Positions 1-64,000 of a stretch of 64,000 nucleotides of DNA are shown here, piece by piece. The position numbers and the translations under genes are program-made. The notes below the pieces were generated by a model. The model did no database searches, was not told the origin of the DNA, and saw only the letters and a list, made by a program, of their open reading frames with translations. The stretch comes from an uncultured Candidatus Actinomarina sp. (lineage in GTDB: Bacteria; Actinomycetota; Acidimicrobiia; Actinomarinales; Actinomarinaceae). How positions within the stretch are numbered: the first letter of the stretch is position 1; each line of letters starts with the position of its first letter. The stretch spans positions 91,741 to 155,740 of the forward strand of contig CACAQC010000001.1 in assembly GCA_902534495.1 (NCBI GenBank), given 5' to 3'.

Positions 1-62
1 ATTAGAAATAAAAGATAGACTAATTAATATAAATATTTTTAGAAAAATAAAAGGAGCTGTAA

Positions 63-1754
63 ATGTCAGATAATCAATTGATGAGTCTCGCTACGGATTT
101 TTTTCAAAATTCCCTGGACACCTCACCAACATCGGCAATAATGCGCGGACATAAGAAATACTTTGATCAAATAGAGCAACTTACAGTTGACCAATTTGAA
201 AGAGAAGAAGAAATTGTTGATAGCTTTATTAAACGTTTAAATGCTCTTGATCAAAATAAACTTACAAACAGAGAAAAAGTCACTCATGGTATGTTGGAAT
301 TTGCTCTTAGTTCAAACAAAGATTCTCTTCTTGATAGAAATTGGGAATTTGGAGCTGGGGTATCTGGGTTTACAGGATTTTTAATTGATTACAATCAGCA
401 AATGTTTATTCCTGATTCTGAGTCAGCCGATATGATGTTGAAAAGACTTGAATTATACAAAAGACTATATACCCAAATTGCCGAAGTTCAAAAAGTTGGC
501 CTGAATAACAATAGAGTTGCAACAGAAAGAAACTTATTACGTACTATTGATCAACTAGAGAACTATCTAGCTTCTTCTTTGGATCAAGACCCATTACTTT
601 TGGTCAATTTCTCTCCGGAGATTTCAGACACGGAAATATCTGAATGGAAAGATAAAGCAATAAACATTATTGATTCAAATATTAGACCAACCGTATCAGC
701 TTATTTAGACCAATTAAAAACTGACCATCTTCCTAAGGGACGAGGAGACGACAAATGTGGGATTATGTGGATTGATGGTGGAGAAGAGTCTTATTTAAGA
801 TCATTAAGAAAATATACAGGACATAAAGACACAACAGTAAAAGAAGTTCACGAGATAGGTCTATCAGAAATAGAGAGATTAAAAAAAGAATTTTTTGAAA
901 TAGGAAAAAATGTATTTGATGGAGTTGATACGCCCGAAGATGTAATACACAAAATGCAAACAGAACCTTCAATGAGGTATGAAAGCAAAGAACAGATGTT
1001 ACAACTAGCAATTGATACAATAGAAAGGGCCTATAAGCCTTTGGATCAATGGTTTACAGTATTTCCAAAATCTCCATGTAAAGTTCTCCCAGTACCAGCT
1101 GAATCCGAGCAACATGCTCCACCTGCTTATTACTACCCACCTCTACCAGATGGATCAAGAGATGGTACTTATTTTCTCAATACTTATAAAGCAGAAACAA
1201 AAAGCATCTTTGAGGCTGAATCCGTTGCTTTTCATGAGGCTATACCTGGTCACCATCTTGATAGAACCATTGCCGTAGAGTTACAAGATGTTCCAGATTT
1301 TCAGAGATATGTAGCATCAACAGCATTTGTAGAGGGTTGGGGACTTTATTCAGAGCAATTAGCTAACGAAATGGGTCTTTACTCTAATGATGTTCAGCAA
1401 CTAGGAAGGCTAGGAAATGATGCATGGAGAGGCTGTCGTTTGGTGCTTGATACTGGAATGCACGGTATGGGATGGTCTAGAAATCAAGCTATAGAATTCT
1501 TTAAAGCCAATTCTCCGATAGAAGAACTTAATGCAAATATTGAGACTGATAGATATATTGCTTGGCCTGGTCAGGCTTGCTCCTACAAAATGGGCCAACT
1601 AAAGATTGAGAAACTTCGTAGAAAAGCCGAAAATGAACTTGGTGATAAATTTGATATAAGATACTTTCATGATGAAGTCTTATGTGATGGAGGTATAACA
1701 CTTCCGATTTTAGAAAACAAAATTGACTCTTTTATTGCAAAATATAAAAGCTAA
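63..1754 (+). CDS. DUF885-family protein (metallopeptidase-like)
   Basis: 563-aa ORF preceded by an AAGGAG Shine-Dalgarno. It has the motif FHEAIPGHH (HExxGHH) and a C-terminal block WRGCRLVLDTGMH...ETDRYIAWPGQA, typical of DUF885 proteins as I recall the family. Confidence 0.6.
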   Translation: MSDNQLMSLATDFFQNSLDTSPTSAIMRGHKKYFDQIEQLTVDQFEREEEIVDSFIKRLNALDQNKLTNREKVTHGMLEFALSSNKDSLLDRNWEFGAGVSGFTGFLIDYNQQMFIPDSESADMMLKRLELYKRLYTQIAEVQKVGLNNNRVATERNLLRTIDQLENYLASSLDQDPLLLVNFSPEISDTEISEWKDKAINIIDSNIRPTVSAYLDQLKTDHLPKGRGDDKCGIMWIDGGEESYLRSLRKYTGHKDTTVKEVHEIGLSEIERLKKEFFEIGKNVFDGVDTPEDVIHKMQTEPSMRYESKEQMLQLAIDTIERAYKPLDQWFTVFPKSPCKVLPVPAESEQHAPPAYYYPPLPDGSRDGTYFLNTYKAETKSIFEAESVAFHEAIPGHHLDRTIAVELQDVPDFQRYVASTAFVEGWGLYSEQLANEMGLYSNDVQQLGRLGNDAWRGCRLVLDTGMHGMGWSRNQAIEFFKANSPIEELNANIETDRYIAWPGQACSYKMGQLKIEKLRRKAENELGDKFDIRYFHDEVLCDGGITLPILENKIDSFIAKYKS

Positions 1755-2893
1755 GTAAAAAGATAAGTTAATTTTCTCCAAAACCACTCTAAAGGTCCAT
1801 AATTAAATCTATCTAAAAGTATTTTTGACCAAGTTATTTGAATCATCCAGACTAAAAATACAAAGATCATTAATTGTGATCTAGAAAAGGTATCTAAACC
1901 AAATGCGCCTAAGATAAAAACTCCAAAGATTGTCTGAGTAATATAATTCGTAAAGGCTAACCTACCACTTGCTCGCAATCTATTACTTATAGAATCTTTT
2001 AGTTTCAAATTGAGAATTGTCAATAGCCCTGTATATCCCAGAACCATTGGTATAACTGATAGGGTGTTGAAAATATTGCTGATGAAAAGAACAGATGGAT
2101 CATAGTTTGAACTAACTAGTAAGTAGATACTGTAGATAGCCAAAGGTAAACCTACTGAAAATCCATAAAGAGATATTTTTTTATAATATGAAATTTCTTT
2201 TTTACCTTGAATAATATTTAATTTGTATAACAAAAATCCAAAAAGCATTAAAGATATTGCTCTGAAAAATGCTCCGATATACCACCACATGCCAATAAGG
2301 TAGCCCCAAGATTCTGATTCTGGAAACCAAAACTTGCCGTAAGATAATGCACCTCCTTTACTAGCTAAAAGAACCCACTCTTCTTGTGAAATCAAGTTCC
2401 CACTTGAATCGTACAACGAAGAGAAATAATTTGTTATCAAAACAGATGCTGTCATCAAAAAAACTATTGCAGCAAATATGAATTTCGGATTTTCTACTTT
2501 CGGAAATATTATTAGCAAAAAAGCACAAATTGCATAAGGTGCAAGTATGTCACCTTCCCAAATTGAAAGGTGAATAATCCCAAAACAAAATAATAAAAAA
2601 TTTCTCCAAATAGCTAGTGTTTTTGGTTTTGAAGTCTTTTTTTCTGCATTATCTAAAAATATTATTATACCAACACCAAAAAGCATAGAAAACAAACCCA
2701 TCATTTTATATTCAAAAAATACAGATGAAATTACCAAGACTATCCAATCAAGCGAATTCTCAATTCCGTATGTTGATGAATTTGTAGTTGCAGTAAGCGG
2801 AAGGCCAAATGCTATTACATTCATTACAAGTATTCCCAGCAGAGCAAAGCCTCTTATAAAATCGAGATTTGTAATTCTGTTACTAGAGTTCAC
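1751..2893 (-). CDS. DUF418/YeiB-like polytopic membrane protein
   Basis: N-terminal RITNLDFIRGFALLGILVMN and C-terminal GPLEWFWRKLTY are characteristic of the DUF418 (YeiB) family. I prefer the in-frame GTG at 2893 (MNSSNRITNLDFIRG...) to the track ATG at 3037, because the extra 48 aa look non-homologous and overlap a better small ORF. Confidence 0.6.
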   Translation of the reverse strand: MNSSNRITNLDFIRGFALLGILVMNVIAFGLPLTATTNSSTYGIENSLDWIVLVISSVFFEYKMMGLFSMLFGVGIIIFLDNAEKKTSKPKTLAIWRNFLLFCFGIIHLSIWEGDILAPYAICAFLLIIFPKVENPKFIFAAIVFLMTASVLITNYFSSLYDSSGNLISQEEWVLLASKGGALSYGKFWFPESESWGYLIGMWWYIGAFFRAISLMLFGFLLYKLNIIQGKKEISYYKKISLYGFSVGLPLAIYSIYLLVSSNYDPSVLFISNIFNTLSVIPMVLGYTGLLTILNLKLKDSISNRLRASGRLAFTNYITQTIFGVFILGAFGLDTFSRSQLMIFVFLVWMIQITWSKILLDRFNYGPLEWFWRKLTYLFT

Positions 2894-2903
2894 TAAAAAT
2901 ATA

Positions 2904-3122
2904 CTACTCTTCTTCTTCAGAGTAGCTTTTATTGAACATCCAGAGGATTGTGTATGCCAAAGCAAGACCAAAAATATAGAAATTGAAGTTTTCAACTTCA
3001 TTAATTTGTAATCCAAAAATACCATCAATGATTGCAATGAATACTCTTAGAACTATTCCAGTTCCAACCAATCTTATAAAACTAAACTTTTTTAAAAAAA
3101 GAATTATGTTACCTGTGTCCAT
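2904..3122 (-). CDS. Hypothetical small membrane protein (72 aa, two hydrophobic helices, acidic SEEEE tail)
   Basis: ATG at 3122 lies 11 nt after the hspR stop. The translation is MDTGNIILFLKKFSFIRLVGTGIVLRVFIAIIDGIFGLQINEVENFNFYIFGLALAYTILWMFNKSYSEEEE. It fills an otherwise unexplained stretch in a gap-free genome. I recognise no family. Confidence 0.35.
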   Translation of the reverse strand: MDTGNIILFLKKFSFIRLVGTGIVLRVFIAIIDGIFGLQINEVENFNFYIFGLALAYTILWMFNKSYSEEEE

Positions 3123-3132
3123 TAAGTTTATT

Positions 3133-3522
3133 CTAAGTTGTTTTTTTGATTGATTTATTATTTTTCTTAACAATTTCACTTTTATAGCTTTGGTGAATTT
3201 CTCTTTCTTTAATTTTTGAATCAATTCTCTGGGAAGACATTTCTTGTTCTAGAAAGATAATTTTATCCTGCAAATCTTCTATTTTATCTTTCATCTCATA
3301 GATTATTTTTATTCCGTCTAAATTTATACCACGTTGTGACAAATTTTGAATTTGAATTAATTTGTCTATATCTTCCTGTGAGTAACGTCTAGTTCCTCCA
3401 CCAGTTCTAAATGGCTTAATTAAGCCCTTTTGCTCATAAGTTCTTATAGTTTGTTGGTGAATCCCTGAGAGGGTAGAGGCTACAGAAATAAAATAAATAG
3501 CTTTGGAGTCATCGTTACTCAT
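3133..3522 (-). CDS. hspR: HspR, MerR-family heat-shock repressor
   Basis: MerR-type HTH (YFISVASTLSGIHQQTIRTYEQKGLIKPFRTGGGTRRYSQEDIDKL). It is the last gene of a dnaK-grpE-dnaJ-hspR arrangement. The start at ATG 3522 (MSNDDSK...) gives an ATGAGTAA overlap with the dnaJ stop, and the longer track start at 3576 would lie inside dnaJ. Confidence 0.8.
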   Translation of the reverse strand: MSNDDSKAIYFISVASTLSGIHQQTIRTYEQKGLIKPFRTGGGTRRYSQEDIDKLIQIQNLSQRGINLDGIKIIYEMKDKIEDLQDKIIFLEQEMSSQRIDSKIKEREIHQSYKSEIVKKNNKSIKKTT

Positions 3523-4384
3523 ATAAATAATTCCTTGGATTGTCACCAGATTCAAATTGATCTCGATAATTTTCAAGATATTTCTTTGCCGACCTTGATA
3601 AGTTCTGTGGTGGAGAAATAAATACTTTTACAAACAAATCTCCTGGCCTTCTGCCTTGCGGTGCAATTCCCTCCCCACGAATTTTAAATGTTTTGCCACT
3701 AGGTGTGCCTGAAGGAATTTTTAAAGTAACTGATTTTGTTAATGTTGGAATTTTTATACTTGCTCCTAAAGCAGCTTCACTAAAAAGTAAAGGTATTTGT
3801 AAAATTAGATCCATGTTACTTCTTTTAAAATACTTATGTGGCTCTACTGACACTTGTACCAATAAATCACCATCAGGTGCTCCTGCTGCTCCTGGACCAC
3901 CCCTGCCTCTAAGTCTTATTACACTTCCATTATCAACACCTGCAGGAACTTTGATTTTAATAGACTCATTTTCAACGGGAAGAACAACTTCAATCCCTGA
4001 AGCTGCTTCCATAAAAGATATATTTATATTGGTTTGATATGTCTGACCCTTTCTTCTGCCCCCAAAGCCAAAAATATCTCCTAAGTTTTCAAAAATATCT
4101 CCAAAGTCATCAACAGTAAATCCTTGGCTTGTAAAACCACCAAACCCTGAACTACCCATTGTTCTCATTTGGTCATATTCTTGACGCTTTCTTTCATCGC
4201 CAATCACAGCATGTGCTTCTGAAATTTCTTTAAACCTTTTTTCTGCATCAGAATTATTAGGATTTAAATCTGGATGATTTTCTCTAGCAAGCTTTTTATA
4301 AGCTTTTTTAATTTCTTGTTTAGTAGCATTTTGGGGTACGCCAAGCGTGGCGTAAAAATTTTTATCTAACCAGTCTCTACTCAC
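3515..4384 (-). CDS. dnaJ: J-domain co-chaperone, DnaJ/CbpA-like (class II, no zinc-finger domain)
   Basis: GTG start. It has a J domain with HPD (YKKLARENHPDLNP), a G/F-rich linker and two C-terminal beta-sandwich substrate domains. No CxxCxGxG repeats are present in the 289 aa. Confidence 0.85.
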   Translation of the reverse strand: MSRDWLDKNFYATLGVPQNATKQEIKKAYKKLARENHPDLNPNNSDAEKRFKEISEAHAVIGDERKRQEYDQMRTMGSSGFGGFTSQGFTVDDFGDIFENLGDIFGFGGRRKGQTYQTNINISFMEAASGIEVVLPVENESIKIKVPAGVDNGSVIRLRGRGGPGAAGAPDGDLLVQVSVEPHKYFKRSNMDLILQIPLLFSEAALGASIKIPTLTKSVTLKIPSGTPSGKTFKIRGEGIAPQGRRPGDLFVKVFISPPQNLSRSAKKYLENYRDQFESGDNPRNYLYE

Positions 4385-4865
4385 TTTTAACTTTTACCAT
4401 GGCTGGACGAATTAAGTTTCCCTGAAATAAATATCCTTTTCGCAAAACAGCTTGAATTTTTTGAGATTCTCCCTCTCCTGTATGCTCAACAGCTTCGTGA
4501 AGTGATGGGTCAAAGTCTTCTCCAATTTCCCCCACTCCAGTTACTTGCAAGCTTTCTAGAACTGATTCCAGAAGATTATTAAATGTCTCCACTTCTTTTG
4601 GAATTTTTTCTTGCGTCATAGCCATTTCAAAATTGTCTATTAATGGAAATAATGAACTAACAAAATAAGCTACAGAAGCAGCCCCAATACTTTCTTTTTC
4701 CTTTTCAGTTCTTTTTTTAAAATTATCAAAGTCAGCAGCAAGTCTTAGATAATCATCTTTAATTTTTTCAAATTGTGAGAGGGGAACAGTTGAATCATCA
4801 GATTTTGTATTATCTTCAACAGAATTTTCACCAAACTCATCAACAGTAGACTCTTCTTTATTCAT
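4377..4865 (-). CDS. grpE: Nucleotide exchange factor GrpE
   Basis: 162 aa, positioned between dnaK and dnaJ. It has GrpE-like motifs ([18 protein letters not shown] ... FDPSLHEAV ... [17 protein letters not shown]). Confidence 0.85.
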
Positions 4866-6666
4866 CTTCTATTACTTCACCCTCAACAACATCATCTGTT
4901 TCATTGGTAGATTCACTATTTGAATCATCTTGAGTATCAGCGTATAGCTTTTCAGCAAAAGACTGACTAGCTTTAGAGAGCTCTTCAATTCCAAGCTTTA
5001 GATCATTAATTGGTAACTCTTCGTTTTCCAATAATTTTTTTAGTTTATCAGCAGCTTCCGTTATTGACTGTACTTCCTCCTCTGTTGCTTTATCTTTATT
5101 TTCATCAAGCATTTTTTCAGTTGATGTAACCATTCCTTCTGCCATATTTCGGGTTTCAATAAGCTCTTTTTTCTTGGCATCTTCGTTAGCGTGCTGTTCA
5201 GCATCTTTTATCATTCTGTCTATTTCGTCTTCTTCAAGTGCTGTACCACCTGTAATGGTTATAGCTTGCTCTTTGCCTGTGCCTAAATCTTTCGCATTGA
5301 CATTTACAATACCATTAGCGTCAATGTCAAAAGTTACCTCTATTTGTGGTGTTCCAGCCATCGCTGCAGGAATATCAGTTAAAGTAAACCTTCCTAAAGA
5401 CTTATTTCCAGAAGCCATCTCTCTCTCACCTTGCAAGATGTGAATTTCAACCTGAGTTTGGTTGTTTTCAGCAGTACTAAATACTTCGGACCTTTTAGTT
5501 GGGATTGTTGTATTTCTTTCGATCATTTTGGTCATTATTCCACCTTTGGTTTCAACACCCAAAGTGAGAGGTGTAACATCTAACAAAAGTACATCTTTGA
5601 CATCACCTTTTAGCACACCAGCTTGGATAGCAGCTCCAGATGCAACAACTTCATCAGGATTAACTCCTTTGTGAGGGTCTTTACCGGTTAGAGATTTTAC
5701 AAGTTCCTGTACCGATGGCATTCGAGTTGAGCCACCAACTAAAATTACATGATCAATATCTGAAAATTTCATTCCAGCATCAGATAATGCATTCTCAACC
5801 GGCTTTTTAGTTCTTTCAACCAAGTCTGCTGTAATTTTCTCAAACTCAGATCTACTTAATTTTTCAAGTAAATGTTGAGGCCCCGCATCATTAGCAGTGA
5901 TGAACGGTAAATTAATTTCAGTTTCACTAGTAGATGAAAGTTCAATTTTAGCTTTTTCCGCACCTTCTTGTACCCTTTGGATCGCCATTTTATCATTTGA
6001 TAAATCAATACCAGTAGATGATTTAAATTTATCAATTAACCAATCCATTACTCTTTGATCCCAATCATCTCCACCTAGTTTGGAATCTCCCGACGTTGAT
6101 TTAACTTCAAATACACCTTCAGAGATTTCGAGTATAGAAACATCAAACGTTCCACCTCCCAAATCAAATACAAGAATTTTTTGGTCTTCATTGTTTTCTA
6201 GTCCGTAGGAAAGTGATGCTGCTGTCGGCTCATTTATAATTCTTAATACGTTTAAACCAGCAATTTGACCAGCTTCTTTTGTTGCTTGTCTTTCAGCATC
6301 ATTAAAATATGCTGGCACAGTTATTACAGCATCCGTAACATCATCTCCTAAATATGATTCAGCATCTCTTTTGAGTTTTTGTAGTATTCGTGCTGAAATT
6401 TCTTGAGGTGTATAGTCTTTGCCTTCAAAGTTTTGTTTCCAATTAGTACCAATATGTCTTTTGATCGACCTCACTGTGTTATCTGGATTTGTAATTGCTT
6501 GTCTTTTTGCAAGCTCTCCAACTAAAACTTCTTCTGACTTAAAAGCAACAATGGAAGGTGTTGTTCTATTCCCCTCTGCATTAGCAATTACGGTTGGCTC
6601 TCCACCCTCGAGTACTGCAACAACGCTATTCGTTGTTCCTAAGTCAATTCCTACGGCTTTTCCCAC
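4858..6666 (-). CDS. dnaK: Molecular chaperone DnaK (Hsp70)
   Basis: GTG start with GAGAGGA SD. Canonical Hsp70 signatures are present: [31 protein letters not shown]. Confidence 0.97.
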
Positions 6667-6697
6667 TTTGAACTATCCTCTCTTAAATTTTTTTTAT

Positions 6698-6901
6698 TTA
6701 TAAACTACGCTCTTGCTCTCTTGGCAAATGTCCTCTTACCCTCGGATAGGAGACAGGTGCGTGAAGAAAACAAAATTTCTTTTTGTTATATACGCTTATC
6801 ACTGTTTCACAAGTATCAAATGCGCATACTCTACCTGTTGTGTATTTTTTTGATCTCCTTACACCAGGCTTAACTTGTGATGCAGTTAATGTTCCGCTCA
6901 T
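6698..6901 (-). CDS. Small basic Cys/His protein (67 aa), putative zinc-ribbon-like; first gene of the dnaK operon
   Basis: ATG with AAAGAGGA SD. The stop lies 31 nt upstream of the dnaK GTG. The pattern C-x4-C-x12-C-x2-H occurs in RVCAFDTCETVISVYNKKKFCFLH. I recognise no family. Confidence 0.45.
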   Translation of the reverse strand: MSGTLTASQVKPGVRRSKKYTTGRVCAFDTCETVISVYNKKKFCFLHAPVSYPRVRGHLPREQERSL

Positions 6902-6940
6902 TGTTTACCATCCTCTTTATCTATGTTATTATATATATAT

Positions 6941-6964
6941 AATCTAAGCATAATTACTTAGATT
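6941..6964. promoter_or_regulatory. Perfect inverted repeat AATCTAAG-N8-CTTAGATT, candidate operator (HspR?) in the dnaK-operon promoter region
   Basis: Read directly: 8-bp arms with an 8-nt spacer. It lies about 40 nt upstream of the small ORF start and just downstream of a minus-strand TTGCAT-N16-TATATT promoter-like pair. Confidence 0.4.
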
Positions 6965-7065
6965 TGTTTATTAATATATCATACTCATAAATTTATGCAA
7001 ATAAATTTTATAAAAAGATAAAAATATACAGTTTTAGAAATTATTGAACCACCTGATACTATTGA

Positions 7066-7863
7066 ATGATGAAAAAAATAGATATTAGTATTCTAGGCCT
7101 TGGTAACTTAGGAACTGCTTTTTTTGAAGGTTTGCATAAAAATGGCAATATAAATTTGCACTTATACGAAGAAAATGAGCAGACAAGGAGGAGTTTACTT
7201 AAATCATATGACACTAAAATACTGCCGAATATTGAAACTATTGATTCTGGAATTTTAATACTGTGCATTAAACCACAAAATATTAAAGACTTTTTTAAAT
7301 CATCCTCTAACAAAATTGGTGAGAATGTACTAATTTGTTCACCTGTTGCTGGGTTAGAAATTGAAACAGTAAATCAATATGTTGAAAATAAAATAATTAG
7401 AATTATGCCTAATTTATTAATCAGAGAAAATAATGGATTTATTCCATTTGTAAAAAATTATGATGGCGACTACTTAAATTTTATTGATATGGGGCTATCG
7501 TTTTTAGGCAACATAGAAGAATTTGATGAAGAACTATTTGCACTCATAACAGCAATATCTGGAAGTGGTCCAGCTTGGTTTTATGAGCTTTCAAATCAAC
7601 TTGTAAATTCAGCCACCAAGCTAGGAATGAATGAAAATGATGCAACAAATTTAGTAAAAGGATTGATTAAAGCTTTACCAAATCTAATTAATGAAGATGA
7701 TACTTTTGATGAACTTGTAAATAAAGTTAAATCTCCAAAAGGCACTACAGAAGCTGGCCTCAATTCGCTTATTGTTGATAACTTTGATAATATTATCTTC
7801 AATGCAATTCGTCAGGCAACAAATAGATCGATTGAAATATCAACTGAATTAAAAAATGAATAA
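7066..7863 (+). CDS. proC: Pyrroline-5-carboxylate reductase
   Basis: N-terminal Rossmann ILGLGNLGTA. The C-terminal signature VKSPKGTTEAGL is typical of ProC. Confidence 0.8.
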   Translation: MMKKIDISILGLGNLGTAFFEGLHKNGNINLHLYEENEQTRRSLLKSYDTKILPNIETIDSGILILCIKPQNIKDFFKSSSNKIGENVLICSPVAGLEIETVNQYVENKIIRIMPNLLIRENNGFIPFVKNYDGDYLNFIDMGLSFLGNIEEFDEELFALITAISGSGPAWFYELSNQLVNSATKLGMNENDATNLVKGLIKALPNLINEDDTFDELVNKVKSPKGTTEAGLNSLIVDNFDNIIFNAIRQATNRSIEISTELKNE

Positions 7864-10012
7864 ATTAAAAAGCCTTAAAGGTAATGATTACGTACTGCTT
7901 TTATCTGCTGGTGCTTCTTTAGGTACTTTATTTCTTTGGGGGGCAAGTTACATATTTCCTGAAGGAGAGATAGTTGAAGGCAGACGTGTTTTTGAAAATA
8001 TTCCCAAAGTTCTTCAATATGTATTTTACGTTTTAAGTGCCGCCACAATTTATCTTTCTGGTTATTTATTTTCTCTTCGGGTTAAAAACTGGACACGAGG
8101 AAAAGAAGAAAAACGAAATGTGCCATTTTCAAGTCGTCTTATAAGTTTTTTCGACGGAATTACAATGAGAACCGTACTTAGATTTAAAGCAGCTGGTTTG
8201 ATGCATTCATTAATTTATGTCGGCTTTTTAGGTTTGTTTGCTGGAACTTTAACTCTTGAAATCCATCACTTGTTACCTCCAAATCTTAAATTTCTTCAAG
8301 GGACAACATATATTGTTTATTCTTTTCTTTTAGAGCTTGCGACAATTGCTTATTTAGTAGGTCTCTTTTGGGCTTTAGCAAGAAGGCTAAGGGGTGCAGA
8401 GTATCGGATACAAACCAAAACTACAATGGATGATTATCTAACTTTGTCATTACTGATTTTTATTGGTGTATCGGGTATTACTACCGAAGCTGGAAGAATT
8501 GCTTTTGAAAACTTTCCTGACTATGAGAGATGGTCATTTATTGGATATTTTGTTGCGGATATTTTAAATTTATCAAAACCTCAACAATTTCATAGAATTT
8601 CTTGGGTTCTGCATGTTGTTTCATTTTTTGTGTTCCTAGTTGCTTTACCTCTTTCAAAACTGCGTCACATCATTACGTCTCCAATCAATATGTTCATGTC
8701 TCCCAAAGAAAGACACAAAGGAGCTATGAGAGACATTGGAAACTTATTAGAGGCAGATGACATTGATAACGTTGGAACTGAAATAATTGACCATTTTACC
8801 TGGAAGCAACTTATGGATTTAGATGCTTGTACAGTTTGCGGTAGGTGTACTTCAGTATGTCCAGCAAACCAGACAGGAAAATCACTTGATCCAAGAGAAA
8901 TAATTTTAAAAGTTGGACAGGTAATGTCAGAATCTGGAGAGCCTCCTGTTCCAGCCACAATTACAACGCCAGGACCCCTAAAAGTTAATTCATCAAATGT
9001 TTTTGAAAGAATAACTTCAGAAGAAGTATGGGCCTGCACCTCATGTAGAGCTTGTGATGAAATATGTCCTGTAAATATAGAAATTCTTGACAAGATTCTT
9101 GACATGAGAAGACACTTAGCGCTTATGGAATCAGACTTTCCATCAGAACTTGGCAAAGCTTATGTAGCAATGGAAAACTCATCAAACCCCTGGGGAGCAT
9201 CACAAAACGATCGCTTAAAGTGGACAGAAGATCTTGATTTCGAGGTACCAGTGATTGATGAATCAAACTTTGAAGAATACGATTATTTATATTGGATTGG
9301 ATGTGCAGGAGCATTTGATGATAGAAATGTACCAGTAACAAAAGCTGTTGCAACACTTCTAAAGCGAGCTGGAGTTTCTTATGCTGTATTAGGGCCCAAG
9401 GAAGTTTGTACAGGGGATTCCGCAAGAAGAACAGGAAATGAATTTGTTTTTCAGCAACTTGCAATACAAAACATTGAAAATATGAACAACCTAAAAGTAG
9501 ATAAAATTATTACACAATGTCCACATTGTTTTAACACTATAGCTAATGAGTATCCACAATTGGGTGGTGATTTTAAGGTTATTCACCATAGTCAATTATT
9601 AACAGAGCTTGTTCAGTCTGGGAGAATAGAAGTTGGAACAAGTGACAAGCCCTATAAAATTACATATCATGACTCATGTTATCTAGGTAGGCATAATGAT
9701 ATTTATACAGCACCAAGAGAAATTGTTGGCTCAATTGGTGGAATAGAGATTAGAGAAATGAAACGTCAAGGAACTCAAAGCTTTTGTTGCGGTGCTGGTG
9801 GTGGAAGAATGTGGATGGAAGAGTCTGTCGGCAAAAAAGTAAATATTGAAAGATCTCAAGAAGCAATTGAGACAGGTGCTGATGAAGTCGCAGTTGCTTG
9901 TCCATTTTGCTACATAATGATGGATGACGGCGTTAAAGAACTAGGTTACGGAGATAATGTAAGAGTCAGGGACGTTTCTCTAATACTCTTAGATAATTTA
10001 AAAAAAGACTAG
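7856..10012 (+). CDS. Membrane-anchored (Fe-S)-binding oxidoreductase, Hdr/DsrMK/GlpC-like (Rv0338c-type)
   Basis: The N-terminal ~270 aa are polytopic. They are followed by two ferredoxin motifs (CTVCGRCTSVCP, CTSCRACDEICP) and two cysteine-rich CCG-type domains (CAGAFD...CPHCFN; CYLGRH...CCGAGGG...CPFCY). Confidence 0.85.
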   Translation: MNKLKSLKGNDYVLLLSAGASLGTLFLWGASYIFPEGEIVEGRRVFENIPKVLQYVFYVLSAATIYLSGYLFSLRVKNWTRGKEEKRNVPFSSRLISFFDGITMRTVLRFKAAGLMHSLIYVGFLGLFAGTLTLEIHHLLPPNLKFLQGTTYIVYSFLLELATIAYLVGLFWALARRLRGAEYRIQTKTTMDDYLTLSLLIFIGVSGITTEAGRIAFENFPDYERWSFIGYFVADILNLSKPQQFHRISWVLHVVSFFVFLVALPLSKLRHIITSPINMFMSPKERHKGAMRDIGNLLEADDIDNVGTEIIDHFTWKQLMDLDACTVCGRCTSVCPANQTGKSLDPREIILKVGQVMSESGEPPVPATITTPGPLKVNSSNVFERITSEEVWACTSCRACDEICPVNIEILDKILDMRRHLALMESDFPSELGKAYVAMENSSNPWGASQNDRLKWTEDLDFEVPVIDESNFEEYDYLYWIGCAGAFDDRNVPVTKAVATLLKRAGVSYAVLGPKEVCTGDSARRTGNEFVFQQLAIQNIENMNNLKVDKIITQCPHCFNTIANEYPQLGGDFKVIHHSQLLTELVQSGRIEVGTSDKPYKITYHDSCYLGRHNDIYTAPREIVGSIGGIEIREMKRQGTQSFCCGAGGGRMWMEESVGKKVNIERSQEAIETGADEVAVACPFCYIMMDDGVKELGYGDNVRVRDVSLILLDNLKKD

Positions 10013-10326
10013 GAATTTTTCCCCATAAAAAAATGTACAATATTTCCTCTTGATTTATTTATACTGTAGATTAAATAAATTGCGGTAGTGAGGTTGCCTA
10101 AAATTAAAACAAAAAATGACCATATAATTGCTGCAGGCAACGACTCTTTATAAATTATCCATATGCAAATTAGGATAAATCCACTATAAAGATCTACAAG
10201 AGAAACTATACCCCATGGTAAATCTGGAATAGGTGAGTCAAATAAAGAGACTTGATTTTGTGCCCAAATTATTACTCCTATCATTGCGACACTTATAACG
10301 TATGAAATTAATTTTGTTATAGTCAT
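10009..10326 (-). CDS. Small integral membrane protein (about 3 TM), unknown function
   Basis: 105 aa and strongly hydrophobic. It has a 4-nt convergent overlap with the Fe-S oxidoreductase gene. Confidence 0.5.
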   Translation of the reverse strand: MTITKLISYVISVAMIGVIIWAQNQVSLFDSPIPDLPWGIVSLVDLYSGFILICIWIIYKESLPAAIIWSFFVLILGNLTTAIYLIYSINKSRGNIVHFFMGKNS

Positions 10327-10356
10327 TAAGTAGATTTTAAATAAATCAAAAAAAAA

Positions 10357-10971
10357 ATGAATGATAAAAATATAATATTACGCATATTACGTCTTGATAA
10401 AGAAATTTATAACGAGCTATTAGTTCAAAAAGGATCTTTTCAAAAGTCTATTGCAATCTTTGTAAGTACGACAATTCTAATCACTATGAGTGGCTTCAGG
10501 TTTATTTCAGGGTTATTAGATTATTTACAAGAAAACTTAATTTTGTTTCAACAGGAATTTTCTCCAGAAGAATTTAATATGTTTAAGTCATTAATTGAAG
10601 AGTTACAAACTTTCATTAATTCATCAAGCACTGTTTCTTCATTATTTTCTTCCTCCTTTTCATCTTTTGTTTCTACGGTCATAGGACTAGTAATAATTTA
10701 CTTATTATTAAAGTTTCTTTTCAGAAAAGATCCTATGCCTAAAGAATTGTTAACTATAAACTTTTTTGCTTCAACCCCATGTTTGTTTGTCGCCCCCGCT
10801 CTTTTTGTCTCATCAATTTTTTTACAGGGTCTCTTAGTTTTAATTGTTTCAATATATTCAATTATTTCTTTTGGCTCAGGATTGAAACAAGTTTATCTAT
10901 TAAGAAACATTGAAGTTGTACTATTAATTGTTTCATTAACTTTTGGCACTAGTATTTTAGGCGGTGTATAA
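10357..10971 (+). CDS. Polytopic membrane protein, possibly Yip1-domain-like
   Basis: 204 aa with a soluble N-terminus followed by 4-5 hydrophobic helices. The family call is weak. Confidence 0.45.
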   Translation: MNDKNIILRILRLDKEIYNELLVQKGSFQKSIAIFVSTTILITMSGFRFISGLLDYLQENLILFQQEFSPEEFNMFKSLIEELQTFINSSSTVSSLFSSSFSSFVSTVIGLVIIYLLLKFLFRKDPMPKELLTINFFASTPCLFVAPALFVSSIFLQGLLVLIVSIYSIISFGSGLKQVYLLRNIEVVLLIVSLTFGTSILGGV

Positions 10972-10973
10972 CA

Positions 10974-11570
10974 ATGGATGCAGGAGTGATTCTCTCAGCT
11001 GGAGACTCAACAAGAATGGGGTTTCCTAAGCAACTTGCTGAAATTAAAGACAAACCACTGTTAGAACTTATAATTGAAAAAGTAAACTCCAATTTTGAAT
11101 TATCAACTGTAGTTCTGGGATACGAAAATGAGTTGATTCAAGAAAAAATAAATTTTTATAATTCAAATATTTTGATAAACGAAAATTGGGAAGAAGGAAT
11201 CGTTTCATCTATAAGAACGGCTTTATTTTTTTACCAAGAACAAAAACAAATAGAAAATCTCATATTTTTTTTAGGAGATCAACCCGAAGTTAAAGATGAA
11301 GTTATTTTTAAACTACTTAACAATGAATCGCATAATTCAAAAATTTTAATTCCTCAGTATAGATACAAATTAGGTTTTCCAATTTTAATTCCTCGTCAAT
11401 TTTGGTCAAAATTAGAATTGTTGACACAAAATGACACTGATGAGTTTCAAATATCTGTATACAAAGATTTCAATTTAATCGATTATTTAATTTCATCTGA
11501 AGTAAAAATTGAAAAAATTAATTTTAATTTTCTTGGTCCAACAGATTATGACGAAGAAAAAGACTTTTGA
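10974..11570 (+). CDS. MobA/MocA-like nucleotidyltransferase (NTP_transf_3)
   Basis: N-terminal GVILSAGDSTRMGFPKQL and internal FFLGDQPEV match the molybdenum-cofactor cytidylyl/guanylyl-transferase-like family. Confidence 0.7.
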   Translation: MDAGVILSAGDSTRMGFPKQLAEIKDKPLLELIIEKVNSNFELSTVVLGYENELIQEKINFYNSNILINENWEEGIVSSIRTALFFYQEQKQIENLIFFLGDQPEVKDEVIFKLLNNESHNSKILIPQYRYKLGFPILIPRQFWSKLELLTQNDTDEFQISVYKDFNLIDYLISSEVKIEKINFNFLGPTDYDEEKDF

Positions 11571-11632
11571 GAGTGGGAAAATCTCTTAAAAAAAAACGAC
11601 TGTTAATAAAATAATTTTGTAAAATCAAAAAC

Positions 11633-12037
11633 ATGAATTCAATTGATTCGATAAATGGTATGACCCATACTGAGGCCACGAAATTAAGAAGAGCAAGAGT
11701 TAGAACAACAACAACATTCCTTCAAATAGCTTCATCAAGATCAGGGAGGGCTTTATTGACAAAAGAAACTGGTATTAGTTCTCCGAAGCTTCTTCATTGG
11801 GCAAAGAGAGCTGAATTGATGAAGATAAAAAATCTTGGCAAAGACTATGCTGATTTACTTGAAGCAGTTGGTGTTGAAAGTGTTTCAGAACTTAGAAGAC
11901 GAAACCCTGAATCATTACATGAATTAATGCAAAAAATAAACATAAAAGCCAAAATTGTTGAAAGAATGCCTTCAATTAAAAGAGTCAATAGATGGATTGA
12001 AGAATCCCAGCTTATAGAAATTAAGGTTTCTTCTTAA
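11633..12037 (+). CDS. DUF4332 domain protein
   Basis: ISSPKLLHWAKRAELMKIKNLGKDYADLLEAVGVESVSELRRRNPESLHELM closely follows the DUF4332 consensus as I recall it from cyanobacterial members. Confidence 0.75.
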   Translation: MNSIDSINGMTHTEATKLRRARVRTTTTFLQIASSRSGRALLTKETGISSPKLLHWAKRAELMKIKNLGKDYADLLEAVGVESVSELRRRNPESLHELMQKINIKAKIVERMPSIKRVNRWIEESQLIEIKVSS

Positions 12038-12063
12038 TAACAATAAGAACCTATCATTAAAGT

Positions 12064-13770
12064 GTGAATAAAAAAACTATAAGAATAACTGGCGCCCAGT
12101 GCTCTTTTTCAGTGGGTTCGATTCAAGAAAATAAAGAAACTATATTAAATTGCTTTGAAGAGGCTGAATCAGTTGAATCAGACATAGTTATTTTTCCTGA
12201 GCTCGCAATCACAGGCTATCCACCAGAGGATTTATTGCTTCGTGAAAGTTTTATCGGTAAAAATTTCGCAGTTTTAGAGGAAATTGCTGCTTTTTCATCA
12301 CTTACGAGTGGAGTTATTGGATTTGTTGATAGAAAGAGTGATCATAACAACCAGGACAATAATAAACGTACTATAGCTAATGCTGCTGCAATTGTTCAGA
12401 ATGGTGATGTTAGAGGAATTTACCATAAATCATTTCTCCCAAACTACTCTGTTTTTGATGAAGCTAGATACTTTTCTAAAGGCACTCAGGCAGATACATT
12501 ATTTTGGTACGACGATATTGCAATTGGGATAAATATTTGTGAAGACATTTGGATTGAAAATGGTCCAGCAGAAGAGCAAGTTAAACAAGGAGCATCACTC
12601 ATCATTAATATCAATGCGTCACCTTACGATATTCAAAAAAACGAGACACGAAAAGAAATAGTTATGAAAAAAGCGTTAAAACTTAACGTACCCATAATTT
12701 ATTTGAATATGGTAGGCGGTCAAGACGAACTTGTATTCGATGGAGGTTCATTTGTTGTAGATGACCTCGGTGAAATTATTTATCAGGCTTCGAGTTTTAA
12801 AGAAGAAGTGTTTCATTTAGATATAGATCTTAAAATTAAAAAGCAGAATGATAAACCTTCATTATTAATAAGACCTAAAACAATTGAGTTGAAGGATATT
12901 AAAAGTAAACCTTCTATGAGTGAGAATGAATCTATTTATTCTGCATTAAAATTGGGACTTTTAGATTATGTCAGTAAAAATAAATTTACAAAAGTTTTAA
13001 TAGGTATTTCAGGAGGAATTGACTCTGCATTGACTGCTGCAATTTGTGTGGACGCTTTGGGTGCACAAAATGTAATTGGAGTAGCTATGCCATCTAAATA
13101 CAACTCCAAAGATTCATTAGATGATGCAATTAAATTGTCAACCAATTTGGGAATCAAACTAAAAACAATTGAAATTGAGACAATAGTAGATAATTTTAGA
13201 GAAACTCTAAAGAATTCTCTCAACGAAGAACTAGGGCAAATAACCGATGAAAATATTCAATCAAGGGTCAGAGGCAATATTTTAATGGGGTTGTCAAACC
13301 AAACTGGTGCAATGGTTGTTTCAACAGGAAATAAATCAGAAATGGCGGTTGGTTACTCTACTCTTTACGGTGACCTTGCTGGTGGATTTGCTTTGATAAA
13401 GGATTTATATAAAAGTAAAGTATATGAATTATCAAATTATAGAAATTCAATTTCTGAAGTTATACCAAAAGATATAATTACTAAAGAACCTAGCGCAGAA
13501 CTTCGCCCAAACCAGCTTGATACTGATTCGCTACCAGATTATGTAGTACTTGATAAAATATTAAATCTTTATATCGAGCAAGACAGTTCATCTGAAAAAA
13601 TTATTGCTACAGGAATACAACCTGATTTAGTATACGATGTTCTTGAAAAAGTAGATAGAAATGAGTACAAAAGAAAACAAGTTGCCCCTGGCGTAAAACT
13701 CACACAGAAAGCCTTTGGAAAAGACAGAAGAATGCCCATAACAAACACTTACATAAGACAAAAGGAATAA
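12064..13770 (+). CDS. nadE: Glutamine-dependent NAD+ synthetase
   Basis: GTG start. It has an N-terminal CN-hydrolase domain (FPELAITGYPPEDL, NICEDIW) and a C-terminal PP-loop (ISGGIDSA). Confidence 0.9.
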   Translation: MNKKTIRITGAQCSFSVGSIQENKETILNCFEEAESVESDIVIFPELAITGYPPEDLLLRESFIGKNFAVLEEIAAFSSLTSGVIGFVDRKSDHNNQDNNKRTIANAAAIVQNGDVRGIYHKSFLPNYSVFDEARYFSKGTQADTLFWYDDIAIGINICEDIWIENGPAEEQVKQGASLIININASPYDIQKNETRKEIVMKKALKLNVPIIYLNMVGGQDELVFDGGSFVVDDLGEIIYQASSFKEEVFHLDIDLKIKKQNDKPSLLIRPKTIELKDIKSKPSMSENESIYSALKLGLLDYVSKNKFTKVLIGISGGIDSALTAAICVDALGAQNVIGVAMPSKYNSKDSLDDAIKLSTNLGIKLKTIEIETIVDNFRETLKNSLNEELGQITDENIQSRVRGNILMGLSNQTGAMVVSTGNKSEMAVGYSTLYGDLAGGFALIKDLYKSKVYELSNYRNSISEVIPKDIITKEPSAELRPNQLDTDSLPDYVVLDKILNLYIEQDSSSEKIIATGIQPDLVYDVLEKVDRNEYKRKQVAPGVKLTQKAFGKDRRMPITNTYIRQKE

Positions 13771-13771
13771 A

Positions 13772-14587
13772 ATGTACTTGATTGATGGCATCGAAGTTGA
13801 AAAAAAAGATTTCATACTACCAGTAGAAAATATTGGAGTGTGGAGAGGCGATGGAATTTTTGAAGCAATTAGAATTCATGAAGGCTACCCGTTTGGTATA
13901 GATTTACACATTGAAAGATTTAAAAAATCGGCATCTAAGGTATTTTTCGACAATATAAATTTTGAAAAAATTAAAAGAGATATTTTGCTGGTCGCAGAAA
14001 ATTTTCATAATGGTTATGTCAGGACATTGATTTTAAGAAATGAAAAAGATACATTTAATGTTTATTGCTTTTATCAGCCACCGATAAAACTTCCAAGAAA
14101 TTTTACTCTGCAAACTCAAAAAGCATACTGGCAAGGTGGTGGAGATTTCTTAGAACAGGATGTATTTAATATTGGTACAAAATCTACATCATATGCAATG
14201 AATATCAGTCACACAAGACTTGCCGAGTCAAATGGATATACAGACGCCTTACTAGTTAACAGAGAAAACATTATTCTTGAAGGTCCTACTTGGACGTTTG
14301 GATGGATATTGAACGATAAAATACACATACCTGATCTAGAGCTTGGAATCCTTGATTCAATAACTCGTAAATATTTACTTCGTTTTGGTGAGGAAAAAAA
14401 GTTAGATGTATCCATCGGGCGTCTTGCTAAAGATGAATTAGAAAATATACAATGTGGATTTGTATTATCAACTGCAAAACATGCAGTACCCGTAACTAAA
14501 ATAAACGAAATAGAGTACTCTCAGCATCCTTTGATTAATGAGATTCAAAAAACGTTTAAAGACGAAGTAAATAAAGAGCGTTCTTAA
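13772..14587 (+). CDS. Class IV aminotransferase (BCAT / aminodeoxychorismate-lyase family)
   Basis: 271 aa with fold-type IV features (RGDGIFEAIRI, ILEGPTWTFGW, GILDSITR). Confidence 0.7.
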   Translation: MYLIDGIEVEKKDFILPVENIGVWRGDGIFEAIRIHEGYPFGIDLHIERFKKSASKVFFDNINFEKIKRDILLVAENFHNGYVRTLILRNEKDTFNVYCFYQPPIKLPRNFTLQTQKAYWQGGGDFLEQDVFNIGTKSTSYAMNISHTRLAESNGYTDALLVNRENIILEGPTWTFGWILNDKIHIPDLELGILDSITRKYLLRFGEEKKLDVSIGRLAKDELENIQCGFVLSTAKHAVPVTKINEIEYSQHPLINEIQKTFKDEVNKERS

Positions 14588-14598
14588 AAGGAGGTGTG

Positions 14599-15639
14599 AT
14601 GAGATTAACAGAGTACTCACATGGTGCCGGTTGAGCATGTAAACTCTCACAAAAAGAGCTTGCTCAGGTACTGACGCATTTTAAACAACAAAATAATTCA
14701 GACACTTCAAAAATCTTAGTTGGATTAGATTCGCCTGACGACGGGGGTGTAATTGATATTGGTAATGGAATCAAATTAGTCCAAACCGTCGATTTTTTTA
14801 CACCAATATTAGACAACCCTTTCGATTGGGGAAAAGTTGCAGCTGCGAATGCATTGTCTGATATTTATGCAATGGGTGGAACTCCTGTATCCTCTTTACA
14901 ACTTGTTTCATGGCCAAGAGATGATTTAAGTTTCGAAATACTATCAGAGGTTTTAAAAGGTGGCTTGGAAATCATGCAGAGTGCTGGATGTAACATAATT
15001 GGAGGACACAGCATCGATGATAAAGAGCCCAAGTATGGTTTTGCAGTAACGGGAATAATTAATGAAGTTATCTATAAAAAAAGAAACCTTCAAGTTGGTG
15101 ATAAACTTTTTTTAACAAAACCTCTAGGTTCTGGAATTATCTCTTCTGCAATAAAAAAAAATATAGCGAGTGAAAAATCGATATCTGAAGTAACAAAAGT
15201 AATGTCAACATTGAATGACAAAGCACTTGAAGTTGCCAAAGAATTAAATGCAAATGCTATTACAGACGTGACAGGTTTTGGACTATTGGGACACCTAATT
15301 GAAATGGTTGGAGATTCAAGTGTGACAGTAAATATTTATTTGGAAAATGTACCTGTCATTGAGTTCGCAAAGGAATATTTTAACAATGGTATTTATCCCT
15401 CAGGTTCGAAAAGAAATTTTGATGCTGCCAGAGAAAATACAAACTATGACATTGATCAAGAATATTTTGTTAAAATTTTGTCAGATGCTCAAACAAGCGG
15501 AGGGTTACTGTTCTCAGCACCAAGTGATGATTCAATAAATATAGATGATATATGCAAAAGATTCGGAGTAAAAATTTGGGAAATTGGAGATATTGTTTCT
15601 AAATATAAAAATAAAGTCAATATCATTAAAGACAAATGA
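14599..15639 (+). CDS. selD: Selenide, water dikinase (selenophosphate synthetase), Sec-containing: in-frame TGA at 14632-14634
   Basis: ATG at 14599 follows AAAGGAGG. The translation MRLTEYSHGAG-[TGA]-ACKLSQKELAQVL...VIDIGNGIKLVQTVDFFTPILDNPFDWGKVAAANALSDIYAMGGTP is in the same frame as, and continuous with, track ORF 14854..15639. There are no other stops. The TGA sits at the SelD catalytic Cys/Sec position (E. coli ...YSHGAGCGCK). Confidence 0.85.
14632..14666 (+). other. Candidate bacterial SECIS hairpin starting at the UGA
   Basis: TGAGCA (14632-37) pairs with TGCTCA (14661-66). The upper stem is CTCT (14644-47) with AGAG (14555+100 region, 14655-58), plus an A42-T60 pair, around a 7-nt loop CACAAAA. 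I folded this by eye only. Confidence 0.4.
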
Positions 15640-16553
15640 TTAAAACAATAACTAAATTTTTTGCTGTCGCAACTATCTTGAAAAACTTGCTTGAAACAAA
15701 AAAAGGGGATATTACTGGTAATACTCAAATTCACCCGAGCAAGTTTCCTGGAAGAACTATTTTTGTTAGGGAAAAGGAATATTTTATCAGAGAGTCCTAT
15801 GTTAACGGCACAGTTCCAATTGTTTTTTTACACAGTTGGGGAACTGACTCATTGGGTAGTTGGTTTAAAATTCTACCAAAAATAAAATCTTCGTTTATCG
15901 CAATTGATTTAAGAAATCATGGAAAATCGGACTCCAGTTGGAAAAGATGGGATGTAGACGAAAATGCTGATCTAGTTATAAGTATATTAAATCAACTTAA
16001 TATAGAAAAGTGTGATGTAGTTGGCTGGTCCATGGGTAGTGCTGTTGGCATGTCTGTTGCTAGAAAAAAAGAATCTTTAGTTAGGAAATTAATTTTGATA
16101 ACTCCATTCAGCTGGTTAGGAGGAGCTGTTTATAATGAAAAAACTGCGTTCAAGGTATTTGTAAGTTTTGTCAGAATTCGAGAAAGGCTTTTTCCAAATT
16201 TTAATCCTCAATCGAAATTTTCATTTTTAAGGAAATCACAATCTATTGAGGATGAGTATACAGAATGGGCTTGGAACAATTTTCATAGATCAAAGGATGA
16301 TTTTATATATAGTGACGGTGGAAGATTTGTTGTACCTTATGATGCAAGACCTTGGATCTCAGAAATACAGTCTGAAACACTAGTTATAACTGGAGGTAAA
16401 GACAAGTTAGTCCCTGAAGAAACATCCAATGAAGTAATAAACCTTTTAGATAATGTAAAATCAAAAGTTATTATTGAAGCTGGCCATTCTGTACCATGGA
16501 CTCATTCAGATGAACTATTGGAAGAGATTAATAGCTTCTTAAACGATGAATAA
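15636..16553 (+). CDS. Alpha/beta-fold hydrolase
   Basis: HG-type oxyanion motif FLHSWG, nucleophile elbow GWSMGS and a C-terminal EAGHSVPW histidine. It has a 4-nt ATGA overlap with the selD stop. Confidence 0.75.
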   Translation: MIKTITKFFAVATILKNLLETKKGDITGNTQIHPSKFPGRTIFVREKEYFIRESYVNGTVPIVFLHSWGTDSLGSWFKILPKIKSSFIAIDLRNHGKSDSSWKRWDVDENADLVISILNQLNIEKCDVVGWSMGSAVGMSVARKKESLVRKLILITPFSWLGGAVYNEKTAFKVFVSFVRIRERLFPNFNPQSKFSFLRKSQSIEDEYTEWAWNNFHRSKDDFIYSDGGRFVVPYDARPWISEIQSETLVITGGKDKLVPEETSNEVINLLDNVKSKVIIEAGHSVPWTHSDELLEEINSFLNDE

Positions 16554-17679
16554 AGTACTCTTTATATCTCCAACTACTTACTCTGATCCCATAACAAAAG
16601 ATATTCAAATAAAATTTAAGTCTCTCTCAAAAGTTTGTAATCCTATAGTCTTTGCATTTAGTGATAAAAAATCTACGACAGTTATAGAGGGTGTCGAGAC
16701 TATTTTTAATAAAAAAAACAAAAATAGGTTTTTAAATTACCTTAAAATAATTTTTTTATTTTTTTTCAAGATACCATCTATTGTTAAGAATCAAAATGTA
16801 GAAATTATATGCTTGCAAGATCCTATTACTGGTTTTTTTGTAATTCTTTCTTTAAAAATAAGAAAACTACCAGTAAAAATTGTAGTTGAAACTCATGGAG
16901 ATTTTATAGACACTATTAACCTTGAAAAGAATTTGTTACTTCCAAAACTTTATTCCTCAATATTTAGCTATCTAGCTAAATATTCAATTAAAAATGCTGA
17001 TTTAATTAGATCTATCTCTGACTTTACTGAAAAGCAAGTCTTGAAATTTGGATATGAAGGTTCATTTGTCCGTTTTCCAGCTTGGATAAATATTGACAAT
17101 TACCTTAATGCTGAAATAGACAGATCATTTATAGATACGTTTAAAATAATTTTTGTTGGTAGTGTTACTGAAAGAAAGAATCCAAAGATAATTATTGAAT
17201 CGATAGAGACAATTGATACAAAGATCTCAATCGAGATAATTGGACAGACACCAAACTTAAAGTATTTAAAAGAATTGAAAGAAGTTATTTCTCAATCAAA
17301 GCATTCACAAAATATTATTTTGACACCATTTATTCCATCAAAAGAGTTAATAAAAAAGTACTCTTCTGCAAACTTATTTATTCTCCCTTCAAAATCTGAA
17401 GGTCTAGGCAGGGTCATAATTGAAGCTCAGTCGACAGCATGCCCTGTACTAGTATCAAGTAATACCGGAATGACAGATTTAATAATTGAGAATGAAACTG
17501 GCTATATATTCGAAAATAATAATATACAAGATTTAAAAGATAAAATTGAGTACATTATTAAAAATTATGACACTGCTGTTCAAGCTGGTTTAAATTCAAG
17601 AGAATTTGTCAAAGATAATCAAAGTGTTAAAAATTTTGAGTTTGGTTACAAAAAATTGTTTGATTTAGTATTAACGTAA
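16546..17679 (+). CDS. GT-B glycosyltransferase, family 4-like
   Basis: C-terminal EGLGRVIIEAQSTACPVLVSSNTGMTDLIIENETGYIF (EX7E-type motif). It has an 8-nt ATGAATAA overlap with the hydrolase gene. Confidence 0.8.
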   Translation: MNKVLFISPTTYSDPITKDIQIKFKSLSKVCNPIVFAFSDKKSTTVIEGVETIFNKKNKNRFLNYLKIIFLFFFKIPSIVKNQNVEIICLQDPITGFFVILSLKIRKLPVKIVVETHGDFIDTINLEKNLLLPKLYSSIFSYLAKYSIKNADLIRSISDFTEKQVLKFGYEGSFVRFPAWINIDNYLNAEIDRSFIDTFKIIFVGSVTERKNPKIIIESIETIDTKISIEIIGQTPNLKYLKELKEVISQSKHSQNIILTPFIPSKELIKKYSSANLFILPSKSEGLGRVIIEAQSTACPVLVSSNTGMTDLIIENETGYIFENNNIQDLKDKIEYIIKNYDTAVQAGLNSREFVKDNQSVKNFEFGYKKLFDLVLT

Positions 17680-17709
17680 CATTTTTGAAGTAATGATAAT
17701 ATAAAAAAT

Positions 17710-18813
17710 ATGGATTATGAAATAATTATATTAATTGCACTAATTACAGGCTTTGCCTTTCTATTTCTTAAGTTAAATAAATTATCTCAGACAAATAAAG
17801 AAGAAGAACAATTAGATAGTGAACTAGACGATAAATCAAAAATATATCTGCAAAATGCAATAGATGGATTATTAAAAGATGAAAACTCAAAAATATTTAG
17901 CATATTAGATGCACAAAAATCAGCATTTGATAAATTTTTGATAAGTAAAGGTGAGATTGACCAATCAATTCAAAACGTCAATCAACAAACAATGAATCTG
18001 GTTTCAATACTAACAGACAACAAATCTAGAGGTGACTTCGGTGAGTTTACTGTTGAAGCCTTACTTGAATCTGCAGGATATGTTGAAGGCTCCCATTTTG
18101 TTAAACAAGATATAACAAAAGATGGTAAAAAACCTGATTTTACTTTTTACCTTGGAAACAATAAAAAAGTAAATATGGACAGTAAATTTCCATTAGAGGG
18201 CTACAAGAGAATAATAGAACTAGAAAAAGATTTTAAAAATCCAGAAAATGATGAAGTAAACAAACAAAATATTCAAAAAAGTATTGATTTGGAAACTAAA
18301 GATTTCTTGAATACTGTTCGTGATACAATCCGCGATACATCAAAAAAACCAGGTTATGTTGACATAAACGAAAACACAATTCCATACATGGTTATCTACA
18401 TACCAGTCGAGAACATATTTCAGATGTTATTAAACAGTTCAATACCTTCTTCCGGACAACCTTTTATCGAATATGCATCAGAGCAAAAGGTGATGCTTGC
18501 AGGACCTGCTACTTTACTAATGCAATTAGAAATTATTAAACATTCGCAGAAAGTCTTTGCAATGTATGAGAAAACAAGCGATATTGCAGAGATGAATGAA
18601 AAGTTTTATTCTGAAGCACAAAAATTTGTTTTAGCTATTGAAAAAGTTAATAAAGATTTAACTTCAACTCAGGACAGTTTTGGGAAGCTTACGGCATTGA
18701 GAATGAACCAATTAAACAATAGATATAAAGAATTAAGAGAGGCTATTGATAATTCTAATGAAAGCCCTCTGGATGAAATAATTGATCAAGTAAAAGCTGA
18801 AGAGAACGATTAA
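17710..18813 (+). CDS. rmuC: DNA recombination protein RmuC
   Basis: N-terminal TM helix, coiled coil, then an RmuC nuclease-like core (RGDFGEFTVEALLESAG, KPDFTFYLGNNKKVNMDSKFPL). Confidence 0.8.
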   Translation: MDYEIIILIALITGFAFLFLKLNKLSQTNKEEEQLDSELDDKSKIYLQNAIDGLLKDENSKIFSILDAQKSAFDKFLISKGEIDQSIQNVNQQTMNLVSILTDNKSRGDFGEFTVEALLESAGYVEGSHFVKQDITKDGKKPDFTFYLGNNKKVNMDSKFPLEGYKRIIELEKDFKNPENDEVNKQNIQKSIDLETKDFLNTVRDTIRDTSKKPGYVDINENTIPYMVIYIPVENIFQMLLNSSIPSSGQPFIEYASEQKVMLAGPATLLMQLEIIKHSQKVFAMYEKTSDIAEMNEKFYSEAQKFVLAIEKVNKDLTSTQDSFGKLTALRMNQLNNRYKELREAIDNSNESPLDEIIDQVKAEEND

Positions 18814-19193
18814 AAAACTTTAGCCTCTACCATAATGCATTTATCGTCAATAAAATTTTTATTTTTATTAATTAACAATGTTGTGATTTCTTTGCTTTCA
18901 GCACCTGGTTGATACCAAAAATTATCAAAATCATTTTCAACCAGCTCTTTAGTTATTTTAAAGCCTGTTTTTGGTGGTACTACAAAGTTAATAATGGACG
19001 GTACATCGTTTAGATACAGTACACTTTCATATGACTTTATACCCGCTACATAATCTTCTTTATTATTTATTGGTGCTACATTGTATCCTTTTGAAATAAG
19101 ATCTAATAAAATTTTGTTGCCATATTTTTTGGGATCGTTACTTGCACCAACTATTGCTATTAGATTATTTTTATTTTGTAGAGTTTCAAGCAA
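18810..19193 (-). CDS. CoA-binding domain protein (YccU/YneT-like)
   Basis: IAIVGASNDPKKYGNKILLDLISKGYNVAPIN matches the CoA_binding_2 pattern. The TTG start directly abuts the fadE TAA stop. Confidence 0.7.
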   Translation of the reverse strand: MLETLQNKNNLIAIVGASNDPKKYGNKILLDLISKGYNVAPINNKEDYVAGIKSYESVLYLNDVPSIINFVVPPKTGFKITKELVENDFDNFWYQPGAESKEITTLLINKNKNFIDDKCIMVEAKVF

Positions 19194-20981
19194 TTAAAAG
19201 CTTTCTGCTTTCATATTGTAAAGATCTTCTTTACCAGCTGTGACAGATGAAGCATAGCCCGAAGATAGAGGTAAAAGTTGTTCAATGTAAAATTTTGATA
19301 GTGTTATTTTATCTTGATAAAAATCATCTCCTGTTTCCTCAAATTTATTAGTTGCTAAAATTGCAGCTTTACCCATGTAGTATCCACCAAGGACCTGTCC
19401 AAACATTTTTAAATATGGTGTAGCACCTGCACTAGCATCAACCAGCTCACCCTCTAACATTTTTGAACCTAACCACAGAGTTACTTCAGACAATCTATCA
19501 ACCTCAACTTTTAATTTTTGAGCCAAATCTGAGAGTAATTCGCCACCTTCATTCATTTCATCTATAACTTTATTTACGTCTGCAAGCAGTCTTTGCATAG
19601 CTTGTCCGTTATCAAGTGGCAATTTTCTAAACATTAAATCTAAAGCTTGAATACCATTCGTTCCTTCATAAATTGGTGCAATTCGAGAATCTCTTAAATA
19701 TTGGGCTACTCCAGTTTCTTCAACATATCCCATTCCACCATAGACTTGAATAGCTATGGATGATAATTCAACACCAAGATCTGATATCCATGCTTTTGTA
19801 ATAGGTGTGAGGATACCACATCTCTCTTCTCCAAATTCTTTTAACTCCCCTTCAGCAAAGTACTCTAAATCAAGCATTAATTGGTTGTCATACATGAGAT
19901 ATCTCATAGCATCAACATATGACTTGATTGTCATTAGCATTCGTCTGACGTCTGCATGATCAATAATAGTTGATTTCTTAGCGTCTTCTTTTGACATACC
20001 AACTGGCCTACCTTGAACTCTATCACGAGCATATTGAGATGCTCCCTGAAGAGCGCCTGAGGCACATGCTAAACCTTGTCCACCTACCCAAACTCTTGCC
20101 TCGTTCATCATGGTAAACATGTAATTTAATCCACGATTCTCTTCACCGACTAAGTAGCCAGTAGAACCGTCATACTCCATCACGCATGTCGGACTTGCGT
20201 GTATACCAAGTTTTTCTTCAATTGAAATACAAGAAACATTATTATTATCACCTAAAGAACCATCATCATTAATTTTTACTTTTGGAACAATAAACATGGA
20301 AATTCCTTTTGTCCCTTCAGGAGAACCAGGAACTTTAGCAAGAACTAAGTGGATTATATTTTCAGTCATATTGTGTTCGCCAAAAGTAATCCAAACTTTT
20401 GTACCAGTAATACTGTAAGTGCCATCATCTTGTTTTTCAGCTTTTGTTGTTATAGTTCCTAAATCTGAACCTGACTGAGGTTCACTAAGATTCATTGTTC
20501 CAGTCCATTCACCAGATACTAATTTCGGGAGAAAAGTGTCTTTTTGTTCCTGACTTCCATGAAAATTAATTGCTGAAATTGCTCCAGCACTTAAACCTGG
20601 AGCCAGACCAAATGCTAAGTTTGCAGTACTTAATATTTCTAATGTACCACCAGATAAAGTTATTGGTTGGCCTCCACCTCCGATTTCTTCAGGCAAAGAA
20701 ATTGATGCCCATCCAGCTTCTGCAAATTTTTTATAAGCATCAATAAATTCTTGAGGCATTTTTACAACACCATTATCAATTGTTGCACCTTGTTGATCGC
20801 CAATCGCATTAATAGGAGCAAGTACTTCTTCTGAAAATTTTGCACACTCTTCCATTGTTGGAATTACTATATCTTCAGAAAAATCACTAAATTCAGAAAT
20901 TTTGTTCAAAATATTATATGAATCAATAACTTCATATCCAAAAGTAATATCTTTAACCGGAGCTTTAAAGGGTACTGCCAT
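19194..20981 (-). CDS. fadE: Long-type acyl-CoA dehydrogenase
   Basis: 595 aa with ACAD motifs (WTGTMNLSEPQSGSD, YEGTNGIQALDL) plus an extended C-terminal domain. Confidence 0.9.
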   Translation of the reverse strand: MAVPFKAPVKDITFGYEVIDSYNILNKISEFSDFSEDIVIPTMEECAKFSEEVLAPINAIGDQQGATIDNGVVKMPQEFIDAYKKFAEAGWASISLPEEIGGGGQPITLSGGTLEILSTANLAFGLAPGLSAGAISAINFHGSQEQKDTFLPKLVSGEWTGTMNLSEPQSGSDLGTITTKAEKQDDGTYSITGTKVWITFGEHNMTENIIHLVLAKVPGSPEGTKGISMFIVPKVKINDDGSLGDNNNVSCISIEEKLGIHASPTCVMEYDGSTGYLVGEENRGLNYMFTMMNEARVWVGGQGLACASGALQGASQYARDRVQGRPVGMSKEDAKKSTIIDHADVRRMLMTIKSYVDAMRYLMYDNQLMLDLEYFAEGELKEFGEERCGILTPITKAWISDLGVELSSIAIQVYGGMGYVEETGVAQYLRDSRIAPIYEGTNGIQALDLMFRKLPLDNGQAMQRLLADVNKVIDEMNEGGELLSDLAQKLKVEVDRLSEVTLWLGSKMLEGELVDASAGATPYLKMFGQVLGGYYMGKAAILATNKFEETGDDFYQDKITLSKFYIEQLLPLSSGYASSVTAGKEDLYNMKAESF

Positions 20982-21022
20982 AGACCTTTATAATATCAGA
21001 TATTTTAAAAAAGTATAAATTA

Positions 21023-21874
21023 CTACCGTGGGTTTACTTCGACTAGTTTAGAAATTTCCTCTATTTTTTCAATCGTAGGCTGGTCATTAGTACCAGCTAC
21101 TATTGCACCTGCAGCACATGCTTTTTTTATAGTTGATATTAAATCTTCAATACCAAAAGCTGCAATATATGCAGCTGTTGTATCACCAGCTCCATTAGCG
21201 TTTATTGTTTTAAAATCTGGTGGAACTATTTCTATTGTTCCTTCAAGGCTGATTAATCTTGCAGGTAAATTTGATGATGTTAATAAAATATATCTTATAA
21301 CTTCAGATTCAATCAGTTCATTTGCCTCACTTACACTAATTTCATCTTTACTAACTGTTAAAAAGTCTAATTTGTAATCTATTTCATATTCATAACCTGC
21401 TTGACTTATGAATAAGCCTCTATTTGATTCAATTTTTTTTATGTCCTCTCTGACAAATTCAATTGAGTATCTATCAAGCATAAGAGAATCATATGAACTA
21501 ATGTTTTCAAAGTTATTCCAATTAAGTTTTTGGTAACCAGAAGATACGATTGTTCTTTCTCCACTTGAATCTATAAATATTGAGCAAGTTGGTGTATCAC
21601 TTTCATCAATTATTAAGCTATCGTGATTAATATTTTTTGATTTTAAGTAATCAATTAAATAATTACCCATTGGATCTGTACCTAAACTATTCCCTCTAAC
21701 ATGAACCAATTTATTCCATAAAACAATCTTCTCAGCGCAGTTAATTGCGGTACCACCTGCTCTTATAAGTGAATTTGAACTCCTAATATCATCACCTCTT
21801 TTTGGTAATTCATCAACAAAGTAAATTAAATCAGGATTCAAAGATCCAAAGCAGAGTATTTTTTTATAAGACAT
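21023..21874 (-). CDS. PfkB-family carbohydrate/nucleoside kinase
   Basis: The ribokinase-like N-terminus GSLNPDL...GGTAINCA and the C-terminal NANGAGDTTAAY anion-hole motif are both present. Confidence 0.75.
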   Translation of the reverse strand: MSYKKILCFGSLNPDLIYFVDELPKRGDDIRSSNSLIRAGGTAINCAEKIVLWNKLVHVRGNSLGTDPMGNYLIDYLKSKNINHDSLIIDESDTPTCSIFIDSSGERTIVSSGYQKLNWNNFENISSYDSLMLDRYSIEFVREDIKKIESNRGLFISQAGYEYEIDYKLDFLTVSKDEISVSEANELIESEVIRYILLTSSNLPARLISLEGTIEIVPPDFKTINANGAGDTTAAYIAAFGIEDLISTIKKACAAGAIVAGTNDQPTIEKIEEISKLVEVNPR

Positions 21875-21895
21875 AAGTTAAATTTAAGCTTTTAT

Positions 21896-23863
21896 CTAAA
21901 CTAGACCACTAATTACTGCACCCGCAACAAGTATTGTAATGTAGCTAAACAGACCACCTACTATAGCCGCTAGCTTCATGCTTCGGGATATGGCACTTGG
22001 CCCGGCAAGGTGATAAACAAGAACACCAAAAAACGGAACAAGATAAACCACCCCCAACCATACATATTTCATCGTTCCATTCACTCTGTCGTTAGAATCA
22101 ATATCCTTTATTGCTAAAGCAGCCCAAGCAGCATACAACACAAACGGCATTAAGTATCCGTAAAGTTGAAACAATAGCTGCCATAGTGTTGGACTTGAAA
22201 TTGGAACACCACTCATAATTATCTCCTTTTTCGCATTGTAGTAATTGTCTAAATCCTCATTCAGTAAGTTTGTAGGCACTTCTATTTCCTCTAGGTTTGG
22301 TATGTAAAATAAATTTATAGCTGGAGATGGTTTATTAATATCATAAAACTCCATATTTTTTTGTTCTTTGGGCCAGGGGTACTCTTTGTATCTATCTTTG
22401 TCTAGATTTGTAGTCTGTGCATCTGCGAAAAATCCAGCTAGCATCATAAGCCCTGAAGGGTCACCTTGTAATGGAAATCTTCCAAGAACATTTGTCGAAC
22501 CCATAGAAGAACAGTTATGAACCTGTTCAAGTAAAGGAGGTGTACTTGTTTGATAAATATTATTTTCAAAACAGTTTCCTGGCCCCCATGGTCCTGCCAA
22601 AGCTAAATCTGTATAACCAGAATCTAAAACAACATTATCAACAATGTTTACATGTTGGGAGAAGTATAAATTTGCATCAAGCATTGGACTTGCAACAATA
22701 CCATATCGGTCATGATTGATTACTAAGTTTTTTTCAATGATATCACCAACCCTTCCTGGAACAACGATGCCCATACCTTTAGCCACTACTCCAAACCGGT
22801 TTGTAGGGGCTTCATAGTTATTATTGTCAATTACAAGGTTTCCAACGATTGTTGTTTCCCTACCTGGAGGGTTGAGTTCAGAATCAAGAGTATTTGGCAC
22901 AATACCTGACATATTATTTCGCCAAATATTATTGTAAAGATAAAGATGACCTCCTGCGTTGGTTCCTGAATATCCTAATGCATTACCTTCTACTACATTA
23001 TCGTAGATTAGAGAATTACATGGATAGCATTGACCGATATAAATTCCACTATCTGGGTGACCAGAGGCGTATATATTATCAAATACACCGTCAGTCGAAT
23101 TAAATGCATAAACACCATAATCTCCATTGTTGTAAACAGTTAAATAGGATCCTTTGAATCCTTTTGCGGTATTCCAATACACGCCATTTAGTGTAAAATT
23201 TCTCACAGATAAATTTTCAACTGTTACACCGTCAGTATCATAGATTTGTATTCCATTTTCACTCATAAATTGACCATCTATTATTACTTTGTTTCGATCA
23301 GTACCCCTCAGTGTTAAATATGAAGTAGTAACAGTTATACTTTCGTTATAAACTCCAGAATTAATCAGAATCAAGTCTCCTTCTTTTGCGACATCAACAG
23401 CATCTTGAATTTTTGTAAATTCTTTTCCTTCCCCAACATTTAAAACATTCTCACTTAAAGTCACAACAACTTTTTTAGGCTCAACAGCATAATCAACATC
23501 ACCTACAATGACCGTTCCAACCATTCCTTTGTTGTTAGTTCCATGGTATGGGCAATAATATTCATAAATTCCAGGCTCATTAAATGTATGTTCATATTGG
23601 TCACCTTTTGTAATAATTCCGTACTCAAAATAGTCTGATGATATCGCCTGCCAGGAACCATCACTTGCAATTACATTATGGTCATTTGCTCCACCAGATT
23701 CCCAAATTACTGTCGTACCAGGCTCAACTCTAATTACTTTAGGAGAGAATTCATCGTCAACTACTCTCACAACTTGTGGATCTAAGTTAGCAGATTCCTC
23801 ACCTCCACATGCGATAATAAGCATGAGAAAAGACAAAAAAAGTATGCGCAGAAAATTATGCAT
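21896..23863 (-). CDS. Lipoprotein fusing a cupredoxin domain, a NosD-like right-handed beta-helix and a C-terminal PLDc_N-like 3-TM domain
   Basis: Lipobox LIIAC. Type-1 copper ligand pattern (NDHNV ... YYCPYHGTNNKGMVG). Beta-helix repeats follow (IQDAVDVAKEGDLILINSGVYNESITV, LRGTDRNKVIIDG, many N/G-rich turns). The C-terminus YVWLGVVYLVPFFGVLVYHLAGP resembles the cardiolipin-synthase N-terminal (PLDc_N) membrane domain. Confidence 0.7.
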   Translation of the reverse strand: MHNFLRILFLSFLMLIIACGGEESANLDPQVVRVVDDEFSPKVIRVEPGTTVIWESGGANDHNVIASDGSWQAISSDYFEYGIITKGDQYEHTFNEPGIYEYYCPYHGTNNKGMVGTVIVGDVDYAVEPKKVVVTLSENVLNVGEGKEFTKIQDAVDVAKEGDLILINSGVYNESITVTTSYLTLRGTDRNKVIIDGQFMSENGIQIYDTDGVTVENLSVRNFTLNGVYWNTAKGFKGSYLTVYNNGDYGVYAFNSTDGVFDNIYASGHPDSGIYIGQCYPCNSLIYDNVVEGNALGYSGTNAGGHLYLYNNIWRNNMSGIVPNTLDSELNPPGRETTIVGNLVIDNNNYEAPTNRFGVVAKGMGIVVPGRVGDIIEKNLVINHDRYGIVASPMLDANLYFSQHVNIVDNVVLDSGYTDLALAGPWGPGNCFENNIYQTSTPPLLEQVHNCSSMGSTNVLGRFPLQGDPSGLMMLAGFFADAQTTNLDKDRYKEYPWPKEQKNMEFYDINKPSPAINLFYIPNLEEIEVPTNLLNEDLDNYYNAKKEIIMSGVPISSPTLWQLLFQLYGYLMPFVLYAAWAALAIKDIDSNDRVNGTMKYVWLGVVYLVPFFGVLVYHLAGPSAISRSMKLAAIVGGLFSYITILVAGAVISGLV

Positions 23864-23908
23864 ACTAAATTTTACCTAGCTCTATTTGCAGATTCCATCT
23901 AAAAAAAA

Positions 23909-24757
23909 TTAAGCTTGAATCCAATCTTCGGGATTATCATCGACAAAAAAGTCAGATACTAGCTTTGCTTCTGGATTTACTGCGTATCTTTCAAAATCAG
24001 TAACACCTTCTTCTTCAAGGACATCTTGATCTAAAAAGAAATTACCAGTACATGATGCAGAGTCTCTTTTAAGAACAGCATATGCTGCATCAGCATATAT
24101 TGATGGCATTCTAGAACCTTGTACTAGTTCTGCTCCAATTACATTTCTTACAGCTGCTGTGTCAAGTGAGGTTCTTGGCCAGAGACAATTAGACGCTACA
24201 TTATGCTTTGCGAGTTCCTCAGCTAGACCATGAGCAACAAGCGACATCCCATATTTTGCGGTTGTGTAAGCAAGGGTCATTCCGAACCACTTCCGAGCTA
24301 TATCTAAAGGAGGTGAGAGTGTTAAAATATGTGCGTTATCTCCTTTAATGAGATGTGGTATACATTTTTGGCTCAACATAAAAGTACCTCTTACATTGAT
24401 GTTATGCATCAAGTCATATCTTTTCATAGGTGTATTTACAGTATCAGTAAGATGTATAGCGCTTGCGTTATTAATGCATATGTCTATACCACCAAACTTA
24501 CTTGCTGTTTCCTCAACAGCAGCCTCTACTTGATCTTCAAATCTAATATCACAAACTATCGGAAGTGGATTGCCTCCAACTTCCTTAATTTCATCTGCAG
24601 CTGTAAAGATTGTTCCTGGGAGTGTTGGATGTGGTTCTGTAGTTTTCGCTAAAATTGCAACATTTGCTCCATCTTTGCCAAGTGCCTTTGCAATCTCTAG
24701 ACCAACTCCACGAGAGCCTCCGCTCATAATTATTGTTTTATTTTTAAAGTATGTCAT
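23909..24757 (-). CDS. Short-chain dehydrogenase/reductase (HSDL2-like)
   Basis: IIMSGGSRGVGLEIA cofactor motif, NNAS, and catalytic YTTAKYG (YxxxK). Confidence 0.85.
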   Translation of the reverse strand: MTYFKNKTIIMSGGSRGVGLEIAKALGKDGANVAILAKTTEPHPTLPGTIFTAADEIKEVGGNPLPIVCDIRFEDQVEAAVEETASKFGGIDICINNASAIHLTDTVNTPMKRYDLMHNINVRGTFMLSQKCIPHLIKGDNAHILTLSPPLDIARKWFGMTLAYTTAKYGMSLVAHGLAEELAKHNVASNCLWPRTSLDTAAVRNVIGAELVQGSRMPSIYADAAYAVLKRDSASCTGNFFLDQDVLEEEGVTDFERYAVNPEAKLVSDFFVDDNPEDWIQA

Positions 24758-24873
24758 TTGTATATTCTATTAAAAATGCGTAATTTCTGTAGAGTCTTTT
24801 GTCGAAAGTACATTCGTCTAAGTACCTACAGTGAAATATTTGATTTTATTCGATTACAAGATTGGCTTTTATA

Positions 24874-25989
24874 TTAATTTTGGCTTGCCGCAACACTTGC
24901 AATGATAATTATTAAAGTTATCACACCTGCGGATGCAATTAAAACTTCATTTCTGGTAATTTTTATTTTTGGTGCCGAACTCATCACACTCGCAAATAAC
25001 AGTATTGCAGCTGAAATTATTAAGGCAAACAAAGGTGCGTAATCATGAAAATTAAGGAAAACTTGAGCAATCGCAACGGATATGACTCCACCTACAACAA
25101 TAGCCCCTAATGGAATAACAATAGAACCAACAATCCTATTTCTAATTTTATTAGCTTCGGTATTTTCATCACTCTCCAATCCCTTAGGAACTCCTAAAAT
25201 CATTGAAAGTACTGAAATTGCTGCTTGTATGATTGTTGATAAAATCACTATTCTCCAAAATGCTCCTCCAACACTAATAAGGTTTGTGACAGGATCTTCG
25301 GGTAAAATTCCTAGAATTGTTTGACCGACACTATTTACAATATAAAAAGCTGATGAGGAGCCAAACACAAGACCTAGTCCGACACCAGTGTATATAGATT
25401 CCCGATCATTTGTTAGCACCCCAAAACCCTCATAATTAGTTTCTAGAAATTTTTTGATATTTAAGGAATTTAATGCCCCAATAAACGCAGTTGTTAATGA
25501 AACAATAAGTACAAAAGAAACAGTACTATATTCTGCAATTAGTTTTTGGGTTTCGGCTTCTAAAATTAAACCATCATAAAGAAAAGAACTTGCAAGCAGT
25601 CCTTGAATGAATCCTGCTAAAACTCCAAAACCGAGTCCATACTTTATAGACTTTAAAATTTTTTGACTTATAGAAACGGGTGGAGGTGCATCGTCAACTA
25701 CAACAGTAGCTATAGCACTGATTTCTTCAGCCTGTATTTCAAGAGGTAATTCTTCAACAATCTCTTCTGTTTCATCTTCTATAACTTGCTTTTCAACATC
25801 TACCTCTATTTTTTCAACGGTAGTCACTTCTGAAACAGGGGTCGGTATTGAATCACCACCACTCCAGTTATTTAATATATCATCTGAAGAGACGCCAGTT
25901 GCTTCTGCCCTAGCTTGAATAGATCTAGATAATAAATCTAGTGGTATACCACTAGAGCTACTAAGCTGTTCTAATTTTTGTCCATCCAT
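24874..25989 (-). CDS. Hypothetical membrane protein: soluble N-domain, acidic linker, about 7 TM
   Basis: 371 aa. It starts 17 nt after the ctaG stop on the same strand. I recognise no motif and see no haem-binding CxxCH. Confidence 0.5.
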   Translation of the reverse strand: MDGQKLEQLSSSSGIPLDLLSRSIQARAEATGVSSDDILNNWSGGDSIPTPVSEVTTVEKIEVDVEKQVIEDETEEIVEELPLEIQAEEISAIATVVVDDAPPPVSISQKILKSIKYGLGFGVLAGFIQGLLASSFLYDGLILEAETQKLIAEYSTVSFVLIVSLTTAFIGALNSLNIKKFLETNYEGFGVLTNDRESIYTGVGLGLVFGSSSAFYIVNSVGQTILGILPEDPVTNLISVGGAFWRIVILSTIIQAAISVLSMILGVPKGLESDENTEANKIRNRIVGSIVIPLGAIVVGGVISVAIAQVFLNFHDYAPLFALIISAAILLFASVMSSAPKIKITRNEVLIASAGVITLIIIIASVAASQN

Positions 25990-26006
25990 AATAAATCTAT
26001 ATAATT

Positions 26007-26786
26007 CTAATCAGTTGAACTATTTCTAACGACATCATCAAACGTTTTTTCATTTTGATACCATTTCATCCATATAACTAAAATAGAAATCCAGAGTATT
26101 ATGCCTCCTCCAAGTTTGAGTATTAATCCTGCAAGTGTTTGATCGTTAATGACAGATATGTTATAAATATTTTCGACATCTACATAAGCGCTGTAAAGAG
26201 GCTCCGTCCCAAAAGCAAGAAAACTTGCGGGGATTGTTGGAAGTAGTGATTGAAGAAACAGGTATCCTATTTTTGCAGCTGAATTCATAGGTTTAATTTC
26301 ATCATTAAAACCAATAACAGGAATCCACATATTCAGTGAGACCAGAAGCATCACGGAATGTATTAGAAAATGGAATAATGTATTTGTTACCATCAGATTT
26401 ACAACTGTAGACCAATGCATTCCAACCATTACAAAATTGAACAAGAAAAATGCAACAACAGGTTTTGCAGTTATTTTAAGTACTGATATTAGTGGTTTTA
26501 CAGACACTAACTTTTTCATTTCTCTATGCATACCCATAAGCAATAAAGGTGGAGATACAAGAGCTAAGACTAAGTGTTCAGCTGAATGAACAGAAAACAA
26601 ATATCTTTCACCAATGTCGTGAATTGGATAATCTGTAAAAGCCCAAAGGATTAGTAAACCTGAATACCACAACTTTCTTTTATCTTTTTTTATTGTTTTG
26701 TCTTTAGTTGATAATTCAAAAAATATAACTAATGAAACTATCAATGCCCAAACATCATAATGTGGATGAAATGGTAAATTTTCCAT
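26007..26786 (-). CDS. ctaG: Cytochrome c oxidase assembly factor CtaG (Bacillus caa3 type)
   Basis: Polytopic protein directly after ctaF. The block YLFSVHSAEHLVLALVSPPLLLMGM resembles the Caa3_CtaG family. Confidence 0.6.
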   Translation of the reverse strand: MENLPFHPHYDVWALIVSLVIFFELSTKDKTIKKDKRKLWYSGLLILWAFTDYPIHDIGERYLFSVHSAEHLVLALVSPPLLLMGMHREMKKLVSVKPLISVLKITAKPVVAFFLFNFVMVGMHWSTVVNLMVTNTLFHFLIHSVMLLVSLNMWIPVIGFNDEIKPMNSAAKIGYLFLQSLLPTIPASFLAFGTEPLYSAYVDVENIYNISVINDQTLAGLILKLGGGIILWISILVIWMKWYQNEKTFDDVVRNSSTD

Positions 26787-26792
26787 AATATT

Positions 26793-27092
26793 TTAAGAAA
26801 AGTTAGCTGATGCACGCTCTATCATTACAATTGCAAATAACACTAATGCCAATATCATCCCACCAGTAAAGAATCTGTTGACCATTTTATTTTCAAATCT
26901 AAGGTGCATAAACCATCCGACAACAATTATGAATTTTCCAACAGCTAGAATTATCAATATAGGATCAGTAAAAACCCCTACAATATCCTCTGTATAATAT
27001 AAAGCTATTTCAATCGCGGTTAGTATTCCAAGTACAATTGCAATTTGTACATATTTTTTTGGAGTGGGATGATCTATGTGATTTTCAGACAT
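26793..27092 (-). CDS. ctaF: Cytochrome c oxidase subunit IV (prokaryotic COX4_pro type)
   Basis: 99 aa with 3 TM helices and HPTPKKYVQIAIVLGILTAIEIALYY. It lies directly after ctaE. Confidence 0.7.
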   Translation of the reverse strand: MSENHIDHPTPKKYVQIAIVLGILTAIEIALYYTEDIVGVFTDPILIILAVGKFIIVVGWFMHLRFENKMVNRFFTGGMILALVLFAIVMIERASANFS

Positions 27093-27093
27093 T

Positions 27094-27678
27094 TTAAATT
27101 AAATAAACTACTGTAAACAATACTATCCAGACAATATCAACAAAGTGCCAGTAAAGTGCTACAAACTCAAGATTCATTCCACCTTCTAAAGTAAGGCCTT
27201 TTTGTCTTTGTCCAATACCCCAAAGAGCAAGGAGGAGGACCACGCCAATGAATACATGAAGTCCGTGAAAACCAGTAAGAACATAAAAAGTTGAACTGAA
27301 AATATTTGTAGAAAGCTCAAAACCTTTATGGTAAAACTCTGTAAATTCGTAAATTTGTCCTGCTAAAAATACCGCACCTAACATCGCGGTTGCTAAAAGC
27401 CAAACTCTTGTTTTTTCTTGATCGTTCGCTTCCAGAGCATTGTGAGCCAAAACCATAGTCAAAGAACTCATAAGAAGTATAAAAGAGCTAATTGAAGTAA
27501 ATGGTATGTCGTAGACGTCTGTTAATTTGATGCCTGGAAAGTCTCTTCCTTTAAAAATCATAAAGGTAGTAATTAAAGTTCCAAAAAAAAGTATTTCAGT
27601 AGAAAGAAATACCCACATGCCAAGTTTTCTGGTTTCTACTCCTGTAGGTTCATGTGGATATGAATGAGAACTACTCAT
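27094..27678 (-). CDS. ctaE: Cytochrome c oxidase subunit III
   Basis: 194 aa, 5-TM short form, with YVLTGFHGLHVFIGV and YWHFVDIVW. Confidence 0.9.
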   Translation of the reverse strand: MSSSHSYPHEPTGVETRKLGMWVFLSTEILFFGTLITTFMIFKGRDFPGIKLTDVYDIPFTSISSFILLMSSLTMVLAHNALEANDQEKTRVWLLATAMLGAVFLAGQIYEFTEFYHKGFELSTNIFSSTFYVLTGFHGLHVFIGVVLLLALWGIGQRQKGLTLEGGMNLEFVALYWHFVDIVWIVLFTVVYLI

Positions 27679-29632
27679 GCTCTAAATTTTCTTCAACCTC
27701 TTCTTCTAGTGGTTCCGTTCCCCACCCAAAACCTCCAATTAGAAGAAATAAAGCGCCAATCAAGGCAAGGGGAATAGATTTATAAATTACTGCATAACCT
27801 AAAAATGGCAGACCAGCAGCAAGTAAAATAGGGAAATATGAAGGATTAGGTAATACAATATTTTCTGATGGATTTAGACCCTCTTCTTCAAGATCAATAA
27901 GCATTTGATCGGCGGACTCTTTCCTTACGGCTCTTCCATCCTCGTCTTCATCATATTTTGAATGCCAAAAATCATCTAATGATTTCACTTCTGGAGCTTT
28001 TGAAAAGTTCCATACAGGTGTTGGTGACGGGATAGTCCACTCTATCGTTCTTGCATCCCAGGGATCAAATGGGGCTTTTTCACCATTTCTTTTAGAAAAA
28101 ATCCAATTAATCATAAATACAATTATTGAAACTGCAATTATAAAAGCACCGATTGTCACAATAATATTCCAAAATTGAAGATTAGTTTCTTCAGCATAAA
28201 CCCATGTTCTTCTCACTTGGCCTTGAAGACCTAACCAGTGCATAGGTCCAAAGGTAAGATTAAATCCAATTAACATTAACCAAAAATGAATTTTCCCGAG
28301 AGTTTCGTTGTACATTTTGCCCCAAACTTTTGGAAACCAGTAGTAAAGTCCTGAAAAGATTCCAAACAATGCGCCTCCAAAAAGTACATAATGAAAATGT
28401 GCAACAATGTAATAAGTATCAGTTTGCTGTGTATCAGCAGGCACTACTGAATGTGTAACACCACTTAATCCACCAATAACAAACATTCCGATAAAACCCA
28501 AAGAAAATAGCATAGGAGTATTAAGTTTGATTTTTCCACCCCAAATAGTACCCAACCAATTGAAGATTTTTACTCCCGTAGGTACCGCTATAACCATTGT
28601 TGAAAGTCCAAAACCAGCTTGAGCTACAGGACTAATTGCAGATGCGAACATGTGGTGTGCCCATACTCCAAAACCTATGAAGGCAATTCCAAAACCTGCA
28701 AAGACAATAGCTGCATAACCGAACAAAGGTTTTCTGGCAAAAGTAGGTAGAACCTCAGAAACTATACCAAACGCTGGAAGAATAAGAATATATACCTCTG
28801 GATGACCAAAAAGCCAAAACAAATGTTGCCAAAGGACCGGGTCTCCACCTCCTTCTGTGAGGAAGAAAGTAGTGCCAAATTTTCTATCAAATGTGACATA
28901 AAAAAGTGCAATTGCAATGATTGGCAAAGAGAATGCAAGTAGGAAGGAAACAGCAAAAGTCATCCATGTAAATACTGGCATCCTCATAAATCTCATACCT
29001 TTTGTTCTCATGTTGATAATTGTTGTAATGAAATTAAATGCGGATATGAGTGATGCGATTCCTAAAATCTGGAGCCCAATTGCCCAGTAATCCATTGCTG
29101 TTCCAGGCGAATATTTCAGTCCAGCATTTGGTTGATATCCGAACCAGCCACCATTGGGAGCAGATCCAAGCCAACCAACTTCCTCAGCAAGATATCCACC
29201 ATCTGGGGCTCCTGCAGTTCCAAAAATAAAAGTAGAATAAAGAAAAGCTCCTCCAAATATAAATATCCAAAACGAAAGAGCGTTAAGCCTTGGAAAGGCA
29301 ACATCTCTGGCTCCAATCTGAAGAGGAAGCAAATAATTGAAGAAAGCTGCGCTGATTGGCATAATTGCCAAAAATATCATTGTAGTTCCATGCATCGTAA
29401 ACATTGCATTATATTCTGCAGCTGTTAAAAAATTGTTATCAGGCTGTGAAAGCTGAATTCTCAAAATTAACGCCTCAAGACCACCAATTAATAAAAAGAA
29501 AAACGCTGCGTAACCATACATTATTCCAATTCTTTTGTGGTCAACAGTTGTTATCCAACTCCAAATACCTGTTTCAGAAGAAGGTCTTTTAAAAATATTA
29601 CTTTGTTTATTCGGCTCAATTATTTTTGTCAT
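27671..29632 (-). CDS. ctaD: Cytochrome c oxidase subunit I with a 2-TM C-terminal extension
   Basis: Canonical haem-copper motifs (WFFGHPEVYILILP, HHMF, VAHFHYV). About 100 extra C-terminal residues carry two hydrophobic helices, as in Bacillus CtaD. Confidence 0.97.
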   Translation of the reverse strand: MTKIIEPNKQSNIFKRPSSETGIWSWITTVDHKRIGIMYGYAAFFFLLIGGLEALILRIQLSQPDNNFLTAAEYNAMFTMHGTTMIFLAIMPISAAFFNYLLPLQIGARDVAFPRLNALSFWIFIFGGAFLYSTFIFGTAGAPDGGYLAEEVGWLGSAPNGGWFGYQPNAGLKYSPGTAMDYWAIGLQILGIASLISAFNFITTIINMRTKGMRFMRMPVFTWMTFAVSFLLAFSLPIIAIALFYVTFDRKFGTTFFLTEGGGDPVLWQHLFWLFGHPEVYILILPAFGIVSEVLPTFARKPLFGYAAIVFAGFGIAFIGFGVWAHHMFASAISPVAQAGFGLSTMVIAVPTGVKIFNWLGTIWGGKIKLNTPMLFSLGFIGMFVIGGLSGVTHSVVPADTQQTDTYYIVAHFHYVLFGGALFGIFSGLYYWFPKVWGKMYNETLGKIHFWLMLIGFNLTFGPMHWLGLQGQVRRTWVYAEETNLQFWNIIVTIGAFIIAVSIIVFMINWIFSKRNGEKAPFDPWDARTIEWTIPSPTPVWNFSKAPEVKSLDDFWHSKYDEDEDGRAVRKESADQMLIDLEEEGLNPSENIVLPNPSYFPILLAAGLPFLGYAVIYKSIPLALIGALFLLIGGFGWGTEPLEEEVEENLEHE

Positions 29633-30648
29633 TTAAGTGTCTCCAGATACGCAATTAAAGCATTAATTTCCGATTCAGTCAATTCTAGGTTCGGCATAAA
29701 TGTACCAGGCTTTAACTCTGCTGGATTAGCCAGCCATTTTGTAAGGTTTTCTGGATTATTTTTCAATGCTGCACCGGCAAAGACATTTCGATTAGCAAAA
29801 TGGGTTAGATTTGGTGCAATTCTATCACCTTGAACATCCCAAACACCGTTTATTACATGGCATTGTGTACAACCTGCATTCAGATAAACTTGCTGCCCTT
29901 CTGCTGCTAAAGATAAATCATCGGAACTAAATGCAATTGCATCTTTTTGTTGATTTTTTACCCATGCATCAAAATCACTTTGGGACATTGATAAAACTCT
30001 TCCGCGCATTTTTGAATGACTTAATCCACAATATTCACCACATTGAGCCCAGAACTCATTTGGTGAATCCGCATGAAGATTAAGGTAAGTCGTTTGTCCA
30101 GGAACAAGATATCTTTTACCATTTAATTTAGGCACCCAGTAGTTATGAAGAACATCGTTAGACCACATTTCAAGTCTTACTGGTTTGTCTGCTGGAATTA
30201 CTAGAACGTTCGCAGTGGTTATTCCGTAATCTGGGTATTTATATTCAAACCACCACTGATGACCTATGACTTCAATTTTTAAGGCATTTTCTGGTTCTCT
30301 TGCTAAATCAAATATTGTTCTTACTGTTGGTACAGCTATCGCAGCCAATATCAATACAGGTATGACAGTCCATAATATCTCGAGTTTTGTATTTCCATGA
30401 ATTTGCTTTGGCTCTGGAGAATCAGGTTTTTCTTTATAAACAAAAACTGACAATAGTAACGCACCTTGAACAATCACAAATATTACAACAGCAATCCAGA
30501 ATGTTATCCAAAATAATTCATCGATAGATCTCGCATATGGACCCTCGGGACTCAGGGAATCAAGGGGAGCATTTTCAATACAAGCGGAGAGAAAAACTAG
30601 TAGTAAATACCTCAAATTCTTTAATTTAAAAATTTTTTTCACAAGCAT
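29629..30648 (-). CDS. ctaC: Cytochrome c oxidase subunit II with fused C-terminal cytochrome c domain (caa3 type)
   Basis: Lipobox LSAC, CuA site CGEYCGLSHSKM, and C-terminal haem c motif CTQCH followed by a Met-containing tail. Confidence 0.95.
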   Translation of the reverse strand: MLVKKIFKLKNLRYLLLVFLSACIENAPLDSLSPEGPYARSIDELFWITFWIAVVIFVIVQGALLLSVFVYKEKPDSPEPKQIHGNTKLEILWTVIPVLILAAIAVPTVRTIFDLAREPENALKIEVIGHQWWFEYKYPDYGITTANVLVIPADKPVRLEMWSNDVLHNYWVPKLNGKRYLVPGQTTYLNLHADSPNEFWAQCGEYCGLSHSKMRGRVLSMSQSDFDAWVKNQQKDAIAFSSDDLSLAAEGQQVYLNAGCTQCHVINGVWDVQGDRIAPNLTHFANRNVFAGAALKNNPENLTKWLANPAELKPGTFMPNLELTESEINALIAYLETLK

Positions 30649-30719
30649 ATTTATATTATCAACAATATTTAAGGATAGCGTTCAAACAATATATAGTGTA
30701 ATTAAAGTACTATGTCACT

Positions 30720-31601
30720 ATGAAAGCTCAAACAAAAGCAAGTGTTTCAAATTATTTAAAACTTTCTAAATTGAGAATTGTCGAGCTTTTGCTTATTACA
30801 ACTGTTCCATCCATGGTTGTTTCCATATATGGCTTTCCTCCTGTTGAATTAGTTTTGTTTACATTGCTGGGTGGGACAGCATTAGCAATAAGCGCTAACG
30901 TTCTAAATCAAATTTTTGAAATAGAAACTGATAAATTAATGGCAAGAACATCTGACAGACCCCTTGTCACTGGAACTATTTCCGTAAAAAATGCTTATAC
31001 ATATTCAATTTTCTTGGCACTAACAGGATTTATAATTTTATTCACACAAGCAACTCCCATAGCAGCATATATTGCATTAATGGCAAATATTTTTTACTCG
31101 TTTATATATACATTGATTTTAAAACCTAGAACAAATCAAAATATTGTTATTGGGGGTGCAGCTGGAGCTGCCCCTGTTCTTATTGGATGGGCTGCAACAG
31201 GAACTGAACTTGATACGGGATCATGGCTTTTATTTTTACTTGTTTTTCTTTGGACTCCTGCTCATTTTTGGGCATTATCAATTGAAAATGTAGAAGACTA
31301 TAGGGGGGCGGAATTTCCAATGTTGCCAACCCAAGAATCAAAAAAAAGAACATCAATTTTTATTGGTGTTTATTCATGTGCCACTGTAATAACATCTCTT
31401 TTAATAGCACCGATATTACAGCTTGGTTTAATTTATTTATTTTTAGCATTAATTTTTGGAATCTATTTAATGATTAAATCTTATGGTTTGTACTCAAATA
31501 AAATAAAACCAATATCATACTTTGTATTTTCTAATACTTATCTAGCGGTAATATTTTTATCTATGATTGCTGACATTCTTTTTACAATAAGGAATACTTA
31601 G
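30720..31601 (+). CDS. ctaB: Protohaem IX farnesyltransferase (haem O synthase)
   Basis: UbiA-family motifs (NQIFEIETDKLMARTSDRPL, WTPAHFWAL). It is divergent from ctaC. Confidence 0.9.
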   Translation: MKAQTKASVSNYLKLSKLRIVELLLITTVPSMVVSIYGFPPVELVLFTLLGGTALAISANVLNQIFEIETDKLMARTSDRPLVTGTISVKNAYTYSIFLALTGFIILFTQATPIAAYIALMANIFYSFIYTLILKPRTNQNIVIGGAAGAAPVLIGWAATGTELDTGSWLLFLLVFLWTPAHFWALSIENVEDYRGAEFPMLPTQESKKRTSIFIGVYSCATVITSLLIAPILQLGLIYLFLALIFGIYLMIKSYGLYSNKIKPISYFVFSNTYLAVIFLSMIADILFTIRNT

Positions 31602-31603
31602 TC

Positions 31604-32437
31604 ATGGAAGAAATATTTTTTTCAATAACTTATCCTCCAATACCAATTACTAAAGTTGGGCCAGTATTTCTCTCCTTACATGGAGTTTTTGCCGCAATTG
31701 GATTTTATTTTGGGGCTAGCCATGCTTTAAAACTCTCAGAACAAGACGGTGCCAACTCAATTTTATTCTCTGAGGCGCTATCATGGGCAATCTTTGGAGC
31801 CATTCTTGGTGCAAGATTTTTTACTATACCTGCACAATGGTATGCGAATCCAGGGTATGGATTAAGCGATGTTTTTACATTAGCTGGTAGCTATTCAATT
31901 ATGGGTGGTATGGCAGGGGGAATTATTGCTGCATATCTTAAAATTAGCATTTTTAATAATGAAGACTTTAAACAATATGGAGATTACGCTGCCACAGGAT
32001 TAATACTTGGGACTGTTATTGGAAGAATTGGCGATCTGGCTATTGTCGAACACCTAGGAAGAGAAACAAGCTTCTTTTTAGGTTATGAAATTAAGCCGGG
32101 ATATGACGTTGCACCACAACATAATTCTTTAGAATGCATGGAGCCACTGTTAACTTGTGGAACATATCATCACGTTGCACTTTATGACTTAATCCTTGCA
32201 TTAATTGTTTTCTTTATTTTTAGATCGTTGCAAAAACATTATGACTTTGGGAAAGGATCTTGGATTGGTTTATGGGCAATATGGTATGGAACTCAAAGAG
32301 CATTTCTAGACACTTTAAGATTTGGAATGGGTGATTCTACAATTGGTGTATTCACCTGGAATCAAATTGGAGGAGCTCTTCTCGCACTTTTAGGGTTAAT
32401 CTTTTTCTTAAAATATAAAAATATTAAAAAAGACTAA
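31604..32437 (+). CDS. lgt: Prolipoprotein diacylglyceryl transferase
   Basis: Lgt-like blocks are present: HGVFAAIGFYFG, GRIGDLAIVEHLGRET, HHVALYDL, WYGTQRAFLDTLR. Confidence 0.65.
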   Translation: MEEIFFSITYPPIPITKVGPVFLSLHGVFAAIGFYFGASHALKLSEQDGANSILFSEALSWAIFGAILGARFFTIPAQWYANPGYGLSDVFTLAGSYSIMGGMAGGIIAAYLKISIFNNEDFKQYGDYAATGLILGTVIGRIGDLAIVEHLGRETSFFLGYEIKPGYDVAPQHNSLECMEPLLTCGTYHHVALYDLILALIVFFIFRSLQKHYDFGKGSWIGLWAIWYGTQRAFLDTLRFGMGDSTIGVFTWNQIGGALLALLGLIFFLKYKNIKKD

Positions 32438-33347
32438 TAATAAATAGAAGATAAAAAGCTATAAAAGAATACCCAACGAAAATGTTTCTTTTAATGATAT
32501 TTCTTGATAAAAATATTACAAGAAAAGAAACAAAATACATCATAAATAGCTGGTAATCAATTCTTGAAAGAATATTTCCCGGGCTTATCGAAATTGCAAC
32601 ACCACCAACTAATCCAATATTAAAAAGATTTGAACCAAAAATATTTCCAAAGACAATGTCAGGCTTTCTCATCCTCGCTGCTGCTATTGTTCCCGCAACT
32701 TCCGGAAGACTAGTACCAATTGCAATAATTGTTGAACCTATTACCAAAGATGAAACGCCAAATGTTTCAGCTAACTCAACTGCATTATTAACCACTAATT
32801 GACTTCCAAAAAGAGTTGCAGCTAAAGAAAGTAATCCCCTGAGCCATATGTATTTTTTTTCTTCAGTTTTGTAATCTTCTTCTTCAACACTGTCAGTACT
32901 TACCATTTTGTAAACTACATAAATGGTTAAAACTAACAGCACAATACCTAAGTACAGTGGAAAGCTACTAAAAAGAACATAAGTTGACACAAATACAGTA
33001 GTGAGGATTGCCATCCAAACTGGACTAAGTTGATTGAGCTTAATTTTCTCATCAAAGTCCTTTGGAATTGCAAGATACAAAACTGCTACTACAAGTAATG
33101 AATTTGCAATATTTGAACCTACTATATTTCCAATTCCCAAATCCAAATCTCCATTTAATGCAGCTCCCGTGCTTGCGAACAATTCTGGTGCAGATGTACC
33201 AAATCCAATAAATGTTGCCCCTATGATAGAGCTGGGAATTTTGAATTTTAAAGCGATTTGTACGGCAGAATCAACCATTTCATCTGCACCCTTTACTAAA
33301 AAAATTAATCCTACTACAAATCCAAATATGAGAATTAATATATCCAT
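32424..33347 (-). CDS. Ca2+/cation antiporter (CaCA, YrbG-like)
   Basis: Duplicated alpha-repeat motifs GTSAPELFAS/GNIVGSNIAN and GTSLPEVAGT/GNIFGSNLFN. I prefer ATG 33347 (MDILILIFGF...) over the track start at 33383, which would overlap the upstream gene. Confidence 0.8.
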   Translation of the reverse strand: MDILILIFGFVVGLIFLVKGADEMVDSAVQIALKFKIPSSIIGATFIGFGTSAPELFASTGAALNGDLDLGIGNIVGSNIANSLLVVAVLYLAIPKDFDEKIKLNQLSPVWMAILTTVFVSTYVLFSSFPLYLGIVLLVLTIYVVYKMVSTDSVEEEDYKTEEKKYIWLRGLLSLAATLFGSQLVVNNAVELAETFGVSSLVIGSTIIAIGTSLPEVAGTIAAARMRKPDIVFGNIFGSNLFNIGLVGGVAISISPGNILSRIDYQLFMMYFVSFLVIFLSRNIIKRNIFVGYSFIAFYLLFIISLF

Positions 33348-33357
33348 GTCTTGCTGT

Positions 33358-34176
33358 CTATTCTTTAGAATCTCTCCATGCAATCCACTCTTTTACTAAA
33401 GATAAATCATATCCTGGTCCATTAACGGCTAAAGTTACTTCAGTAGCTCCAGCTTCCAAAAGATCATCGGCAAGATCAATTCGTTTAATATCAATTCCGA
33501 TTGATCTTTGTATTTCATTTGGATTCCTTCCTACTTCAGAACACCAATTATCTAATACTGAATTTTTGTGTGCTACAGTTTCAATGCCACTCCTCTCCTC
33601 TGTTTTCGTTGCAAATCCATGCCAAATATCTGCATACTGTGCGACTAGTCTAAGAGTCACTTTTTCTCCACCACCTCCGATTAGTATGGGTATTTTTCTT
33701 TTAGGCTGAGGATCTAATTTACCCATCCTTTTAACAATTCTCTCTAACGATTTTTCTAGTTCTTTGAGCCTCCATATTGCTGTGCCAAACTCATAACCAT
33801 ACTCTTCATAATCTTGTTCAAACCAACCCGAGCCAATTCCGAGGACTACCCGCCCATCTGATATGTGGTCAACTGTTCTAGCCATATCAGCTAGTAGTTC
33901 AGGATTTCTATATGAATTACATGTAACTAAGGGACCTATATCAATCTTATCTGTTACCTCAGCCCAGCTAGCCAGCATGGTCCAACATTCAAAATGCTTT
34001 CCCTCTCTTCTTTCACCTTGTTCCCATTGTGTACCATCTTCTTTATATAGCGGATAGAAATGGTCCCAGTTGTAAATAACATCTGCACCAATTTCCTCTG
34101 ATTTCTTAGCAGCTTTCCTTATCTGGTCATACTCCGCATGTTGAGGTTGTAAAAATACAGCAATTCTTGGTTTCAT
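33358..34176 (-). CDS. LLM-class (luciferase-like) F420-dependent oxidoreductase
   Basis: 272 aa TIM-barrel LLM pattern (VDHISDGRVVLGIGSGW, IPILIGGGGEKVTLRLVAQYADIW). Confidence 0.75.
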   Translation of the reverse strand: MKPRIAVFLQPQHAEYDQIRKAAKKSEEIGADVIYNWDHFYPLYKEDGTQWEQGERREGKHFECWTMLASWAEVTDKIDIGPLVTCNSYRNPELLADMARTVDHISDGRVVLGIGSGWFEQDYEEYGYEFGTAIWRLKELEKSLERIVKRMGKLDPQPKRKIPILIGGGGEKVTLRLVAQYADIWHGFATKTEERSGIETVAHKNSVLDNWCSEVGRNPNEIQRSIGIDIKRIDLADDLLEAGATEVTLAVNGPGYDLSLVKEWIAWRDSKE

Positions 34177-34187
34177 TTCATCTCCTT

Positions 34188-36707
34188 TTATACAAATTTA
34201 GCCTTTTTTAATACACTATTTATTGAATTCTTAAATTTAATATTCGCATTTAATCTTTCAAACTTTTGCTTTGTTAGTTTTTCTGCAGATGGAAGCGGAT
34301 TTAATTTTATAAAATCTTGGATGTCTTTTCCTATATGTTCATCATAAACCGACGGTAGTCCATCAAGAATTCTTGATGAAGTCCATTCGGGCATTACTTT
34401 TAGTAAATTTTCCCAGTTTAACTTTATAATTTCCCAAGCATTTTTACCATTTTCATGATGTGATATTAGGCCAGCAAGCAGGTATGGTGCATCGGCACCT
34501 CTTATAGTCTCATTGAGTATTGCTTCAATAACTACTTTTGGAGTCTCTGGATCACTTACTCCTGGAAGACTTGATCTAAACCTAGCTTCAATTTGTGGAG
34601 AATCTGAATTAATGAAGTTATTTAAATAATTATTAATTGAAATTGATTTGTCTAGTCCTGATACAGAGAGGATTAAGTTATAGTAATTTCCATCAGAGTA
34701 GTCTTTATACTCCTCTGAATTAAATTGATCTGTGAAATGTGAAATAAATTTATCATCTTTTGAGTACTTTGCATACAAAAAACATATCAATGATTTTAAT
34801 TGGGACATTTCTTGATCCATATCTTCTTTATACTCACTTCCTAATCTGTCCAATAATGGTTTACAGAATTGTGCTATATAATTTTCTAATTTATTACTCG
34901 AATCTATCTTATGAAGAGCTGCAAATATTCCCGAAACTAAAGACCATATATTTTTATCAGTTTCATTTTTATATAAATCAATTAGTTTAAGAAAACTTTC
35001 TAAGGCCAACTTCTCTGTCCTTAAAGACATCCATGAATCTTCAAGCAGTCGGTACTTTTCATTAAGATCCAAATCATCAAAGTATCTCATAATTTTATTT
35101 AGATGTTTAGAGTCATATGCTGAGTGGAAAAAGGACCATCCTCCGTTATTGATAAATGGTACATTGCCAATAAGTTCAAAAGAGTCAGTCTTGTTTTTTA
35201 AAAGAACTTTTTGACTTTTACCATTGTCTAGAAAACGGATATTTATAGGAACTTTCCATAATGAATCATCAGTTTCCCCATCAATTAAAAACTTTGACTG
35301 TGAGAAAATAAAATTTGTATTTTCATTATGTTCAATACTAATTATTGGGTAACCTTCTTGTTTTATCCAAGTGGGTAAGATATCTTCTAAATCATATTCT
35401 GTTTCTCCAGAAAGTTCTGTCCACAAATCAGATGAGTGGGTGTTTTTGAATTTGTGTTTGTTCAAATAATTTCTGACACCTTTTTTAAAATTTTCTTCAC
35501 CAATAAATGTTTCAAACATTCTTAAAACAGTAGAACCTTTTTGATATGTTAGAACGTCAAACATTTCTTCCGCTTCTTCTGGTGTTGCAACTTCAAACTC
35601 AACTGGTCTTGAAGATTTTAGTGAATCTACATTAAAACCCTGGCTTCTTGCTAGGTTTAATTCATTCCACAACTTAAATTCAGGATATGTAGCTTCTGAG
35701 GCAATCACCTCCATAAGGCTTGCAAATGCTTCATTTAACCAAATTCCGTCCCACCATTTCATTGTTACTAGATCTCCAAACCACATATGTGCAAGTTCGT
35801 GAGCAACAACTTCAACAGACCTAGACAGCTCTGCTCTTGTAGCCTTTTCAACATCAATCAACAGCAAAGTTTCTCTAAAAGTTACTGCACCAACATTCTC
35901 CATGGCTCCCATAGCAAAATCCGGGATAGCTATTAGATCTAATTTTGTTCCTGGATAATTTATGTCATAATAATTTTCAAAAAAATCCAAAATTTTTATG
36001 GCTGCTTCTCCTGCAAATTTTGTTTGGTGCCCAAATCCAGGCCTGTGAACAACTCGAACATCTGTTGTATTAGATTTTCCTATTTCAGTAATTTCTAGAG
36101 GACCAACCACAAAAGCAACAAGATAGGTAGACATTCTCATTGAGTCCTCGAACTTACTTGTAGTTCTCTCGTTTAAGGTTGTTTCGCTGATAACTTTTTC
36201 ATTGCTAACTCTTATATCTGATTTATCGGATGTAAGAGTTATTGAAAAAACTGACTTATATTCTGGTTCATCCCAGCAAGGAAAAGCCATTCTTGCAGAA
36301 GTAGGTTCAAACTGGGTTGTAGCCATCCAGTTTTGTTCATTATTTTCATCCACAAACTTGCTTCTATAAAAACCTCTTAAATCATCTACAATTTTGCCCT
36401 CGAAATCAATATATAATTTCCAGTCACCAGAAGTAACTTTTTCCTCAAAGTTTATTATTATTTTTTCATCTTCATTGAGATAATTTATAGACCCGTCAAT
36501 ATGTGCGCCATTATCGTCTTCTATAAAAGAAGAATTGATTGTTAAACCTACTGAATGTAAATGTATTTCGTCAGTCTCCTCTACAACCTCTATGAATACA
36601 ATTTCTTTTCCAAGATATTTAAAATTTTTAAGATCGATATCAAGATTTATTTCGTATCTGTTAGGTATTGCTAATTTTGGAAGTAAAATATTTTGATTCA
36701 TTAACAA
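34188..36707 (-). CDS. pepN: Aminopeptidase N (M1 family)
   Basis: GAMEN exopeptidase motif and HELAHMWFGDLVTMKWWDGIWLNEAFA zinc site, with an ERAP1-like C-terminal domain. Confidence 0.92.
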   Translation of the reverse strand: MLMNQNILLPKLAIPNRYEINLDIDLKNFKYLGKEIVFIEVVEETDEIHLHSVGLTINSSFIEDDNGAHIDGSINYLNEDEKIIINFEEKVTSGDWKLYIDFEGKIVDDLRGFYRSKFVDENNEQNWMATTQFEPTSARMAFPCWDEPEYKSVFSITLTSDKSDIRVSNEKVISETTLNERTTSKFEDSMRMSTYLVAFVVGPLEITEIGKSNTTDVRVVHRPGFGHQTKFAGEAAIKILDFFENYYDINYPGTKLDLIAIPDFAMGAMENVGAVTFRETLLLIDVEKATRAELSRSVEVVAHELAHMWFGDLVTMKWWDGIWLNEAFASLMEVIASEATYPEFKLWNELNLARSQGFNVDSLKSSRPVEFEVATPEEAEEMFDVLTYQKGSTVLRMFETFIGEENFKKGVRNYLNKHKFKNTHSSDLWTELSGETEYDLEDILPTWIKQEGYPIISIEHNENTNFIFSQSKFLIDGETDDSLWKVPINIRFLDNGKSQKVLLKNKTDSFELIGNVPFINNGGWSFFHSAYDSKHLNKIMRYFDDLDLNEKYRLLEDSWMSLRTEKLALESFLKLIDLYKNETDKNIWSLVSGIFAALHKIDSSNKLENYIAQFCKPLLDRLGSEYKEDMDQEMSQLKSLICFLYAKYSKDDKFISHFTDQFNSEEYKDYSDGNYYNLILSVSGLDKSISINNYLNNFINSDSPQIEARFRSSLPGVSDPETPKVVIEAILNETIRGADAPYLLAGLISHHENGKNAWEIIKLNWENLLKVMPEWTSSRILDGLPSVYDEHIGKDIQDFIKLNPLPSAEKLTKQKFERLNANIKFKNSINSVLKKAKFV

Positions 36708-36726
36708 ATTGTAGTTTATATATGAA

Positions 36727-38091
36727 TCAAACCCAGTCTAAGTGTATAAATTCATCTTCATTTAAAAGTTGGACCATGTGTGCGCCAAAAAAATCTCGTT
36801 GAGCTTGGATTAATGATGAAGGGTTAAAATTATTCGAGGAATTGATATACCAATTATATGAGGAATAAATTACTGGTATAGCAACCTGACTTTCAACAGA
36901 TTCATTAATTGTTGTTTTAATGTCATCTAATTTTTCTTCTAGTTGATTTTGTATTTCCTCTATTTCAACAATGGATGAATCTGTTGAAATTTCTTCATAA
37001 ATTTTTTTAATTTCTTTAAGTAAATCAGATCGAATTATGCAACCAGATAGCCAATTTTGTAATACTTCTGGAATTTTTATTTCAAGGCTTTCCTTGCTGC
37101 TGAAATGCTCAATAAATAAAATCCCTTGAATCAAAGTTGAAAGACGTGCAAAATATATTGCATTTTTAACTTTATCTAGATCGACATTTAAATTTTTTGA
37201 ATGTGTTACTTTGGGCCAAATTTTTTGAAAATGACTTTCCACTCTCGCGTTAAAAGCCTCATAGATACTGGGTAAAGGAAAGTTGTAATCCAAGGACGTT
37301 TCTACTGTTAACTTACCAGTACCTTTGTTATTAGCAACTGGGCTAATATTATCAATTAGATATTCGTTATCTGCTTTCTTTTTTATTATTTCTGAAGATA
37401 TTTCAATCAAGTAGGAAGATTGATTTTTTTCCTTAAGACTTTTTAAAAAATTACTAATTTCCAAATTACTAAAGTTAGAACTTTTTAAAATACTATAACT
37501 TTCCGCAAGTATTTGCATTTCAGCATACTCAATTCCATTGTGAAGCATTTTTATAAAGTGTCCAGTTCCGTAACCTTTGTATACACCAATGCAATCTCCA
37601 TAACTGCTTTTTGCTGATATAGATTTAATCATTGATAATAAATTTTTTGGAATGGTGTCATCAGTGCCAAGCATTAATGCAGGTCCATGCCTTGCTCCTG
37701 TTTCTCCGCCTGAAACACCCATACCTACAAAGCGTATTTTTTTCTTTTTACATTTATTTCCAAGTTCAACACTATCTTTATAAAAAGAATTTCCACCATC
37801 AATTAAAATATCGTTATTATCAAGCATCTTTAATAATTCGTCTGCAACACTTTTAGTAGCCTTACCAGATGGAACCATTAACAGAATTTTTCTTGGACTT
37901 TCAATATTTTTTACAAATTCATCGAGTTTAGTAAATCCAGATATATTTTTTTTAGAACTCTCATGAATAAGGTCATTGATTTTATTTTTAGATTTGTTAA
38001 ATACAACTACATTTATATCATTATTGGAAAAATTTAATGCAATATTTTTTCCCATTACTCCCATGCCAACAATACCTATTGTTTCACTCAT
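36727..38091 (-). CDS. gnd: 6-phosphogluconate dehydrogenase (decarboxylating)
   Basis: Motifs GIVGMGVMGKNIALN, FVGMGVSGGETGARHGPALMLG, HNGIEYAEMQ and AQRDFFGAH. Confidence 0.9.
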   Translation of the reverse strand: MSETIGIVGMGVMGKNIALNFSNNDINVVVFNKSKNKINDLIHESSKKNISGFTKLDEFVKNIESPRKILLMVPSGKATKSVADELLKMLDNNDILIDGGNSFYKDSVELGNKCKKKKIRFVGMGVSGGETGARHGPALMLGTDDTIPKNLLSMIKSISAKSSYGDCIGVYKGYGTGHFIKMLHNGIEYAEMQILAESYSILKSSNFSNLEISNFLKSLKEKNQSSYLIEISSEIIKKKADNEYLIDNISPVANNKGTGKLTVETSLDYNFPLPSIYEAFNARVESHFQKIWPKVTHSKNLNVDLDKVKNAIYFARLSTLIQGILFIEHFSSKESLEIKIPEVLQNWLSGCIIRSDLLKEIKKIYEEISTDSSIVEIEEIQNQLEEKLDDIKTTINESVESQVAIPVIYSSYNWYINSSNNFNPSSLIQAQRDFFGAHMVQLLNEDEFIHLDWV

Positions 38092-39407
38092 GAGAGAATT
38101 TTAACAACTTCCTTTTCAACTAAATTATTTAGATAATAATTTCTAATTGATACCTCAACTTCTAGTTGGTCTTCTTTATTAACTACATTTTTAATTGTTG
38201 AAAACTTGTGTAGTGCATCTAGATGCTTGGGGCTTGTTAAAAGTTTAATTTCAATTAAATTTCCAAAAATTTTATAAGTAATAGCTGAAATTAAATTATC
38301 AAGATTTGTTCCTTTTATTGAAGAAACAAAAATTGCACTTTCATATCTTTCCTTTAAGAAATTTAACGATGCTTTATCTATTTTATCAATCTTGTTGAAG
38401 ACCAAAATCTCTTCTACATTTGACTCAATTTGTTTCAGAATTTCATGGACTGTAGATATATGCATTTCTGGAATTGCAGATGCAGCATCAACAACGTGTA
38501 TAAGTAGGTTGGCCTCTTTCACAACTGTAAGTGTTGACTTAAATGAATCAATTAATGTTGTAGGAAGGTTTTGTATAAAACCAACTGTATCAGAAATAAT
38601 AATTGGTTCGCTTAAATCATCTACTTTTAATTCTCTTTGGAGGGAATCTACGGTAGCAAATAACTCATTAGCAACATAAGTTTTAGACTCAGTTATTTTT
38701 TCAAGCAACGTTGATTTACCAGCATTTGTATATCCCACTATTGAAACTAATGGAGTATTGTTTTTTTTCCTAAAACTTGATTGAACTTCTCTTTGTTTTC
38801 CAACTTTTTTTATTTCTTTTTTTAATTTGTTAATCCTGTTGTCAATTAATCGATTATCAGTTTCTAACTTAGTCTCACCGGGACCTCTAGTACCTATACC
38901 ACCACCTTGTTGGTTAAGAGTTTTACCTAAACCAGCTAATCTCGGTTTTAAATAAATTGATAATGCTAGCTCAACCTGCAGGGTTGCTTCCTTTGATTGA
39001 GCATGTAATGCGAATATGTCTAAAATCAATCCAGTTCTATCAACGACATCACATTTAAATAATACACGAAGCTCTTTTTGTTGATTTGGAGTAAGTTCAC
39101 AATCAAAGATGACTACATCTATGTCATTCGCATTGGATATGTCTACTAATTCTGTAATAGAACCTTTCCCAATAAAAGTTTTTGGATCTATTCTTTCAAC
39201 TCTTTTTGTTTGTATGATTGTTGGACTTGAACCAGCTGTTTTTACTAAGTTAACAAGTTCTTTTAGAGACTCCTCTTTATCAGCTCTGATTTCATTTTTA
39301 AGTATTATTCCAACCAGCAAAGCTTTTTGAGTAGTTACAAATATATCTCTGTCTGATACAGTAAGTAATTTTCTTTCAGACTGATTGGGGTTATTTCTTT
39401 GATTCAA
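38088..39407 (-). CDS. hflX: GTPase HflX
   Basis: HflX N-domain, G1 GYTNAGKSTLL, G3 DTVGFI, NKID. The TTG start directly abuts the upstream TAA. Confidence 0.9.
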   Translation of the reverse strand: MNQRNNPNQSERKLLTVSDRDIFVTTQKALLVGIILKNEIRADKEESLKELVNLVKTAGSSPTIIQTKRVERIDPKTFIGKGSITELVDISNANDIDVVIFDCELTPNQQKELRVLFKCDVVDRTGLILDIFALHAQSKEATLQVELALSIYLKPRLAGLGKTLNQQGGGIGTRGPGETKLETDNRLIDNRINKLKKEIKKVGKQREVQSSFRKKNNTPLVSIVGYTNAGKSTLLEKITESKTYVANELFATVDSLQRELKVDDLSEPIIISDTVGFIQNLPTTLIDSFKSTLTVVKEANLLIHVVDAASAIPEMHISTVHEILKQIESNVEEILVFNKIDKIDKASLNFLKERYESAIFVSSIKGTNLDNLISAITYKIFGNLIEIKLLTSPKHLDALHKFSTIKNVVNKEDQLEVEVSIRNYYLNNLVEKEVVKILS

Positions 39408-39734
39408 TTATTTCATTATAGGCAGTTGACCACTATCAGATTTATTAGAAATTTCTTCTTCGGCAATAATCTGAGATTCTCTTACTGCTAAAACAACTTT
39501 TCCAGTTGGTGGCCATATAAACTTCCATGCACCACTTGCAACTGCCCAAAATTGATTTCCAGAATCAACATCAATTAAAGGCAGTGCCTCAGAAGTTTTT
39601 TCGCTACCTGCCGGTACTAATAAGCCTGACTTAGTAAAAGTCTCTTCTCTTAAGTGACCTACTCTCCAACCTGGCGAAACTTTAAATCCCGGCGGTGCGA
39701 AATCAATGTTGTCCAAGGTATTTTCTTCTGTCAT
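39408..39734 (-). CDS. Hypothetical 108-aa protein, possibly a divergent Cpn10/GroES-fold protein
   Basis: By eye, PGWRVGHLREETFTKSGLLVPAGSEKTSEA and the tail KVVLAVRESQIIA parallel GroES (P.GDRV.V...E.T.GGI..P...KEK ... VLI..ESDILA). The middle is unlike canonical GroES and no groEL is adjacent. Confidence 0.4.
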   Translation of the reverse strand: MTEENTLDNIDFAPPGFKVSPGWRVGHLREETFTKSGLLVPAGSEKTSEALPLIDVDSGNQFWAVASGAWKFIWPPTGKVVLAVRESQIIAEEEISNKSDSGQLPIMK

Positions 39735-39769
39735 TTTCTTATATTAAACATAAAAAAAGTATAAATTAG

Positions 39770-39861
39770 CGGAGGTGGACAGGAATCGAACCTGCCAAAG
39801 ACTTTTACACCTTTCAACAGTTTTGAAGACTGTGGAGCCCACCAGGCGCTCATTCACCTCC
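39770..39861 (-). tRNA. selC: tRNA-Sec (anticodon UCA), 92 nt without CCA
   Basis: The reverse complement is GGAGGTGAATGAGCGCCTGGTGGGCTCCACAGTCTTCAAAACTGTTGAAAGGTGTAAAAGTCTTTGGCAGGTTCGATTCCTGTCCACCTCCG. The acceptor pairs GGAGGTG with CACCTCC and has an extra eighth position. The anticodon arm is ACAGT-CTTCAAA-ACTGT, so the anticodon is TCA. The variable arm is about 20 nt. The T-arm is GCAGG-TTCGATT-CCTGT. It is not in the ORF track. Confidence 0.85.
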
Positions 39862-39913
39862 AATATTAAGACTAGTTATATAAAAAATTATTATTGGAAT
39901 AGAATTAAACGTA

Positions 39914-40498
39914 ATGAAAAGTTTTCAACAAACATTTAATGAACTTAAGAAAGCAAGAGGATTGAGCAATAAACAGATTGCTTCATTTACCGGTGTAAAA
40001 CTTAAGGATGTAAAACAATGGGAAACTGGTACAAGTTTTCCGAATGAAACTAAGGTAGTCGATGCACTAGAAGGATTATTGGGTACTGAAATTAGCAAAT
40101 CACTAGAGGGATACACTTCCCAAAGTAAAGTAAATAGTCAATTAAAAACTTCAGAGGATAATATTTTTAAAGTAAAAAATGAAAAACTAGATGTTACAAA
40201 TACAAAAATTGATAAGTTACGATACTTGCTTCAAAAGCAACCTCAAAATACAACGGACTATGAATTTGATAACGAAATTGAAAACATAACAGATGATTAC
40301 TATTTTGAAGAAGATGCAAATACACCTTTAAAAGAAATCTTAGAAAAACCATATTTATACGATGAAAATCAACTAGGCTTCTATTTTTCAAGAAATTTAA
40401 AAACCCTATGCCTACTTTCTGTTTTAGGTTTAATCATTTTCAGTTTTTTTCAACTGTTTTGGGATTCCTTTAACTTATTTATAGATAACTTACTGTGA
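39914..40498 (+). CDS. Membrane-anchored XRE-type HTH protein
   Basis: N-terminal HTH (LKKARGLSNKQIASFTGVKLKDVKQWETG), an acidic middle, and a C-terminal TM helix (LCLLSVLGLIIFSFFQLFW). It has a 4-nt overlap with ctaA. Confidence 0.55.
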   Translation: MKSFQQTFNELKKARGLSNKQIASFTGVKLKDVKQWETGTSFPNETKVVDALEGLLGTEISKSLEGYTSQSKVNSQLKTSEDNIFKVKNEKLDVTNTKIDKLRYLLQKQPQNTTDYEFDNEIENITDDYYFEEDANTPLKEILEKPYLYDENQLGFYFSRNLKTLCLLSVLGLIIFSFFQLFWDSFNLFIDNLL

Positions 40499-41379
40499 GA
40501 CTACTTTTTTACACAAAACTAGGATTATTCCTTTCAGTTCTCTCTATTCTTGCTGGTGCCTTTGTAAGGGCAACAGGGTCTGGGGATGGATGTGGAGCGA
40601 CATGGCCAACTTGTAATGGAAGACTAATTCCCACACTTTCGGATACATCAGAAATAATTGAATTTTCACATCGAAGCATTAGCGGAGTCTTATTAATTGT
40701 TACGATGTATATTTTTATTAGTTCAAGAAAATTAGAAAAAGAAAGCATTGCACGAACCTCAGTAAATTATCTTACATTTTTTGTTTTATTTGAGGCATTA
40801 ATAGGTGCTGTAATAGTTGTTTTTGAATGGGTCGGTTTAAATAGTTCATTACCCAGAATCATTGCTGTACCAATCCACCTAGTCAATACTTTCGGTCTTT
40901 TAGCTAGTTATGTAATTCTCTATAAAATACTTGAAAATAAATTAGACAGCATTAAAAATCTTTGGGATCGAAATTTTATTTTTATATCTATTTTCTTTCT
41001 TCTTACTGGAGCTACAGGATCTATAACTGCCCTTGCTGATGTACTATATCCAAGTGCATCTTTTTACGAGGGTTTTTTGGATGATTTTGATAAAACCTCT
41101 GAGTTATTGACCAGATTGAGAATTTTTCACCCTATAGTTTCAACAATTTTATCAATAGGTTTATACATTGAATCCAAGCAACTTCAACAAAGATTCAATA
41201 TAAATACAAATTTTCTTAAATTTCTGATTTTTGCTGCAATTTTCCTTGGTGTTACCAATGTTTTATCAAACATTGTTCTATTTCTAAGTATTTTTCACCT
41301 AGCAATGGCTGATTTACTATGGATTACATATATATATGTAAGTTTGGATAAAGTAAAAAATAATCTACCTACGAATTAG
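40495..41379 (+). CDS. ctaA: Haem A synthase (COX15/CtaA)
   Basis: GTG start. It has GSGDGCGATWPTCNG and paired His-containing helices (EFSHRS, IHLVN, FHP, FHLAMA). Confidence 0.8.
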   Translation: MRLLFYTKLGLFLSVLSILAGAFVRATGSGDGCGATWPTCNGRLIPTLSDTSEIIEFSHRSISGVLLIVTMYIFISSRKLEKESIARTSVNYLTFFVLFEALIGAVIVVFEWVGLNSSLPRIIAVPIHLVNTFGLLASYVILYKILENKLDSIKNLWDRNFIFISIFFLLTGATGSITALADVLYPSASFYEGFLDDFDKTSELLTRLRIFHPIVSTILSIGLYIESKQLQQRFNINTNFLKFLIFAAIFLGVTNVLSNIVLFLSIFHLAMADLLWITYIYVSLDKVKNNLPTN

Positions 41380-41449
41380 CTTTAAATTAAACATTGTTAT
41401 AGACTTCATCTTTGTAACTAGATGAGAATAGGAAAAGTCAAAATATACG

Positions 41450-42505
41450 ATGGTAACTAAAACAATTCCTTCAAAACCAAAACCTGAGGCTGAAGAAGTC
41501 GATTTTTCAAATGAAGACACGACTTTAACACCCGAACAGGAAAAAGCTGCTCGCGAAAAAGCAAAATCTCTTACAAAAAAATTAGCTGATGACAAAGGAA
41601 AACTTACTACTGATCTCGTAAGTCAATATCTTACAGCCATTGGTAGCTTTGACTTATTGACTGCTGAGCAAGAGGTAGAATTAGCCCAAAAAATTGAATC
41701 AGGAGAGAAAGCTGCTGTCAAACTTCATAAAAAACAATTTAAGGATAAAAAAGGCGAGATAAGACTTAAAAGAGATAGAAAGAAAGGCGCCGAGGCGAAA
41801 GATGCTTTTTTGACAGCTAACTTAAGACTAGTTGTTGCAAATGCTAGAAGATACGCTAACACATCTGGAATTGACTTTCTAGATTTGATTCAAGAAGGCA
41901 ACCTAGGCTTAATTAGAGCAGTTGAAAAATTTGATTGGAGAAAAGGTTTTAAATTTTCAACTTATGCTACTTGGTGGATTAGACAAGCAATTACAAGAGC
42001 GATAGCGGATAAATCTCGTACTGTGAGAATTCCTGTTCATTTACATGACACAATGGCAGCTGTTAGAGCAGCACAGGCACAATTAAAAGCTGAGTTGGGT
42101 AGAGATCCAAAACCTCAGGAAATTGCAAAAGAAGCTGGTGTGGGTGTAGACAAAGTTGAACTCGCACTAAGTGTTGCTGATACTGTTTCTCTAGAACAGC
42201 CAGTTGGTGAAGACGGAGCTCAACTTGGAGATTTTATTCAAGATGAAGATGCTAGCGATCCATCATTGATTGTGCAAGATCTTGACGTTGCTGAAAGTTT
42301 ACGAGACAGCATAAGCAGATTACCTGAGAGAGAAGGAAGAATTCTTGCACTGAGATACGGTTTTTATGATGGAGTTCCTAGAACTCTTGAAGAAATCGGT
42401 GAGGAATTCGATTTAACGCGTGAAAGAATTAGACAATTAGAAAAACTTGCTCTTTGTAGATTAAGACACCCGTCTTTCGGAATAAGAGAACAAGATTTAG
42501 TTTAA
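41450..42505 (+). CDS. rpoD: Principal-type RNA polymerase sigma-70 factor (HrdB/SigA-like)
   Basis: Regions 1.2-4 are present: [105 protein letters not shown]. Confidence 0.92.
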
Positions 42506-42557
42506 TTTTTTCATAAGAAATTCGCTTAACTTTATTCATCATTGTTAAGCTAAATAC

Positions 42558-43994
42558 ATGTTTGAATACCTTGAATTAGCGATAGATTCTGCAGTAAACA
42601 GCGGTGCAAAATACTCAGATGCAAGAATTCTGATTTCTAAATCAAGAAACATAGCGGCTAAAAATGGTGAAGTAGAAAACTATAATGAATCGGAAAAAAT
42701 AGGTATAGGAATTAGGGCTTTAGTAGGTTCATCTTGGGGTTTTTACTCAACGTATGATTTATCGAAATCTTCATTGACTAATGCTGGCATTAAGGCTTTC
42801 CAAATTGCAAAAGCCTCCGCTATGGTTTCTGGTGATGACCTACCTTTTGCTGACGTTCCAGTAGTTGAAGATAGTTATACTACTCCTCATGACGAAAATC
42901 CTTTTTTTGTTTCAAGCACAGATCAAGTTGATTTACTTCTAAGAACTACAGCACAAATGAAAAAACTTGGAAGTTCGAGAGCTTCAGGAAGACTAGATTT
43001 TTGGGATACTGAAAAATGGTTTGCATCAAGCCAGGGCCACAAAATTTATCAGAATATTGTTGAGTCTGGAGGAGGCATTTCATCCCTTGCAGTTGGAGAT
43101 GGTGAAACTCAAATTCGTTCATATCCACAATCTTTTGGCGAATATCGAACAGGTGGATGGGAAGTAATAAAAGGTTTTGAATTTGAAAACCACACTGAAA
43201 GATTGGCTGAAGAATCTCAGAGATTATTAGTTGCTCCACAATGTCCTGAAGGAACTATGGATTTGATTTTAGAAGGAAGTCAACTTGCTCTGCAAATTCA
43301 TGAATCTGTAGGCCACGCAATAGAACTAGACAGAATTCTAGGATGGGAAGCAGCATATGCAGGTACATCACACTTAGAATTAAAAAAATTAAACCAACAT
43401 AAATATGGTTCAGAGTTAATGAATATTGTTGCTGATGCAACTTTGCCTGGCGCACTTGCAACTTTTAAGTATGATGACGAAGGCACTCCTGCACAAAGAG
43501 TAGATATCGTAAAAGAAGGAATTTGGACTGGAGTTCTTTCAGGGAGAGATAGTGCAGCAGTCGCAGGAGTCAAACCTGGAGGAATGGTTCGAGCAGATGG
43601 ATTTGGCAGACTTCCAATGGTAAGAATGACTAATGTTGGGCTTTTGCCTGGTACATCTTCATTAGATGAGATAATTCAGTCAACTGAAAATGGTGTATAT
43701 ATGGAGACAAATAGGTCTTGGTCGATAGACGATCTTAGATTAAATTTTCAATTTGGATGTGAAGTTGGCTGGCTAGTTAAAAACGGAAAAATTATAGATA
43801 TGGTAAAAAACCCGACTTATACAGGAATTACACCTCTTTTTTGGGGGAATATGGATATGTTAGCTGGTGAAGAAGAGTGGGTTTTTTGGGGAACTCCAAA
43901 CTGTGGAAAAGGTCAACCAAGCCAAGTAGGACATACTGGCCATCCTGCATCACCCGCAAGATTTAAAGACATACGAATTGGAGTTAGAGGATGA
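42558..43994 (+). CDS. tldD: TldD-family metalloprotease
   Basis: HESVGHAIELDR (HExxxH) and the C-terminal GNMDMLAGEEEW...GTPNCGKGQPS block. Confidence 0.9.
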   Translation: MFEYLELAIDSAVNSGAKYSDARILISKSRNIAAKNGEVENYNESEKIGIGIRALVGSSWGFYSTYDLSKSSLTNAGIKAFQIAKASAMVSGDDLPFADVPVVEDSYTTPHDENPFFVSSTDQVDLLLRTTAQMKKLGSSRASGRLDFWDTEKWFASSQGHKIYQNIVESGGGISSLAVGDGETQIRSYPQSFGEYRTGGWEVIKGFEFENHTERLAEESQRLLVAPQCPEGTMDLILEGSQLALQIHESVGHAIELDRILGWEAAYAGTSHLELKKLNQHKYGSELMNIVADATLPGALATFKYDDEGTPAQRVDIVKEGIWTGVLSGRDSAAVAGVKPGGMVRADGFGRLPMVRMTNVGLLPGTSSLDEIIQSTENGVYMETNRSWSIDDLRLNFQFGCEVGWLVKNGKIIDMVKNPTYTGITPLFWGNMDMLAGEEEWVFWGTPNCGKGQPSQVGHTGHPASPARFKDIRIGVRG

Positions 43995-45316
43995 ATATTT
44001 GGGATGACTTACTCGATGAGGTTAAAAAAAATCTTCCAGACGAAATAGAGTGTGAACTAAAATTAATGCATTCAAAAAGTGCACTTACAAGATTTGCTAA
44101 TTCCCAAATTCATCAAAATGTAGATGAAGAATCAGCAGAAATTTATTTAACAATTCATAAAGATTCAAAAACTACAACAATCTCTAATAATCTGACAGCT
44201 ATTAAGAATGTAGGAGAATTTGTCAACAAAGCCATAGTCTCATTAGAGGACAGCCCCATAGACAAAGGATGGTCAGGGCTTCCAGATAAATCTAATTCCT
44301 ATGAAGGATTCAAAGACCTTGAAGAGTCAACTCCTGACGACAGAGCAAAAGTTGTTAAAGAGTTTATTGAGGAGGGGAAAAGTATGAATGCAGCTGGATA
44401 TTGTTCAACTTATATTAACAATTATTTTGTTTGGAACTCAAATGGATTAAATTCTTGTGACTCATCAAGTAGTGCATTTATAGATGGCATCTTTAGAACG
44501 GATACATCTGCTGGATCTTCACACAGAGGTGGTCAAACTCTTACCTCTCTTGAAGGCATAGCTGCTGGTTCTGAAGCAGCTAAACTTGCTACTGACTCAC
44601 AAAATCCAGTCGATATTGAACCAGGAAATTACGAAGTTGTTTTAGGACATGAAGCAGTAAGTACAATATTGGTCTTTTTAGAAGTTTACGGGTTTAACGC
44701 AAAAAGTAAAATCGACGGCATGAGTCCGATAATTATTGGAGAACAACAATTTGATGAAAAAATTAGCATGGTTGATACTCCTGAAGATGAAGATTCAATT
44801 GGTTTTAAAATTGATGCATCGGGTTCCAAAAAGTTAAATTTAGATGTTGTTAATAATGGTGTCCCCAAATCTTATTTCCATACAAGAAGAACTGCTAACG
44901 AACTTGGAATGAAAAATACATTTCATGAACTTTTTGGTTGGGGTGAAAACTTTGGAGGAATTGGAACAAACGTAAAGCTGCTGAATGGAGAAAAAAGTTT
45001 TGAAGATATGATATCCGACGTAAAAAAAGGAATTTACATTAATGAATTTTGGTATTGCAGAGTATTAGATCCAATAACACAAGTAGTTACAGGTTTGAAC
45101 AGGAATGGCTCTTTTTTTGTGGAAAATGGAAGAATAACTAAACCAGTTGGAAGGTTACGCTTCACACAAAGCTTTATATCTGCACTAGCAAACGGAAATG
45201 TCAACTCAGTCGGAAAACATTCAAGGTACTCTGATTCAGAATTTGGTGAAGGAATACTTTCAGTTCCTCAACTTCATTTAAAAGAATTTAATTTTACTGG
45301 TGGTGTTTCTGGATAA
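43991..45316 (+). CDS. pmbA: PmbA/TldE-family protein
   Basis: ATGA overlap with tldD. It has the PmbA_TldD fold pattern (LTRFANSQIHQN, FWYCRVLDPITQVVTGLNRNGSFFVENGRI) and lacks HExxxH, as expected for the partner subunit. Confidence 0.8.
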   Translation: MNIWDDLLDEVKKNLPDEIECELKLMHSKSALTRFANSQIHQNVDEESAEIYLTIHKDSKTTTISNNLTAIKNVGEFVNKAIVSLEDSPIDKGWSGLPDKSNSYEGFKDLEESTPDDRAKVVKEFIEEGKSMNAAGYCSTYINNYFVWNSNGLNSCDSSSSAFIDGIFRTDTSAGSSHRGGQTLTSLEGIAAGSEAAKLATDSQNPVDIEPGNYEVVLGHEAVSTILVFLEVYGFNAKSKIDGMSPIIIGEQQFDEKISMVDTPEDEDSIGFKIDASGSKKLNLDVVNNGVPKSYFHTRRTANELGMKNTFHELFGWGENFGGIGTNVKLLNGEKSFEDMISDVKKGIYINEFWYCRVLDPITQVVTGLNRNGSFFVENGRITKPVGRLRFTQSFISALANGNVNSVGKHSRYSDSEFGEGILSVPQLHLKEFNFTGGVSG

Positions 45317-46082
45317 ACTAAGCTATTTTGATGGTCAAAAACCATTAATTATTCCTCACAGAGGTGGTGCAAATATAGTTCCTGAAAATACACTTCATGG
45401 TCTCCAAATGGTCATATCTGAAGGTTTTACTCATTTTGAAACTGATTTGAGAATGTCGAAGGATGGTGAAATATTTCTACATCATGACGATTCATTTAAT
45501 AGGACCACTGACGTAGAAGGAAAAGTAAGAGATTTCAATTGGTCTGAAATAAAAACAATTAATGCTGGGTACGAATTTTACAATAGAAACAATTTACCAG
45601 GCAATACAACAAGTTTTGTAAGACTAGAGGATGCTTTATTGATGAGCCAAGTTTTAAAATTTAATCTTGATTTGAAAGAGACAGGTCTAGCAAAAAAAGT
45701 TGTTGAAATTGTCTTTTCATTAAACGCACAAAACAGAGTTCTAGTTTCTTCATTTAACCCATCAAGGCTTGATGAATTTTTACTTGAAAGTAAAGGTCAA
45801 ATTGCAACATCAGGAACTTTTAGAGAAAACGCAATTGCTAGATTCCTGCCAATAAAAAGAAGAAATTTTCAAGTACAAGCTTTGCAAGCTCCATTCAAGT
45901 GGAGAGGTATGCAGATTTATTCAAAAAAATTAGTTGATTTTTGTAAATTAAACGATTTACAACTTCACATTTGGACCTTGAATTCATTAGATAATTTAAA
46001 AATATGTTTGGATTTAGGATGTGATGGAATTATTACTGATGAACCAATATTATTTAGAAAATATATAAATTCACAAACTTAA
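45300..46082 (+). CDS. Glycerophosphodiester phosphodiesterase family protein
   Basis: IIPHRGGANIVPENTL ... FETDLRMSKDGEIFLHHDDS ... HIWTLN (GDPD signature). Confidence 0.75.
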   Translation: MVFLDKLSYFDGQKPLIIPHRGGANIVPENTLHGLQMVISEGFTHFETDLRMSKDGEIFLHHDDSFNRTTDVEGKVRDFNWSEIKTINAGYEFYNRNNLPGNTTSFVRLEDALLMSQVLKFNLDLKETGLAKKVVEIVFSLNAQNRVLVSSFNPSRLDEFLLESKGQIATSGTFRENAIARFLPIKRRNFQVQALQAPFKWRGMQIYSKKLVDFCKLNDLQLHIWTLNSLDNLKICLDLGCDGIITDEPILFRKYINSQT

Positions 46083-47572
46083 TTTGTATTTTTTTCTATA
46101 AACATTTCAGCTTTACTAAAAATACGCTGTTTTCTTTCTGGATTCATTTTGTCAAGTGAACGAGTTAATAGTGCAAGTCGTGGGTTATTTTCATAAAATG
46201 TTCTATTTTCTTCAGTAAATTTCCAATAAAGTCCATCTAAAACATCACACCAATCACCCTTTTTATAATTGGACATTTTTAAAATATAATTCGATCCACA
46301 TGTGTAAGGCTTTGTTGACATAAGACCACCATCGGCATATGTTGCCATTCCGAATACATTTGGTACCATCACCCAGTCTGAAGAGTCTATATACATTTCC
46401 ATAAACCATTTATAAATTTCTTTAGGAGAGATTCCTGCAAGATTCATGATATTGCTAATTACCATCAACCTTGGTATATGATGAATGTATCCATCATTTA
46501 AAGTAGTTGTGATGCAATCATCAAGAGGGTCTATACCAGTTGTTCCCTCGTACCAAGACTTCGTCAACTTTTTTTCATGATTCCAATAATTTTGTTTAAT
46601 TTGAAACTTGCCTTCTTCATGATAAATACCTCTTATAAATTCACGCCAACCAATTATTTGCCTAATAAAACCTTCAAGTGAATTAATTGGAATATTATTG
46701 TCTGATGCGAACTTCATGGTTTTCTTAATGACAGTTTCTGGATCTAGTAAACCAATATTTAACAACGCACTTATACAACTATGAAATAGGAAATTTTTCC
46801 CCTGTAACATCGCATCTTCATAAATACCAAAATTAGTAAATTTGTTTTTCAAAAAATCTTCGAGTTGTTTTTCAGCTCCTTTTCTGGTGACCGGAAACCA
46901 AATATTTTCTAAGTTTCCAGGGTGTTTATTAAAGTATTGGTTAATCAAATTAACTATGTCGTTATGATGCTCAGAAGCTTTAAATTTTAAGTTTTTTGGT
47001 GGCTCTACTCCTTTAGGAATTTTTTTTCTGTTCTCTTCATCGAATGACCACTTACCTCCAATGGGTTTTTGATCTTCATCAACCAATATATTTAAACTTT
47101 TCCTAGCCTTTTGATAAAAAGAAGACATTCTGTAAACTTTTTTACCTTTAGCCATAGGTACAAAATCTTCCCTTTTAAATAAAAACATTGGCGATTTGAT
47201 AAATGTTATTTCAATCTCTTCTTTTTTTAAGTGTGAAACTAATTCAAATTCAAATTCTTTGTCTTCTATTTCAAACATATGAATACGGTTTATTTTTTTT
47301 GATTTTAAGAATTTAGACAAAAATATGGAATATTTATCTTTGTCATCTCTCTCATCTAGTTTAAAGTAATTGACTTTGATTGAATTTTTCGTAAGTTCAT
47401 CTCTGTATTCTCTCATTGCTGTTAAAAATAAATATAGCTTTGCTTTATGGTGTTTGAAATAAGTACATAATCCAAAATCCTCGGCCATGAAAACTTCATT
47501 ACAATTATTTTTATTTAGTATTTTTGGATTAAAGAGCTGATTGCCAAGTATTATAAAAAATTTGCTTTCCAT
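46079..47572 (-). CDS. Cryptochrome/photolyase-related protein (COG3046, bacterial (6-4) photolyase / FeS-BCP family)
   Basis: Family blocks are present: FIILGNQLF, WREFIRGIY, GYIHHIPRLM, STKPYTCGSNYILKMSNY, LYWKF. I prefer ATG 47572 (MESKFFIILGNQLF), which leaves a 63-nt divergent promoter region with the IDO gene. Confidence 0.8.
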   Translation of the reverse strand: MESKFFIILGNQLFNPKILNKNNCNEVFMAEDFGLCTYFKHHKAKLYLFLTAMREYRDELTKNSIKVNYFKLDERDDKDKYSIFLSKFLKSKKINRIHMFEIEDKEFEFELVSHLKKEEIEITFIKSPMFLFKREDFVPMAKGKKVYRMSSFYQKARKSLNILVDEDQKPIGGKWSFDEENRKKIPKGVEPPKNLKFKASEHHNDIVNLINQYFNKHPGNLENIWFPVTRKGAEKQLEDFLKNKFTNFGIYEDAMLQGKNFLFHSCISALLNIGLLDPETVIKKTMKFASDNNIPINSLEGFIRQIIGWREFIRGIYHEEGKFQIKQNYWNHEKKLTKSWYEGTTGIDPLDDCITTTLNDGYIHHIPRLMVISNIMNLAGISPKEIYKWFMEMYIDSSDWVMVPNVFGMATYADGGLMSTKPYTCGSNYILKMSNYKKGDWCDVLDGLYWKFTEENRTFYENNPRLALLTRSLDKMNPERKQRIFSKAEMFIEKNTN

Positions 47573-47635
47573 GTTAATCGAACATAGTTTACCATTGTAA
47601 TGTAGAAGTAATAAATCTATAGCCATGGGGGAAAC

Positions 47636-48751
47636 ATGAATCAAGATATCTTAAATAGCGGATTTATTCCAGAAGTTGTTTGTGAACAACTACCTGAGGG
47701 TTTTGAAGATATAGAATTGCTAGCAGAAGAGTTACCAAAAGTTTTGGCCAACGAACAAATAACAGATAGGATATCAAAGATTGAAATAGATAAAGATATT
47801 TCAAAACTATCTTTAAGCGAACTTGAGAGAGCAATGCTTCTTTATTCATATATTGGCCATGCTTACATGTGGGGAAAGAGTAGAGTCGAAAACGTAATAC
47901 CTATTCAAATCTCAAAAACCTGGTATGAGATTTCACAAAAACTACATAGACCTCCAGTCCTTTCTTATGCTTCATACGCTTTAAATAACTGGAAAATAGC
48001 AGACCCAGACAAGCCTTTTGATGTTGAAAATATATCTATTATGCAAAATTTTCTAGGTGGAGTAGATGAAGACTGGTTTATCATGATTCACGTTGCCATT
48101 GAATATGAAGCGAAAGAAATATTATCAAATTTGAAATCCTATTTTCTTGAAAAAAATTTAAATCAAACATATTTACAAAAAGCTTTAGATAGTATCAAAA
48201 AAATAAATTCGATTATGAATAGGATGCCAGAAAAATGTGATCCATTTATTTATTACAATCGAGTAAGGCCCTACATATTTGGATGGAAAAATAATCCTGC
48301 AACACCTATTGGTGTAATTTACGAAGGTGTTGATGCATATAATGGAGAACCACAGCTTTTCAGGGGAGAGACAGGTGCCCAAAGTTCAATTGTTCCTGCA
48401 TTAGATGCTCTTCTTGGAGTTACTCATTCCAACGATCCTTTAAGAGAGTATCTTGATGAGATGAGACTTTATATGCCAAAAGAACATAGGGAGCTATTAA
48501 ACGGCTTAGATGAATGGTCAAAAAATGAAAGAACAAAATTAAATATAAATCAAGAATCAATTGAGATAATCAACGAATTAATAAAAGAGGTGCACACTTT
48601 TAGGGACAAGCACCTGGAGTATGCGAGAGTTTATATTTACGAACAGTCATTAACAAACAATTCGAACTCTAACATTGTTGGTACAGGCGGAACTCCATTC
48701 ATGAAGTATCTAGACAAACATTTACAGGAGACAGTTCCAGGAAATGATTAA
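47636..48751 (+). CDS. Indoleamine 2,3-dioxygenase-like haem dioxygenase
   Basis: RGETGAQSSIVPALDALLGV parallels human IDO1 GGSAGQSSVFQCFDVLLG. LYMPKEHRELL parallels YMPPAHRNFL, which holds the proximal His. The N-terminal ERAMLLYSYIGHAYMWG block also matches. Confidence 0.8.
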   Translation: MNQDILNSGFIPEVVCEQLPEGFEDIELLAEELPKVLANEQITDRISKIEIDKDISKLSLSELERAMLLYSYIGHAYMWGKSRVENVIPIQISKTWYEISQKLHRPPVLSYASYALNNWKIADPDKPFDVENISIMQNFLGGVDEDWFIMIHVAIEYEAKEILSNLKSYFLEKNLNQTYLQKALDSIKKINSIMNRMPEKCDPFIYYNRVRPYIFGWKNNPATPIGVIYEGVDAYNGEPQLFRGETGAQSSIVPALDALLGVTHSNDPLREYLDEMRLYMPKEHRELLNGLDEWSKNERTKLNINQESIEIINELIKEVHTFRDKHLEYARVYIYEQSLTNNSNSNIVGTGGTPFMKYLDKHLQETVPGND

Positions 48752-49847
48752 AAAGCTTGGAATTCCAAAAGAAGTAAAACAGGATGAAGGAAGAGTTGCA
48801 TTAATACCTAAGCACATTACCCAATTTACTGGTTTGGCAGATATTTTTGTTGAAACACAAGCAGGATTTGGGTCTGGATTCACTGATAAAGATTATGAGG
48901 ATGCCGGAGCAAAAATAGTACATTCTGCAGAGGAGCTTTATGAAATTTCTGAAATTATATGTAAAGTTAAAGAGCCTCAACCTCAAGAACTAGAATTGTT
49001 AAATTCATCCCATATTTTGTTTGCATATCTTCATTTGTCATCAAATATATCATTAACAAAGGCCTTGCTTGATAAAAAATTAACCGGTATTGCAACTGAA
49101 ATGATAATGGATGGTAAAGAGTACCCATTGTTAATTCCAATGTCGAGGATTGCAGGTAACCTAGCAATTCAGAAAGGTATGCAATTTTTAGAATATTCAT
49201 CTCAAGGTAAAGGAGTCCTTCTATCTGCAATTTCAGGAGAGAAAAATTCAAAAGTTACAATAATAGGTTGTGGTGAAGTTGGCAGAGCTTCAATACACAA
49301 ATCTATTCAAATTGGAGCTTTGGTAACTGCAATTGATGTAAATGAGAACACTTTGGAGGATTTAAAAAATAAATACGGCGAAAATATTTCGACAATAATT
49401 AGTGGAACTGATGAAGCAGTAAATGCAATTAGATCAGCCGATTTAGTAATCGGTGCTGTTTTACTTCCAGGCAGAAAGCCGCCAGTAGTAGTAACAAAGG
49501 AAGACATTAGTGCAATGGAGCAAGGAACAGTAATTGTTGATGTTGCTATTGATCAAGGTGGTTGTGTTGAAGGTGTCAAACCTAATACTCACAGTGACCC
49601 TTTTGAAATAAGAAACGGTGTGATAGTTTCTGCAATTGCAAACCTACCAGGAGCAGTTCCTAGAACCTCTTCTATTGAGCTATCTACAAATTTACAAAAA
49701 TATGTTGATAATCTTTTAATTGAAAACTGGTTTGATAAATATAAAAATAATGAAAGCTTAAGACCTTCACTGCAAATACACAATGGACTTTTGTTATCAG
49801 AAGAAGTCGCAGATAGCTTAAGTTTGACTTTGTCTAAGCTAGTTTAG
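48744..49847 (+). CDS. ald: Alanine dehydrogenase
   Basis: EGRVALIP, CKVKEPQ, LFAYLHLS, IIGCGEVGRAS, VDVAIDQGGC. The Ald catalytic Arg/Lys/His/Asp positions are conserved. It has an 8-nt overlap with the IDO-like gene. Confidence 0.9.
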   Translation: MIKKLGIPKEVKQDEGRVALIPKHITQFTGLADIFVETQAGFGSGFTDKDYEDAGAKIVHSAEELYEISEIICKVKEPQPQELELLNSSHILFAYLHLSSNISLTKALLDKKLTGIATEMIMDGKEYPLLIPMSRIAGNLAIQKGMQFLEYSSQGKGVLLSAISGEKNSKVTIIGCGEVGRASIHKSIQIGALVTAIDVNENTLEDLKNKYGENISTIISGTDEAVNAIRSADLVIGAVLLPGRKPPVVVTKEDISAMEQGTVIVDVAIDQGGCVEGVKPNTHSDPFEIRNGVIVSAIANLPGAVPRTSSIELSTNLQKYVDNLLIENWFDKYKNNESLRPSLQIHNGLLLSEEVADSLSLTLSKLV

Positions 49848-50421
49848 GCATCCATTTTTTTCTAGATTTATTGAAGCTGTCAATTTGATCTATATACCCC
49901 AACGTTATATCAATTTTGTCTAAACCTTCAAGGATTCTTTTTTGAGAAAAATCATCTAATTCAAATGAAAATGCTATTTGCTCACATTGAACTGTTTTAC
50001 TTTCTATAGAAATCACGATGTTAGTACTTGGATTAGCTTCAATTTTCGCAAAAAGTGCATCTACATTTTCTTGACTTGTTTCTATAGGCACAAGACCGAT
50101 ATTGATTGAATTTAATCTGAAAATATCGGCAAATTTAGTTGAAATTATCGCATCAAATCCCCAATCTTGTAACCCCCAAGGTGCATGCTCCCTAGAAGAA
50201 CCAGTCCCAAAATTATCTCCGGCAACTAAAACTTTTGACCCTTGGTATGCTTCATTATTTAAAGGAAATTCAGGCTCTTTCTTCCAATCATAAAACAAGA
50301 ATTCACCATAACCTGAGCGTTCAACACGTTTAAGAAATTGTTTTGGCATTATTTGATCGGTGTCAACATTAGACATATTAAGTGGAAGCATTGTTGAATT
50401 TATAGTGATTAGTTTCTTCAT
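49834..50421 (-). CDS. leuD: 3-isopropylmalate dehydratase small subunit
   Basis: NVDTDQIMPKQFLK and GDNFGTGSSREHAPW. It lies immediately after leuC. Confidence 0.92.
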   Translation of the reverse strand: MKKLITINSTMLPLNMSNVDTDQIMPKQFLKRVERSGYGEFLFYDWKKEPEFPLNNEAYQGSKVLVAGDNFGTGSSREHAPWGLQDWGFDAIISTKFADIFRLNSINIGLVPIETSQENVDALFAKIEANPSTNIVISIESKTVQCEQIAFSFELDDFSQKRILEGLDKIDITLGYIDQIDSFNKSRKKWMPKLA

Positions 50422-51819
50422 TTACAGGTTCCTTATGTCAACAAATTTTCCGTATAAAGCTGCAGCAGCCGCCATTTTTGGACTCACTAAGTGGGTTCGC
50501 CCTCCAGCACCTTGTCTACCTTCATAATTTCTATTTGATGTAGAGGCACATCTTTCACCAGGACTTAAAATGTCTGGATTCATTCCTAAACACATTGAGC
50601 AACCTGCTTCTCTCCAGTCAAAACCAGCTTCAATAAAGATTTTGTCTAATCCTTCCTCTTCCGCTTGTTTTTTAACAAGTGTTGATCCAGGAACAATCAT
50701 TGCACCAATTGTTGACGAAACTTTTTTCCCTTTCACTACTTCTGCAGCTTCTCTTAAATCTTCGATTCTCCCATTAGTACAGCTACCAATAAAAACTCTA
50801 TCCAATTGGATTTCATTAATTTTTTCTCCGGGCTTTAAATCCATATATTCCAAAGCTCTTGATGCCGCTTCCTTTTCAGATTCTTCATTAAAATCATCTG
50901 GATAAGGAATGGTATCGTTAACAAAAATTACCTGTGAAGGATTTGTTCCCCATGATATAGATGGTTCAAGTTCATCAGCGTTTATTGTTACAACTTTATC
51001 AAACTCAGCATCTTCATCAGAGTATAGATTTCCCCATTCAGCAATTGCATCATCCCAGTCAGAACTCTTAGGGGCATAATTTTTCTCTTTTAGATAATTG
51101 AAAGTTACCTCATCTGGAGCAATCATTCCTGCTCTAGCTCCTCCTTCAATCGACATATTGCAGATAGTCATTCTGTTCTCCATACTCATATTTTGAATAA
51201 CATCACCTACATATTCAATGACATGACCGGCTCCACCACCAGTTCCAATCTTTCTGATTATTCCTAAAATTATATCTTTTGGCCCCACTCCTACAGATAC
51301 ATCTCCAATTACTTCTACTTTCATTGTTTTTGGTTTTTCCATTGCCAATGTTTGTGTAGCTAAAACATGTTCTACTTCTGAAGTCCCTATACCGAAAGCT
51401 AGTGCTCCGAAAGCTCCATGGGTTGCTGTATGGCTATCACCACATACAATTGTCATTCCTGGTTGGGTTATTCCTTGTTCTGGCCCTATAACATGGACTA
51501 TTCCTTGACGTGGATCATTAATACCAAATAATGTAACTCCAAATTCTTCACAATTAGTCTCCAAAGCTTCTATCTGAATTTTTGATAGTGGATCTTTAAT
51601 TCCAAGCAATCTGTTAGAGGTTGGAACTCCGTGATCTACTGTAGCAAGTGTAAGTTCAGGATGTTTGACTGACCTGCCTGCGATTCTAAGACTATCAAAT
51701 GCTTGAGGCGAAGTAACTTCATGTACTAAGTGAAGATCTATGAATACTAAATTTGTACTTTTATCAATTGAAGCTACAAGATGCTTATCCCAAATTTTTT
51801 CAAATAATGTTTTTGCCAT
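50422..51819 (-). CDS. leuC: 3-isopropylmalate dehydratase large subunit
   Basis: Aconitase-family motifs VCGDSHT, GSCTNGR and [10 protein letters not shown]. Confidence 0.96.
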
Positions 51820-51916
51820 TTCAGATATAAATTATATTATTTTTTTTTAATTTATTCTATAGAGTTGTTTTTTGTTTTATTACCATTTAATCTCTTCTCA
51901 TTTAGAATGAATCATC

Positions 51917-53143
51917 ATGGAAACAATTATTGAAAAGTTTTTGGAAATAGCGATTATATTAGTAGCTGCTAAATTTGGCGCAGAATTAATGAGAAGAATT
52001 AATCAACCTGCAGTAATAGGCGAGCTAGTCATCGGAATCATTATTGGTTATTACGGATTAGGACTTCTTCCACATTTTGAATCCGGAGATGTTGTATCAA
52101 CTTTAGCTGAAATTGGAGTAGTCCTTTTGCTGTTTGAAGTAGGATTAGAAACTAATTTAGACGAGTTTATAGAATTAGGTTCAACTTCTCTTCTCGTAGC
52201 ATTAATAGGTGTTGTTGCACCATTTGCGTTGGGTTTTGGCTCAATCTATGCACTCAATTTAGGAGGAGAAGATCAGTTTGGAATAGCTTTATTCGTAGGT
52301 GCCGCAATGACAGCAACTTCAGTGGGCATTACTGCCAGAGTGTTTGGAGACTTAGGTGCTTTAAAATCAAGAGAAGCAAAAACAATCATAGGCGCAGCAG
52401 TTGTTGATGACATTTTAGGTTTATTAATTCTAACTGTTGTTGCAGGGGTTTTAGGGAGTTCAGGAGATTTTTCAATAGTTGATCTTGGAGTAATTAGCGC
52501 AAAGGCAGTTGGTTTTTTAGTTGCAGTAGTAATTGTTGGAAGAAAGCTTTCAAAACCAATATTTAACTTCTTAGTAAAAATTCCATCACCAGGAACATTT
52601 GTAACGGGAAGCTTTATTTTTGCAATGCTTCTCGGTGCTGCAGCACACTTTGTAGGGCTTCATCCTATTGTAGGAGCTTTTGCAGGGGGAGTAGTTGCCG
52701 GTGAATCAGGTATGACTCATAGAATTAGAGATGAGATGAAGCCTTTAAACTTTTTACTCGTTCCAATATTTTTTGTTTATATTGGTTCGGAAGTGAACAT
52801 TCAAACTTTAGCTTCTCTTGATGTATTTTTATACGGAATGCTGGTAAGTCTTTTAGCGTTTGTTGGTAAATATGTATCAGCTCTTGGAGCTATGGGCAAA
52901 GGTTTAAACACATCTCTCATTGGAATTGGAATGTCTCCTAGAGGAGAGGTTGGATTGATATTTGTTGCTGTTGCTACAACTACGCTATCTGACATTATTT
53001 CAGGTGATATTATTTCAATTATAATATGGATGGTAATAGTCACGACAGTTATTGCGCCTATATTACTCAACAGAATACTGCAAAAAGTACCTTTATCTGA
53101 AAGAGATGATGATGAAAGGTTCGAAACTCCTGTTGTAGAGTAA
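51917..53143 (+). CDS. Cation:proton antiporter (CPA2 / Na+-H+ exchanger family)
   Basis: About 12 TM helices, with LAEIGVVLLLFEVGLE and GAAVVDDILGLLIL motifs. Confidence 0.8.
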   Translation: METIIEKFLEIAIILVAAKFGAELMRRINQPAVIGELVIGIIIGYYGLGLLPHFESGDVVSTLAEIGVVLLLFEVGLETNLDEFIELGSTSLLVALIGVVAPFALGFGSIYALNLGGEDQFGIALFVGAAMTATSVGITARVFGDLGALKSREAKTIIGAAVVDDILGLLILTVVAGVLGSSGDFSIVDLGVISAKAVGFLVAVVIVGRKLSKPIFNFLVKIPSPGTFVTGSFIFAMLLGAAAHFVGLHPIVGAFAGGVVAGESGMTHRIRDEMKPLNFLLVPIFFVYIGSEVNIQTLASLDVFLYGMLVSLLAFVGKYVSALGAMGKGLNTSLIGIGMSPRGEVGLIFVAVATTTLSDIISGDIISIIIWMVIVTTVIAPILLNRILQKVPLSERDDDERFETPVVE

Positions 53144-53207
53144 TTTTTTACTACAAAATAATTTAACTTTATTATTATTAATTTGTTCTAAAAAGGGGAA
53201 AAATTAA

Positions 53208-55250
53208 ATGTTATTAAACTACCAAGGTTCAATCATTGCAGCCATACTAGGTCTGGTACTTGCTGGCTATTTTGCTAACAGAATACTTTCAATAGAAGTA
53301 ACAGACAGGAAAGTTCAAAGCTTATCTGATGCGATAAGGAAAGGCTCAATGGCATTTCTTAAAAGACAATATTCTTGGGTAAGTATTTTTGTTGTCATAC
53401 TTGCAGTTTTAATTTCGACATTAACTGATTGGGGCTATCCATATGGAGCAATAGCATTCATCGGAGGTGCACTTTTTTCATCACTAGCAGGATTTATTGG
53501 AATGAGAATTGCAACAGCTGCCAACGGTAGAACTACAGAAGCTGCAAGAGACGGAGGTACACTCAAAGCTTTACCCGTAGCGTTCAGAGGTGGAGCAGTA
53601 ATGGGATTTTCTGTTGCTGGACTAGGTCTTCTTGGTGTGGCGTTAGGTTATTGGGTATTTATCGACATAATGAATTTAGAAAATGGGTATGATATTTTAG
53701 CTGCAATAGGCTTAGGTGGATCTTCCATTGCTCTCTTTGCCAGAGTCGGTGGTGGTATCTATACAAAAGCAGCGGATGTTGGTGCTGATTTAGTTGGAAA
53801 AGTAGAAGCAGGAATACCGGAAGACGATCCAAGAAACCCAGCAACAATTGCAGATAACGTTGGAGACAATGTTGGCGATGTTGCAGGAATGGGTGCAGAT
53901 CTTTTTGAAAGCTACGTTGGATCTCTAGTAGCACCATTAGCTTATGCAGCAATTGTATTTGCTGGAACGGATGTTTTGCCTTCGCTACTTTTTTTCCCAC
54001 TAGCAGTAGGAACTATTGGTATGTTGGCATCTATCGTTTCCTCTTTTCTTGTAGTCCCTAAGGAAGGCAAGTTGGCTCAAGCACTTCATAGAGGAACTTA
54101 CTCAGCTGCAGGAATAACTGCTATTGGCGTGTATTTTCTATCAAATACGATGTTTGCTGATTTTTCTGAAAACCCAATAGGATTGTTTATATCAGTTATC
54201 ATCGGTTTGCTCGTTGGTATTACTGTTGGCCAAATATCAGAATGGTTTACTTCTGATCACTATTCAATTGTTAAAAATATTGCAGATCAAGCTAAAACTG
54301 GACCAGCGACAGTAGTTTTATCTGGAATTTCTGAAGGAATGCGATCTGCTGCATTCTCTGTAATAGTAGTTGTTATTGGTGTTGGTGGAGCTTACACATC
54401 TGGAGCATGGGCTTTAGGAGAGTCTGGGGGAATTTATGGTGTTGCTGTTGCAGCGATTGGTGTTTTGGCAACACTCGGAATAACCGTTGCAGTTGATGCT
54501 TACGGTCCTATTGCAGACAACGCAGGCGGTATTGCAGAAATGGCCCATTTGGATCCTGAAGTTAGAGAAGCTACAGATGAACTTGATTCATTAGGAAACA
54601 CAACAGCTGCCATTGCAAAAGGATTTGCAATTGGGTCTGCTGCTGTAACAGCATTAGCTTTATTCTCTGCATTTGTGCAAAGCGCAGGTCTGACTGAACT
54701 AGATATTACGCAAGTAGAAGTTACAGCAGGGTTGTTTTTAGGTGGAATGTTTCCTTTCTTATTTGCTGCAATGACAATTAATGCAGTAGGAAGAGCTGCA
54801 TTTAAAATGATTGAAGAAGTCAGGCGTCAATTTAGAGAAATACCTGGATTGCGTGAAGGAAAAGAAGGAGTAACTCCTGAATATGAAGAATGTGTTGATA
54901 TTGCAACTTCAGCAGCTTTAAAAGAGATGCTTCTTCCAGGTGGTCTTGCAATTGTATCACCTTTAATTATTGGTTTCTGGAACAAAGAAGCTCTTGGCGG
55001 ATTTTTAGCTGGTGCTTTAGTAACAGGGTTCTTACTCGCAATATTTATGGCTAACTCAGGCGGTGCATGGGACAATGCAAAGAAATATATTGAAGCTGGT
55101 GGCGGCGCTGGTAAAGGATCTGAAGAACATAAAGCTGCAGTAATTGGCGACACTATAGGTGACCCATTCAAAGATACTTCTGGTCCAGCAATGAATATTG
55201 TTATCAAGGTTATGACCATAGTAAGTCTGATTTTTGCTTCTGCGTTTTAA
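53208..55250 (+). CDS. hppA: Membrane-integral pyrophosphatase (K+-dependent-type signature)
   Basis: GGGIYTKAADVGADLVGKVE, DNVGDNVGD, GNTTAAIAKGFAIGSAA, DTIGDPFKDTSGP. Confidence 0.95.
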   Translation: MLLNYQGSIIAAILGLVLAGYFANRILSIEVTDRKVQSLSDAIRKGSMAFLKRQYSWVSIFVVILAVLISTLTDWGYPYGAIAFIGGALFSSLAGFIGMRIATAANGRTTEAARDGGTLKALPVAFRGGAVMGFSVAGLGLLGVALGYWVFIDIMNLENGYDILAAIGLGGSSIALFARVGGGIYTKAADVGADLVGKVEAGIPEDDPRNPATIADNVGDNVGDVAGMGADLFESYVGSLVAPLAYAAIVFAGTDVLPSLLFFPLAVGTIGMLASIVSSFLVVPKEGKLAQALHRGTYSAAGITAIGVYFLSNTMFADFSENPIGLFISVIIGLLVGITVGQISEWFTSDHYSIVKNIADQAKTGPATVVLSGISEGMRSAAFSVIVVVIGVGGAYTSGAWALGESGGIYGVAVAAIGVLATLGITVAVDAYGPIADNAGGIAEMAHLDPEVREATDELDSLGNTTAAIAKGFAIGSAAVTALALFSAFVQSAGLTELDITQVEVTAGLFLGGMFPFLFAAMTINAVGRAAFKMIEEVRRQFREIPGLREGKEGVTPEYEECVDIATSAALKEMLLPGGLAIVSPLIIGFWNKEALGGFLAGALVTGFLLAIFMANSGGAWDNAKKYIEAGGGAGKGSEEHKAAVIGDTIGDPFKDTSGPAMNIVIKVMTIVSLIFASAF

Positions 55251-55257
55251 AATATAA

Positions 55258-56487
55258 TTGAAAACAGTTCATTTTGTTCGCCATGGAGAAACAGAGCAAA
55301 ATAAAGATGGAATTTGGCAAGGTCATACAAACACACGATTAAGCAAAATTGGAAAAGCTCAAGCCAAGCTTTTGTCAAAAAGGATAAATTTAAAAAATCA
55401 AACAGTTTTTACCTCAGATCTAGTCAGAGCAAAAGAAACTGCTTATTTCTTATCAGATTCGCCAATGGTAAGAGAAAATTTAAGAGAAATAAATGTTGGA
55501 GATTTTACAGGCAAGTCTGTAAAAGAAACATACTCAAACAATTTAGACATATTCGACGCTTTACAAGATGACACGTATGTTTTTCCAAATGGAGAATCTG
55601 TTCAGGAATTTAAATTAAGAGTCCAACAAGAGGTCGGTCATATTTTTGACAGTATTGATGAAGACTCCGAATGCGTAGTAGTGACACATGGTTTCTTTAT
55701 TGGTACCGCTATAGGGTTGGTTCTAGGATTTAATCAGTATCCATATCCAATTGGCAATATTCAAAATACATCCGTTTCTACAGTGATAAAAAGAGACTCT
55801 GTAATGCAAGTTAATAAATTCAACGATGCTATTCACCTACCTAATTCATATATTGATTATCCAGCCAAAGATAAAAGTAGAATTTTAACATTTATTAGAC
55901 ACGGCCAGACCGATTCTAACACTAAGGGCGTATGGCAGGGCCATGTTGACAATCCTTTAAATACATATGGCGTTGAAACTGCAAAAGAACTGAATGGTAA
56001 ATTTTCAAATTATGATTTATATTTATCTTCTTCATTTAAAAGAGCTTTTGAAACTCTCTCATTAATAGTGGATGACAAAGATATAAAAGCAACTAACCTT
56101 TTAGCTGAAATGGACTTAGGCCAGTGGGAAGGTTTAAGCACATCAGAAATAATGGAAAATTATAGAGAAAATTTCATTCAGTCTTTGTTCGTTAACTTCA
56201 AAATTAAGTATGGAATAGATGGAGAGTCAATGAATGAAGCCGGAATTAGAGTAAGAGATTTATTAAACGACTATGATGAAGCCAAAATGTTAATTGCCAG
56301 TCATGGTGGAACTATTAAAGCCTCAATTACAACTTTTTTAAACTGTCCTGAACATAAAGCTGCTTCATCATTTACGATTCCGAATAATTTAGGAGTATCT
56401 TGTTTGGAGGTCAAGGACAACAAATATTCTTTATGGTCGTATAATGTAGGAAAAATAGGATATGAAAACATTAGTTATAACGAATGA
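55258..56487 (+). CDS. Tandem (duplicated) histidine phosphatase / phosphoglycerate-mutase-family protein
   Basis: TTG start. There are two complete domains, each with an RHG motif (VRHGETEQN; IRHGQTDSN) and a distal His (VTHGFF; ASHGGT). Confidence 0.75.
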   Translation: MKTVHFVRHGETEQNKDGIWQGHTNTRLSKIGKAQAKLLSKRINLKNQTVFTSDLVRAKETAYFLSDSPMVRENLREINVGDFTGKSVKETYSNNLDIFDALQDDTYVFPNGESVQEFKLRVQQEVGHIFDSIDEDSECVVVTHGFFIGTAIGLVLGFNQYPYPIGNIQNTSVSTVIKRDSVMQVNKFNDAIHLPNSYIDYPAKDKSRILTFIRHGQTDSNTKGVWQGHVDNPLNTYGVETAKELNGKFSNYDLYLSSSFKRAFETLSLIVDDKDIKATNLLAEMDLGQWEGLSTSEIMENYRENFIQSLFVNFKIKYGIDGESMNEAGIRVRDLLNDYDEAKMLIASHGGTIKASITTFLNCPEHKAASSFTIPNNLGVSCLEVKDNKYSLWSYNVGKIGYENISYNE

Positions 56488-57508
56488 TTATTTTCCAAAA
56501 AAAGGTGGAATTTCCACTTACATAAAATCTTTTGAAGATCATCTTGAATTAGAAAAAATAATATATGCCCCAAATTGGGCAGAAGGACCTAATGTTGTTA
56601 ACTCTAAATCAAAGTTTATCTTTGGTAGTAGAACTCATTTAAGAGAAATTAATCAAATAATTAACCAGCACAACATCGAAATAATTTTACACGCATCAAG
56701 CAATCCACAGTTCTACTTAGTTGATAAATTAAAAAATTTTGGATTGAAGCAGTATATGATTATTCACGGAGCTGAATTCAATGTGATTGATGCGATTCCA
56801 ATTGTCAAAAAAATATTTAGAAGATCGCTCGAGTCCTTAGAAAAAATATTTACTGTTAGCTACTTTACAGGTAGAAAATTACAAGAAATTACTTCAACTG
56901 AGATCGTACTTATGGGTGCAGGTGTTGAAAAAAATGAATATCAAAAAGAATTTAATGAAAATGAAAAATTAAATGTAGGAGTAAGTAGTAGATTTGTATC
57001 CAGAAAAAAAATCGATTGGGTTATAGATTCTTTAAATGATTTACAAATGGATGGATATGATGTTACATTAAACATTTTCGGTTATGGAAAACTAGAGAAG
57101 TATCTAAAAAAATTATCCGATATTTCATCTCAAGAAGTAAATTTTTACTCAGATGATGATGAAAATGCGTTGGATAGTTTTTACAAAGACTTAGATATAT
57201 TTGTCATGCCTGCAAAATCTAGATTTTTTGGAAGAGAATATGAAGGTCTCGGGCTAGTTTATTTAGAAGCTGCAAGCTATGGATTACCTGTTCTTGTTGG
57301 AAGTTCTGGAGGGGCTTTCGAAACTATTATTCCTGGAAAAACTGGTTTTATTGTTGGTTCAAGAAACGAAATATATGATGCTATTAAATATTTTTACGAA
57401 AATAAGGACATGATTAAAGAATTTGGAAGTAATTCAAAGCTATTTGTCGAAGAAAATTTTTCATGGAAAAGTGTTGTTGAAAAATTTATCTCTCATTCCT
57501 CTTCTTGA
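56462..57508 (+). CDS. GT4 glycosyltransferase, PimB/MgtA-like mannosyltransferase
   Basis: The N-terminus LVITNDYFPKKGGISTYI resembles mycobacterial PimB (VTNDFPPR.GGIQ). The C-terminal motif is EGLGLVYLEAASYGLPVLVGSSGGAFE. It has a 26-nt overlap with the phosphatase gene. Confidence 0.7.
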   Translation: MKTLVITNDYFPKKGGISTYIKSFEDHLELEKIIYAPNWAEGPNVVNSKSKFIFGSRTHLREINQIINQHNIEIILHASSNPQFYLVDKLKNFGLKQYMIIHGAEFNVIDAIPIVKKIFRRSLESLEKIFTVSYFTGRKLQEITSTEIVLMGAGVEKNEYQKEFNENEKLNVGVSSRFVSRKKIDWVIDSLNDLQMDGYDVTLNIFGYGKLEKYLKKLSDISSQEVNFYSDDDENALDSFYKDLDIFVMPAKSRFFGREYEGLGLVYLEAASYGLPVLVGSSGGAFETIIPGKTGFIVGSRNEIYDAIKYFYENKDMIKEFGSNSKLFVEENFSWKSVVEKFISHSSS

Positions 57509-60219
57509 TTAGATTCAATATCTCCAAACAATTCAAGAACTTCTGAAGGCGTAACAGTCAGAGCTTTTCTTGGATTTTCCAGAGGCTTGTTTTTTTTGTC
57601 TATTAATATTTTATTAATCAGATTGTCTTTTGTGGCATCCTCTGGCTTCATTCTAAATCTTCCTCTATAGAAGACAATTTCAAGAGATTTGGCCAAACCT
57701 ACCAAGTGTTCTTTAGGTAATTTTTTAATATACTTCTCATCTAATAAATAATGATTATTTATCATTTCAATTATTTTATTTTTTGTAGCACTTTTTGGAA
57801 TTTTAAGAATTTCACCACCCAAAAACTTTGAAACAGCTTTACTTTTCTCTTCATCAAGCAAACTTCTCAACTCATCTTTTGATAAACTCTGAAGCATATC
57901 ATTTTCAAAGACAGTCCTATTTCTTTGTTTCATTGCATATCCGCCATACGGCCCCACAGCTGATGAGTATGTCCATTCATCAATCTCGACAATTTTCCTT
58001 GGGTTTTTAGCAGATAGAGAAAATCTTTCTATACACTGTTCTTCTGTTAAAGCATCAGGATCTTCACCTTCAAATATTGGTCCAATAAGATTTTTAGAAT
58101 TACAATTTTCAAGATTTTTAAAGTCACACTTTTCCTGTTTCCCTCTCTTTTGTTTTCCATCAAGCTGAAGATAAAAACCTCCATTAGGTCCTAGCTTTAC
58201 CAATATTGAAGCAGAACATTCACTACACTTGGAAACCATACGCTCTTTTTTTAGATTTTCTTCTTGGTGTTCTTCAAGTTCTTTTATGTATTCAACCTCT
58301 ATTTCTTCAAGTGCAATTTCTGGTGGTAGGCCAACCTTAAAATCATCATCTCTTAATAAATAAGGGTAGGGAATTTTATTTTGGATTCTTCCCGTTTTAA
58401 CCACGTATCTTGATTCAAAGGGAAGCTTTACAGTAGTAAGTATAAGAGGGTCTTGCACACCATAATTATCAACATGATTATTAATTGTATTAAACGATTT
58501 TTCTAAAAATTTAATTTTTGAACTCTCGGGATCATCGCTTTCCAAAATTTTATCAAGATCATCTTCCATAGATTTTGAGAACTCATAATCAATGTATTGA
58601 TTGAAATAAGGTTTCATAAAATTATTGATTAAAGCTATAGCTAAAATTCTTGGTTTTAGACTAGATTCAGAGTTTATAAACACAGAAGTTATGCTTTCAA
58701 TAATTGACACATATGTTGATGGCCTACCTATACCTAATTCCTCCAATTTATTAATAAGTGAAGTTGACGAATACCTATTTGGAGGATTTGTATATTTCTC
58801 TTCGCTCTCTGATTCAGTAATTTTTATTTCATCATTTTCTCTCAAGTCTGGAAGCTCTTGAGACTTCTCTGACAAATCTTTAATTAAATCCCTATATCCA
58901 CCAAATGTCCAAGTTGTCCCCGAGATTCCCAAAATTAAAGGAGAGTAAATATTTTCTTTCGTTTCTATTTCAATAGTTTTCGTAATTCCTTGAGCATCAG
59001 TCATCTGAGATGCGACTGTTGTGTTAAAAATTAAACTGTAAAGCTTGTATTCATCGCTGTCCTCTTTATGTGTTTTAAGTAATTCTTGAGGAGTAGTAAA
59101 GATTTCACCAGAAGGCCTAATTGCCTCATGAGCTGCTTGCGCATTTTTGCTGTCACCATATAGATTTGGAGAATCAGGTAAGTGTTTTTCAGAAAAATTA
59201 TCCCTAATATAGGCTCTCGAGGCTTTAATTGCAACATCTGATAACCTAATTGAATCAGTTCTCATATATGTAATTAAACCTTCTTGGTAAAGTCGCTGGG
59301 CCACACTCATAGTTTTTCTCGGCTGAAATCCCAAATTGCTTCTAGCGGAAGATTGTAAACTTGTTGTTTTAAATGGCTTCGGAGGCTTACCACTCCGAGA
59401 CGACTCTTTAATGGATGAGATTGACGCAGTTTGATTTTTTAATATACTAACTATTTCGTTAGTTTCATTTTCATCTAGGTATTTTTTATCCTTACTAGTC
59501 TTGTTTCCATTCTCATTAAAATCCGATGATGAAGCCAGCCTCTTTCCACTAACTCTTTTAAGATTTGCTGTAAATTCATAATCATTACTTTTACATAATG
59601 CCTTGATTTCAAAATATTTTGATTTAACAAATTTTAATCTTTCTTCTTCTCTTTCAACAATTAACCTGATAGCAGGACCCTGGACTCTTCCTGTAGAGAT
59701 GAATGCTCCTCCAAGATCTCTCACTTTTGGTGAAATTTCATATCCAATCATCCGATCAAGAGTTCTCCTGGCTTCGTAAGATTTAAATTTTCCAATATCA
59801 ATAGTTTCAGGATTATTAATTGCGTTTGTGACTGCGGCTTCCGTAATTTCATTGAACTTAATTCTCTTAGGTTCACTTTTGAGTTCAAGTGATTCCATCA
59901 AATGATATGCAATAGCTTCACCTTCTCTGTCATCATCAGTAGCTAGGTATACATCGGATGCCTCATCTGCTATATCTTTTAGTTCTTTAACAATTTTTTT
60001 TCTATCTTCAGGTATTACATATATATTCTCAAAATTCTTAGGCTTAACAGCACCCCACAAGATTTCTTTATTGGAATAGTTAGTAGGTATAGCTTTAGTG
60101 TTACGTGGAAGATCTCTTATGTGGCCAACACTTGATTTAACGATATATTCAGAACCGAGAATCTTAGAAATAGTTTTTACTTTTGTTGGCGACTCAACAA
60201 TAACTAAAGGTTTTGACAT
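57493..60219 (-). CDS. topA: DNA topoisomerase I
   Basis: Toprim N-terminus LVIVESPTKVKTI, DDDREGE, active-site region ITYMRTDS, and a long basic C-terminal domain. Confidence 0.95.
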   Translation of the reverse strand: MSKPLVIVESPTKVKTISKILGSEYIVKSSVGHIRDLPRNTKAIPTNYSNKEILWGAVKPKNFENIYVIPEDRKKIVKELKDIADEASDVYLATDDDREGEAIAYHLMESLELKSEPKRIKFNEITEAAVTNAINNPETIDIGKFKSYEARRTLDRMIGYEISPKVRDLGGAFISTGRVQGPAIRLIVEREEERLKFVKSKYFEIKALCKSNDYEFTANLKRVSGKRLASSSDFNENGNKTSKDKKYLDENETNEIVSILKNQTASISSIKESSRSGKPPKPFKTTSLQSSARSNLGFQPRKTMSVAQRLYQEGLITYMRTDSIRLSDVAIKASRAYIRDNFSEKHLPDSPNLYGDSKNAQAAHEAIRPSGEIFTTPQELLKTHKEDSDEYKLYSLIFNTTVASQMTDAQGITKTIEIETKENIYSPLILGISGTTWTFGGYRDLIKDLSEKSQELPDLRENDEIKITESESEEKYTNPPNRYSSTSLINKLEELGIGRPSTYVSIIESITSVFINSESSLKPRILAIALINNFMKPYFNQYIDYEFSKSMEDDLDKILESDDPESSKIKFLEKSFNTINNHVDNYGVQDPLILTTVKLPFESRYVVKTGRIQNKIPYPYLLRDDDFKVGLPPEIALEEIEVEYIKELEEHQEENLKKERMVSKCSECSASILVKLGPNGGFYLQLDGKQKRGKQEKCDFKNLENCNSKNLIGPIFEGEDPDALTEEQCIERFSLSAKNPRKIVEIDEWTYSSAVGPYGGYAMKQRNRTVFENDMLQSLSKDELRSLLDEEKSKAVSKFLGGEILKIPKSATKNKIIEMINNHYLLDEKYIKKLPKEHLVGLAKSLEIVFYRGRFRMKPEDATKDNLINKILIDKKNKPLENPRKALTVTPSEVLELFGDIESNQEEE

Positions 60220-60306
60220 GTCCTTATTGATAACACTATTTTTGTCATATGTACAGGATTTAAGAAAAAAAGTATTCTAAACATTCACTAGGATGAATAT
60301 AAGGCA

Positions 60307-61638
60307 ATGAAATCAATAAAAATATTTTCAAAATCTCAGTTCTCAGTTCTTTGGTGGTCAGGCACTTTATCAAGCTTTGGTGATTGGGCAACATTATTTG
60401 CTTCTGTTGCATTAGCAAGCTATCTGGGGACCGAAGGTGGCAATTCAGAACTAACTGCTGTTATTCCAATTGTTGCAAGGATAATCCCTGCACTTATGTC
60501 GTCATTTGCAGGAATATTGGCTGATAGGTTTAATAAAAAAAATGTGATGATCATATGTGATTTATCAAGAATGGGTATAGTTCTTGGTCTTTTTTTCACG
60601 ACGACCCTAATTCAACTTTTCCTTATAAATTTTTTATCTGAAATTTTTTCTCTTATTAGGCAACCTTCAAGAGAATCAGTAGTTCCTGAAGTGGTTGATG
60701 ATGAATATTTAGTAAAAGCAAACTCTCTATTTACAGTAGGTACATACGCGTCCCTTCCATTAGCTTCGTTAACTTTTGGTGTAATCTCTGATAATTCATT
60801 GATTGAAGGAATTGTTTCTTATGGAAATGGTTGGAACGGGTCTGTAATATTTGTTGTTGATTCAATCACTTTTTTAATTTCATCATTATTGCTTTTATAT
60901 CTCAAAACAGGATCGCCAAACGAAAATGTAAAAAAACAATCAAATGTTTTTGGTGATCTTAAGGAAGGCTTAAATTATTTTCTTTCAGTTCATGAGCTTA
61001 GAACAGTTACAACATCCATATCATTAAGTTTGGTAGGAGCAGGCGCTCTTTTTGTATTAGGAAATACATACTTGACAGAGTCACTAAAGTTTACCCAAAG
61101 CTCTTTTGGCTTTATGATTGCTTCGTTTGGGTTTGGGATAATTTTTACTATGGTAATTTTAAGTTATTTTGTTACTTCATTTAGTAGAATTTCATTTTTT
61201 ATTGGTATAAGCATGGTAATAACTGGTCTCTCACTTTTATTTGCATTCAACTCATCAGAATTTTCAACACTCTTATTTTTTATTTTTATTTCAGGCATAG
61301 GGTCAGGATCCGTTTATCTGTTAACTATAAGTTATCTTCAAAGTACAACAGACAAAAATTTAAGAGGAAGAGTATTTGGTAACTTTTATACAATTGGAAG
61401 ATTATCAATTCTACTCTCACTATTTATTTCTGGATTTGCTGCAAATTTCATAAATCAATATTTTGAATTTGATGGAGTGCTGGTCGTTTTAAGAATAAGC
61501 TCTGGTCTTATATTGACTTCTGGTTTAATTACCTTTATTAAAGGCTACAGAATGATAATTAAAGATTTTGGATTTGAAAATTCCAATTTTAACAAGTTAA
61601 GATTAAATCTTGATACTGATGAAGATGAACCATTATGA
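60307..61638 (+). CDS. MFS transporter
   Basis: About 12 TM helices, with an MFS loop motif GILADRFNKKNVM between TM2 and TM3. Confidence 0.75.
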   Translation: MKSIKIFSKSQFSVLWWSGTLSSFGDWATLFASVALASYLGTEGGNSELTAVIPIVARIIPALMSSFAGILADRFNKKNVMIICDLSRMGIVLGLFFTTTLIQLFLINFLSEIFSLIRQPSRESVVPEVVDDEYLVKANSLFTVGTYASLPLASLTFGVISDNSLIEGIVSYGNGWNGSVIFVVDSITFLISSLLLLYLKTGSPNENVKKQSNVFGDLKEGLNYFLSVHELRTVTTSISLSLVGAGALFVLGNTYLTESLKFTQSSFGFMIASFGFGIIFTMVILSYFVTSFSRISFFIGISMVITGLSLLFAFNSSEFSTLLFFIFISGIGSGSVYLLTISYLQSTTDKNLRGRVFGNFYTIGRLSILLSLFISGFAANFINQYFEFDGVLVVLRISSGLILTSGLITFIKGYRMIIKDFGFENSNFNKLRLNLDTDEDEPL

Positions 61639-62246
61639 ATTGTGACTATGTAGCCTTTGAGGGGATTGATGGATCTGGAAAGTCAAGCATAATTGAGCAG
61701 CTTTCAAAAATTTTAGATGAGAAAAAAATAGAAAATAAGATAGTTAGAGAACCTGGCGGGACTAAAGTTGGCGAAGGTATCAGGGAGTTGTTGTTAAGTC
61801 ATGATTATAAAGTTAGCCCCCTAACCGAAGCTCTGTTATTCTGTGCTCAAAGATCTCAGTTAGTAACTGAACTCATAAAACCATCAATTCAAAATAGAAT
61901 TAAAATTTTGTCAGATAGAAGTGCATATTCCTCTGTTGCCTACCAGGGAGTTGGAAGAGAATTGGGTTATGAAAAAATATATCAGTTAAACGATATCGCT
62001 GTTGGAGGTCTCTGGCCGGAAAAAGTTGTTTTACTTGATATTGATCCATTAGTTTCCTTAAATCGTCAAAAAGTTGCAGACAGAATTGGTAGCGACAAAA
62101 TAGAATTTTTTCAAAGAATAAGAGAAGGATACTTGAGACTTTCAAAGGAATTTTTGGAAAATTTTTTAGTAGTAGACGCTGAAAATAGTTTAGAAGAAAA
62201 TTTGTTTAAGGTATGCGACTGGTTAGGAATTGACAAAGCTAAATAA
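61635..62246 (+). CDS. tmk: Thymidylate kinase
   Basis: P-loop FEGIDGSGKS, a DR(S)xYSSxAYQG motif and a lid region. It has an ATGA overlap with the MFS gene. Confidence 0.9.
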   Translation: MNCDYVAFEGIDGSGKSSIIEQLSKILDEKKIENKIVREPGGTKVGEGIRELLLSHDYKVSPLTEALLFCAQRSQLVTELIKPSIQNRIKILSDRSAYSSVAYQGVGRELGYEKIYQLNDIAVGGLWPEKVVLLDIDPLVSLNRQKVADRIGSDKIEFFQRIREGYLRLSKEFLENFLVVDAENSLEENLFKVCDWLGIDKAK

Positions 62247-63069
62247 ATCACTACAAAAAGAGCTTGATGGCGTATTTCATGCCTATCTTTTGTTTTCAAA
62301 CTCATCAAGAGAACTTATCAAACAAGCAAAAAAATTCGCAGGCCTTATTGCATTTAACGATGAATCTATTGACAATCATCCAGATATAAAAATAGTTGAA
62401 TCTGACAATCTTCGCACACTGGGAGTTGAAGATATCAGAACAGTTATAACTCAAGACAACCTTTCTCCAATTGAGGGAAGATATAAGGTCGTTATATTTC
62501 CACCACTAAAATCTTTGACTGAGGAAGCTTCAAATGCACTTTTGAAGACTATCGAAGAGCCATCAAAAACAAGTGTATTTTTAATACTATCTACTGGTAA
62601 TTTTTGGTCTCACAGCAGAGATGATTCAAATAATATGATTCTTTCAACTATAAAAAGTAGATGTAGAACTATTTTCGTAGATACTGACAAAGATATAAAG
62701 TTTAATTATTCAAATGAAGACTTTATTGATTTTTTAGATTTCGAAATATTTGACGAAAAGCAATCTTTTAAAAAGATTTTAGATATCCTAACAATTCAAA
62801 AAAAAGAGTTAAGTAATTTGATACACTCATTTTCTTTAATAAACGAATGCAAGAAAGTCATTGATGGTCTTGATGATGATGTATCTTTAACCCTTAATTC
62901 GCTGATTGTTAGTTGTCTAGAGTATTTAACTAACTCAATAATAATTCAACAGAACATGTCAAGAGAGATGTATGAATTTGCAGTCAAAGTTGAAATTGCT
63001 ATGGCAGATATAAGTTCTGGAATGAGGCCACAAGTAGTATTAAGCAACTTGTCACTTGAGGTTTCATAA
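62230..63069 (+). CDS. holB: DNA polymerase III delta-prime subunit (short form)
   Basis: TTG start. It has HAYLLFS, a KVVIF Walker-B-like stretch, and NALLKTIEEPSKTSVFLILS. It follows tmk, as in many Actinobacteria. Confidence 0.8.
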   Translation: MTKLNKSLQKELDGVFHAYLLFSNSSRELIKQAKKFAGLIAFNDESIDNHPDIKIVESDNLRTLGVEDIRTVITQDNLSPIEGRYKVVIFPPLKSLTEEASNALLKTIEEPSKTSVFLILSTGNFWSHSRDDSNNMILSTIKSRCRTIFVDTDKDIKFNYSNEDFIDFLDFEIFDEKQSFKKILDILTIQKKELSNLIHSFSLINECKKVIDGLDDDVSLTLNSLIVSCLEYLTNSIIIQQNMSREMYEFAVKVEIAMADISSGMRPQVVLSNLSLEVS

Positions 63070-63070
63070 T

Positions 63071-63895
63071 ATGAACAAATTAACCCTTTTAGGCACAGGT
63101 TGCCCAAGCCCAAGTCACTTAAGATACGGACCAAGTAGTTTAATTTCATATGACGGAATAAATTATTTAATTGATGCTGGTTCGGGAGTCACTCAAAGGC
63201 TTAGTGAAGTAGGAATAAAACCAAGTGAAATAGATTACATTTTTATTACCCATTTACACTCCGATCATATTGTTGATTTATATCAATTATTTATATCTGG
63301 ATGGCACACTGGGCGAGAAACTAAATTTAAAGTATTTGGCCCAAAAGGTCTAAAAAGCCATTTCAATAAAATTTTTGAAGCTTACAAAGAAGAGTTAGAT
63401 TTACGAAAAGAATGGGAGAAGAGACCTAATGTAGATGGTTTAGCATATGAAATTAAAGAAATTAATAATGAATTAAAAATTAACCTAGATAACACAACTA
63501 TAGAAAGTGTAACAGTGGACCACCACCCTGTTAATCCTGCATATGGATATAAATTTATTTTGGGATCAAAGAATATAATTTTTTCTGGAGATACTCGATA
63601 CTGTGAGGTTCTGGAAAAAGCTTCAAAAGATGCCGATATTTTAGTACATGAAGTCTTTGTGGGTTTGGACTACGATTCAGCGCGAATGTCATCTGAAACG
63701 ATTGAAAACATTAGTGATTATCACACGACACCGGAAGAAGTTGGGCTTTTAGCAAGTAATGCAAGGATTAAAAAATTAGTTTTAAACCATTTTGTACCCC
63801 CTGTATTTGATGAAAATATCTTAGTACAAAGAATTGCTAAACATTTTGATGGAGATATTGTAGTTGGTAAAGATTTATTACAATTTAATATCTAA
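63071..63895 (+). CDS. MBL-fold metallo-hydrolase (RNase Z/BN-like)
   Basis: MNKLTLLGTGCPSP, IDAGSG, HLHSDH, and a distal FSGDT...HEV. I prefer ATG 63071 over the track TTG at 63056. Confidence 0.75.
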   Translation: MNKLTLLGTGCPSPSHLRYGPSSLISYDGINYLIDAGSGVTQRLSEVGIKPSEIDYIFITHLHSDHIVDLYQLFISGWHTGRETKFKVFGPKGLKSHFNKIFEAYKEELDLRKEWEKRPNVDGLAYEIKEINNELKINLDNTTIESVTVDHHPVNPAYGYKFILGSKNIIFSGDTRYCEVLEKASKDADILVHEVFVGLDYDSARMSSETIENISDYHTTPEEVGLLASNARIKKLVLNHFVPPVFDENILVQRIAKHFDGDIVVGKDLLQFNI

Positions 63896-63949
63896 TAGAA
63901 TTATTCTTTTTTCTTTTTAAACTTTAACTTTAAACTGTAAAATATTTAC

Positions 63950-64000
63950 ATGACAGTTCCAGTAATTCCAAGCTTTCCAATCATTGGTCACTCCTTGCCT
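63950..64000 (+). CDS. 5' end of an ORF running off the window (MTVPVIPSFPIIGHSLP...)
   Basis: ATG at 63950 is open to the window edge. The proline-rich IPSFPIIGHSLP is faintly reminiscent of cytochrome P450 N-termini, but 17 codons are too few to call. Confidence 0.3.
   Translation, partial: MTVPVIPSFPIIGHSLP

Follow-up and report, generated by a model that had tools for sequence, protein, structure and literature searches.

The selD gene in the stretch of Candidatus Actinomarina DNA analysed here (64 kb in all, hereafter the window) very probably encodes a selenoprotein, in which selenocysteine (Sec) would be inserted into the catalytic N-terminal loop at the UGA codon of positions 14632–14634, directed by SelB and a downstream stem-loop, H2. 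This reading rests on the reading frame, the family of the protein, the alignment and conservation of the UGA codon, a tRNA-Sec, and a conserved hairpin that covaries among relatives. That Actinomarina possesses a Sec-containing SelD (Sec-SelD) is already known: such enzymes are textbook knowledge for SelD, and a preprint of April 2026, 'Actinomarina, resolved' by Nielsen & Lui (bioRxiv 10.64898/2026.04.03.716425; hereafter the preprint), reported them for the genus. Our additions are small, namely the definition of a covarying SECIS hairpin built from rare codons and a Sec form that looks fixed across the order, not confined to half of the genomes.

The selD reading frame and its catalytic codon

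The coding sequence of selD extends from 14599 to 15639 on the forward strand and, as translated, comprises 346 sense codons, including Sec at residue 12, plus the stop codon TGA at 15637–15639, shared in part with the ATG of the following gene. An earlier note on this DNA had claimed a frame running from ATG 14599 with one TGA and no other stop, and translation bore this out, the TGA at 14632–14634 being the sole internal stop. The sequence that the note had seen ahead of ATG 14599 was read directly at 14587–14594 (forward strand) as the Shine-Dalgarno motif AAAGGAGG, 4 nt before the start codon, and its first base is shared with the last base of the TAA stop codon of the upstream gene (14585–14587). 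A GGAGG-like site stands at equal spacing before the selD start in all 53 low-GC relatives, of which 20 (38%) start with ATG, 17 with GTG and 16 with TTG.

Between 14635 and 14853 there is no in-frame ATG, GTG or TTG; the first such codon after the TGA is TTG 14854, which is why the mechanical ORF list starts the gene there. The start coordinate of the ORF track was thus reported correctly, but the codon that had been called a Met is a TTG, encoding the Leu of ...NALSD.... The 266-nt gap that had been noticed ahead of it is also real in that list, where 14588–14853 is non-coding, and it is an artefact of treating the TGA as a stop. With the extended selD, the coding share of the window in our ORF-based gene map is 97%.

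For profile searches, a Cys was put in place of the TGA-encoded residue. The resulting protein matched the selD equivalog model TIGR00476 with 368.1 bits (cutoff 125) over residues 2–310 and NF002098 with 341.8 bits (cutoff 299) over residues 1–340, as well as the SelD structures of E. coli (PDB 3u0o, E = 4.7e-80, residues 1–334) and Aquifex (PDB 2yye, E = 2.9e-69). Judged by its sequence, 14599–15639 unambiguously encodes a selenide, water dikinase (SelD, selenophosphate synthetase), and the SelD N-terminus that had been proposed for it is recovered, the TIGR00476 match beginning at residue 2. The Asp motifs DDGGV (DDxxV), VDFFTP (VDFF), SDIYAMGG (SDIxAMGG) and TDVTGFGLLGH are kept in the alignment with E. 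coli SelD; in this family, these Asp-containing motifs are those of the PurM-like ATP/metal site.

The candidate Sec codon, UGA 14632–14634 on the forward strand, specifies residue 12 within the motif GAG-U-A-C-K. This residue aligns to Cys17 of E. coli SelD, and Lys15 aligns to Lys20 (YSHGAG-U-A-C-K in the window versus YSHGAG-C-G-C-K in 3u0o), indicating that the glycine-rich N-terminal loop is present with its Sec/Cys and Lys. Residue 12 also falls where Aquifex SelD has Sec13 and aligns there with the engineered Cys of 2yye, the Aquifex structures 2yye and 2zod both being of the Sec13Cys form. The suggestion that the TGA sits at the catalytic Cys/Sec column is confirmed by both alignments.

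It is very unlikely that the UGA codon terminates translation and a truncated product is made from an internal start such as TTG 14854, or that a near-cognate tRNA reads the codon as Trp or Cys. Sec insertion is here a prediction from the sequence, and standard gene callers do output just that shortened ORF, cutting selD by 85 residues and losing the catalytic loop; a start at 14854, however, would drop residues 1–85 with the Sec/Cys-x-Cys-Lys loop and two Asp motifs, the TTG lacks an evident ribosome-binding site and corresponds to an internal Leu throughout the homologs, and the preceding stretch from 14635 offers no alternative start codon. Near-cognate reading, for its part, sits poorly with the dedicated tRNA-Sec and the SECIS-type hairpin described below. 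For annotation, Actinomarina-like selD genes, read as Sec-SelD, should be called from the upstream ATG, GTG or TTG with a Sec exception.

Conservation of the UGA codon and the decoding machinery

A scan of GTDB species representatives gave 80 loci that, together with the window, supplied 82 selD copies, the nearest loci being Candidatus Actinomarina/OCS155 single-cell genomes (L001, 96% identical). The catalytic column holds TGA in 81 of the 82 copies and TGC in one (L060, a Binatia MAG). TGA is found in every one of the 53 low-GC Actinomarinales-type copies, as well as in selD copies of other Acidimicrobiia, Marinimicrobia/Fidelibacterota and other Binatia, and the 11 codons before the TGA keep their amino acids across relatives, with synonymous changes present. 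This pattern bears on the idea that the TGA arose through faulty sequencing or assembly, or through a mutation that inactivates the gene, selD then being a pseudogene or really carrying a Cys codon. Although the window is a single sequence, TGA and TGC are one base apart and L060 does have TGC, such an explanation is extremely improbable, given a TGA in 81/82 independently assembled copies (single-cell genomes and MAGs from several phyla), the conservation of the 11 upstream codons and the ribosome-binding site, and RNA-level selection on the downstream hairpin. Because the TGA is kept across independent single-cell and metagenome assemblies, we rule out an error of sequencing or assembly, as well as a pseudogene, and retain a genuine UGA codon.

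Two further observations were made among the relatives. One Fidelibacterota MAG (L067) carries two selD paralogues, at 3383 and 10031, about 6.6 kb apart, both with TGA in the catalytic column and with near-identical hairpins downstream. Three short contigs labelled as Methanosarcinales, Methanobacteriota and Melainabacteria MAGs (L034, L036 and L052) carry low-GC selD genes (32–35%) whose SECIS region is identical or nearly so to that of Actinomarina loci; these contigs probably entered those MAGs as contamination during binning.

The tRNA with a UCA anticodon that had been noticed in the window proved to be a tRNA-Sec by two programs. ARAGORN found one tRNA in the window, tRNA-Sec (UCA), at 39769–39861 on the reverse strand, and Rfam model RF01852 matched selC at 39771–39861 (reverse strand) over its full length with 75.4 bits (gathering score 47), including the long variable arm. 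Neither selA nor selB was found in the 64-kb window by NCBIfam searches of 30 of the largest ORFs, which covered all candidate sizes. Searches by tblastn with the two E. coli proteins as queries, which matched PDB 8uzw and 5lzb over their full length, likewise gave no homolog, either in the window or in the sequence up to 10 kb from selD in the 80 loci. That both genes exist elsewhere in the genome is taken from the preprint, which reports selA, selC, selD and a divergent selB, the latter scoring below the KofamScan threshold, in 84 of 84 complete Actinomarina genomes.

UGA might instead have become a codon for Trp or Gly throughout the genome, as in some small AT-rich genomes, and this genome is small and AT-rich as well (the window has 30–38% GC in 4-kb bins and about 33% overall). 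The probability of such a reassignment is nevertheless negligible. Among 57 mapped window genes, 32 end in TAA, 14 in TAG and 11 in TGA, selD included, the TGA stops lying at sites that fit full-length homologs; UGA is therefore not reassigned. The only tRNA with a UCA anticodon has tRNA-Sec architecture, and a scan reading TGA as sense, combined with a listing of intergenic gaps, gave no other credible TGA-interrupted gene in the window.

On one side, selC is flanked by a 108-aa ORF (39408–39734, reverse strand) with no NCBIfam or Pfam match, and on the other by a 194-aa HTH protein (39914–40498, forward strand) with a weak RstR/phage-repressor-like match. These surroundings are consistent with a remark in the preprint, according to which selC is often located inside, or close to, a hypervariable island bounded by tRNAs.

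A SECIS-like hairpin downstream of the UGA codon

The earlier note had called for a search for a SECIS element after the TGA, and a SECIS-like hairpin was found there, supported by covariation and by synonymous recoding. The predicted SECIS apical stem-loop, H2, occupies 14662–14677 on the forward strand (GCUCAG-GUA-CUGA(C)GC); its loop contains G14668 and U14669, and C14675 forms a bulge. In a gap-free alignment starting from the UGA codon (58 sequences, 52 distinct), RNAalifold predicted a single helix formed by columns 33–36 and 40–43 around the loop G37-U38-N39, and this core is paired in 97.6% of cells over the 52 distinct sequences. In 500 column shuffles, neither the pairing nor the covariation score ever came up to that of the real alignment, and in slid controls pairing of the core fell to 30–49%. 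The pair 36–40 is G-C in 33 sequences, A-U in 14, G-U in 4 and mismatched in 1; both changes are synonymous (Gln CAG/CAA and Leu CUG/UUG), and the covariation is therefore at the RNA level. The third pair, 33–43, occurs as UA, GC, CG, UG and AU. In Actinomarinales, H2 is lengthened by the pairs 31–46 and 32–45, position 44 being bulged; this longer stem is 98% paired, and two loci (L024 and L046) keep its pairing via double changes.

In a recoding test, the synonymous codons of residues 13–31 were redrawn 5000 times from the codon usage of the window. The H2 segment (columns 29–48) folds with −5.3 kcal/mol, compared with −0.2 ± 0.6 kcal/mol for the recoded sequences, none of which (0/5000) was as stable. 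The pairing positions of H2 are occupied by rare codons, CTC (4.7%) and CTG (4.6%) for Leu and ACG (6.4%) for Thr, meaning that rare codons are spent on keeping a SECIS hairpin within coding sequence. As judged from these sequence comparisons, H2 is under selection at the RNA level.

Between the UGA codon and H2 lies a weak hairpin, H1 (CUCU/AGAG, 14644–14658, forward strand), whose function is uncertain. It is paired in 86% of cells in Actinomarinales and in 77% over all relatives, its register shifts between clades, and its result in the synonymous-recoding test was marginal (5.4%). A model with two hairpins in a fixed register for all phyla was rejected, being paired in 74.5%, with the register of H1 shifting and the Binatia hairpin lying 5 nt nearer the UGA codon; because this fixed register fails across phyla, we retain H1 as no more than a weak and uncertain feature. 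Also rejected was the minimum-free-energy hairpin that pairs the UGA codon itself (UGAGCA/UGCUCA), which shows no covariation, is equalled or exceeded by shuffles and is broken in GC-rich relatives. Folding of the single sequence was not significant (z = −0.75 for 14625–14700 and −0.29 for 14632–14680).

At gathering thresholds, no Rfam SECIS family matched in the window, and Rfam models gave no SECIS in the preprint either. The bacterial SECIS consensus of the bSECISearch model asks for a loop N1-G-[G|U]-N-N2 with N1 and N2 paired, a spacing of 16–37 nt, a stem of at least 4 bp and an MFE of −7.5 kcal/mol or lower (PMC13188914). Three of these four features are found in H2, which has the loop G-G-U-A-C with its G and C paired, a stem of at least 4 bp and a spacing of 32–33 nt. 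In this AT-rich genome the energy is borderline, at −5.3 kcal/mol for H2 alone and about −6 to −7 kcal/mol for H1 and H2 together against the −7.5 kcal/mol of the consensus: columns 10–48, which contain both hairpins, fold with −7.2 kcal/mol, and the specified H1 plus H2 structure has −6.3 kcal/mol. An MFE of −8.8 kcal/mol is reached over 60 nt, but via an alternative pairing that is not conserved. In GC-rich relatives, both hairpins fold into a junction of −30.8 kcal/mol.

H2 resembles the SECIS of E. coli fdhF in its short stem, in an A-U followed by a G-C closing pair, and in a loop exposing G-U. The sequence GGCGCA-GGUUC-UGCGCC of the GC-rich relatives comes close to the fdhF core GCAGGUCUGC. 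In fdhF the G-U is at +23/24 from the U of the UGA codon, whereas here it is at +37/38, near the upper limit of the consensus; further differences from fdhF are the second, weak hairpin that fills the spacer and a stability at or below the −7.5 kcal/mol criterion.

The position of the G-U is +37/38 in Actinomarinales and Acidimicrobiia selD. Three Sec-type Binatia loci (L068, L069 and L077) have a GGU-loop hairpin about 5 nt nearer the UGA codon, with the G-U at +32/33, showing that SECIS spacing varies within one gene family. L060, the only Cys (TGC) variant, retains a degraded hairpin remnant (GAUCUC-GGC-GAGAUU) where its relatives among the Sec-type Binatia read GGAUCUC-GGUG-AGAUCC, suggesting that Sec gave way to Cys recently.

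From the features above we infer SelB binding and the actual insertion of Sec, for which the following mechanism, the canonical one of bacteria, is proposed. SelB carrying Sec-tRNA(Sec) would bind the stem-loop at 14662–14677, recognising the G-U that H2 is predicted to expose 33–34 nt downstream of the UGA codon, and would bring Sec to the A site in place of release factor 2. The SelD so produced would make selenophosphate, which SelA would use to form Sec-tRNA(Sec). As SelA needs the selenophosphate of SelD, the pathway would feed back on itself in a positive loop.

Relation to known systems and other features of the window

The Sec-SelDs of Haemophilus influenzae, Aquifex aeolicus and Methanocaldococcus jannaschii belong to the same family as the enzyme studied here, with a UGA-encoded Sec at the same loop position, and share its self-referential logic of a Sec enzyme making the selenium donor for Sec. 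The present system differs from them in its host, a marine actinobacterium with a genome of about 1.1 Mb and 33% GC, and in a SECIS that is lineage-specific and maintained with rare codons. According to the preprint, which cites Guimaraes et al. 1996, a Sec-containing SelD was described in 1996. Marine metagenome surveys since 2005–2008 have placed Sec-SelD among the commonest marine selenoproteins, and in the Global Ocean Sampling data it was among the two selenoprotein families with the widest distribution, with 357 sequences in 40 samples (PMC2398784).

Within the genus, the preprint describes a selenoprotein selD family with an MRLT prefix and 342–346 aa, with which the selD of the window agrees in genus, MRLT N-terminus, length (346 aa) and conclusion. 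It also argues the cost of Sec decoding in a 1.1-Mb genome, and had thus already made the point that this cost is borne in full even by a marine genome so small and streamlined. The two analyses differ in the frequency of the Sec form: the preprint infers Sec-SelD in about half of the genomes, the rest having 'presumably' the Cys form, whereas we found TGA in 53 of 53 low-GC Actinomarinales-type loci at the species level. The Cys half is probably an artefact of detection or grouping. Since TGA is universal among these 53 and only 38% of them start with ATG, the shortfall of Sec-SelD in the preprint more likely arises from GTG and TTG starts together with grouping by the first 20 residues.

There is about an even chance that Sec-SelD and its SECIS are fixed across Actinomarinales and the marine Acidimicrobiia relatives, with no Cys variant. 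If this is true and no Cys paralogue lies elsewhere in the genome, a bacterium among the most abundant of the surface ocean would depend on an autocatalytic selenium loop, in which each daughter cell must inherit active SelD and selenium supply is a hard constraint on the lineage. The covarying hairpin could also seed a lineage-specific SECIS model for the other approximately five selenoproteins per genome.

Two other regions of the window were noted. At 1751–3576 on the reverse strand, three ORFs overlap (1751–3037, DUF418/YeiB-like; 2904–3224; and 3133–3576), 95 nt (3038–3132) are left uncovered, and the start sites or gene boundaries are ambiguous. The largest non-coding stretch of this 97%-coding window is the 399 nt at 6667–7065, between the divergent dnaK (4858–6666, reverse strand) and a P5C-reductase-like gene (7066–7863, forward strand). 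It contains a 67-aa ORF that has no Pfam match, and it gave no Rfam match at E ≤ 1. The dnaK-proximal 244 nt, taken on the reverse strand, fold moderately better than shuffled sequences (z = −2.33), and the stretch may be a structured 5′ leader or a small RNA.

Follow-up and report, generated by a model that had tools for sequence, protein, structure and literature searches.

A conserved tRNA-Sec(UCA) gene upstream of hflX in Candidatus Actinomarina and the non-standard eighth layer of its acceptor stem

A stretch of 64 kb from an uncultured Candidatus Actinomarina sp., hereafter the window, carries on its minus strand a tRNA-like sequence with the anticodon UCA that was noted as unlisted among its genes. 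The question raised by this locus is whether it encodes a working selenocysteine (Sec) tRNA and, if so, how its acceptor stem is built, since the eighth position of the stem is not a standard pair. Among free-living marine bacteria, the host is one of the smallest and most abundant. An annotation that lacks selC has selD as a truncated gene beginning downstream of its in-frame UGA, and would likewise miss or split selenoprotein genes elsewhere in the genome. Our reading, to which we assign a probability of about 93%, is that the locus is the functional selC of Candidatus Actinomarina, encoding an actinobacterial-type tRNA-Sec(UCA). The gene as such is already known, because standard tools detect it and a preprint reports selC for the genus. 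What is added here is the conserved core site across the order, the lineage-typical character of the mismatch and the frequency of a non-standard eighth layer among environmental tRNA-Sec.

The gene reads GGAGGUGAAUGAGCGCCUGGUGGGCUCCACAGUCUUCAAAACUGUUGAAAGGUGUAAAAGUCUUUGGCAGGUUCGAUUCCUGUCCACCUCCG and spans 92 nt through the discriminator G (Table 1), with G1 at 39861, A8 at 39854, the anticodon U-C-A at 39826–39824, G66 (G48 in the standard numbering) at 39796, C84 at 39778 and the discriminator G73 at 39770. Within the 64-kb window, ARAGORN calls a tRNA-SeC with the anticodon tca at 39769–39861 of the minus strand, and the Rfam family RF01852 matches 39771–39861 of the same strand over its complete model (positions 1–91 of 91) with 75.4 bits and an E-value of 1.2e-13, the gathering score being 47. 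Where related families of the Rfam tRNA clan overlap, only the best match is retained; RF01852 survives this selection, and therefore the Sec model is the best description of the locus. An earlier note, made from the letters alone, had claimed a 92-nt tRNA fold on the minus strand, which is borne out by the sequence and by both programs, and had described it as the only RNA gene in the window, where neither ARAGORN nor Rfam detects a second one. The checks that this note had proposed gave concordant outcomes: ARAGORN in Sec mode returns the tRNA-SeC call, the Sec covariance model scores far above its threshold and wins the competition within the tRNA clan, and a comparison with related genomes, described below, places the gene at the same site in nearly all of them.

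Table 1. Coordinates of selC and of the associated features in the window.
Feature	Position	Strand	Evidence
selC, tRNA-Sec(UCA) gene	39770..39861	-	ARAGORN, Rfam RF01852, sequence, conservation in 24 relatives
-10-like hexamer TATAAC, candidate selC promoter	39875..39880	-	Conserved block upstream, inferred only
selD (selenophosphate synthetase), 346 codons	14599..15639	+	Translation, alignment with E. coli SelD, TIGR00476
Candidate SECIS hairpin UGAGCA...UGCUCA, apical stem CUCU/AGAG	14632..14666	+	MFE fold

All of the structural elements that had been noticed at the outset, namely a 7-bp acceptor stem with one extra position, a long D stem, the CUUCAAA loop, a variable arm of about 20 nt and the T arm, are present in the gene. 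Its acceptor stem comprises seven Watson–Crick pairs followed by the A8/C84 non-pair. The D stem, GAGC(G)CC/GGGCUC, forms six pairs with one bulged G and closes on the 4-nt loop UGGU; the anticodon loop is 7 nt long, carries UCA and is unchanged in 24 relatives; the extra arm places 20 nt between the anticodon and T stems, with a stem of 5–6 bp; and the T arm is GCAGG-UUCGAUU-CCUGU. A helix of 13 layers, formed by the acceptor and T stems, defines tRNA-Sec, ordinary tRNAs having 12. With 8 nt between a 5-bp T stem and G73, the helix of this gene also counts 13 layers, either as seven standard pairs, A8/C84 and five further pairs or as 7 + 6, while the eight Watson–Crick or wobble acceptor pairs of the 8/5 helices of E. 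coli and Aquifex are not formed. The linker base G66, the equivalent of G48, is present and invariant among the Actinomarinales relatives. CCA is not templated, the bases after the discriminator being CUAAUU.

For comparison with E. coli, the selC sequence used was checked against 5425 E. coli genomes, in which the best matches listed are 100% identical and annotated as tRNA-Sec. The earlier remark that the anticodon loop and T arm nearly coincide with those of E. coli selC is accurate, since the loop is identical and the T arm (GCAGG-UUCGAYU-CCUGU) deviates by a single loop base. The two genes further share G73, the G48 equivalent, a 6-bp D stem with a 4-nt loop, a long extra arm, a length of 92 nt to the discriminator and the 13 layers. 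However, E. coli has C-G at layer 8 where the window gene has A.C; the latter also has one bulge in the D stem, an extra arm that is shorter by one base and a C.U non-pair at the outermost position of the anticodon stem, and CCA is templated in E. coli only. Bulges in the D stem are frequent in bacterial tRNA-Sec (PMC3711452).

Species-representative genomes were scanned with the HflX of the window, the best match being 99% identical, which places the window in Candidatus Actinomarina (OCS155, order Actinomarinales). The gene order sigA-ctaA-xre <> selC-hflX-gnd, in which the two halves diverge, is kept in 25/25 related genomes, selC aside, and 24 of these genomes have a tRNA-SeC directly upstream of hflX, with RF01852 scores of 70.8–77.7 bits. 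The neighbourhood of selC is a conserved core across the order. While HflX ranges from 69 to 99% identity to the window protein in the selC-bearing Actinomarinales genomes, 78 of the 92 selC positions are invariant. On the cloverleaf, 92.8% of the cells pair among the 13 distinct selC sequences, a value reached by no shuffle. Changes on both sides of a pair occur in the T stem at 69:81 (AU/GC), in the anticodon stem at 29:45 and 31:43, and in the extra arm at 53:60; stem changes are mostly compensatory or wobble-compatible, with 29:45 non-paired in three sequences. The invariance and the compensatory changes together therefore present the pattern of a working RNA gene and not that of a relic.

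The one genome of the 25 that stands apart, L023, is a more distant Actinomycetota MAG (HflX 65% identical) in which xre <> hflX is kept and selC is absent; the spacer at 3894–4001, 106 bp long and AT-rich, is a natural empty site, where selC was either lost or, in this lineage, never gained. A templated CCA (GCCA) follows the acceptor stem in L016 and L017 only; the window and all other relatives read GCUA, and therefore the tRNA depends on a CCA-adding enzyme.

The second line of evidence comes from selD. Its in-frame UGA is codon 12 (14632–14634; translation MRLTEYSHGAG*ACKLS) and, in an alignment with E. coli SelD (PDB 3u0o), falls opposite the catalytic Cys17 (HGAGCGCK). When read through, SelD reaches 361.8 bits on the TIGR00476 equivalog, for which the cutoff is 125, with the match beginning at profile position 1. 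The position of the UGA and this score uphold the earlier proposal that selD is recoded with Sec, which selC supports from a distance measured at 25.1 kb, close to the 25 kb first estimated. A readthrough scan of the window, which asked for 150 or more codons and a long flanking piece, yields selD as its sole candidate and no other selenoprotein gene. The sole gap of more than 120 bp (6667–7065) contains no plausible UGA-containing ORF, and with genes filling all the rest of the window, a small selenoprotein gene could hardly be accommodated. At least eight window genes end in TGA, and the next TAA or TAG follows only 3 to 53 codons on; UGA is therefore a working stop codon here.

The candidate SECIS hairpin directly at this UGA belongs to the MFE fold, with a z-score against shuffles of -0.6, which is not significant alone. 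None of the best 40 of 63 variants from four marine metagenomes falls within 14606–14683, i.e., the first 28 selD codons around the UGA, whereas the flanks vary at many third positions. Such a gap in variation would fit constraint on both the protein and the RNA (SECIS), although it is only suggestive.

Two other readings of the locus need to be weighed against a functional selC. The gene could encode a SelB-independent opal suppressor, i.e., an allo-tRNA-like tRNA-Ser(UCA) or a selC*-type tRNA-Cys(UCA), which would insert Ser or Cys. The anticodon UCA would suit such a role, and with its non-standard eighth layer the stem could act as one of 7 bp, a length that EF-Tu accepts; a long extra arm, a long D stem with a tetraloop and, in some members, UCA are indeed features of the allo-tRNAs and selC* tRNA-Cys (PMC5389517). 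However, the acceptor/T branch of the allo-tRNAs has 12 layers, arranged as 8/4 or 9/3, against 13 in the window gene with its T stem of 5 or 6 bp, and the discriminator of selC* tRNA-Cys is U73 in place of G73 (PMC5389517). In the Rfam clan competition, the Sec model also outscores that for tRNAs in general, UGA serves as a stop throughout the window, and the sole internal UGA falls exactly at the Sec/Cys site of SelD. A suppressor is accordingly very improbable in our judgement. Even less credence is due to the view that the Sec trait has been lost and the gene is a decaying remnant, recognisable and unused. The empty site of L023, from which the gene is missing by loss or was never acquired, would agree with it, but the 78 invariant positions next to an HflX of only 69% identity and the largely compensatory or wobble-compatible stem changes, the three sequences non-paired at 29:45 notwithstanding, argue against decay. 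Moreover, selD retains a UGA that would abolish SelD if the tRNA were lacking, and about five selenoproteins are predicted per genome (10.64898/2026.04.03.716425).

One point against the functional reading is the non-standard eighth layer, since binding by SelB in E. coli relies on an acceptor stem of 8 bp. The mismatch, which the earlier note had called unusual, is real: each of the 13 distinct selC sequences from Actinomarinales carries A.C at 8:84, and all five bases involved in the alternative folds considered below are invariant within the order, for which reason the sampling was widened to metagenomes. The scan pattern fixed the D loop, the anticodon loop and the T loop only, and 93 distinct clean 13-layer tRNA-Sec among the matches listed constitute the sample, which is biased by the search pattern and by the limited number of matches listed. 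In these listed sequences, layer 7 pairs in 93/93 and the first T-stem pair forms in 91/93, whereas layer 8 is a standard pair in just 27/93; the non-standard combinations include U.C (36), G.A (14), G.G (5), A.C (4) and A.A (3). The description of an A-C eighth position as unusual is therefore not upheld, layer 8 being non-Watson–Crick in 66 of the 93 listed metagenomic tRNA-Sec. Despite its bias, the sample shows that environmental tRNA-Sec commonly have a non-standard eighth layer, and it suggests that the textbook "8 bp" acceptor is often one of 7 bp followed by a non-canonical layer.

Among the listed sequences, a clade of 39 shares the acceptor stem (GGAGGYG.../...CRCCUCC) and the T stem of the window gene. 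Its loci mostly have 60–75% G+C, one of them being an Actinomarinales contig of 31% G+C. The high-GC clade is probably of the actinobacterial type, judging from its G+C content and from the mycobacterial 5' sequence, GGAGGCG, as given in the text of PMC13449736, on which the mycobacterial membership of the clade rests. Layer 8 is N.C in 37/39 of the clade members listed, with position 8 being U, A or C and never G, and in the D arm 38/39 have an additional base within the 5' half, which is read as a D-stem bulge. Position 8 is A in Actinomarinales, whereas it is mostly U in the high-GC members (33/39 listed). Taken at the level of sequence, the A8-C84 non-pair thus appears to be the norm for actinobacterial-type tRNA-Sec, a lineage-typical trait rather than a defect.

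The known architectures for the acceptor stem with the T stem are 8/5 in bacteria and 9/4 in archaea and eukaryotes. For the window gene, nearest-neighbour energies amount to -33.3 kcal/mol for a 7/6 fold, -31.2 kcal/mol when A8, G66 and C84 are left unpaired, and -27.0 kcal/mol for a 9/4 fold. The 9/4 fold, which would contain A9-U83 as the Rfam consensus aligns the gene, was rejected because positions 9 and 83 are pairable in only 17/93 of the listed tRNA-Sec and because its energy is worse, by 6.3 kcal/mol relative to 7/6. Between 8/5 with a non-canonical A.C pair and 7/6, sequence alone cannot decide and leaves roughly even odds.

In the 7/6 fold, C84 would pair with G66 to yield an acceptor stem of 7 bp and a T stem of 6 bp, A8 would become part of a connector of 3 nt leading to the D stem, and the extra arm would continue directly into the T stem, so that the function would be the same and the anatomy another. 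G66-C84 is chosen by both the MFE and the centroid folds, with a pairing probability of 0.945, and 7/6 has the lowest energy of the three. In the clade of 39, C84 is kept in 37/39 listed members and 66:84 is pairable in the same proportion, with G excluded from position 8. A 7-bp acceptor and a 6-bp T stem have been proposed for all mycobacterial tRNA-Sec, which start with GGAGGCG (7 + 6 = 13 bp), albeit from drawn secondary structures only (PMC13449736). The window gene resembles this type in its acceptor start, GGAGG(C/U)G, and in its T stem, GC(G/A)GG/CC(C/U)GU, which is preceded by G and followed by C and can likewise be drawn as 7 + 6; in mycobacteria, however, selC lies beside selA-selB and selD (PMC13449736), while in the window it is located upstream of hflX and 25 kb from selD.

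Several observations speak against 7/6. G66 is G in 92/93 of the listed tRNA-Sec whatever the base at 84 (C 44, A 23, U 14, G 12), and hence there is no covariation for this fold. Instead, it is positions 8 and 84 that are correlated across the sample, as expected for facing positions, with U84 accompanied by A8 in 13/14, A84 by G8 in 14/23 and C84 by U8 in 36/44 of the listed sequences. Within Actinomarinales, the invariance of all five bases gives no variation from which to judge. In the Aquifex crystal structure, moreover, G48 takes part in the conserved C15:G20a:G48 base triple and not in a T-stem pair, and this triple is the reason for which the linker G48 is fully conserved in bacterial tRNA-Sec (PMC3711452). 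On balance, we put the 7/6 fold at slightly less than an even chance. The broader proposition that actinobacterial tRNA-Sec, the window gene included, represents a third acceptor/T architecture of the 7/6 type is a little more doubtful still, and we advance it tentatively. If 7/6 is true, the linker G48 would become part of the T stem and the D-stem connector would lengthen to 3 nt, and this shift would accompany the divergent SelB reported for Actinomarina. The choice between 8/5 and 7/6 is a question for actinobacterial tRNA-Sec generally.

Neither selA nor selB lies in the window, in which no searched ORF matches a SelA domain or shows a SelB-like architecture. Exact-match searches with the proteins at the window edges returned no contig extending it. 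A lack of the two genes in the genome had been named in the earlier note as evidence against selC; their presence rests by citation on one preprint, in which selC, selA and selD are reported in 84/84 complete Actinomarina genomes and selB in all 84, the latter being divergent and below the profile threshold; it also predicts about five selenoproteins per genome and a Sec-form SelD of 342–346 aa with an MRLT prefix (10.64898/2026.04.03.716425). Its table gives chromosome fractions of 0.10–0.11 for selC, 0.077–0.083 for selD and 0.87–0.93 for selA. The first two correspond to a selC–selD distance of about 0.023–0.026 of 1.1 Mb, or approximately 26–29 kb, compared with 25.1 kb in the window, and selA would be located about 200 kb from selC on the other side of dnaA (10.64898/2026.04.03.716425). 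The genus, the gene, the SelD form and the selC–selD spacing agree between the preprint and the window. The preprint reports presence only, as detected by tRNAscan-SE, and is silent on the fold, the eighth layer, the D-stem bulge and the synteny with hflX.

The preprint places selC inside a hypervariable region in 32/84 genomes (10.64898/2026.04.03.716425), in contrast to the same core neighbourhood found here in all 24 genomes bearing selC. In the rows of its Supplementary Table 8 compared here, those marked "selC in HVR = Y" give selA, selC and selD at about 0.09–0.11, 0.89 and 0.91, respectively, which mirror (as 1 - x) the 0.87–0.93, 0.10–0.11 and 0.077–0.083 of the "N" rows (10.64898/2026.04.03.716425). 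As far as these rows go, the mirrored positions imply that the hypervariable-region claim may be an artefact of genome orientation.

From these components, a pathway can be proposed. Transcription of selC would start from its own conserved -10-like element and possibly continue into orf108, a small reading frame described below, and hflX. The ends of the tRNA would then be trimmed and CCA would be added after transcription, because it is untemplated. SerRS would charge the tRNA with serine, for which the identity elements G73 and the long extra arm are present. SelA may subsequently convert Ser to Sec with selenophosphate from SelD, the 6-bp D stem and 4-nt loop that it recognises being present with one bulge. 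SelB would bring the Sec-tRNA to UGA codons that precede a hairpin, e.g., selD codon 12, while the 13-layer helix would serve SelB and exclude EF-Tu. These roles of the extra arm with G73, of the D stem and of the 13-layer helix are as reviewed in PMC7609411. A tiny, abundant, free-living marine bacterium that keeps the whole Sec apparatus therefore needs selenium, a point already made for Actinomarina (10.64898/2026.04.03.716425).

The candidate promoter element TATAAC is part of a conserved block, TTTTTATAYAAYTAGTCTTA, and is situated 14–19 nt upstream of the mature 5' end of the tRNA. The block is kept in all related loci compared, with the hexamer reading TACAAT in other clades, and the rest of the spacer varies. 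A scan of the minus strand around selC for consensus -35/-10 promoters and terminators returned no full match, and TATAAC is accordingly put forward as a candidate. Contigs from two marine metatranscriptome runs cover selC, some with zero differences from the window and others with variants known from sister lineages. The selC sequence is present in RNA libraries, which is not proof of function, as such assembled "RNA" contigs may include DNA carry-over, their depth is a poor measure and they are silent on charging.

Some observations concern the genes around selC. As a possible attachment site for an island or prophage, selC was considered and rejected: the window holds no second copy of the tRNA 3' end with up to three mismatches, the flanking core genes are syntenic in 25/25 genomes, and the XRE-like protein has only weak matches to phage regulators. 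Between selC and hflX, a 108-aa ORF (orf108; 39408–39734, minus strand) ends with a stop codon that abuts the hflX start. It occurs in the 13 closest genomes only (L001–L013), with 83–100% amino acid identity, whereas in L014–L025 selC lies about 50 nt from hflX without it. Its product has no match in Pfam even at an E-value of 10, nor in NCBIfam or PHROG, and its single-sequence AlphaFold model, with a pLDDT of 41, is unusable; the spacings between orf108 variants in the metatranscriptome contigs are nevertheless divisible by 3, as in a true coding gene.

On the other side of selC, the divergent gene at 39914–40498 of the plus strand encodes an XRE-type HTH protein, which is by far the fastest-evolving product of the neighbourhood, with 40–95% identity across genomes whose SigA is 93–99% identical. 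Its start codon is 52 bp from the tRNA 5' end, and therefore the two promoters must overlap.
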